Positions 1 through 64,000 are shown, counted from the first letter of the stretch. The stretch: DNA of 64,000 nucleotides from Salpingoeca rosetta (GCA_033442325.1 JAWQFM010000001.1:2649238-2713237), one strand, 5' to 3'. Translations and numbers: made by a program. The notes: a model not told the origin generated them from the letters alone.

Positions 1-779
1 GATGATGATGATGATGTGTGCAAGCCACTTGACTCTGAAGGGCTTGTTGCTTGCTTTGCTGCTTGTATGCTTTGCTGTTTGCTTTGGCTGACGTGGGAGG
101 GTGTGTTTTTGAAGTGCACAAGAATCTTCGCTCGCTTGGTCGAGGAACTTGTTGAGAAACTGTGAGCTGCACATCAAAGTCAGAACAGCAGACAACGAGA
201 ACAGTGGTAGGAAGATGACGCACTTAACGCAAGCAGATCAACACACATCTAAACACATCTAAACACACTCCGCAACACGTGAAGGATCAATTGTGCAATT
301 AGGAACACTGCTACACTTCTTCACATGAACACAAGCATGGATGACAAGCAGGGACGAGAAAAACCAAGAGCACTGCAGAGAGCGAACAAACGCTTCTCCA
401 GCCTTGGGGAACAGTTGAGAGCAGCGAAAGCTGTTCGGAAGGAATAAAACGGAAGAGAGGAGACATGTGGCATGGAGCAGGGCAGAGGCACAAACAGAGG
501 AGCAACAGAAAAATGCTCGCCAGGTGCCTCAAAAAAAGATGTACAATTCAACAAAGGCAGCGCAAGGGCAAAAAAAATGCAGTGCGATGCAGCAGAGCAC
601 AGCACTTGGCTGGTTCAAAGGGGTGTGGTGTTGTTGAGGTTGAGGTGAAAGAGATGTGGTCGCTGAACTAACCAGGAGAGAAAAGGAAAGAAGGGAAGAA
701 AGGTGAAAGAAAAGTGAATGGGTTATGAAGTGGTGGTTGGTTGAAAGGGAAAAGACTCACTGACCCTGAGGAAGGTTGA

Positions 780-804
780 TCAGTCTGAGTCGTCGTCGTC
801 ATCG

Positions 805-852
<48 letters not shown>

Positions 853-1670
853 TCGTCGTTGCCGTCGTCGTCGTCGCTGTTGTTGTCAGGAGCGTCTGCG
901 CTTGGGACGCGAAACGTGGACGAGAACGCTGGAGTGGTTGGAGTGAGCGGGGTGGAGCGGGACGCCGAGGATGTTGAGGCCAATGGTGTCGTGATGGGCG
1001 TTCCTTCTTGGTGAGGGTGTTCGTTGTGTGTCGTAGAGAGCAGCGGAGACGAGCCATCATCCACAGACAGCTCGTCATCTGGGTCATATCGGCCAAGAGG
1101 GGCCTGCTGCTGGTCTGGGTCGATGGTGCGAGATGATGCCAGGTTGGCCAGTAGCGTGTGCATGTCGAGCATGACATCCCCGCTCAACACGCTGTGGGTG
1201 TTGCGAGTGGCGCTCTCGTCGTCATTGCCTGAGCCATGGCTGTTCGCGAGGTCGTCACCCCGTTGACCAAGGAGGTTTGCGGGGACGAAGGGTCTTGCTG
1301 GTGTGGTGTCTGAGTGCTGTGATTCTTGCTCTTGTAGCGGGCCGAGAAACGGGATGGCTGATGGCAAGGTGGCCGCACGAAACCCTTGACGGGCAAGATG
1401 TGGTCGAGGCCGCTTGCGCCGCTTTCGCTTGCGCCGGTGTCGCTGGCGCCGGTGTCGCTGGCGCAGCTTCTTCGGCGAATCTTGCTTTTGCTGCTGGTTG
1501 CTGGAGCGTGGGGAAGAGCCACTGCGATCAGAGTGGAGTGCTAGCGACGCCTGCCGTTGCTGGTCTGACAGCGGTCGCGGTAGTGGCGGCGGTTGTGACG
1601 GTTGCTGTCCTTCTGCACGGCAGTCGCAATCCCGCTCATCACTATCCTTCTTGGTTTTGCTTCGGCGCAT
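780..1670 (-). CDS. Hypothetical low-complexity protein with a basic NLS-like stretch and a poly-Asp C-terminus (may have upstream exons)
   Basis: Open frame from ATG 1670 (MRRSKTKKD...) containing RQRHRRQRHRRKRKRRKRPR and ending in a (GAC/GAT)n-encoded Asp tract. A polypyrimidine tract plus AG near 1697 suggests an upstream intron. Confidence 0.5.
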
Positions 1671-2698
1671 TCTGCAACTCTTGAACTCTTGGTGGCTTGG
1701 GAGAGGCGGGGGGGAGTGGGATGAGGAGGTGGGGGGAGGAGAGGAAGAGAGAGAGAGATGATGGATGGAGGGCAGGCAGGTAACAAAAGAAGAAGGGTGG
1801 GAGGAGAAGGAAGGGAGAATAGGGTGTGTGTGTGTGTTTGTTTGTATTCGAACCAAATGCGTGTTTGGTTTCAAACAAACGTTTCTTTGAGAACGCGACG
1901 CTTGTCAAACAAAGTACAAAAGTTAAGCAAGAGAGAAGGAGAGAAACGGGAGTACGGGAGTAGAAGAAATCCGAGGGTTCGTCGCCACAAGGGGCAAGCA
2001 AGGGCAAGCCTTCAGGGCAAGGATGGGATAGGGATTGGGAGGATATGTGGACCAAAAGCGGTTGTCTTTTGTCTTTTGTCTTTTCAACCTCGATCTTGCC
2101 TTTGGGGAATGTGATATCTCCTCCACACCAACCCCACAAAAAAACAAAAGCTGGGTTGCTTTGAGTTTTTTTCTCTGCTCTTGTGTGTGTGGCTGTTTTG
2201 TTTTTGGTTGGCTGCTGAGGCAAGAAGCAAAGCAAGACAGACAGCAAGAAGCAAGCAATAACTGCCACCGACACCACTATCTCGATCTGCTGCTTGCCTG
2301 TTGGAGAGGCGGTAGCTTGCTTGCTTGCCTGCAGGCACGTTGATAGGCAGCCAACTAGCCAGATAGCCAGGCCAACAAGGCATAACCACAATAAGAACAG
2401 GCCCCGCAGCACAAGGAGGTGTGTGTGAGGACTGCGTGGGTTAATTTGCTTGCCCGAGACATTGATGACTGTGGGTTCTACCAACACATATCGCTTTGAA
2501 CAAGCACACCCCTAAAACGGCAATGCTGACCCTTGTACGCCTGGTTTGTGCTGGGCACTGTTGCACCCTTTTGCCTGGTATGGAATACTCACCTGCAGTT
2601 GCTTGGTTGTTGACTGTCTCGTCTCCTGGCCCCGTGACCACTCGTCGTGCCCCCAAACAAACACAGACAACCAACCACACACGTTTGCTCGCTGAGCG

Positions 2699-4942
2699 AT
2701 GGATACAAGCCTTGACGAAGACGCGAGCGGCGACCCGGGCGCCAGCTGGCAAGGTCGCGATGTAGACAACAACACCGGGCCGCCGAAAGCGCACGCCAAC
2801 GAGAAGGATTGGCTGCACTTTTCCGCACCAACCGACACCACACCTCAACTCGTCAACCCGGCGACGGTCCGCGTCGGATACACGCCAGCGCTCGCTCAAC
2901 TATGTGAAGTTGCGGGCCAGCAAGCCGCCCCACAGAGCTCCAGCGCCATGCAGCACCAACACAACAACACCGGGCCGCCGAAAGCGCACGCCAACGAGAA
3001 GGATTGGCTGCACTTTTCCGCACCAACCGACACCACACCTCAACTCGTCAACCCGGCGACGGTCCGCGTCGGATACACGCCAGCGCTCGCTCAACTATGT
3101 GAAGTTGCGGGCCAGCAAGCCGCCCCACAGAGCTCCAGCGCCATGCAGCACCAACACAACAACACCGGGCCGCCGAAAGCGCACGCCAACGAGAAGGATT
3201 GGCTGCACTTTTCCGCACCAACCGACACCACACCTCAACTCGTCAACCCGGCGACGGTCCGCGTCGGATACACGCCAGCGCTCGCTCAACTATGTGAAGT
3301 TGCGGGCCAGCAAGCCGCCCCACAGAGCTCCAGCGCCATGCAGCACCAACACAACAACACCGGGCCGCCGAAAGCGCACGCCAACGAGAAGGAGTGGCGA
3401 CTCTTTGGCACACCAACCGACACCACACCTCAACTAGTCAACCCGGCGACGGTCCGCGTCGGATACACGCCAACGCACGCTGAGCCATTTGTGGTTGCGG
3501 GCCAGCAAGCCGCCCCACAGAGCTCCAGCGCCATGCAGCACCAACACAACAACACTGGGCCGCCGAAAGCGCACGCCAACGAGAAGGAGTGGCGACTCTT
3601 TGGCACACCAACCGACACCACACCTCAACTACTCAACCCGGCGACGGTCGGTGGCGGATACACGCCAGCGCACGCTCAACCATTTGTAGTTGCGGGCCAG
3701 CAAGCCGCCCCACAGAGCTCCAGCGCCATGCAGCACCAACACCACAACACCGGGCCGCCGAAAGCGCACGCCAACGAGAAGGATTGGCTGCACTTTTCCG
3801 CACCAACCGACACCACACCTCAACTACTCAACCCGGCGACGGTCGGTGGCGGGCACACGCCAATGCGCGCTGAGCCATTCGCTCGGGCCTCCGCCACAAC
3901 AGCCGCACCTCAAGCAGCAGTTTTTTCTCCCAACAACACTGAGCACACGCCGGACCGGCCGCATCCTTACGACTTCCGGCTGCAGCAACAGCTACGTTCG
4001 CGCGCGCAGCCACCGCCCTCGCCACCACTCCCAACGCAAACGCAAACGCAGGCGCGCACGCGCACACAAACACAAACGCAATCGCATGCACTAACACAAC
4101 TGCAGCAGGATGGGATGGGCCAGCTGGGGACGGTGCGTCGCACGCTGCCACGTGCACAGCTGTTGTCTGGAGAACCCGCGACGTACCCGCTCTTGAGGGA
4201 CGCACACCCTGTGGCGCGCCAGTTGCTCCGCCGCTCGCCCCCACAGCGCCCGCCGCCAGTGCTGCTGACGCACGGCCAAGCCCGCCATTCCATGGCCATC
4301 ACGGCGCCGCGTGACTACCAGCAGCAACAAGCACAGCAGCAGCAAGCACCCGCCTCACAGCACTTGCAGCAGCCGCCTCCAGTCGGCAGCAGTGCCCACA
4401 CACCAGAGCTCGTGCACCGGGATCACTTTCCACAAAGCCAGCAGCACGACGGCTTTGATGAAGCCATCTTAGCTGGCGTGCATGTGCTCTCGACCGCCAA
4501 CAAGGCGCAGGTTCTCGCGAGCGTGGTGCAGCTTATGGAGCGGCGATACCTCCCCATTGCTGCAGGCATCCTGGGGCCTCTCTTCCCCATCGAGGACTAC
4601 CTGCCGCAAGCCGACGCCGAGGAATGGTGCCGTTGCCGCGACGATGCAGCAGAGCGCGAGCGGCAGGCACAAACCAGAAACGCGCTGTTTGAGGCGGCAC
4701 GCGACCGGGGCAACCGCAGGGACCACGTCACGGAGGAGCAGCTCCTCGTCCTTGCTGACGTCATTCTGGAGCTCGCCTTGCCCGACATGAAGGAGATGAT
4801 GTTCATGCTGCCAAACGCCCACTTTGCGGCGCTCAACGACAGCATCAACGCCTCCCGCCTCTTCGGTGACCTCAAGCACGAGCGTCACCTGAAGAAGAAG
4901 CGGGAAGGTCGGCGGCGCAGGAGCCACCGCAACCGGGACTGA
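2699..4942 (+). CDS. Intronless 747-aa orphan protein: about 5.7 x 65-aa repeats, a Q/P-rich linker, a helical C-terminal region and a basic tail
   Basis: Uninterrupted ATG-TGA frame. The 195-nt repeat unit is a multiple of 3, and the C-terminal part has GC-rich coding-like codons. No family recognised. Confidence 0.7.
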   Translation: MDTSLDEDASGDPGASWQGRDVDNNTGPPKAHANEKDWLHFSAPTDTTPQLVNPATVRVGYTPALAQLCEVAGQQAAPQSSSAMQHQHNNTGPPKAHANEKDWLHFSAPTDTTPQLVNPATVRVGYTPALAQLCEVAGQQAAPQSSSAMQHQHNNTGPPKAHANEKDWLHFSAPTDTTPQLVNPATVRVGYTPALAQLCEVAGQQAAPQSSSAMQHQHNNTGPPKAHANEKEWRLFGTPTDTTPQLVNPATVRVGYTPTHAEPFVVAGQQAAPQSSSAMQHQHNNTGPPKAHANEKEWRLFGTPTDTTPQLLNPATVGGGYTPAHAQPFVVAGQQAAPQSSSAMQHQHHNTGPPKAHANEKDWLHFSAPTDTTPQLLNPATVGGGHTPMRAEPFARASATTAAPQAAVFSPNNTEHTPDRPHPYDFRLQQQLRSRAQPPPSPPLPTQTQTQARTRTQTQTQSHALTQLQQDGMGQLGTVRRTLPRAQLLSGEPATYPLLRDAHPVARQLLRRSPPQRPPPVLLTHGQARHSMAITAPRDYQQQQAQQQQAPASQHLQQPPPVGSSAHTPELVHRDHFPQSQQHDGFDEAILAGVHVLSTANKAQVLASVVQLMERRYLPIAAGILGPLFPIEDYLPQADAEEWCRCRDDAAERERQAQTRNALFEAARDRGNRRDHVTEEQLLVLADVILELALPDMKEMMFMLPNAHFAALNDSINASRLFGDLKHERHLKKKREGRRRRSHRNRD
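2768..3880 (+). repeat. Coding tandem repeat, 195-bp unit, about 5.7 copies
   Basis: Units start at 2768, 2963, 3158, 3353, 3548 and 3743 (aacaacaccgggccgccgaaagcg..., with minor variants). Confidence 0.95.
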
Positions 4943-5281
4943 AGCGAATGCTGTCAGTCACAAAGGGGCAATTTCCCCCTCGATCTTTTTAAGATCGAAC
5001 TCCTTGTGAGTTCTATCCAACCTTTCTCTTTTTCCTAATTGATCAACAGTATTGTTGTGTGTGTGTGTGTATGCGTGTTTGTAGATGCGTGCATGTTTCC
5101 TGTAGATGCTTGATGATGGTGTGATGAACGAACATGTTGTTTCGTTCGTCTCTCTTGGGTGGAAGAGCGCTTGCCCTCCGCCTCTATCGTTCCTTCTGGA
5201 GCGGAGTGCAAGTGCTCCCCGCCCACTTTCTCCCCTAGCTAACCAGTAGAGTACCTTTGAGATGGTTTCTCTTATGTTTTG

Positions 5282-5337
<56 letters not shown>

Positions 5338-5660
5338 TTCTTCTTGCATGACCCTGTTTGTTTGTCTTTCATGAGGTTCGACCGTTTGTGAACCGACCTC
5401 ACTTGCCCTGCTTGTTCTTACACCTGGCTTTCCTACGGCCTCTGTTGCACACTTGCTTGCGTCAACTGCCCGCTGCCCACGCACGTTGCCCTTCTTGTTC
5501 ACAACCTAAAACGCCCAAATTGTTTCTTTCTTTCATTGATGGGACAAAACACGCGGCTTGTTTGCCCTCGCGCCAAACACCGACTACCAAACATTCAGAC
5601 AAAACCAGACACGTATACGTGCATGTGAAAGTGCGCGCGCGTGTGTGCATGTGTGTGCAG

Positions 5661-5767
5661 TTACAGCAAGCCTTGCTTGAGGAGATCGTTGTACGTCTTC
5701 TTGTTGACCACGTTGCCCATCGAGTCCTCGTACTCTTCCTCCTGATCCGGCTCAAACCGCTCCTGCG

Positions 5768-5861
<94 letters not shown>

Positions 5862-6155
5862 TGAATGTGAATGCGTGAATGTGTGTGTGTGTGTGTGCGT
5901 GTCCCCTTTCGTCATCACCATCCTGCAAGTCCATTCCACCTGCAACCCCCCCCCCCTCCCCGACACACCAAAAACATGTGTTTTGCGCAGGTTGCAGCAC
6001 CTTCTGGTCCTGAAGACGGGCCCACAATGCCTTTGCGTCGTTGATGTTGGTGACGTTGGCAAAGTGCTTCGTGTTTGGGATGCCGAGGGCGCGCATGCCC
6101 TGCGCGTGCCGCCACTCCGTAAAGTGCTGCTGAAAGTTCTGTGTGTGTGTGTGCG

Positions 6156-6238
<83 letters not shown>

Positions 6239-7621
6239 CATTGCGTGCGCGCATTTATGTGTGTGTGTGTGTTTGCGTGTGAGGCATTGCATGCGCATAT
6301 TTATGCGTGTGTGTGTGCTTGTTTGAACAGCAATGATCGCCATCATCCTTCGATGTTACACCTCCTCCCTCCCCCCTCCCAACACACACACAAGTACATA
6401 ATAAAAGTTCGCTCACCTTTGGGCCGCGGTACGGGTAGTTGCCGCAGATCTCGCAGGTGTAGATGATGTTGAGACCGTGCAGGCGATACAGCCAGTAGGG
6501 GATGGGCTGAGAACACACGAGGCGCCGTGCAACGAGCGTTGTGGCGTGAAAGAAGTGAGGCACAACCAACGGTCAAGCAAATCTGGAAATGTATCACGCA
6601 CTTGCGCACACGTACGCTTAAACTCACACAAACATACACTCACTCACATGTACAAACGCTCACACACTCACATGTACACACGCTCACACACTCACATGTA
6701 CACACACACACACTCGGACACACGCACACACACGCTCACTCACACACACACGCACACACGCCTAAACACACCTTTCCGTCTGGGCCGAGCACAAGGGCGT
6801 TGCGCTTCCCAACCTTCATGTCCTCGTCCTCTTCCTCGTCAGACTCAAACTCATCGTCAATCTCCGGCAGATCCTCCTCGTCGCCAACCTCGCCCGCACT
6901 CCGCGCCTGGCAAATGCAGGTTATACATGTTGGTTGGGGGGGGTGTTACGGCACATGCACATACATGCGTGAGCTTGCGTGCTCGTGCGTACGGACGCAG
7001 GTAGGCAGGCATGCTGCAGAGCTTCCTCGAAAAACAGTCCACAATCTCACACCCAACACACTAACACACACACACACACATGCACAGCACACAACTGTGT
7101 ACACAACAACACGACACGACAATGTGCGCCGCACCATTTTGCGCTCGACATTCTCCTTGGTCGCCCGGCGGACTTGCGACAGCAGCTTGGCCATGACCAG
7201 GATGCGCGCCTCAACCGAAGCAACCTCCTTCTTCTCGTCAACAACCGACACGACACCGCCCGCGTTGTTGCCTGTGCTGCCGTTTGCATTGGCGCTGGCG
7301 CCGTTTGCGTTGCGTTTGGCACCCTTGGCGAGGATGGCCTTGCTCCACTTCTCCCTCGGCACGCCCTTGGTGGAGAACAGCCGTTGTGCTCGCTGCTGCA
7401 GCGTCCCGCCGCACTTGAGCCCCTCCGCCATCAGCGCACTCTTCAGCCTGTCCATGCCAAGCGCCTCGAGCTCGCTGGCGGACGAAAACGCCGACAGGTC
7501 CAGCCGCTCCACGTTGGTGATGGGCTTCACGTCCTGCCACCCGCGGAACTTGCCGCTCGCCCACAGCGCCTCAAAGTCCTTTTGCGCTTGCGCCAGCTCC
7601 TGCATGAGGTGTGTGTGTGTG

Positions 7622-7657
<36 letters not shown>

Positions 7658-8450
7658 NNNNNNNNNNNNNNNNNNNNNNNNNNNNNNNNNNNNNNNNNNN
7701 NNNNNNNNNNNNNNNNNNNNNNNNNNNNNNNNNNNNNNNNNNNNNNNNNNNNNNNNNTGTGTGTGTGTCTGTGTGTGTGTGTGTGTGTGAGTGTGTGTGT
7801 GTGTGGTGGTGGTAAGTTAGACAGCAAGAGAAAAAGTTATAGTACTCACACACATACACATAAACACACACACACACACACACACACACCGCGTCGATGT
7901 CTGCGAGTGGGTTGGTGCGGCGGTAAAACTCCACGAGGTACGCGGCAAGGTTGTTGATGTACCTGCAGCACAGACACAAGAAGAAGGAAAAAAAAGGAGA
8001 TGATGAGAAAGGCTGCTTAGATCCTCAACCCCACGCAGTCGCACACATTCGCACACATTCACACGGATTCGCACGCATTCGCACACATTCACAATCCGGC
8101 TTCGTCGACGCACGCACGATTTGTAAGCGGCGGTCTTCTTGATTTGGCGCGGAAGCTCAGAGAGGAGATCAAAGGTCTGCACGTATTCGAGGTACTCCAT
8201 ATGGGGCACGCCCTTGAGGTTGTTGTACGCCACGAAATGCTCGTGCAAGTCCAGAAACCGTCCGTGGCTCTCCTCGCCGCTAAACTCAACAAATCCTACG
8301 CATGGTATTGCAAGTGGAACGCTCTGATGAGACACACATGCACAGCCCACGCATATGTACACACGCAACACACACACACACTCTCTCTCTCTCTGTCTTA
8401 CACAGACACAAACCCACACCCACACCCACACACTCACTCACACACCCACC

Positions 8451-8508
<58 letters not shown>

Positions 8509-9583
8509 TGCACACATGCACTCACCAGCGAGGCCCGGAGTCTTGGTCTCTGCTGGCTTGTCGTTGCCGGTTTTGCGTTTCCTGCTCGCATTCTTCTGCT
8601 GCTGTGCCTCCAACAGCGCTTCTGGCTGAAGAAAGTCTGGCAAGATGTCCGTGCGCACTGGCCGGGCAATCTATCCCATCGGCGCAAGAGAAGTAACAAG
8701 AAAGCAGAGCACGCACGCATGTGTGTGTGTGAGGATCAGGGTGAGGCGACCATGTTCGTGTCGGCCTCCCTCCACTGTGCTTGCTCTGTTTTGCAGTGTG
8801 CAGAATGCAGGGCACTGATAACGGACCGCGTTTGGCGCTTCTTTGTGATACTCCTTGATCTCCCCGAGCTTCTCGTAGAACGACTCAAAGGGGTTGACGC
8901 TCAGTGCATCAATCTCCTTCTTCCGCTCCCTGCTCGACAAGCAAACATCCCCACGACCACGCGTGAGGCACAACGAATGACCATGGGTCCAGATTGCTGC
9001 GCACATCAAACTGCAAATGAAAGCACACATACGCTTATCCACCTCCACACACGCACACACCACACACACGCACCACACACACACACACACACACACAACA
9101 GCCAACGTACCCGTCAGCATCGTTGTACAGCTCCACAAGCTCGCGTGCGTTGTTGGACATGCGCTATGAGAGAAAACCATGTGCACACACGTGAGAACGA
9201 AGCAACGCACACCAAAACTGCGCTGCACACATGGACAGCATTATCACACGCACTCACAATCACCACACACACCACACACCACACACACCACACACAAAAA
9301 CACACACAACACCACACATACCAAACACACCACACACCACACAACACACAAAACCACACACACAACAATGCACACACACACACAACAACGCACACAACAA
9401 TGCACACACACACACACACACCACACAACCACAACTCACGTCAACCAGGAGACGCTGCAAGTGAAGGGCGTTCACTTTTGACTTTTGCGTGTCAAACTTG
9501 TGCTGCATGACCGTGGCCCCATCCTTGACCAGCCGATCCACTTCCTCATGCAGCTGGCGCTGCTTCTCCACCAAGAAGTCCAT
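5661..9583 (-). CDS. SF3A3: Splicing factor 3A subunit 3 (SF3a60/Prp9), multi-exon
   Basis: Exons encode [103 protein letters not shown] and the C-terminus [26 protein letters not shown]. Confidence 0.96.
7658..7757. other. Assembly gap (100 N) inside a TG-repeat intron of SF3A3
   Basis: Run of N flanked by (TG)n. Confidence 0.99.
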
Positions 9584-9925
9584 CCTCGCTCGCTCGTTGT
9601 CGTGTGGTCTCGCAGTCACAGCCAGTGCGTGGTGGTGTGCGTGCGCTCGCCTCGCCTTTTGTCGCTCCCCGTCGCTCGCAACTGCCCACGACACCACAAA
9701 ATGGCACACCGCATTGCTTTGTCGAATGTTTGTGTACATCTTTCACAAAACCCAAAACACGCCAAATTTCAAAGCAAAAACGCTCTGCAGCCAACTTTGA
9801 ATTGGCGAAAAAACGGCCAACCCAGCCAGCCACAACCCCGCCACAACACCCACGGCAGCAACCACAACCCAGCAACCACACGTTGTCTACATCGACCACA
9901 GCCGACAAGGGCCAGCAGGCAAGAG

Positions 9926-12808
9926 ATGAGCAGGTCCAGCAAGATCCAGGTGGTGTGCCGCCTGGACACGCTGGAAGACAGCGATGATCAGGTTGCAGCT
10001 GTTCCAGTGGAAGATGACACCTTGCGCATCAACGACGACTCTTACCAACGTCAGTTGCCAGAACATGCATGCATTGTGTGCACTCTGTCCAGCTGCTGTT
10101 GCACGGATGGCGTCATGCTGATGACGGTCCTTTCTCAAACATCCAACACGGTACTCACAACACACAACACAACGCACACGCAACACAACGCACACACACA
10201 CACATACAAACCACATACTCACAACGCACACAAAACCAACGCACACACGCAGTGACACGAGTGTTTGGTGGAGAGGCGTCAAACAGGATTGTGGCAAACT
10301 ACGTCAACAAGAAACCCATTGAGTGCTTCATGGACGGCTTCAACGCAAGCACCATTGCTTTTGGCGCATCTGCGAACGACACCATCTTCGGCTCGTCCAC
10401 AAGCCCAGGCTGCGTCTACTACGCCATCGAGCAAATTCACACGCGCATGCGCGCAGCAGGGGGCGCAGACATGTGGCAGGTGAGAAAACAGCACACACAC
10501 ACACACACACGCACACACACAAGCAAACACACACATACACACACACACACAAGCACACGCACAGACACACGCGCGCAGGCAATGACCCGCGCACGGATGC
10601 ACAGCCTGTTTCACACGCACACATCATCTCTCACGCATACACAGCCTCATTCACAAATCTACACTCTCACCACTCACACCGTCACTTGGACACACTGTCT
10701 CACTCACATGCCGCAACGCATGATTCTGCTCTGCTCCACCCAACACGACGATTACAGCTCGCCATTGGCTGCTTCTGCATTGTTCAAGGCCGTGTTGTGG
10801 ACATGCTGAGCCCGGAGTACAGCCGAGGCGCGCACCGCACCACGTGTGGATCCCCAGACCAAACAACGCTCGTCATGCCCACGGAGGAGGTGGAGGCAGC
10901 CGATATCGTCAACACTGCGCTCGACCGCCACCAAGACCTCGCCGCTATGTACGGCGACGACACCTGCCACCTCGTCCTGCGGTTCGCGCTCTACGACACC
11001 ACCCTCAAGCGCGGTGCATACCTGACGTTTGTGCACGCTGCCGGCCTCGCCACCTTCCTGCGTGACGGCCGCTGCTCCGACGCACATGCGTCCAGCGATG
11101 CGCGCACGATTGTGTCGTTGCTGGAGCAAGTTGGCCAGGCCAAGCATGCCGGCGCTGCCTCCACCACCAGCAGTGATGTCGCGTCCAGCCCCGCAGCCAA
11201 GTTTGTGGCCACCCTCCTCAACACATCCTTCATCGGCCTTGTTGCCTGTGTTGGCGCCCGGGAGTCGCAGGCCACTGCCACCACCAGCGCCGTTTCTCTT
11301 GTTGCGCCGCTCGCCGTTGCCAAGTGCACGTGCACACGCGTCCCCTCGGCGGACTTTGAGGAGTTTGCTGGCACCGAACGCGTCTTGCCAACCTTTGCGC
11401 GGTCACCGCGCCAGCAGCAGCAGCAGCAGCAACACGAGTATCGCAGCCACCATGCGCGACAGGCTGGGCGCGGCCGCCACTCGCCATCGTATGTACCCCA
11501 CAGCTCGGCACTACACGGCACAGACACGGCCCCGGGGTTCACTGGCCGCCGCCCTGGTGGAGATGCGCTGCCATCACGCATTGACGCGCCCTCAGACGAC
11601 TCACCATCGTCCGACTCTGCATCGCCTTCGCCCCCGCCCAAGGGCTCCTCACACCACCACCACCATCACCACCGCCACCGCCACCGCCACCATCGTCACG
11701 GCTACGAGGATGAGCATGAGGATGAGTACGAAGACTCGCCACAGCAACAGCAGCAACAGCAACAGCAGCATGAGGGGTATCGCCGGTATCCAGACCCGAG
11801 GCCGTACGAGACCCCGCCTGCTGCCCGCGTGCCTGCAAGCAGGACTAGTGGCAGCACTGGTGATCATGGCGCAAGACGAGACCCGCACGATGCAGATCTC
11901 TCGCGGCTGTTTGACCTCACGGAGGATGAGCAGGTGGCGGCACCCGACGCTGGGCACAAGCGGAGCGTGCGGTTCAAGGAGGAGGGCGCGGCAGAGACAA
12001 CCAAGGGAGAGATGCACACGCCACCAAGAACAACAACAGCAGCTGGAGGGGGAGGGAAGACGGAGCGTGGCCGTGATGCTCGCGATGGCGCCGGCTGGCG
12101 ATCGACACCCTGGGAGACGCCAGAAACACGTGATGTGCACCGGGCAACACAAGAGCTGCTGGCACAGGAACACCGCCACCTCCCCTCCCGCGCGTCCAAG
12201 ACAACAGCAGCAACGAAGAGCGCCGCAGCCGCTGGTGGTGCGCGCGGCGGCAACGCGCGTTACGCCACGCGGGCTCGTGCACACGATGAGGAAAGTGTCC
12301 ACCCGCAAACGCTTCGCGCTCCACCCGCGCCTGCAGCAGCAACAGCTGGCACCACCACGTACTACTCGCGGACGCACGTGCAGCCCAGTGGTGCAACCAC
12401 CACCACAACGTCAGCAGCGGCGCCAGCCACGACATCTGTCACAACCACGAGCATTGGCGCGCAGCGTCCCATGCTCTCGGCGGTGCATCAAGCGGAGGCA
12501 GCGAGGAAGAGGGCAGCAGAACTGCTTCGCCGCTACTCGCGCTCCCCTCCCTCTACCACCGTGACCACGACCACCACTGCTGCTGCCCCTGTTGCTGACG
12601 GTGAGCATCAAACGATGTGTGTGGGTTTGGGTGAGTGCGTGCTTGTATTTGTGTTTGTGTGCGTGAGTGCATGAATGTGTGTTTGCGTTTGCGTGTGCGC
12701 GCGCGAGTGAATGTGCCTGTTTGTGCCCGTATCTGCAGTTGTCTGTGTTGCTTGTGTTTGTCCATCTGTCTTTCTTTCTTTCGTTCCGTGTCTCTGTTGC
12801 CTGTGTGG

Positions 12809-12843
<35 letters not shown>

Positions 12844-12999
12844 TGGGTGTGGGTGTGGGTGTGGGTGTGGGTGTGGGTGTGGGTGTGGGTGTGGGTGTGG
12901 GTGGGTGTGGGTGTGGGTGGGTGTGCCGCAGGTGTTGTGCGTGTTGTGATCTTGCTTTCTTGTTCTCGTGGCTCATGCGCCCTAACCCCCCCCCCCTAT

Positions 13000-13080
<81 letters not shown>

Positions 13081-14592
13081 ACAGAAGAGCGGCACGTGCG
13101 CGACATTCGCGGGCTGCGACGCCGGGCGGAAGTGCGCGAGGCAACAGACGCATACACGCGCGGCAACTTTGAAATTGACGAGGAATTGCAGGAAATTGCA
13201 TTGTGTGGCTCCATTCGCGACAAGCGGCGCGAGCTTGAGTCTGTTGATGGCGCAGAGCGACACATGAGTGGCAAAGGCGTTGGCACTGGTGGCAGCACAA
13301 CCACCACCGTGCACTTTGCACCGTCATCGCTGCGCCGGCAGCAAACACAGGAGAGCGGGCGTGCAAAGGAGACGCGCACAACAACGACAACGTACTACGG
13401 CGGGGGCCTGGCGAGCAGCCAACGGCGGGTAGAGACGGTGACCACAACAGAGGAGGAACCGAACATCGACCACGTGCGCGTGCGCATTTTGGAGGAAGAG
13501 AACGCAGACCTGAAGCAGCAGCTGGCGACGCTGCGTGATGAGAAGCGAGCGGCGGAGGAGGAGTGCTTGCAGATGTGCGCAGAGCGCGATGACGCGAAAC
13601 GCGAGCGCACGACGTACGAAGCGCACTTTGACGCCATGCAATCCGACTGCAATGCGCAGAAGGACCTGGTGGCGCAGCTGTCCCGCGAGCTGGAGGAGGC
13701 CAAGGAGGAGCTTGCAGCCAAGACGCGCGCCCTCAAGGAGCAGAAGGAGAGGCACGTCGACGTGGCAGACCAGCTTGAGAAGGCGGGCATGCTGAGCGAG
13801 GAGTTTCAGGCGGAACTGCAGCGCTGCCGGGAAGAGAACCAGAAGCTGCGGAAGGACAACGTGGCGCTGGCGCAGCGGGAGGAGGCGACAACGGCAGCAC
13901 ATGCGCAGCTTGAGAGCGAGCTTGAGGACGTGTCTGCACGGCTGGCGGCGGCGCAGGAGGAGGTGCAGGCGAAGAAGGAGACGATCAGAGAGCTCCGTGG
14001 TGCGAACATCTCGCTTGAACAGCAGACGGAGCGGCAGACGCGCAAGATTGAGTCGCTGCGCAACGAGCTTGAGCTTGCGGCCGTCTCGCACGACACGCTA
14101 CGTCAACAGGTGAAGGATGAGCGAGGTGCGGTGAAGAAGCTGCGGGGCGAGGCGCACGGCACGGCACAGCAGCTGGGGCAGGTGCAGGATGAGCTGGACA
14201 AGGTGCGGGTTGAGCGCGACTCGCTCCGGGCGTCGCTCACCGATGCGGACGAGAACGGGCAGCGGCTGCAGGCGCAGGTTGAGGCGTTTAGGGCGAAGCT
14301 TGAGGCCATGGTGAAGCGTGTGGAGGGATACAAGAAGCAGCGCGCGCTGTTCCTGAAGGAGCAGCAGCAGTTGCTGAAGATTCTTGCTGCGGTGCATTCG
14401 CTTGTCGACGCTGCTGGGGCGCACGCGAGCAAGTGCCAGGCGCGCGGGTTCTTTGCGCTCAAGTCCCGCAAGTTGCACGAGGACCTGCAGCGGGTGATGG
14501 ACAGCTTGATGGATCACATTATCGAATCGTCTTCCAAGCTCAGCTCGCGCAAGGACATTCTGCAGCAGCTCAAGGAGATGCAGCTCTTCTAA
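9926..14592 (+). CDS. Divergent kinesin-like protein with a degenerate motor domain, disordered middle and long coiled coil; 4 exons (about 9926-10049, 10253-10480, 10758-12601, 13085-14592)
   Basis: Kinesin-order segments KIQVVCRL, YQLTRVFG, FMDGFNASTIAFG, GCVYYAIEQIH, IVQGRVVDML, CHLVLRF and LTFVHAAG. The last exon is a heptad-rich E/K/Q/L coiled coil. GT-AG junctions keep frame. Confidence 0.75.
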
Positions 14593-15270
14593 CCGACCCG
14601 TGTGTTTGTGTGTCTGTCTGTGTTTGTGTGTCTGTGTGCCTGTGTGCCTGTTTATGTGTGACCAGAAAGCCTGATGGGCCGTTGATTGAACGTGTGCATT
14701 TTGTTTGCTGTTGTGCTTTACTTCGTTGCACCCACCACCATTCCTGGCGCTATTGGGCAATTAGGCGCCATGCATGCCTCTTTACTTTGTCTTCCCTCTT
14801 TACTTTGTGTTCCCTGCCTGTTTTTGTCGCTTGCGTGATTTGGTTTCATCATGATGTGCTGCTGTTTATATTGCATCGACTGCCCGCTGTTTGTTGCTTC
14901 CGTTGTTCCGTTTTGTGAGAGGGCGGTGCTGTTTCATGACGACGTGGCTTTGTGTGATTTGAACGACAAATACAACAATACCGCAAGCAACTCATCCCCT
15001 CTGTGTGTGTGTGTGTGTGTCTGTGTCTGTGTCTGTGTCTGTGTGTGTGTCTGTGTCTGTGTGTGTGTCTGTGTAAGTATCTGTGTGTGTGTCTGTGTGT
15101 CTGTGTGTCTGGTCGGTTGTCCGGCTTGGAAGCAGGTGTTGCGTTTAACGGTGGGTACGTTGGACGTTGAAAGCGCGGGAGGGGGGCAGAAACAGAAGGA
15201 GAGGGGATGGAGTGGCGACAAGGAACAGAAGGTGGACACTAAGTTGTGGCCGTCACATTGCGAGCAAAAC

Positions 15271-15444
<174 letters not shown>

Positions 15445-15492
15445 GCATGTGGGGAAGGGGTGAAGGGGGTAATGGAAGGCGTTTCCGTTTCC

Positions 15493-16362
15493 TCACTTGG
15501 GAAGGAGGGTGGAGTCCTTGCTTCCAAAGTCCTGTAAATGTGTGTGTATGTGTATGTGTGTTGGTGAACGTCGCGATGCTTTTCACGTCGTGGGGACTAT
15601 GTATTCATGACAGACACGCACACACGCACACGCACACACACACACGCACACTCACTCACGTATAACACGCACGCACACACATGCATACGTACATACACAA
15701 ACCCATGGTACATGTACCTTGTGGGACTCAGTGCCGCCACGACCGTAGCCCTGGGCACCAAAGAGGGCCTGGTAGCAAGGCTTCTCGCAGTACGGCTTGC
15801 CCTCGTGCTGCAACGTGGTGAAGTTGGTGTGGGCAGCAAACATGGTCGTAAGTGGGCGGCACCTTGAAACTGAGCGGAGCACAGCACCCACACAAAGAGA
15901 TTTAATTTACCCTCACACTTCCACACACACACACACACACACAGACACAGACATAGACACACACACACACACATACACATACACACAGACACAGACATAG
16001 ACACACACACACACATACACATACACACAGACACAGACATAGACACACACACACACACTCACTCACAAACAAACACACACACACAAACACACACACAGTC
16101 AAAGATACACACACACACAAACACGCACGCAGCCAAAGATACGCACCTCAAGGAAGCTGCCATTGGCAAGAGTGCGGTTGCACTTGGTGCACTTCAGGCA
16201 TGGCCTGTATGTACAGTCACATCATCGTGTATGAGACAATCCCCAAACAGCAGCAGCGCACAGCTTGTGAGCGAGCGAATCTGTGTCAAAGGCCCCTCTC
16301 TCCTTACTGTGTCTGCGAACTTACTTGTGCCAGTCCTTTCCGAGCGCGGTCACTCGCTCCGC
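15493..16362 (-). CDS. CRIP1: CRIP-family single-LIM protein, 5' exon missing; exons 16362-16325, 16204-16147, 15807-15718 and probably 15531-15493
   Basis: Spliced translation [62 protein letters not shown]([12 protein letters not shown]) matches the CRIP LIM domain plus Gly-rich tail. The N-terminal M-x-x-CxxC..VYF segment was not found. Confidence 0.85.
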
Positions 16363-19365
<3,003 letters not shown>

Positions 19366-19568
19366 CTTCGTGCGTTGTTTTGCTGCTGCTGGTTGCGTAT
19401 GTGGTCTTGTGTGTGCCACAATATTTTTATCTGTCGTGTGTCGCGGTCGTGTGGCTGTGCTTGGGTGCTTGTTGCCTGCACGCAACAAGCCACACACCCA
19501 CATATCACCACACCCACATCAAAGCCGGACCACAGCACGAGACAAGCCCCAACGGCCTAGCACCGAGC

Positions 19569-20340
19569 ATGGCCGCTGACTCTGGCGGCAATGGCGGGGG
19601 TGGCGGTTGTGGCGGTTGTGGCGGTGGCCGCTGTCGCAAAGCGCCCTCAAAGCCACCACTCATCAACATGAATGCTGTCTTCTTCATGGTTGTTGGTGCT
19701 GTCGCTGGCATAGTGCTGGCCTGTCCTTGTCACGTCTTTCCAGGAGCTGCAGCCGCAGCCGCAACCACCTCAGCGACGACAACGCTGGTCATGTCTGCTG
19801 GCTGGAGTGGGCATGTGCTTCCTCCCGAGTCGCGCGATGAGGGCGAGGGTCGTCCTTCCTTGGTGCTGTCCTCTCGCCAGCCGGCAGGCGACATCGTGTT
19901 TGGGCGGGTGCTGCCATCCTCGCCAAGCGACCCGTTCCTGGCGGCCTTTGGCATTCAGGAGTATCTCACTGCCATGCGGCGGCTGAAGCCAGCCTGCGTG
20001 CTGGCAGTACATCCTCTTGACGCTCGTGCAGCAAGCCAGCAGCCTCTTTTTTCGCCGCTGCAGCGTCTGCCGTGCACTACGTTCTCCGCCACCGTGAACG
20101 ATACCCTCCGTGTGTACACGCGCACCCAGGACGGTGTCACCCTTCATGTGTTCTCCGTCGCACCTTCGGACTGTTCCGGTGAGCTGCAACGAACGCGCCA
20201 ACGAGATGAAACGCTCCCCTTTGCTCGCTTGCTTCTTGCTTGGCTGCTTGGCTGATTGGCTGTCTCAGCGACCACCTTCCGAGCTTGTTGCGCGCCTCAT
20301 GCTGTGCACTTCCCACAGCATATCTCTCTCTCTCTCACAC

Positions 20341-20427
<87 letters not shown>

Positions 20428-22674
20428 CACACACACACACACGCACACACGCACACACGCACGCACACACACACACACGCACGCACGGAAACCCCTGCTT
20501 CCTGTAATGTTTGCCTGCAGGCATTGAGAGCTCCACAACGTCCGCCTGTCTTCGGGTCGCGGCTGACAAGGTGCCTGTCTTGCTTGTTTGCTTGCTGACA
20601 TGTCTGTGGGCCCTGTGCTAGGAGACAGCATGCGGCTGTTCCCAGACGCAGTCAGAACTGCACGCTCCATGCATGCACCCAGTGGCACGCCTTCTTCTTC
20701 GCTCACCTGGGTCCTCTCGCCTGCGCACGGCATGCTTGCTTGTTTCGTGATGGCAGCTGCTTCAAGCCGGCGCCGAGGCGAGCGCCACAAGCAGTGACGG
20801 CGTCAACGTTCTTCTGTCTTACTTCCCCCCGTCCATCACCGCCCAGCTGATGGAGAGCGTACAGGCGTCAATGACGTTTGCGGCGGCTGTGTCGCGTGAC
20901 ACCTCAACACGGGCGCCCACTTCCCAGCAACCTCTTACATTTGCCGGTGATGTCACACACGCAGTGTGGCTACCAGACACAGCCGAGCTGACACTCACGC
21001 TCGCCGTCACAGGGAATAATGCTTCAAATGGCATCGTCCTCAGCTGGTCGCGGTCGCCCTATAAGCCGCCTGCCTGCCCCACGTCGGCATCGTCCAGTGA
21101 CGCTGCTGATGCTGCGCTGTGCGACGTCATCGCCGAGGAGACACAGCGATACGGGCCCGGCATCGATGCGCAGCTCAACTCATCCACCCGTACCTTCCCA
21201 GCACCGGCGTGGCCAGAGGCGACTTGCGGGTAAGAGCGGTGCAGTGGCGTGCCAAGTGCAAGCTAGGCTACCTTGTCGCTTACTCGCTTGCCTTGACGGT
21301 GACAATCAAGCATAACATAGTCCAGACTTGCAGAGCATCGCGTGTGACAATGCTCAGACACAACCACACAGACAGACAGACACGCACAGACACACACACA
21401 CACACACAGACGCACAGGCGCACACACGCACGCGCGCGCACAGACACACATACACACACAGACACACACACACACATGCATACGTTCATGGACAGACGAG
21501 CCCAACAGACAATTATTGAACCGACTGCTATATTGTGCATATCTTGCCTCTCTCACTCGTACCCTTACATGTGCACTGGTGCGATGTTTCTCCCCTGCAC
21601 CATCTTCCCTGCCAGCTTTTATGGCTGCCAGACATCGCGCTTGCTTGGCCGCGCCCTGAGCACTCTCCTCGGTTGCGACATTGCAATTCTGCCAGCAACT
21701 GCAACATTCCTTCAGCTGGGTATGCTCCAGGGCACAGTACACCTTCAGGACTTGCAACAAGCGCTGCAGCACCACCGCATCGCCGTGGCCTGGCTGAGCG
21801 AACTTCAACTCGTGCGGCTCGCCAGCGTCGCGCTGTTCACCGATGCCCTCACCTTTCCCGGCATGGCCATCGCCACGACCGCGCAGGGCGAGCGTATCAT
21901 CGACGTGGCGTTTGCCGGGCGCGCGTCGTCCACGGGCTTTACCGCCGTGCACCGCGTGTGCGTTCCACACAACACGCTTACCACGACAGTGCGGTCGCAT
22001 GTTGACCAGACCCCAATAGCCATTCCAGCGGACACCACGCTCGGCGAAGGTGCGTGTGTGTGTGCTGCGCAGGACAAGATGCCATGATGACATAGAGATG
22101 TGGTTACATTAGGGAGATGCTCATGTCGTGATGAGTGTGAAGTGAATGAGTGAATGAAAGATGAGTGCAGGCGACGACAGGCTACTTTCTCCTTCGAATG
22201 AATGTGCTTGGTTTTTCTTGGACTCACGCGAAAAGACTGCATTTTTGGCTTTTCCAGTGGTCTTTGCGTTTCTGCGCGGTGTGAATGCCACAGAGCCTCT
22301 GACGTCGGCACCCGAAACAAGCGCGGTTGATCGGCCAACGAGCGCCAACAGCCGCGTCTGCGCATATGTCCACAAGTGGACGGCACAGGCAGCCACCATC
22401 CACGACACATGCACAGGATCTCAGGCGCTGACGTATTGGGAATGGCACATCACTCCACCCGGCCCAGCTGCAAGCGTGCAAGTGGCGTTTGCAGGGGCAC
22501 AGCTTGACCCGGGCACCCTCTTCTCCATGACCACGCCTCGATGGCCAGTTCCCCTCCACGGTTGCAGGCCCACTGTCTCCGTCTCATTATCGCACAACAT
22601 CAGGCGACATCCTCCCCGTCACCCTCAAGCTCCTCTCCAAGGTGTGTGCGTGTGTGCGTGTGTGCGTGTGTGTG

Positions 22675-22716
<42 letters not shown>

Positions 22717-25700
22717 TGGTGTGTGTTGACACTGTAACTGTAGACAGGGTTACGACCGCTCGCGCCAGGTTGGCCTGGGCGCTTAGTCATCTATCGTCGT
22801 ACAGTGAAAACGACAGCTTAGGCCTTTTACTCCCCGGTTCATCCTAGACCGAGCCATGTGTCTTGCGATTTGACGGGCCAGAGCGTAAGCGTGCAGGTAA
22901 GGACGAACGAGAGGCCAGGTGTGTGTGTGTGTGTGTGTGTGTGTGCATGTGTGCGTGTGTGCGTGTGTGCGTGTGTGTGGGAGGTTGTGATAGGGTAGAA
23001 GTGCCAGCCCCATGAACGATGACGACTGCACATCACTGCACAACATGTCACACCGCCACACTGATAATCACTCAACATGCCTGCCTCACCACTTGCAGGA
23101 CCTGCGCGTGTCGCTGCTGGCGCTGGGTGATCCTGGCCTCCTTCCTGTCACCATCACGTACACGTCCTCTCCCCTCTGCCCCGCCGGGTTTGAGTCTGCC
23201 ATCAACGCGACGGAGACGTGCGTGAGGTGTTCACCAGGAACATTTCGGGCATCGGCCACGGAGGAGACCAACACATGCGCTCCGTGCGCGCCCGGAACAC
23301 ACGCGCCAGAGCCAGGCGCCACCACATGCAATCCCTGCCCACCTGGTACGTTGTTACCTGCCTCTATGCGCGGCGACATCACACACACACACACATATCT
23401 GCAAGCGTCCACGCGCACGCAATTACAAACACGCACACACACACACACACACTTGCACACACACATTCACACACACTTGCACACACACTTGCACACACAC
23501 ATTCACACACACGCACATCCACGTACACACACACATATGCACACACACACATTCACATACACACATTCACAAACATACACACATACACACACACACATAC
23601 ACGCGCTCATCAACACATTTCCCCTTCTGACATTGCAGGGTTTGCTGTCCAAGAGGCCGGCGCGGAAGTGTGCAAACCGTGCAGCGTTGGCACGTATGCA
23701 GAGACGCCAGGCCACGCCAAGTGTCTGCCTTGTCCGCCCGGCTCGAGCCAGGCGCTGATAGGGCAGCCAACATGCACGCCATGCGAACGCGGATTTGCTG
23801 CCGCAACTCCCGGTCTCATCACCTGCACACCATGTCCACCAGGCACTCATGCAGCAAGCAAGGGCACGGTCACGTGTGCGCCGTGTGCGCCCGGAACTTT
23901 CGCTGCAACATCTGCGCTGGCTGCGTGCACTCCATGTCGGGTATGTGGAACAGAGAAACGGCTGGCTCAGCTCGAGCAAACACATCTTCTCAGATACAAT
24001 CGTGCATCCAGATACACACACGCCCACACATACGCCCACACATACAAAAGCACACGCACACACATGCACACACACGCCCACCGTATGCATTCATGACTCA
24101 TTCCCACTCCACACCTCCGCTCCAATCCGATTCGTGTTTTTTCCCCTGCAGGGGCCGGATGTGGCACTTGATTTCGTCGGCGAGTTCACCAATGAGACTG
24201 GCAGCGCCGTGTGTCGTGTTGCCTCCGCCCGCGGGTTTGGGCGCACTGATTTCAACACGTGCACAACAACGGAAAACGCGTGCGAGTGTTTGCCTGGGCG
24301 CCTGCCACCAGACTGCAAACTGCCACCCATCTACCTCGACTACGACAACGGCGTGGCCATCTTGCTGGTCACGTTCAACTGCATTGCACTGACCATCACC
24401 ATCGCTGTTGCCGTGCTGTTTATCCGGTGGCGCAACCACGTCGTTGTCAAGGGCACGTCGCTTGTGTTCTGCCTGCTCATCCTCCTTGGCATTGCCATTG
24501 GGCTGTGCACCGTGTTTGTGCTGGTGGGCGAGCTCTCCGACACGCGGTGCACGCTGTACGCCTGGCTCAACGCCATGTCCTTTGCCTTCATCATGAGCAA
24601 TCTCCTGGTCAAGACATGGCGCATCTACAAGATCTTCTTCTCATCCCTGAGTGAACAGCAGCAGCTCGACCTCTCCGAGACGCGCATGATTGTGCGCGGG
24701 CTGACATATGTGGCCGTGCAGGCCATCGTGTTGGGTGTCGTCACCTTGCTCTACCCGATTCGCACGGAGGTTGACCTGATTGAGAACGACCCCTTTGCTG
24801 AGCGCCGCCTGGTGTGTGGCGATGGCTTGGAGGTGTCCATCACCACGCTCCTGTGCAACCTGCTCTACCTGGGCATTGGGTTCTCCTTGCTGTACAAGAC
24901 GCGGCAGGTGCGCACAGACCAGTTTGGCGAGAGCGCGTTTGTGATTCTCGTGCTGCTCTTCTCCGGCGTGATTGTTCCGGGCGTGGCGCTGACGCTGGGC
25001 ATGACGGGGCGCGCTCGCCTCCTCTTCAACATCATCTCCACGGGCATGACATCCGTGCTCGCACTCGGCACCATTTTCTTCCCCAAGGTGTACGGCGTTG
25101 TCTTCAATGAGTCGTTCGCGGGCGACGAGTTCCTCACTGATGAGACTGCTGTCAACACGCTGGATGGCGGGTTCTTTGACGGCACCGGTGGTTTCCGTCG
25201 GGAAAGCATGTACCCGTCTCGGCGTGGCAGCCTGCTACCCTCTCGTCGCGAGAGCATGTACCCAGCCCGCAGCCCACGGCACTCCGTCTACTCCAACCGC
25301 AGCAACCGCAGCAGTGCTCGCAAGAGTGACTTTGAGCTTGCCTTCTTGCTGGAGGATGCGGCAACCGCAAATGGCGGTGGCGGCGGTAACAGACGTGCAG
25401 GCCCCACGCTGACGGTGGATGATGCACATATTGGATGGAAAGGGCAGCACAGTCACAGTCGCAGCGCACGCCCACCGATTGTGCTGAGCGTGGGCTCCAG
25501 CCAGGAAGAGGACAGCGACAGCAGCGATAACGAGCGCGTGCTCACAGTGCCGTGCAATTCCACGTCGAAACCGCAGAATGGCGGTGGTGGCGGTGGTGCT
25601 GGTGCCCACTTTATGGTTCGTGTCTTTGATGAGGATGAAGATGTTGAAGACGGAAGTGGTGCTGGCGCCTGCAGTGGCGGTACAACCAAGCCTGAAGTGA

Positions 25701-28525
25701 GAATTGAGAATGGTGGTGGTGGTGCAGATGATAGTGACGACGATGACGGTGACGGTGACAGTGATGATGTGCAGCCCAAGACGGACAAGAACAAGCAGCC
25801 AGAACGCCAGGATGCCGCTGCCGAAATCGCTGTTCATGATGGCGACGAGGAAGCAGACACGAGAGGGAGCTGTCACGCTGCGCAAGCTGGTGGTGCTGGG
25901 CTGGGACGGAAAGGCGTGACCAGAGGGAGCGAAGCAGAGCGCCCACAGAGCTCCGACGATGATGCGAGTACGCGCAGCGAACCCCAGCATGGTAGTGGCG
26001 GCGAGGACGGCCAGTTGCCCAAACATGGTGGACAACAGGGCCGAAGACGACGAAGGAGAACAAACAGAAGCGAGCGGCGTGGCGGAAACAGACGCAAAGG
26101 AGCGAGGACGAGCGCCGACTCATCCATCTCGTCCTCTCCGCCATCGTCGTCGTCACTTCTTCCCACCGGTGACAGCGAGACTGAAACGCGTGGCGCAAGT
26201 AGTGAACGCGATCAGCAAACGCAGCACCGGCAGGAGCGTCGGCGTCATAAAGGCAATGGCGATGAAGGCCAAGGTGGTGGTGACGATGATGTGGATGCGG
26301 TGGAGCCAACTCGTTTGGTGGAAGTGCTTAGCGCAGGAGAAGCGCGGTACATTGAAGCGCTGCTGGTTCGCCAGGTGCAGGCGTTGGGGTCCGAGAAGGT
26401 GACGGCGTTGCTGTCGCGGCATGCGCAGAGGAATCGACACAACCACATGCGAGGACAGGCGTCTCTTCCGCTCTCTGCTGCACAGCGGCCGCGTGGCCCT
26501 GACGGCAGCCATCACCATCCCAACCGTGTGCGCTCCCTTCAGCACGAGGGTGGAGCGAGAGTTGCACTGGAGGACCTACAGCCGTCACGCGAAGACCACC
26601 AGCAGCAGCATCGTGTTGGTGGTCATGGGCAGCGCGACAGAGACTACGGGAGTGGCGATGACAGGAGGCGCCGTGACGCTGACTCTGGCAGCCATGTCAG
26701 CAGCAGCAACAGCGGTAGCAGCGTCAGCGCACGTGGTGGCAGTGGCCGCGTCGTGATTGGCGAACGGGCACGCAAGCTGGCGGCACGAATGAACGAGCAG
26801 GTGCGACAGCGGGCGATGACAACACCGAGTCGCCCGCGTGGAACAGCAAACGCAGCAGCTGCAACATCACCATCATCGTCGTCGACACGTCGTCGTGGCG
26901 GCGATGGCACCGGAGGCGGTGGCAGCAACCGCAACAGCGGTGGGTATGGTGGTGGACCGTCTGAGTACAAGGCCGTGTTCCGCTACACGAACAAGGTGAC
27001 GGGCTTTACCATCTATGCTGGGCAGACGCTGATTGCGTACGAGCCACCGAGGCAGCGGCTGGTGGTTGGTGTTGTCAAGGAGACGGGCGAGCGAGGCGCA
27101 GTGCCGCTAGCGTTTCTTGCGCACTTGACCACACCCCACAGCACCAAGCGGCAAACCTCTTCGCTTCGATCACAGGTGAGTTGCGACATTGCACTATGTA
27201 GCAAGGGGTGATGTTAATCGTGGCACTGTTGTGTAGTGATGGGGTTGCGTGTGTCAATTTGTGAGAGAGTGTGTGGTGTGTCTCAATTAATTTGTGAGAG
27301 AGTGTGTGATGTGGGTTTGTGTGTGTGTTGGGTGTTGTCCTTTGCGCGCACACTGCGGCACGTGTTGCACGCGCTCTTGCTCACGCGGAGAAACGCCCGT
27401 GCCAACTACACACACCGCACACATACACACACACATACACACACACGCACACAGAATTCGCGTGTGCACGACGACGCGGCGCCCCAAGGGAGTATCCACC
27501 GCACATCGCAGAGTCTGCGTGAGACGACATCGTCCATCACGGGCGCAGATGTGGGCGATCGGCCACTGGCGCGGTCACAGAGCGCCAAGTCTGCAGCAGA
27601 AGCGAAGCACAAGCCCAGGAAGAAGAGCAAAAAGCGCAGCGGGGACGCCCACGGCGAGCGTGGTCTTGGTGATGATGATAGCGACGATGATGACGAAGAT
27701 GACAGTGTGCAGCACACGCGCAGCGGCACGTTTTTGAAGACAGTGAAGCGGGCACTGCGCCGCAACCGCACCGGCAGCAACAGCAGGAGGACCGCGAGGA
27801 GTGACGGGGGCGGCGGCGGACGGGTTGTGCACCGCATGCAACAGCGATCCATGGACGCGAGTGCAACCGGCGCGCGCCGTCAGGCCCACGCGCAGATGGG
27901 GATGGCTGGCCAGATACGGTCACGATCGAACACAACAACAGCTGCGATGGCACCGCGCCGTGCACGCTCACAACAGTACCAACAGCACCGTCAGCAGATG
28001 GGCGGAGAAGGCAGCGGCGAGCAGAGGTCGCTGGCGATGAGGAACCAGTGGGGGTCGGCTGTCTCTCGGGCGCCAGCCATGTTTGGTGCTGTTCAATATC
28101 CACAAGACCACGCATGCGCATCGACGCAACGCAGCAGTGGTGGTGGTGGTGGTGGCGGTGGTGGTGGTGGTGGTGGTGATGGGAGTGAAGGCAGCGATAA
28201 TGTTGATGACAGCGATGATGGAGCATACACTGGCTTTACTGGGCTGCAGCAGTTTGCTGTTGGCAGTGGTGACGAAGGGCACATGAGCGCAAACGAGGCC
28301 CGCAAGACACGAACAACTGCTGCGGACGGCAGTGCTTGTGGTGGCGGTGTTGGCGGTGTTGGCGAGTGGATGATGACGGAGAGTGAAGCAGGTTGGTTGG
28401 CGCAGAAAGGATTCAAGCGGAACGCAGCGTTTGTCGGTGCAAACCAACGGCTTTCTGTGCGCGGGGAGCAGCTGGTGAGTGACGACGACGATGATGACTG
28501 GGATGAGTGCGAGAGTATGATTTAA
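19569..28525 (+). CDS. Class C (7tm_3) GPCR with a degenerate 5'-nucleotidase-like ectodomain, CUB-like segment, Cys-rich (GCC2/GCC3-type) repeats, long disordered tail and SH3-like module
   Basis: Signal-like [18 protein letters not shown] (ATG 19668; alternative ATG 19569). CxxCxPGT repeats at 23176-23940. The 7TM region (about 24345-25105) has class C hallmarks [37 protein letters not shown] and IFFPKVY. Large exon 24151-27175, last exon 27455-28525. One junction near 22550-22850 is unresolved. Confidence 0.85.
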
Positions 28526-28801
28526 TGACACACGTGTATTGTGGTGAGACGTTTTGTCGGGGTGTTGTGATATGCTACATGTTGTGGGTGTGAGGAGACG
28601 TGGTTTGTCCATGTTTGTGACGGTGTGAAGAGAAGCAATGTAGAATATCGTGCGCGCATCCCGTGTTCAGTGTATTTTTGGGGACGCGCTTCGGTTAGCT
28701 AGCTGTCTGTGTGTGTGTGTGTGTATGTATGTAAGTGTGTGTGTGTGTGTTTGTGTGTGGGGGTCGAGTGTTGGGTCGTTCTGTGTGTGTCTGTCTAGTG
28801 T

Positions 28802-28855
<54 letters not shown>

Positions 28856-29316
28856 CCTCCCTCCCTCTCTCTTCTCTTTGTCTGTCCGTCTGTCTGTCTC
28901 CCTCCCTCCCCCTCTCTTTGTCTGTCTGTCTGTCTGTCTCCCCCTCTCTGTTTATCCCTCCCACCGTTCTCTGTGTCCTCTGTGGTCCAAGCAGAGCGTG
29001 TGTTGCATGCGATGTGTACTGGTGTAACGACAACAAGATGGGCAACAACATCAGCACGCAATCGTTGCGGCAAGAAGGAATAAGACGCACGTGGGAAGCA
29101 CAGGCACTACTGCTAAACAGCGGCGAAGGGTGTGCGCACAAAGAAATCAAACTGTAAGCAAGCAGGAGGAGGAGCGGAGAAGAAACAGATGAAGAACAAG
29201 AAGAAGTGGTGATGTATCAATCATACTCATGAATTGACTTGGCACAGAAACCGTGAACGCACATGCGTGTGAACATGTGAATGCTGCGACAGCGGATGTT
29301 GTTGAAGGCGTGATCA

Positions 29317-31517
<2,201 letters not shown>

Positions 31518-32411
31518 GGTGGCTGTTGGTGTTGTTGATGTTGATGTTGTTGGTGTTGGTTCGTGTTGTGTGTATCTTTTCAGCAAGCGAGCAAGCAAGC
31601 GAGCAAGCGAGCTTGATTTCACGACAGTTTTGAATGTCGCTGTCGTTGTATCAATTTCAAGCTTATCCTGTTTTGTGCCGATTAGACTGAATTCAGTACA
31701 GGACCAGTCATGATGCAATTGCATGTGGGACGAACCATCAGCACACTGTCGAAAATTAGCACATAATTTGTCTAACTTTTCCACCTCTCCTTACTTTTTT
31801 GGGGAGGTTTTTTTTTTTCCTGCTTTCTTTCTTTCGTCGTGCGCTTGGCATCAGCGAACGCAGCAATCTCACGCAAGCGCAAGATCAGAGACCACACACA
31901 GACCAGACAGGTGAGGACGCCGTGCTCGTCGTGTGCGTTTGCGTGTGCGTTTGCGTGTGTGCTTTGCTGCTGGTTGGTTGGCTCGGGCTTGCTTTGCTTG
32001 CATACATGTCCACGACCGACCTGGCATTGCAGTCGATTGTGTCACAGCCCCCACGATTGTCGTGCTTGTTGATTTGTTGATGTGCTATGGCTGGTGATTG
32101 ACGATTGTGTCATTTTTTCTACATGTTCAACACTTGCCATCGCAACCACAACAAGAAGACAATAGTGTGTGTACTCACCCACCCATCGATCCAATAGTTC
32201 CAACAGTTCACTCACCCAGCACCCATCGATCCTCTCTTCCTCTTCTTCCTCCACGCACGTCTTCCTTCTTCTTGGCAACGACCGTTGCATCCGTTCCACA
32301 CAACCACTGCTTCTTGCTTTCATTGGTGTGGTCTGATAGTGAACAGCATCAACACCACAAGCGACTTTCCCGCAACCCACACTCGCTTCAAGCCACATCC
32401 ATCCATCCGTC

Positions 32412-33416
32412 ATGGGCAACCTCATCAGTGCAAGCGGCGCGGCGTCCTGGGTCTACGGCCTGCAGGACGTTGACCGTGCCATCGACCAGACCCTCAAGGA
32501 GCACGAGAAGCACGAGCGGGCCAAGCTCGACGCCAGCCTGAGGGTTGCCAAGCGCGAGCACGTCGAGGGCGCAAAGCCCGGCCACGAGCCCGTGCCCGTG
32601 CTCTCATGGCTCTACCTGGGCGATCGCTACACCATCCGCGACCAGGAAGCCCTTCGCAATGCTCGCATCGCCTACGTGCTTCAGGTCTCCAACGTTGAGA
32701 CGCCCGAGGAAGTCAAGGCGGAGCTCAAGGCCGCGGACATTCGCCAGTACCTTCGCCTCCCTGCTGAGGACGTCGAGACCGACAACATCATCATGGAGTT
32801 TGACAAGGCGTGCGACTTTATTGACCTCGGCAAGAAGGCCTGGGACTCTGGCGACGAGTACCACCGCGTTCTGGTGCGTTTATGCTCCATGCACACTGTG
32901 CTCCATGCAAGCAAACATTTGTGTCGCGAATGGAGCAGTGTCTTTGTGTGTGTGTGTGTGTGTGTGCGTGTGTGTGTGTGTGTGCGTGTGTGTGTGTGTA
33001 TGTGTGTGTGTGTGTGTAAACCTTTTTGTATCTCTTTGTGTACATTTCTGTGCCTTTCTGTGTTCTTTTTGTCTGTTGTGACAAACACACACACGCGCAC
33101 CTCCTCTTGTTTCTCTTCACCAACTGCCAATCCCCATCATCTTGCATTACATGATATATTTACTCACTCACGTAACCCCCCCCTCCCCCAACAGGTGTAC
33201 TGCGACGAGGGCGTGTCCCGCTCACCAACCATGGTGTTGGCATATCTGCTGCACCAGGGCTGGACTCTCAAGGGCGCCGTGCACTACCTCAAGCGGCTAC
33301 GCCCAGCCATTGCCCCCAACAAGGGCTTCTTCGAGCAGCTCCTCGAGCGCGAACACGACCTCTTTGGCCGCAACACCCTCTCCGCAAGCGACTACAACAA
33401 GCTCTTCCTTGAGTAG
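32412..33416 (+). CDS. Atypical dual-specificity protein phosphatase, 2 exons (32412-32873, 33195-33416)
   Basis: Motifs PVPVLSWLYLGD, YLRLPAED, FDKACDFID, VLVYCDEGVSRSPTMVLAYL and LKRLRPAIAPNKGFFEQL. N-terminal MGNLIS fits a myristoylation consensus. Confidence 0.92.
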   Translation: MGNLISASGAASWVYGLQDVDRAIDQTLKEHEKHERAKLDASLRVAKREHVEGAKPGHEPVPVLSWLYLGDRYTIRDQEALRNARIAYVLQVSNVETPEEVKAELKAADIRQYLRLPAEDVETDNIIMEFDKACDFIDLGKKAWDSGDEYHRVLVRLCSMHTVLHASKHLCREWSSVFVCVCVCVRVCVCVRVCVCMCVCVCKPFCISLCTFLCLSVFFLSVVTNTHTRTSSCFSSPTANPHHLALHDIFTHSRNPPLPQQVYCDEGVSRSPTMVLAYLLHQGWTLKGAVHYLKRLRPAIAPNKGFFEQLLEREHDLFGRNTLSASDYNKLFLE

Positions 33417-34182
33417 TCGTCGTCGTCGTCACCGTCGTCTTCGTGCAACCAACCTAGTTATGTTGCTGGCATTGCCCCTATCTCGTCCTTGCCGCCTCCT
33501 CCTCAACAAGTTGCCCTGCCCAAACGCCATGTTCTCCCCCTCCCCCGCCCCCTTTTGCTGACCCGCACCATCTCATCTCGCACAAACGTCAACGTAGCCA
33601 GTCTTTTTGCCACACCTCTGTTGTTTTCTTCTTCTGGTGTTTCGGTTTGTGTCTCGAGCCATACCTCCACCACCTTTGTTTCGTCACCGACCGATGCATA
33701 CCCCTCGACCTATGCATACTCCTCCTCCACCACCACTATGTGTGCCTTGGGGTCGGTTCTTGCCTCGTACGCTTTTCTCCACGTTGTGCGTGCGTGCGTG
33801 CGTGTGTGCGTGTGTGCGTATGTGTTCTTACAAACAAAAGGCAGTCGGCTTTGCGTTTGCGTTTGCTCGCTTCCTATCACGCCCTGCTTTCATCAACACG
33901 CGCGTCAGCCGTGCTTGTTATCACACCACCAATGTGCATGTCCCACTGTGGGTTGCTGCCTTCACTTGCAGAATCCGACCAATCCTCCATCCTCCAAATA
34001 CAAACAAACGCAATTGTACGACCCGCTGTCTCACACATGACGTGTATACGGGAATGGCCAGCACCATTGAACGTAATCAAAATGTTTTCGGGGGTTTGTA
34101 ATGCACGTGTCATTCAACAACAAGCCAAACAAGCCAGGGAGCAGAGACGAGGAAGCCAGCAGAGACAAGCGAAAACGCACAC

Positions 34183-34233
<51 letters not shown>

Positions 34234-34281
34234 AATCGAGGAGGATACAAGGTGAGAGAGAGTGAGAGAGACAGAGAGACA

Positions 34282-34320
<39 letters not shown>

Positions 34321-34332
34321 GCGGCAAATCGG

Positions 34333-36844
34333 TTATTCGAGAAGGGGTTGCACAATGTCGAAGCTGCCAGTGCCGGTGGTCGTGAGCTTGCCAACCACAA
34401 GACGCGAGGAGTGCGACTGAATAGAGCAGAGGGAAGTTGAGGAGGAGGACGGGCAGGAAGGGGGGGGGGCGGACATTCGTGAGTTTTGTTCGAATGGGAG
34501 GAGATTATGCATGCACAAGTTGTGGTCATCACACTTGAATGCAGACAAGGCAGACAAGAAAAAACCCCAGCACACACGAGCACACACGAGCACACACGAG
34601 CACACACACACACACACACTGACCCTGAGGGGTTCGTGTGCGCCGCCGAGCGCCGCGCGCTTGAGAAAGTCGACGGTGGTCTCAAAGCTCATCTGGGAGA
34701 AGGGCGACACGTTGGAGCGCATGGTGATGCGGTTCATGCCGCGGTACGTGCCCTCAAACGACTGCACACACACGCATGCGCAAGTTCGGAGGGGAGAGGA
34801 TGTAGTCGTACGTGTCAGTTTGTCGTCGATATCAAGTGAGACGCAAAGGAAGCCACCGCCAATGAAAGGAAAGAAAAAGAGAGGAGAGGAAGCCCCCCCC
34901 CCCCACACACACACACACACAGATTCAGCTGCGCACCATGTAGTCTGCAATGAGGCTGAGATGGCGGTGGTTGACGGTGATGCCGTAGACGTTGAAGACG
35001 GCGCGCAGCTCGCGGATGATGCTGTCACGCGCAGCCTCAATCCCATACGCCTCAAGCATCTGATTTGCGTACACAAAACACCAGCAGTGGTGTCAGCAGG
35101 AAACATATGTGAGTGTCTGCGCGCGGAAGCGGATGTCAGTGTCAGCAAGAAGTGTTCGCACACACGCAAGCACACGCACACACTGCGAGAAGGTGCGTAC
35201 CGCATAGACATCGTTGCACTCGAGGTGGTTCAGGTCGAGAATGTCGGCGTGCTCACGGACAACGCGCATGTTCAGACCCTCAACCATAAATACATCCGGC
35301 GTGTCTTGCTCCTGCAACAACGCGCATATGCAGAGATTGCCGGAATCAGCACACGCTGCATGCAAGATTGCCCAACGCACAACACGCGCACAAGCACAGG
35401 CCACAAGCATGTGCACACACACACAGACACGTGAACCCACCCGCCCCACGAACACGTACACACACGCACACCCACACACCCACACACCCACCCACACCCA
35501 CACACATACACACACACACACACACACCTCGCTGCTCTTGCCGAGCATGCAGCGGCGAATGCCCTTTGTTTGACGGATGATGAGCTTGTGGGCTTCCGAC
35601 TCGAGCATGGTGATGAACGGAACAATGGGCTGCTCCGCAGATACCCGCAGCGTGAGAGTGGCCCACTCGCCACGGTCCTCGTCGTAGTTGTAGTCGACAA
35701 TCGGCTTGCACCGCGCCTTGAGCTCGGCCGCCCGCTTGCCCTTATCGCTGTCTGGGTCCGGCGTGGCAAACGTCGCCTCTGCATCCGCACGAATGTCCAT
35801 GATGGCCTCGTCCTCCAGACCTTCGTCAACCTTCACCTTGCGCGGGCCGGGGCGCCGCGTGTCTTCATCGTCATCGCTCGACAGATGCGCCTGAACAGCA
35901 GCGCGGCATTATGACATAGTGAGCTGATCATGGCAGGATGGTCACCGACGGCGCGAGTTCAAGACTGCGGTGTTTATCACAGACACACACACACACGCAC
36001 GCACACACGCACACACACACACACACGCACGCACGCACGCACATACACACACACACAGACACGCACACACACACACACCTGGTCTGTGCCGGACTCTGGG
36101 TCCTCTTCTTCCTCTTCGCTCTCGCTGGAGTCCACGTCCTCATCGCCGTTGGTCTCGTCAACGTTATCACGCGCACGCTTGCGTTCGTCGTACCCGCCAG
36201 CCTTGTTGTCGTCGTCATCGTCAGCATCGGCGTCCTTGGGCGTCACGTCCAGCCCCGATGCCTTGGTCACGGCCACGGTGTCGGCCTGTGCAAACCGCTT
36301 GTACCACGTGCCAGCAATGCGCGGCAGCTTGGGGAACACCGTCTTCTCCAGTCGAGTGAACAGCTCCTCGGCAGAGATGGCACACCGCTGCACAGACCAA
36401 ACGCAAGGGGGAAGGCGTTGTCAATGGCAGTCGTAGTGACAGTGGTGGTGATGTGGTGGTGGCAGATGTGGTGGCGTGAACGCTGGTGTTTGAGGGAGCG
36501 AAAGCAAGAGCCCCAGTCCTTGTCGAACACAAAGCAGTGACAGCAACAGCCGTCGCAGGTACAAAACAAGCCAATGTGCTCACCTCCTGGTAGACTTCGG
36601 TGTCGATAAATTTGAAGTGAAGGCGGTAGTAGCGGACAAACTCGCCAGACTTGAAGCGGGAGAGCCAGGTGGTGCAGTCAACGCCCTTGAGCACATCCTT
36701 CAGCAGGACGGGGCTGAGCGACGCAGCAAGCTTCTCTGCTTGCTCCACAGCATTCTCCACGGGAAGAATCGGCACCTTGATCAGTGGCGTCTGGTCGTGT
36801 AGTCAAGCGTGAGAGGAGACGCGCAACAACAGCAAGGGTTTGCG

Positions 36845-36884
<40 letters not shown>

Positions 36885-39800
36885 GTGTGTTTGAGTGAGT
36901 AAGTGTGAGCAGAAAGTAGAGAGGAGAGCCACCCGTGGTATCGGATATCATTCAGACACACACACACACACATACACACACACACACACAAGTACATACA
37001 CAGACATACAACACATGCAGAAGCATGAACGAACACGGAGGCATACAAATGAAAGTGTACCTTTGCGGCCTTACTGGCCGTCATGATAATCTCACGCAGA
37101 CGCGGGATACCAAGGGTCACGTTCACATCACCACGACCAGCGAAATGGAACGTGTTCAGCGTCATCTGCACAAGCAAAAAGACCCAACAAACGCGGTGGG
37201 CGATGAATGAGCCATCCATGGTAATCGTGCATGCCTTGCATTGCATATGTGTGCGTGTGATTTTACATGTGCGTGCACATTCATGTGCAAATGCCCGCAC
37301 ACACCGTACATGGACACCCACCCACATGTTCACACGCATGCGACTGTGGCGCTGACCTGGGTTGAAGGTTCGCCAACAGCCTGTGCAGCACAGATGCCCA
37401 CGGCCTCGCCGGGATCTGCCAGTGCGTGGTGGCTCTTCATGTACACCACCGACTTGAAGCGAGCAGGGCTCAGCTCCGTGTCCTTGAACTTCTGCACAAG
37501 CACGTCGTTCTTGTGCTTGTCGGCGTACTCAATCATGGCCTTGTACAGCTTCTCGGAGATGCAGCCGAGGTGGGTGTCGGGGCGCAGTGTTGTCAGCACG
37601 GGATCGTGCTCATCGGGGTGCTTCAGGGCCTTCTTCATCTGCCTGATCGCCACCTTCGACAGCTGTGCTCAAGGGGGAACGGGAGAAAGAACAAGAACGG
37701 GGGCGCGGCGGGGAGAGAGAAGCGCCGGGGCGGGGAGAGGGTGTCATTGAACCGAAAAGAACCAAAAAAAAAAAGTTGGCAGGAGTGAGCGGGAGAAAGG
37801 AAATACAATCAAGAGAGGACACGATCAAGTGCAAAGCCTCATCAAGAGATCTTCGTGCTCAAGAAAAAGGTGCGATGAAAGCCAGGTCATGTTCACAGGA
37901 AGAGTGTGCACATGCATCAAGTTCATAGCTCATGGTTGGACCAAGAAAGCACACAAAACAAAAACAGACTCTGTCGCGACATGAACACATTGGTTGCATG
38001 CCGAAAGGCACGATCCACTGACACCGCACCTTGCCGGGGAAGGCGTCAGCAATGCGGCCGGCACAGAGGCGGTTGAGCAGGCCTTGGTAGTTGTCGGCAA
38101 AGAACTTGAAGTTGCCAAGCTGCGCCGCCTTTGTCACGTCAATGCCGTCCTCACCATACCTGTGGGGTCATGCAAAACGGTGATGGATAAGACAATGAGG
38201 GTCAACGGGTTGCGACGTGTTGTTTGGGACAGTACAGAAGCGAGTCACCCCAACGTGTTGTTATAAACAAACACCACACGTACGCCACACACACACATAC
38301 ACACACACACCCTCACACACAACAAAACCGAGCAAAGTAAAGCAAAGATAGCAAAGGAAGGCAGGCACACGAAGAAGGTTCCCGTACCTGAACTGAACGA
38401 CGGATCCATCAGAATCACGAACAGTCATGTCGTATTGGACCTTCAAGTCCTCCAAATGCTTGATCAAACAGCGCTGCAAGTAACTGCGGTGGCAACAGTG
38501 ACGACAAGTGTGAATGAATCGAACGCAAGGAACATGTGTGAATGAATCGAACGCAAGGAACATGCGTGCTCACAGCATTAGTTAAGCACAACACACCCTA
38601 CAGGGGGAGGAGGAGGAAGGAAAGCATCAATGCACTACTCCCCATGTACCGCACGCACACAGCACAGATCCTACAGCACACACACGCAGCACAGCACAGC
38701 ACAGCACAGCGCACACACCCTGAGCGGGATGTCTTGACGGCGGTATCGACGAGACCCTCACGTCCGGCCATGCAATGGAAGAAATACTCCTGCGGGCGCA
38801 GGCCCGTGAGAAAGCGGTCGGTAATCAGGCCGCCAGCACGCAGCGAGGGGTCAAAGGCGGCAAAGCTGGGCAGGGTCTTGCCGCTCATCATGACGGGCAC
38901 GCGACGGCCCTCGAGCATCTGCTGGCCAAGCATGCCGGAGATCTGCGTGGCGTTGACGTTGGAACCCTTGGCACCCGACTGCACAATGAGCTGGAAGTTG
39001 TTGTCGGGAAACTGCTTGAGGAGGCCATCGGGGATGTTCTTGGAGCAAGCAACCTCGGACTGCACCTTGTTGGCCGCACCAGCCATGGTGCTGTCCAGGC
39101 CCTTGTGCTCCACAGCGTCACGCAGAATCGTGGCAATGTTGGAGCGCAGCAGCGGGATGTCTGTGGGGTCCTCCTGCTTGACAAACTTGGCCGCAGCCTG
39201 CGGGCCAGACGCCTCAGACTGCTCAATCGACTTGCGGCGCCTAAGGAAGGCAAGAAGGAAGAGGGAAGAGGGAAGAGGGAAGATGTAAGGAGCAGCAGTT
39301 GGGGAAGCGATTATAATGGGGGCAGACAGGGGGCAACACGCACACACACACGCACACGCACACGCACACACACACACGCACGCACGCACGCACGCACGCA
39401 CAGACGCACCGGATGTCTGCCTCTTTTGTGAGGAGAAGATCGTCGATGGAGAGGGTGGCGCCGTGGTACTTGAGCCACATGGTAAACAGCTTGCCAAAGG
39501 CAGTCAGCAAATCGCCAGCAACACGCCCGCCGTGCGTCTGCACAAACAAAAAAGTCGCAGGCATGGGCAACGACGACACAAAACGACGGGCTTGTGAGGC
39601 AGAAGAAGTGCATGTACACGAGCGTGTGACATGCATGTGCACGTGCATGCATGTGCTTGCATGTGTGGACACACATGTGTTGTGGTTCGACTGCGTTAAC
39701 TGCGTTGTGTGAGAAGCGCAAGTGGTACACGCACCTCAAAGTAGACGTGTACAAGGCTGTTGTTGGAGGCACCGCACTGGGCCTTATCGAGAAGACCGCA

Positions 39801-40324
39801 CAGCAACTCGTCATCGCGCACAATCACGGTCGACTCGCCCTGATGGGGATGGCAAACAATACCACAACAAGCGGCCGTGAGCATACCAAGTGTGCGTGCA
39901 GTGCTCATATGTGTGGCAGGGATGTGTCGAGAGCATGTGCGTGCGTGCGTGTGCGTGCGTGCGTGTGTGTACGTGCGTGCGTGTGTGTGTGTGTGTGTGT
40001 GTTTGCACTCGTCTCCTCAACTTGCGCTCGTCCCCTCTAAACATGTTGTAATCACACAGGCGCGTAGACATGCACACAGCCCCGCACATAGAAGACAAAG
40101 CCACACGCACCTCGAGTTCTGTGGAGCACTTTGACCACGAGTTCTTGATCTTGGTGGAGCCTGTGTAGTAGACGCCAACCTTGCCGCGGGTGACGTTCTT
40201 CATAACGGTGGAGATGACCTGCTTGCCGGACCACAGCTTGCGTGGCTTGATCATGCACGGGGGCAGCAGCTCAATCCCGCACGTGTCCACCCGGTCCTCC
40301 AGCGCAGCATACACGAGCGCCTGG

Positions 40325-40402
<78 letters not shown>

Positions 40403-41663
40403 GTGGGGGCACCGAGAATCACGCGTTGGGTGTGAGTCGATGGGCAGAGGAAGAATAGAGGGGGGTGGCAGTGAGCAGAAGCAGGAACGCAGCATGCAGG
40501 GTGTCACCGACAGAGGGGATGCGCATGCCACACTACCATGCCGTTCGTGTCAGACCTGGTAGTGGTCCTTGTCGTAGAAGGTGTCGCGGCAGCAGATCTT
40601 GGTGCCGGCAATGACGTGGTCCTGGATCAGACCGCGCAGCGGACCGCCGCCAAGGCCAATGTACTGGTGGTGATGGTGGTGGTGGTGGTGGTGGTGTGAT
40701 GGGGGTGGGGGGATGAAGAGTTGAGGATTGTGGGCGGTGTCCAAGGTGGGGTGAGGCAAGGAGGGGGGGGGGTGTCCGCAATCGAGCGCGGCACAGCAAA
40801 GAATAGGTGTGAAAGCGTGTGGGCCATTCAAAGCAGCATGGGCATTGAGCAACCCTACAGCTACCACACCTGTGTGAAGTTGGCGGCAATCTCTGCAGCC
40901 TCGGCGCGCGCGAGTTCGGATTGCGGAAGATGCATGTTCATCTCATCACCATCGAAATCAGCGTTGAAACTCTGCAGGCACAAGCGAGCCAAGCACACAC
41001 GTTAGAAGCAATGTGAACACTTGCTCAACGGCGTCGGTCCCACAAACGTGCGACCTCATTGCCATGTGAATACACCAGCAGTGAACCAGCGACACATGGG
41101 CGCACGTCACGGCGCAGTGCGTCCTGGGACCCACCTTGCAGTTTGCGTAGTGAAGACGGAAGGCACGGTCTTTGGGCAGCACGCGCACCTGCACACGAAC
41201 CCCAGCATATGTGAGGCTGTTGCGTATTCCATACTCGCAGAGAGATGGCAGTATTGTTGACCCGACTTTGACAGCACAACACACACACACACAGACACAC
41301 AGACACACACACACAGACACACAGACACACGCTTTCGCACGTGACTGACCTGGAAAGCCATGATACTGGACTTGTGGAGGGTGGGCTGGCGGTTCATGAG
41401 CACCCAGTCGCCGTTCTTGGCGTGGCGGTGCACAATCTTGCACTTGTGGCTGCGGCCAAGTGTCTTTGTCTTGCGCGTGAGCAGCTGGTCGGCAACGGAG
41501 ATGCGGCTCTCCTCGCTCAGGTACTTGAGCGAAATCATGCGCCCATCCTCATCCTGTTTACATGCAAATTGGGAGAGCACAAACACGTGCGCTGTTTGAG
41601 TTTTGCAACGGGAGGAGGGACGAGAACAGTGCAGCCACACACACACACATGCACACGGACACG

Positions 41664-41696
<33 letters not shown>

Positions 41697-42725
41697 ACAT
41701 ACACACCTGCACGTGTGTTGCACCCGGGTACTGGTCAGCGCCGTTGATGACGCACTGGCGGAGATACTTCATGTTCCAGGGCGTGACCGGCTGCGGGTAA
41801 GTCAACGTGCGTGCAAAGACATCCGGAATGCCAATCTCGTGCGTGCCAATGAGCGGATCGGGGGAGATGACGGTACGGGCGGCGTAGTTGACGCGCTTGC
41901 CCATCATGTTCATGCGGAACAGACCTTCCTTGCGCTCAAGGCCCTGGCGAATGCCCTTGGCGTCTGCAGCGGAAAACAACACACACACACACACGCGCAC
42001 ATGAACGAAGGGATTGAGGGCATGATGACGAGGGGAGCAAGAGGCTGGTTGGCAAAACTACTCGCATGGGAGGGTTTCGCGCACAGGCGCACACGCACAC
42101 AGGCACACATGCAACCACACAGGCACACACACACACACACACAGGCACATGCACACACATGCACACACACACATGCACGAACCTGTCATGCGCGGGGAGA
42201 GGGAGCTGTCCATGAAGACGTTGACGTGCTCCTGCAGGGCGTGCCAGGCCTGTGTGAGGCGCTCACGGTACCGCTTCTCTGTCATGGCGCGGGAGGTCGC
42301 CTTGCCCGGCGCAGACTCCTGGTTTGGGTCGTGGCGCACAAGCTCGTCAATGGCCACGCAGTCCTTGACCACGTCTGCCAGCGCAATGGTGCGCTCGTTC
42401 TCAATCGACTGCCCGTTGAGGAAGTTCACCGGCCGGAACCTGCACAGACAAGGGAAGGGGAAAAGCAGAGGGAAAGAGGAGGGAGAGCGAACGGGGGAGA
42501 CAGTGACGGATGGAGTGAGTGAGTGAGTGACGGATGAAGGGCGTATGGGGGATATGCACAGGTAAACTACAGAAGGGACACACGCGAACGCACACCACGC
42601 ACGAAGAAGAATAGTGCAATGCATGCAAGACCATGACAGTGGCTTGGTACCTGTTTGGCGGAACGGAGATGGCCTTGACGAAAAAAACCTCTGCGGTGAA
42701 GCGCCGCTGCAGACCACTGGTCTTG

Positions 42726-42764
<39 letters not shown>

Positions 42765-44794
42765 ACACACAGGTACACACACACACACATAACACAACAC
42801 ACAAGGAAGGGAGACAGCGCAAGCACGACGTAGAGAATTAGAGCAGCGACAATCCGACAAAAACAAAACGACGCAGCAGCACACAGAACAAACGCGTACT
42901 TTTGCAACATTGGTCACACACACGCACACAAACACACGTGCGCGGACGAACCTTTGAGCAAGGATGCATACATCTTGGGCAGGGTCTCGTTGTCAAGTTC
43001 TTCGCACTTGAGCTGATGGCACAACCGTTACACACACAGAGCGTAGCGTGAGAGGGGGAATAAAGTGCGGTGTAGCGGAGGAGAGACAACAGGTTCGCTC
43101 CTCACAACGTCGCTCGCACACACGCACACACACACACACACCCACGTACAAATGCACACACACACACACGTACAAATGCACACACACACACACAAATGTT
43201 GCGATTTCAAGAGCAGATGGGCTACAGAGCATGGGGTGTACACCTACCAGGTGGTCGCGGGCGAGCTCTGGAGAGACGTACTGGCGCCCGTACCAGGACC
43301 GGGGCGGCGGGTTGGGCTGCTTCGACATCTTGGCCATCTCCGTGTCCGCACGCGCAACGGCCTGGCAAGCAGAGACAAGAGAGAGAGAGAGTGTGTGTGT
43401 GTGTGAGTGTGTGTATGTGCATGTGTGTGCGTGCGTGTGCGTGTGCGTGCAAGTGTGTGTATGTGTGTGTATGTGAGCGTATCAACAGAGCCACAGGCAG
43501 TGATAAACACGCTTGTGTGTGCGGGTGCAAGAGGTACAAGCAAGGGAGAGCAAAATATGACACCTCCAACGCCTGCAGGACAACCCTATCGCCCGCGCAT
43601 ACCTGCATGAAGACTTTGATGGCGTTCTCCTGAAGGAGACGCCTCGAAATGCAGCTGCAGTGCTGCGTGCATGACAAACAAAACAGCACCAGGACAAGAG
43701 GGTTGGTGCGCGGATGAGTGGAACAAATGGGCCATGGGCTTATTTAACACTCACGAACAGGGTATCACGAACAGGGACGGGGTAACCTTACAACGGCATT
43801 CGTCGCATTTGTCACAAAGGCACGGGGGACTCACCGGGCAGCTGCGGGCGTGGACGCACTTGGAGAGGAACTCCTCGTTGAGTTCGTTCTTGTACTTGAG
43901 GACGTGAATGTTCCTGGTGGTGTGCACGGCGCGCTTACCGGCTGCCGTGGTTGGCCGCTTGATGCCCTTGAGGGCGTCTTCGGTGAAGGTGTCGAGGAAC
44001 TCGAAGACCTGGGCCACAGGCACGAGGTCAATGCGCTCCTGCAGCTCCTTGGCGGCGACAACGCACTGGTTCTCCAATAGCTTGTGCTGGCACTGAAGCA
44101 GGCGCAGCTGGAAGCGCGTGGCCTTGAGTCGGTGGCAGTGAAGGCAGGTGGCGCGGAGGAGGAGGAAGAGGCGGTCAAAGTACATGGGGTGGTACACGTA
44201 CAAGGGGAGCTCCACGTGGCCGAGGTGGCCCGGGCAGTGAACGCCGAGCAGCCCGCATGTCTCACAGCGGTCCTTGTTGTCTGTGGGGCCAAGGGCCGGG
44301 TCATAGAGGCCGCCGCGCACGGGGTGGCCCAGCACGGGATCGAAGGAGACGGGGTCTGTGATGCGTTTGACGCTTACGCGCTTGATGCTTTCGGCATCCA
44401 GTGTCGCAAACGAGACACCAGACACCTAGACCCAACAAGAGAGAGAGTGAGTGAGTGAGTGTGTGTGTGTGTGCGGGTGCATGTGTGTGCATGTGAGAGT
44501 GTGAGTGTGAGTGTGGGTGTGTGCATGTGAGTGTGTGCATGTGAGGGAGAGTGTGTGGGCATGTGAGGGAGAGAGTGTGTGGCACGTGAGTGTGCATGTG
44601 TACTGCCTATGTTTGCACAAGATCACAAGTCGCACACACAAACGCACGAACACACACATACAAACTCATGCAAAGTGGAAAAAGGACACAAGAGTACACG
44701 GTATGCAACACAATCTCACGCACACACGCACACGCACGCACACGCACACACACACACACACCTGGTAGTTGGGCCAGGAGAGGGTGCTTGACAT
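34333..44794 (-). CDS. POLR1A: RNA polymerase I largest subunit (RPA1/RPA190), more than 20 exons
   Basis: Motifs [59 protein letters not shown], catalytic [10 protein letters not shown] (about 40935-40966), [71 protein letters not shown]. No CTD heptads. Confidence 0.97.
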
Positions 44795-45151
44795 GGTTTC
44801 TTGAGTGGTGATGTAGGTGACTGAGGGTCTCTGCACGACAACAGATGCAGCGTGCAGCAGCGTGGTGGGTTTTGTGGCGCTTCACGTGGATGCGATAATT
44901 CACCGCCGCATTCCCTACTCCTCGGAATCGAGCCAGCTACCTATTTTGGTGTCGGACGAGCAACAACCGAGCGCCCGTACCGAGTGGCGGACACAACAGC
45001 AGCGGTGGTGAACAACAGTGCTTCCATCACACCACGGCCGCGACCAGACGCGCACTGCGTTCATCACATACGTCAGCAGCGCATCGACACAGTCAACACT
45101 CATTTACATACATACACACACTTACAAACGCACACACGGAGCGAGAAGACC

Positions 45152-47807
<2,656 letters not shown>

Positions 47808-48169
47808 CGGCAGCGTGTGATGGCAGTGCTGATGGCGACCGCTGTGGTGGTGTGGAATGGTTGGCCTGGTCCATTTTCTGACAGCCTTAATTAACGTGCG
47901 ATTCTGAATGACCGGCAAGCGAGCAAAACACGCTCTTGTGCGTGCGTGCGTGCGTGTGTGTGTGTATGTGTGTGTGTGTGTGTGTGTGTTTATTCGCACG
48001 ACATGTGGTGTTGATAACGTGGTATTAAACTGAACTCACGCGGTTGCTTCTGTACAATGGTCTCAATGGAGTGAAACTCAAGCGAACACACCACATACGC
48101 GGGCACGCTCGACAACAACAAAGTGTGTACAAAACTGACATGCACAGATGCAACATGCGCACATTCACA

Positions 48170-51100
48170 TCAGCTCTCAGCAACAGTGCTGCCGTTCTGT
48201 GCATCGTGCTCGGTGTGCTGCTGCTGCTGCTGGTGGTGGTGGTGGTGGTGGTGGTGTTGCATGTGCGTTGCTTCTGTCGGCGATGACGACGATGACACGG
48301 ATGGCGATGACGCTGCCACGGACGTCGTCGCTGCCTGGGCGCTCTGCACGTGCCCGTCACCGCCATTGCTAACAGCAGATACGCCGACGGTGACTGTTGC
48401 GGGCGGCGTTTGCACTGTTGCTTCGCCCTCGTTCAACGTGCGCACCCCGTCTGTGATTGGCGCTGTTGCTGCTTGTGATGAGTCTGCCTTTGCTGCTTGT
48501 GATGCAACTACCTCTGTTGATGTCGCTGCTGGTGTCGCTGCTGGCGTGAGAGACAGCTGTGCGCTGACTGTATCCAATGAAGGCCATTGTGCACTTGCGC
48601 GCTCGTTGTCGCTGTAGTATTTACTCAGCAGCTCCTGCACCATCCGATACGCCTCCAGCACTCCATTCTGATGTTTTGTGCGTGTGTGTTGTGTGGGACC
48701 GGAAAGGCAGCCGTGAGGGCGTGGTTGCAGCGATAAGGACAAGAGCTTAGCCATGTTCAAAAAACAGGCAGCAGAGCAAGACTAGCCATCTGGCACACAC
48801 CTTCATTGGTTTGAACAATATGGTTTCTGTGTCGCTGCTTTGCAGGTAAAGGTTCAGGAACTTTCGTAGCTTCTCAACCTGCCACGTGAGTGAGTTGTGT
48901 GTGTGTGTGTGTGTGTGCCGTGAGCAAGTGTCATCAACTCTTCTCTCCAGGAGCAGTGGCATGGACACGAACACGCACACAGAAACGTATGCAGAGAAAA
49001 CAAGGCGGGAGACAAGTTAGAGGGGTGGCAAACACACATGCGCACAGACAGGGCAGGCATATGCAGCCCACCTCTGTGGCGATTGCTGTTTGACTCGACG
49101 CGTGCATGGATCGCAGCTTCTCTGCAAACAACCAGCGGTGCCATCGAGTGAGCAGCAACGGTAGGCGAGGGTGAGGGGTATGTGTGTGTGTGTGTGTTTG
49201 TGCTCATGTGTGTTTGTGCGCAAGTGTGTGGGCACATGTGTGTTTGTCTATTTGTGCAAGTGCAAAGGAAAAACAATGGTGAGGCGATGCAGGTTGTGGC
49301 AAGCATTTTAATTGCTGACCAGGCGGTGTTTTCGCTGGCAGCTGCTGCCGCTGCTTCTCGCTCATCTTCTCAACCTGTACGCGTCAACCAAGGACAAGGC
49401 ACACCATGCAATGTTGGCAAACATCGCACGTTCAGCACTTTGCAAAAGCCAGAGCACGCACGCAACCAAACGAGCGACACACGCACACACAGACACACAC
49501 ACACACCGCACAAACAAACACGCACACACACCGCACAAACAAATACGCACGAGCACACGCGTTGGCACAGACCTGCTGCAGAAAGGATTTGATTGGGGCG
49601 ACCATCACCTGCACCTCGTGCTCGATAAACGCGCGGCACACGTCCCGCAGCTGCGTGTCAATCTGCTGCCGTGCGTCCAGCCGGTCTTTTGTCACCGCAG
49701 GCGCACCCTGATGTGTGTGTGTGTGTTTGTTTTGTGTGTTGTGAGGGTGACGAAATAAATCCATGCAAAGGAAGAACGCGCCGACAATCTCAAGTACACA
49801 CGCACACACGCACAGACGGTCTACCTTCACAAGGAAGGAGTAGAGGGCGTTGGTCTTATCAAAGCGGAAGAGCGTGTTTGTCTGCGAGAGCAGGCTCACG
49901 GCGGCATCACGGATGGAAGAAAAGTCCAGTCCAACCTCCGTCACAGCAAATGCAAAGTCAAACGGCGCAATTTGCTCCCGGAGCACAAGCAGGTGCTTGA
50001 TCATAAACAGATCAGCATGGAATGCGCCCTGCATAGTATTGTTTTGTGTTTGTGTTGTGTGTTGTGTGTTGGTGTTGTGTGTTGTGTGTTTGTGTTGCGT
50101 GTGCGTGTGTGTTGTGTGTGTTGTGTGTTGTGTGTAAGTACACGAAACGTACACAACAGATGCAACTCACTCATGAGGACGCGCAGGCTGAAACCCCACC
50201 GTATCACCACGAACCTTTGCTGCCTTGACCAGACGCGCGCCCGTGTGGAGAGACGAGAGCGCTGCATCAAGAATTTCCTGCGCAATTCCTTCACACACAG
50301 ACCGCTGCGGTGTGTGTGTGTGGGGGGGGGGATGGTGTTGTGGAATACCCCAAGGGGCGAAAGGTAGGCGTGAGGGAGGCTCAATCAACTTGCATGGAAC
50401 GAGCCGCACACACCACATACAAATGTGTAAAAGTCCACGCACACACAACACACGCACACGCACGCACACACGCACACGCACACACACACACAACACAAAC
50501 ACACACGCACACACGCACACAAACACACAACGCACACACGCACACACGCACACGCACACACACACACACAACACACGCACACACACGCACACACACGCAG
50601 AGCAAGGTGCCCCTTGCGCAACGGCCACCTGCGCACCTCGAGGCTTCGGTAGAGCTGCGAGAGGAGGGTGAGTGCGCGGGTGATGGGCGGATACCAGGAC
50701 GCGGTGGCATCGGCGGCCGTGCCGAGCTGCAGCCGCGCCGGATAGTCCACGTCGGGCTTTGTGGGCGAGTACCGCCGCACAGACCTGATAAAGGTGGTGG
50801 TAGCAGCGGGGGGCGGTGGTGTATGGTGTGATTGGTGTGATTGGCACGTGAATACACAGCACGACACGCACACGCCAGCGATATGCACACAAAAAGGGGG
50901 TACAATCGTGTGCGCATTCACAGAAGCACAAGTGCATGCGTATGCACACCGACACATACACACGTGCACACCGACACATACACACGTGCACACACGGGCA
51001 CATCAGGTTTGCTCACGCACGTGTCGATGAACGTCTGGGCGCGATAGGTGAGGCGCTCCTGTACATCTGCCAACAGCTCTTCCGCCACAGACGCAAACGG

Positions 51101-51451
51101 CGACATCACCTCTGATGGTGGCGACGCAGCCGGCACACATTGGACGGGGAGTAGGGAAGGGAAGTGGGGAGGTGTGCGCATGGGTGAGCGCAAGCGCAAA
51201 AGTAGACACTTGTGCGAGTGCATGGGCGTGTATGGGCATGTATGGGCGTGTATGGGCGCGCACAGCGGGTGCATGCATACGTCCACAAACACACACACAC
51301 ACGCACACACACGCACACACACACACACACACGCACAAGGCACAACCCTCGGTTGCACGGGACTTACCCTCATCCTCGAGCACTTCCACGTTGATGACAG
51401 TACAAAGCTGGATGAGCCCGTCCAACGACACCTGTAAGCACACACACACAC

Positions 51452-51490
<39 letters not shown>

Positions 51491-52162
51491 CAGACAGTGA
51501 TTTGTGTGAGCATGCAGCACACGAGGCGCCCAAGCGAAAACGATGGCTTGCTTGCAAGTACGGAATGACAAGAAAGCGTCTGCGTACGCGCGTGCGGGCA
51601 TGCGTGACAGAGGGGATTTGGTCACACACACACACACGCACACACGCGCGCACACACGCACACACGCAAACACATACGCACGCACACACAAACACACAAG
51701 CACACACGCACACACACACGCACACACGAAGATAGAGAGGTTTGTGTTGATGACTGACAGCGCGCTGGAGAATGAGAGGGCGAACGGCATCGTAGAATCG
51801 TCGCGTCATTCCATCAATCATGTTGTGGAATCCTGAAGCGAGCAGCGCATTGCGTCGGGATGAAGCGGTGCCACAGACAGGGAAAGCTGAGTAACCAAAC
51901 TCTCATGAACACTCACGCAAGCATACCCACACATACACGCACGTACACACGCGCAAACACTCTCTGCCCTTCTTGCCCCCTAGCGACGTGTGCGGTGCGG
52001 CACACCTTCGTTGATGGTGGTGAAGAAGCGGTTGTACATGATGCGTTCTTCCTCACAAAGCGTTTTCTGCATCGAGCGAGAACAGCAAGGGCGCACGAAG
52101 CGAAAGGGAGTGAAATCATATCACGCCATCGAATCATGAGATGTCCCCCAAAACAAAGTTCT

Positions 52163-52195
<33 letters not shown>

Positions 52196-53126
52196 CACAC
52201 ACACACAACGCGCCAGATGACACACACAACACACAACACACACAAATGCACATGCACATGCACAAGGAAACAAGACTTGTTACAATAAAAGCCATTGTAT
52301 GCTGACCATGAATTGACATCCGTTGCGGACGAGGCGAGGTAGGTTGGCGTGGTGTTCACGCAAGTTGGATTCTTGTTGTTGGGATGAAACGCCATCACAT
52401 CACCAGCCCAAACCACAACGTGCAGGGAGCAAGCAAGATGTCAAATGAGCCTTGATGATGGGGCCACGCACGAGTCATTTAAGCACGTCCACAATGCTCA
52501 AGAACACGCACATGCACATGCACACGTGCAAGAGCACAAGCAACCGTGTCACAGCACAAAGCAACAAGCAAAAGCGTGCACGCACCAATCATATGCGCGA
52601 TACTGTCGGCCCGAATGTTGTGGCGCTGCTCAAAGTAGAAGTTGTAGCACGCTGGCAGTGTTGATAGGGAACGCGCGACGTCCCACGTAAGTGAGACAAG
52701 TCAATGGCCAGGAACACACATTCCCAACACACATCTACACACGCGCACACATCTACACACGCGCACACATCCACACACGCGCACACACACAGAGCGTGCG
52801 TGACACCTTGGAGGAGGTTGCCGTACTCCTCGCCGTTTGCGCGGCGCCGCTCCAGCTGTTCCATGAGCGTGCGCACTTGAGATACAGCGCGGTCGTCAGC
52901 GCGGATGGCGCGAACGGGCGTGGCCGCCTCGCCAGACTGGGGCTGGTCAAGCCGCAACATGGCAAGGTAGGGTGATTCATTGAAAAAGGGGGGGGGGGTG
53001 TGAACATGAGGCTGTGTTTGCGTTCCCAAGAGGCTGGTGTTGGTAGCACGGGGCACACGCACACACACGCACACAAGCGCACACATTTTTCACGTACGTT
53101 CACTTTGTATGCACATACACTGCACA

Positions 53127-53201
<75 letters not shown>

Positions 53202-54936
53202 CTGCATGAGGGAGCGGATGGTGTTTGTGATGCGCGTGTGCGCAAGAGCCAACCCTTTGTTCCTCAGATGCCGAAATCGCGTCACGTACATCTGTGCATC
53301 TTGGTACTGTGGTGCACACGCAAGTGAGCAGGGCATAAGCGTTGGCGCAATAACTCACGAGCACGTATGCATGCAAGCAAGCGCACACACCCACATACGA
53401 CCGTGCACACGCATGTGCACACACACACTCACACTCACACTCACTCACACTCACACACACTAACTCACACACTGTCAGGCATGAGCACATACGTCTTGAT
53501 GGTCAGAGAGAAAGATGATGCATTCGTCCAAGCGGGACAGAATGGCGATAAACTGGTCACTGAACACCAAGGGAAGTGGACGTGGATGAGGAGGAGAGGT
53601 GGGTCGGTGATCAGCATGTGAAGACATGCGTTGGGGAGCAAAAAAGGCAGCCGGATGTGACAACCAGCGTTTGGCTCAGACCTCATGACGGAGAGCGTGG
53701 GCGAGTTGATGAGCTTGCGGAAGCGGTCATAGTCCTTGAAGTACTGCAACCGCGCGCTCACGGCATCGCACGACTGCACAAGTGCGCGCTCGTCCTGAAC
53801 GTTACACGCGTGCGAAGGTTTGTCAGGGTAGGGTGAGCGGTGGGAGACGAACATGTGGTGATAGAGGAACACGAGGAAGCGCATGACTGATTCTCCCACG
53901 ACAATTACAGGAACATACATGCAGCAGCTGCTCGCATGCAAGGTGGATGGCGGAGGTTTGTGACGACACTGACGAATGCAGCTGTCTCAGTTCCTGCAAG
54001 TAAGTAGTGGTCAAGTTAGGCGCTGTGGGCAACAAACAAGGGGCAAATCATTCCATTCGTTGAGGTTACCACGGGATGTACAGCGCGCACACCGAGATAC
54101 AAGGAGAAGCATACGAACACGCATGCACAACGACACGCGAACACAGCCAGACGAATACAGATGGTGACCCCACGAGAACCTTCACAGGGGTCGGTCATAC
54201 CTCCAAGTCCGTGAGGGCTGCCGAGATTTCCGCCTTCATGCCTTGACTTCGGTCCTTGTAAGACTTGAGCAAGTCAAGATATTCCACAACCACGCGCTCT
54301 TGCTCGTTGCCTCTCTGTTCTTCAATCTGCGATTTCAGTGGAAGGTGTAGCGTGCGCCAGCCGCACGCAAAGCGGAAAGATGGAGCGTGCGCGCGCGCGT
54401 GTGTGTGTGTGTGTGAGTGAGTGAGTGAGTGAGTGAGTGAGTGAGTGAGTGAGTGAGTGAGTGAATATGTGTGTGTGTGGGAGAGAGCGGTGGGAGAGCA
54501 TGAGGCAGAAAGGCAGACGGACAGGGGAAAGTACACGCGCTCATAGGGACAGGGACGGAAACAGAGAGGGACGGGGCAATGCACACACACACACATGCGC
54601 ACGCACACACACACACGCACACACACACACACACAGATACACACGGACATAGGCACAGACATAGACACAGACACGCCCACGCAGGTACATCTGCTTCCAG
54701 GTGTGTGTGTGCACCTTCTCGAGCCAAGTGAAGAAGGTTTGAGTTGGGTTTGTATCTGCATCCGACGCGTTGTGGCTGGCATCAAAGGCTTGGTTGTCCT
54801 TGGCTTGCTGTTGTTGACTTGCTATGTTGGGCTTCAGGCCCAACTGAGCTTGTGCTTGCTGATCGAGCTGCTCTGCAACCTTCGCAGCACACCCAGACAG
54901 CACGTACTGGCTCTGCCATCGCGTCGCCTTCTCCAT
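48170..54936 (-). CDS. COG3: Conserved oligomeric Golgi complex subunit 3 (Sec34), multi-exon
   Basis: Motifs FFTWLEK, AIHLACEQLL, ILSRLDECIIFL, FYDAVRPLIL, LLADVQERLTYRAQTFI, WYPPITRALTLLSQLYR, LFMIKHLLVLREQIAPF and LYLQSSDTETILFKP. Confidence 0.93.
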
Positions 54937-55122
54937 GTCGGCTGGGTGGACGACGGTGTTTGTACGGGAAAGTAAAGTGGTTGGCTGCGCTTGCTTGCTT
55001 GTAAATGCCTGCACAGTTCAAATAGAAAACTATTTTTTTTTTGCCCGCTTGTTTGTTCTTCGAGGAACCCACAAGTGTGCAAACTGAATCCGTTTTATCA
55101 TATGTTCCCAGCACCTTCTCGT

Positions 55123-55277
55123 AGAGACAAGTCTGCGCCACTTGCATAGCGAGTAAGTCCCTCGCCTTTTACTAGAGACTGCACAGTTTAGCGTCAACTC
55201 TCATCAGTTGCCTCGCATTCCGTGCCAGTGGTGCAAGTAGACAATACTCTCTATTTTTGGAGCCCCTTCAGTGGGGA
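55123..55277 (+). ncRNA. U5: U5 spliceosomal snRNA (elongated)
   Basis: Invariant loop I GCCTTTTAC (55164-55172) in a stem; basal stems agaga/tctct, gtct/agac and gcgccact/agtggtgc; conserved CCG (55220-55222); Sm site ATTTTTGG (55253-55260); 3' hairpin cccc-ttcagt-gggg. Confidence 0.8.
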
Positions 55278-55778
55278 AACAAAGGTCTATTCCTTTATCT
55301 GAAACACGAAGAAAAAGAAACGTACCACAACAACGACAATCTGCGCTTGTTGTGGAGAATGACTTCTCCCTCAGCCGACCACCCTAGGCACCGTCCAAGG
55401 CACCCAATCTCAATCTCATATCAATCCAATTTGACCATCCTCATGGCACAGACACACGTTTACATCGTCATGCGCAACTGTCGCTACAACAAGCATTAGG
55501 AAAGGACAAACAGCACTACACATCAAAACAAACACAAGAACACAACGCATCCGTGCTCCGTTGCTCAAGAACACAACGCATCCGTGCTCCGTTGCTCCGT
55601 TGCACGTTGTGCGTCACATCACGTGATGTGACTGCTCAGCACGCACACAGACACACAAACAACCGTAGACAAGCACACACACACACACAACCGTAGACAA
55701 GCAAACACACACGCGCGCGCGAGAGAGATGCTCGCTCAGCTCCCTCGGATGCTCGGATGCTCGGCTGCTCGAAACAGC

Positions 55779-58700
55779 TCAAGGCAGCAGCTTGGTGAAG
55801 CTGTAGGAGTTTGTGCCTGTGACAATGCCCTGAGGCGTGCCCAGGTCAGACAGCAGCCAGCACTCCGTAGCACTGGCAGACTTGGTCCAGTGGAAGAAGC
55901 CAAGGCACAGCGTCGACTCGTCGCAGGCCGACGCACACGCCACAAGGTCCGCATTCGGAACGCTGGCCACGCGCACACCGGCATCAAACGCCGTGGAGAA
56001 GCGACGCAGCTCACCGCTGTTCGTGCCCGTGTCGCCTTCAAACGTCAGCTCGTACCCCGGCACAGACGCTGACACGCCCAGCTTGGCAACAGAGTACGAG
56101 TTGCCAGAGGTGACCACCCCCTCCGGCAGGCCAAGGTCCGACAGCAGGTAGCACGTGTACAGGTTCGACGCACGCGCCCAGTAGTAGAAGCCAAGGCACG
56201 CGCTCGTCATGTTGCACTGCGCCGCACACGCCTGCCCGTCGTCGCGCACAGCCATGTTCACCGTGTCAATGCGCGCGCTCGTGTCAAACGCCGTGGTGAA
56301 GCGGCGCTTGGGCCCAGCCGCGTTGTCAAACGTGTCGCCCTTGTGCTGCACAACGTACCCGGCCGGTGGCACGTACGCTGCCGGCGTCGACACCCGGCGG
56401 AAGCTGTACGACGCGCTGCTCGTCGCCGCAGCCGTCCCCAGCGACGACAGCAGGTAGCACCGCACGTCACCCACGTGCACAATCCAGTAGAAGATGCCCG
56501 CGCATGCCTGGTTCGCGTCGCACGCGGCAGCACACGTCTCCGGCGACTCGTTCAGCACCACCTGCAGCCGCGCGCCAACATCAAACGCCGTGGAAAAGCG
56601 AAGCGTCGAGCCAGTGTTTCCCGGCACCGCGCCCGCGTAGTCCAGCGCATACCCCTCCGGCGTCGTCACCGTCTGGTCGCGCGCGTGCGAGTACGAGTCG
56701 CCAGAGGTGACCACGCCCTGCGGCGTGCCGAGGTCGTTCAGCAAGTAGCACCGCCGCTCACCGCTCGCCAGCTCCCACAGGAACACTCCAACACACTCCG
56801 CCACAGCCAGGCAGGCGTCTCCACAGTCCTGCGGCTGCGCAGTCGCGCCGCCAGAGAACCGGTCGATGATGGCGCCCTCGTCAAAGGCCGTGGAGAAGCG
56901 GCGCGCCACGCCCTGGTTGCCAGGGTTGTTGCCCTGGAACACCAGCGTGAAGCCCTCCAGCGACCGCGGGTCGCCCCCCGCGCCAATCACGCGGTGGCTG
57001 TACGAATACGAGCTGGTGGGCGTGCCCTCGGGCGTGCCGAGGTCGTTCAGCAGGTAGCACCGCCGCTCACCGCTCTCAAGCTCCCACAGGAACACTCCAA
57101 CGCACTCGGGGTCTTCCAGGCAGATATCCGCACAGTCCTGCGGAGTGCCACCGAAGCCCGAGTAGGATGCAATAATGGCGCTCTGGTCGAAGGCCGTGGA
57201 GAAGCGGCGCGCCTGGCCCTCATTCGTGGGCACGTCGCCCTGGAACACCAGCTCAAAGCCTTCGAGCGACGTGGGGTCGTCTTGTGCCGCCTGCACGCGG
57301 TGGCTGTAAGAATGGGTGGAGGTGGGCGTGCCGGCAGGGGTGCCAACGTCGTTCAGCAAGGAGCACCGCCGCTCACCGCTCTCCAGCTCCCACAGGAACA
57401 CTCCAACGCACTCCGCCACAGCCAAGCATGCGTCCGCACAGTCCTGCGAGGTGTCCTCAGGCCCCGCAACCAGCGTGTCGATGATGGCGCTCTGGTCGAA
57501 GGCCGTGGAGAAGCGGCGCGCCTCGCCCTCATTCGTGGGCACGTCGCCCTGGAACACCAGCTCAAACCCTTCAAGCGACGTGGGGTCGTCTTGCTGATCG
57601 CGGCGAAAGCTGTACGAGTAGGAGGAAGTAGGAGCACCCTCTTCCGTGCCAAGGTCATTGAGAAGGACGCAGCGGCCCACACCGCTTTCCAGCACCCACA
57701 GGAAAACACCGACGCACTCGGGGTTTTCTAGGCAGATATCCGCACAGTCCTGGGCAGTGCCACCGGAGCCCGAGTACGAGGCAATGATGGCGTCTTCGTC
57801 AAAGGCCGTGGAGAAGCGGCGCGCCTCGCCCTCGTTTGTGGGCACGTCGCCCTGGAACACCAGCGTAAACCCGTTGAGGTCCAGGCTGTGTGATCCCTCT
57901 GTCACGGAGAGGGTTACCGTGTAGTCGACGGGGATGTTGCGATCGTGATTGATGAGGATGTACACGTGCTCACTCTCGCCGGTCACACTCGCCGGTGGCG
58001 CCGTGTACGTGATGTTGAACTCTCTGTTGCTGATTGCGTTTGCGGGCGCATACCCCGAGCCCGAGTAGATGCCAATGGAGGGTGCTCCCGCGGACCCGTC
58101 AAAGACGATGGCGATGTCGAGAGTACATCCGGCGCAGAGCGTGTACTTGTACCAGTCTTCGGTAAAGGGGCACGCCTCGGCTTCAAACACCTGGAACGTG
58201 GCATTTGGCAGGACATATGCTTCCTGAAAGGAGTCGTTGGGCTCGTAGTCGTCGCCAAAGCAAGGGAACCACGAGCTAACGTCCGTGGTGGTGGTGGCAC
58301 TTGTTGTCGACGAAGATGAGGACGGCGGCGTGGAGGTGGACGTGGATGTCGAGCTGCTGCTACTGCTGCTGCTGCTACTGCTGCTGCTTGTGGTTGACGA
58401 AGCGGCTGGGGTCGATTCCGGGGGCACGATGGTGATGATGAGCTCATACTCCACGATGCCCGTGCCTTCTGCAGGAGAACCGTCCAACGGCTTGTAGTAG
58501 TGGATGTTCAGCAAGTGCATGCCTGCAGAAGGGGAGGTGTTGGTGTAGGCGAGTTCCTCGTTGTCGCTTTCGGAGGTGCTGGTGTCGGCGGGCGTGGCGC
58601 TCGAGGTGTACAGAATGGCGTCCAGGTCGCCGTCGGCGTGCGAGAAGAGCACATCCACGTGTGCTTCACAGCCGGCGCAGAGCTCAATGGAGAGCCAGTC

Positions 58701-58916
58701 TGGGCTATCGAGGCACGCAACGCCAGAGAACGTGTACGGGGTGCCGTCAGCGGGCACGCCGAGGGCCTTGGCGGTCTGCGGGGTCATGTTGCTGCCAAAG
58801 CCATCACCCGGGCAGGCGACAGCCACGGCATGGGATGGGCTCACAAACGCAAGCACAGCCGCCGCCACAACAGCAGCGATCGCCAGCGGCGTGCGAAGCT
58901 GCTTGTCCACAGCCAT
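55779..58916 (-). CDS. Intronless secreted protein: signal peptide, 2 PPC-like domains separated by a Ser/Thr linker, 7 PAN/Apple-like repeats
   Basis: About 1045-aa frame from MAVDKQLRTPLAIAAVVAAAVLAFVSPSHA. Motifs DDYEPNDS and FSHADGDLDAILY..STSESDNEE. Seven units of about 100 aa carry RRFSTAFD-like and C-x3-C-x5-C-x-G...C motifs. No TM anchor seen. Confidence 0.85.
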   Translation of the reverse strand: MAVDKQLRTPLAIAAVVAAAVLAFVSPSHAVAVACPGDGFGSNMTPQTAKALGVPADGTPYTFSGVACLDSPDWLSIELCAGCEAHVDVLFSHADGDLDAILYTSSATPADTSTSESDNEELAYTNTSPSAGMHLLNIHYYKPLDGSPAEGTGIVEYELIITIVPPESTPAASSTTSSSSSSSSSSSSSTSTSTSTPPSSSSSTTSATTTTDVSSWFPCFGDDYEPNDSFQEAYVLPNATFQVFEAEACPFTEDWYKYTLCAGCTLDIAIVFDGSAGAPSIGIYSGSGYAPANAISNREFNITYTAPPASVTGESEHVYILINHDRNIPVDYTVTLSVTEGSHSLDLNGFTLVFQGDVPTNEGEARRFSTAFDEDAIIASYSGSGGTAQDCADICLENPECVGVFLWVLESGVGRCVLLNDLGTEEGAPTSSYSYSFRRDQQDDPTSLEGFELVFQGDVPTNEGEARRFSTAFDQSAIIDTLVAGPEDTSQDCADACLAVAECVGVFLWELESGERRCSLLNDVGTPAGTPTSTHSYSHRVQAAQDDPTSLEGFELVFQGDVPTNEGQARRFSTAFDQSAIIASYSGFGGTPQDCADICLEDPECVGVFLWELESGERRCYLLNDLGTPEGTPTSSYSYSHRVIGAGGDPRSLEGFTLVFQGNNPGNQGVARRFSTAFDEGAIIDRFSGGATAQPQDCGDACLAVAECVGVFLWELASGERRCYLLNDLGTPQGVVTSGDSYSHARDQTVTTPEGYALDYAGAVPGNTGSTLRFSTAFDVGARLQVVLNESPETCAAACDANQACAGIFYWIVHVGDVRCYLLSSLGTAAATSSASYSFRRVSTPAAYVPPAGYVVQHKGDTFDNAAGPKRRFTTAFDTSARIDTVNMAVRDDGQACAAQCNMTSACLGFYYWARASNLYTCYLLSDLGLPEGVVTSGNSYSVAKLGVSASVPGYELTFEGDTGTNSGELRRFSTAFDAGVRVASVPNADLVACASACDESTLCLGFFHWTKSASATECWLLSDLGTPQGIVTGTNSYSFTKLLP

Positions 58917-59252
58917 CGGATCGGATTGGATCGGTCGCAGATCGCAGGGTGAGAACAAGAGACAGAAGCAAATCAAAAGCAGGTGCAGGTGTAGGCGGAA
59001 GGGAAGAGGCCGAAGCAATGGTGGATGAGAAAATGGTGGCCGTCAGCGAGCGAGCGAGCGAGTGGCAGTGTTTCGTCGTTCGTTGCGAGAGGGCTGCCGA
59101 CGAAGTAAGAACACAACGTGGCCACGAACGCAAGGTGCGGGGTGATTGCTTCTGCGGTGCAGGAAGCATAAACTGCGCACCACAGCCTCGCGGTGGATAG
59201 TGTGTCTTGTGTATTGAAGAGGTCAATTTCTCACCTCTCGGGCAACGGTTTG

Positions 59253-59358
59253 GTCCCTGTAGCTCAGTTGGTTAGAGCGCAGTACTTATAAGGAAAATAC
59301 CAGTTAATTTTGTGCTTGGGAAATGCTGATGTCCAGGGTTCGATCCCCTGCTGGGACA
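59253..59358 (+). tRNA. tRNA-Ile(TAT) with a 32-nt intron (59291-59322)
   Basis: A box TAGCTCAGTTGG, anticodon stem CAGTA/TGCTG with loop CT-TAT-A^A, T arm CAGGG-TTCGATC-CCCTG, acceptor GTCCCTG/CTGGGAC, and TTTT at 59370. Confidence 0.93.
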
Positions 59359-59528
59359 CAACCTGTAACTTTTAGTCTTTCCCCCTGCACCTGAACAAAA
59401 GCACACACACTTTCTTCTTCATCTTTTTTTTTTTCCCCTCCCCCGCACGCACGTGGTTTTCGCCAATCTCTTCTACCTCTCCCTGTGTATCACATCCGCA
59501 TCGCATCGCATCGCTTGCTTGCTCCACG

Positions 59529-59599
59529 ATGGCGGGAAACAAGGCCAAGTACAACCTGCGCAAGGGAGACCGGCGCAAGAAGAAGATCTTCAAAGATCC

Positions 59600-59696
<97 letters not shown>

Positions 59697-60313
59697 GTCT
59701 CTGTGCGCGAGCGTGTGAGCTTTCCATTTCCTTGTCTCTGTGCTGAGCTTTCCATTTCCTTGTCTCTGTGCTGACCTTTCCTTTGTTCCTTCTCCTTGAG
59801 CTTTCTTTTTTTGCTTACGCCTTGGGTTCGCTGCACATCACATTGACAGCAAGGGCGAGCGCAGGAACCACGTCCTGTCCAAGAAGAAGGAACGTGCAGT
59901 CATCAGGCAATTGCGCCACCAGCTCAAGGCGGAAGGTATTCCAAAGGCAACAATCGGTACGTATGCCTTCACATGAGGCTGTGCATGCTGTTGCCAGTCT
60001 TGTGTTATGCATCGAGAGAGTGTGTGTGTGTCTGCGTGCAGCTGTGTGTGGATGAGAGCTGTGCGTTTTGTCTGGTGTTTTCCCCTTCAACAGGGATATT
60101 ATACACCTCTCACAACCCATCCATTTTCTGCATCTTCCTCCTCTTCCACCAGACGAGGTTCTTCCGACAAAGAAGCAGTTGAAGCAGGCACAAAAGCAAC
60201 AACAGCAACAACTCGCCCTGGAGGCGCCAGCAGCGCCATCTCTGGAAAATGACATGGACATCTCGGGAGGTGCCGTCGGCGAAGGCGTTGGCATCACGCT
60301 CGGAGGTGTGTAG
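59529..60313 (+). CDS. Small basic protein, probably an Alb1/C11orf98-like pre-60S factor; 3 exons
   Basis: Spliced MAGNKAKYNLRKGDRRKKKIFKDPKGERRNHVLSKKKERAVIRQLRH...ENDMDISGGAVGEGVGITLGGV*. The LSKK helix, MDI and terminal GxGxTLGG recall fungal Alb1. Confidence 0.6.
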
Positions 60314-60398
60314 CTAGCGCTTGTCACACGCACGCACAAAAGAGCGCGCGCGCACACACACGCACACGCACACACACGCACACACACACACAAAACAC

Positions 60399-60433
<35 letters not shown>

Positions 60434-60914
60434 TACACACACACACACACACGCAACGCATACACACCCGTATCTGATCTCACGCTTTGGGTTGCTCTTG
60501 CTCATCATGCTGATTTGCGTGTGCAGCACCAACGGTGTTCCGGGCCTAAGCTTTTCCCTGTGTAATCGAATCGAATCCTACCCAATATCTACATCACATA
60601 CGCCCTCGTCCTCTTGCCTCTCCTCGCTACGTTAACCCCCCCCCCCCTTTTTTTCAACACAAATGTACATGCGTTTCCTGCTTTGCGCACACCTGGAATC
60701 ATTTGCCGTTTATTGCTGCGTGTCTTGCGCATATATACAAGCGATATGATCAAGTGACAAGACCACGACACCCGTGTAATAACCGTATTACAACCAGCTG
60801 TGCGAAGCCTGGTAACCACGCAGTGGCACGCCGCCAGATGTGCGCGTGTTTCGGGTCCATCACCCTCCAGTGTAAATTGCAATAGCACCAGCATCAAGCA
60901 GAAACAAGCACACG

Positions 60915-64000
<3,086 letters not shown>

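Follow-up and report, generated by a model that had tools for sequence, protein, structure and literature searches.

A candidate 5'-nucleotidase C-terminal-like domain in the predicted ectodomain of a class C receptor of Salpingoeca rosetta

Which module stands in front of the seven-transmembrane (7TM) domain of a class C receptor in the closest relatives of animals, if no Venus flytrap can be recognized there? This question is raised by a locus of Salpingoeca rosetta that has been analysed within a stretch of 64,000 nucleotides (GCA_033442325.1, JAWQFM010000001.1:2649238-2713237), referred to as the window in the following. An initial annotation of this DNA had read the ectodomain as a catalytically dead ecto-5'-nucleotidase, with the 5'-nucleotidase motif order followed throughout the N-terminal exons. 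The peptides on which it relied have each been found at their place in the window; the fold to which they belong is considered below.

The window is eukaryotic, with a G+C content of ~56% and introns rich in (CA)n, and its plus strand carries a predicted gene of nine exons (19668-28525, Table 1) with GT-AG borders throughout and consistent phases. The region 19668-22310, to which the 5'-nucleotidase reading referred, spans the first four exons and runs into exon 5. The start codon lies in exon 1, which further encodes a hydrophobic signal peptide (from residue 1 to ~26-36) and the beginning of an N-terminal stretch (N region); this stretch continues through exon 2, the sole solution preserving the frame from exon 1 to exon 3. 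In exon 3, the remaining N region (to residue 299) is followed by a linker helix and then by the Cys that opens a C-G-F-Y-G-C motif, and the 21229/21616 junction proposed in the annotation is indeed a canonical GT-AG splice with the correct phase. At the 3' end, a GTGAGT donor at 27176 lies 33 nt ahead of the stop codon that closes the long open frame; it is in phase with an AG acceptor at 27453-27454, behind which the frame stays open to 28522. A 279-nt intron (27176-27454) and a ninth exon that extends to 28525 are thus probable from the predicted borders. Pfam has given no match in exon 9, nor in a C-terminal tail module of exon 8 (26936-27175), which looks alike by eye in the Logan relative and in Monosiga brevicollis that are described below. 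On the minus strand, exon-like open frames (17630-18709), judged cupin/JmjC-like by eye, point to a neighbour transcribed divergently, with which the receptor gene would share the intergenic region at 18.8-19.6 kb. As this upstream neighbour (17.6-18.7 kb) is located on the minus strand, exon 1 represents a plausible 5' end.

Table 1. Exons of the predicted receptor gene, in window coordinates
Feature	Position	Strand	Content and borders
Exon 1	19668..20178	+	ATG at 19668, GT donor at 20179
Exon 2	20521..20570	+	50-nt micro-exon of the N region; AG/GT borders
Exon 3	20757..21229	+	AG/GT borders; phase 2 at end
Exon 4	21616..22049	+	Core of the 5_nucleotid_C-like domain
Exon 5	22258..22641	+	End of the 5_nucleotid_C-like domain (to ~22307), then all-beta domain (~22359-22641)
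Exon 6	23099..23345	+	Cysteine-rich CxxC repeats, Ephrin_rec_like PF07699 (31.2 bits); splice borders present
Exon 7	23639..23940	+	Cysteine-rich CxxC repeats, Ephrin_rec_like PF07699 (51.1 bits); splice borders present
Exon 8	24152..27175	+	Juxtamembrane Cys-rich stretch, 7tm_3 (24335-25087), long low-complexity cytoplasmic tail
Exon 9 (probable)	27455..28525	+	End of tail and stop codon

Exon 5 contains a frame change of one base at 22530-22537 relative to its ortholog (on L002), which keeps a single frame throughout this exon. Taken as real, the frameshift would mean that the gene is broken. In each of 20 short-read runs out of 20 (7 studies), exactly four of the seven 31-mers sampled from 22485-22585 have been found, the pattern expected of one assembly indel, which suggests an assembly error instead of a broken gene. 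The beta domain affected by this change comprises ~95 residues between the 5'-nucleotidase-like part and the Cys-rich repeats, and is conserved in three species, including its C-A-Y-V and Y-W-E-W motifs. AlphaFold2 has predicted nine strands for the ortholog's exon 5 at low confidence (pLDDT 42.6), and a CUB-like nature of this domain is a guess.

The class C identity claimed for the gene has been borne out by its 7TM domain, which matches 7tm_3 (PF00003) over all profile positions (1-251 of 251) with 136.6 bits against a cut-off of 33.5 (E 1.5e-39). A profile scan of the whole genome (55.4 Mb, 68 contigs) has returned this single 7tm_3 match, and the genome seems to have no other class C (glutamate-type) GPCR locus. 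Upstream of the membrane domain, the Ephrin_rec_like matches of exons 6 and 7 exceed the Pfam cut-off of 23.1 bits; NCD3G scores 23.1 and 30.6 bits, under its cut-off of 38.9, and is overlapped by these stronger matches, such that the NCD3G module of metazoan-type class C receptors has not been detected at the Pfam threshold. Exons 1-5, exon 1 included, show no Pfam match whatever. An ANF_receptor or periplasmic-binding domain has been found in the ectodomain neither by Pfam nor, at a significant level, by hhalign against PBP and ANF profiles, in agreement with the Venus flytrap having been declared missing.

Relatives of exon 4, which is single-copy in its own genome, have been sought among 1.84 billion representative proteins. 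One has been obtained (P0001, E 2e-9), and a repeat search starting from P0001 has returned P0001 itself alone. It is located on a 1.8-kb Logan contig along with the exon 5 ortholog, with a conserved intron position. The sample that yielded this contig has provided another one, on which Ephrin-like repeats are found together with a 7TM exon of 73% identity. For exon 8, identity amounts to 73% with P0124 and to 53% with Monosiga brevicollis MONBRDRAFT_24906, the closest annotated relative. The public gene model of the latter does not begin until the last large exon; upstream of it (L134:8048-9950 of M. brevicollis CH991549.1), we have found unannotated exons that encode a clear signal peptide, directly followed by a domain homologous to the beta domain of exon 5 and then by Ephrin-like repeats. 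A 5'-nucleotidase-like exon has not been detectable in the preceding 9 kb, and the Monosiga ortholog therefore seems to exist without the whole N-terminal 500 residues. Exons 1-5 can be tied to the receptor through exon 5, which contains the end of the 5'-nucleotidase-like domain as well as the beta domain that in Monosiga stands immediately ahead of the orthologous 7TM gene. A metagenome scan has given no match, and a UshA search together with a genome-contig scan has yielded near-identical enterobacterial proteins only.

The central evidence for the nature of the ectodomain comes from profile-to-profile comparison of residues ~301-506, which begin in exon 3 at about window position 21096. 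The query of 215 residues was a two-sequence profile only (the gene and its aligned ortholog), restricted to the named C domain, and the templates were C-terminal domains of 5'-nucleotidase genes from 26, then 53, proteobacterial genomes. Against the 53-sequence 5_nucleotid_C profile, hhalign has reached a score of 34.4 (P 8.1e-5, probability 61%) with an alignment that runs end to end (query 2-207, template 1-201) at 11% identity. The first 26-sequence template (score 23.9, P 0.0054) and an independent 27-sequence template (21.9, P 0.015) have been aligned end to end in the same register, and the score has climbed with template depth from 23.9 to 34.4. None of 236 real-protein decoys has attained 34.4 (maximum 23.3; Gumbel fit 3e-5), and neither have any of 150 column shuffles (maximum 18.5) or any of 150 block shuffles (maximum 23.3), while the reversed query has scored 12.9 against the 53-sequence template. 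The likeness is specific, as the same query has given P values of 0.13-0.37 against the Metallophos half, Peripla_BP_6 and class C ANF. Because the alignment follows the register drawn in the initial annotation, with decoys and shuffles below it, the C-terminal half of that reading, including the linker helix, has stood; of the motif order claimed throughout the exons, this C-terminal part is retained (score 34.4, P 8.1e-5), whereas the N-terminal motifs have not been reproduced by hhalign.

Significance has been obtained only in the domain-restricted comparison with the deeper template. When entered as one sequence, the complete ectodomain has not been significant in hhalign, and a permissive alignment of the C part has scored 24.4, equalled by 5 of 153 real-protein decoys and thus not significant. 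An HMM built from the template has given 1.8 bits with filters off, and so the homology is to be regarded as remote, seen only from profile to profile. PDB sequence searches with exon 4 (phmmer) and with its two-sequence profile have returned chance matches only, and ESM Atlas feature searches with exons 1, 3 and 4 noise or no usable match; Foldseek has found no match at E<=0.001 for an AlphaFold2 model of exon 4, which was built from the exon alone and is unreliable (pLDDT 42). On the strength of the profile alignments, residues ~301-506 would represent a remote homolog of 5_nucleotid_C (PF02872), which falls short of family membership at the curated threshold. The portion of exon 3 ahead of residue ~301 has shown no hhalign match to C-terminal or N-terminal 5'-nucleotidase templates, and exon 3 as a second copy of the C-terminal-like domain has been rejected at scores of only 9.5-10.2. 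In exon 1, a stretch at 19884-19990 (...QEYLTAM) resembles the UshA C-terminal sequence AGDISYKNVLKVQPF...IDYLTAV, a local likeness that concerns the GxIT...PF...YL stretch of the 5'-nucleotidase C-terminal domain and does not reach significance in hhalign (P 0.04); that 19884-19990 holds another, degenerate copy of this domain is not supported. Elsewhere in the genome, the sole Pfam-level 5_nucleotid_C match belongs to a multi-exon gene on another contig (G000:C11:447879-451079, L003/L004), which carries a GGHDH motif farther upstream and probably encodes the genuine 5'-nucleotidase enzyme.

Regarding function, the substrate-contact residues of UshA are R375, R379, R410, F429 and F498, which hold the phosphate and stack the base, as well as D504. 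In the hhalign pairing, R375 is opposite E, R379 opposite G, R410 opposite Q, F429 opposite H and F498 opposite N, while D504 falls opposite a gap, each at low single-column confidence. Within this limit, the loss of the phosphate-binding arginines that had been asserted earlier is recovered for R375, R379 and R410. The Phe that follows the first Cys (UshA F380) has been retained in the receptor domain, and its C-x-F-x-x-C spacing is that of CD73. Since the canonical nucleotide-contact residues appear to be replaced, the 5'-nucleotidase-like domain is probably non-catalytic and may serve as a binding module. The comparison with UshA and CD73 thus has two sides: the alignment spans the linker helix and the C-terminal alpha/beta domain from one end to the other, whereas the receptor has neither a detectable Metallophos domain nor metal motifs, lacks conservation at the six contact positions and carries the domain fused to a GPCR.

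A more far-reaching reading extends the likeness to the N-terminus. The first ~300 residues had been taken for a degenerate Metallophos domain, in which case the ectodomain would be a full 5'-nucleotidase of two domains, with a degenerate Metallophos lobe joined by the linker helix to the C lobe, and form a hinge-closing clamshell in place of the Venus flytrap. The support from hhalign for the C lobe and the linker helix is in line with this, and so is the length of the N region (residues 37-299, ~263 residues), which is about right, the N lobe of CD73 and UshA comprising roughly 290-320 residues. Furthermore, the M. brevicollis ortholog is devoid of N region and C lobe jointly, as though they were one module, and a permissive alignment of the C part can be extended upstream in a co-linear manner to UshA position 67. 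This extension, however, gains no score (32.1 to 32.9). Compared directly with the Metallophos half, the N region has given P values of about 0.08-0.34 depending on the template (0.09 and 0.34 among them), in a comparison that is low in power because the query lacks ortholog sequence for these exons, and hhalign prefers a register other than the one annotated, with ACVLAVH placed on the IIAATH strand. The metal motifs DxH, GNH[DE] and GHxH have been missing on reading the ectodomain sequence, and Metallophos (PF00149), with 22 matches elsewhere in the genome, has none at the receptor gene and is not found by Pfam in exons 1-5. The two publications on such receptors (PMC12716839, PMC3251606), as far as their descriptions of domain content go, name 5_nucleotid_C alone, not Metallophos. 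Taken together, we consider the two-domain enzyme fold rather unlikely, and the degenerate Metallophos domain is not supported. As the Metallophos reading of the N region lacks this support, the CD73-like clamshell is conjectural as well, and it is a little more doubtful still that the ectodomain is a complete, catalytically dead two-lobed 5'-nucleotidase in which a CD73-like rotation replaces Venus-flytrap closure during activation. If this were true, the closest relatives of animals would have evolved a clamshell sensor independently.

The opposite reading would deny any relationship to 5'-nucleotidases and regard the ectodomain as a lineage-specific fold, with the 5_nucleotid_C match due to chance or to a convergent alpha/beta resemblance. 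An alignment identity of merely 11% and the blank outcome of HMMER, Pfam, PDB sequence search, ESM Atlas and Foldseek would agree with it; a score that lies far beyond three kinds of null, grows with template depth and belongs to a match spanning the domain end to end would not, and the same domain has been reported in related receptors by two groups, so that we judge this quite improbable. A Venus flytrap with the periplasmic-binding / ANF_receptor fold is the usual module of class C receptors, and one that has diverged to an extreme degree might be seen in a few PBP-type chains that Foldseek has listed, without significance, for the exon 4 model of low confidence. Yet every part of the ectodomain has given P values of 0.13-0.74 in hhalign against a 22-sequence Peripla_BP_6 and a 3-sequence class C ANF template, where ANF against PBP as a positive control has reached a probability of 97.8%, and a hidden flytrap is hardly credible on these grounds. 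Nor does it seem at all probable that exons 1-5 form a separate gene for a secreted protein, unjoined to the 7TM exons, as the late start of the public M. brevicollis model might imply: the phases are all compatible, there is no stop codon ahead of exon 6, the exon 5 beta domain follows the signal peptide in the M. brevicollis receptor, and the two contigs of the relative derive from one sample.

We therefore favor, as the probable reading of the sequence, one nine-exon gene for a receptor of ~2,160 residues that would use a divergent 5'-nucleotidase C-terminal-like domain as a non-catalytic binding module. Its predicted domain order is a signal peptide, an N region of ~260 residues, the 5'-nucleotidase-like domain with its preceding linker helix, a small all-beta domain, about eight Ephrin_rec_like CxxC units, 7tm_3 and a long disordered tail. 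Deprived of the arginines and phenylalanines with which UshA and CD73 hold the nucleotide, the domain could bind without catalysis, and the signal may reach the 7TM domain by way of a rigid cysteine-rich stalk, much as it is relayed by the cysteine-rich domain of metazoan class C receptors. With mGluR, CaSR and T1R, the receptor shares a large ectodomain and a 7tm_3 domain behind a cysteine-rich stalk; unlike them, it has no ANF_receptor match, NCD3G remains under the cut-off, and the stalk is built from Ephrin_rec_like CxxC repeats.

The architecture had been described as not known from animals, which is right, though it has been published for their unicellular relatives (PMC12716839, PMC3251606). 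Choanoflagellate Glutamate Receptors have been reported to contain 5_nucleotid_C and Ephrin_rec-like domains that are missing in metazoan ones (Garcia De Las Bayonas et al., eLife 2025, PMC12716839), and the combination of 7tm_3, Ephrin_rec_like and a 5_nucleotid_C-type domain without an ANF/NCD3G module, as described there, is found in the window gene as well. Because the genome has a single 7tm_3 locus, the gene is probably the entry of this species in the catalogue of that study, the main text of which, as far as these receptors are described in it, gives domain names only and leaves residue loss, N region, beta domain and the absence from Monosiga undiscussed. In Capsaspora owczarzaki, another unicellular relative of animals, 5_nucleotid_C is likewise fused to a class C 7TM domain in the glutamate-family GPCR EFW44378.1 (Krishnan et al., PLoS One 2012, PMC3251606); compared by description, its domain is reported under PF02872, whereas that of the window gene has been found only from profile to profile.

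The domain combination is thus already known for choanoflagellates and Capsaspora as far as these descriptions reach, and the present find is, accordingly, a confirmation and not a discovery. What it adds is statistical support for the 5'-nucleotidase-like domain on the window gene, together with two observations: every canonical nucleotide-contact residue has apparently been lost, and the Monosiga ortholog probably lacks the N-terminal module in its entirety. Since the gene is apparently the only class C locus in a genome resembling that of a genetically tractable choanoflagellate, one knockout could reveal which role a glutamate-family receptor played before animals fixed the Venus-flytrap/NCD3G design.
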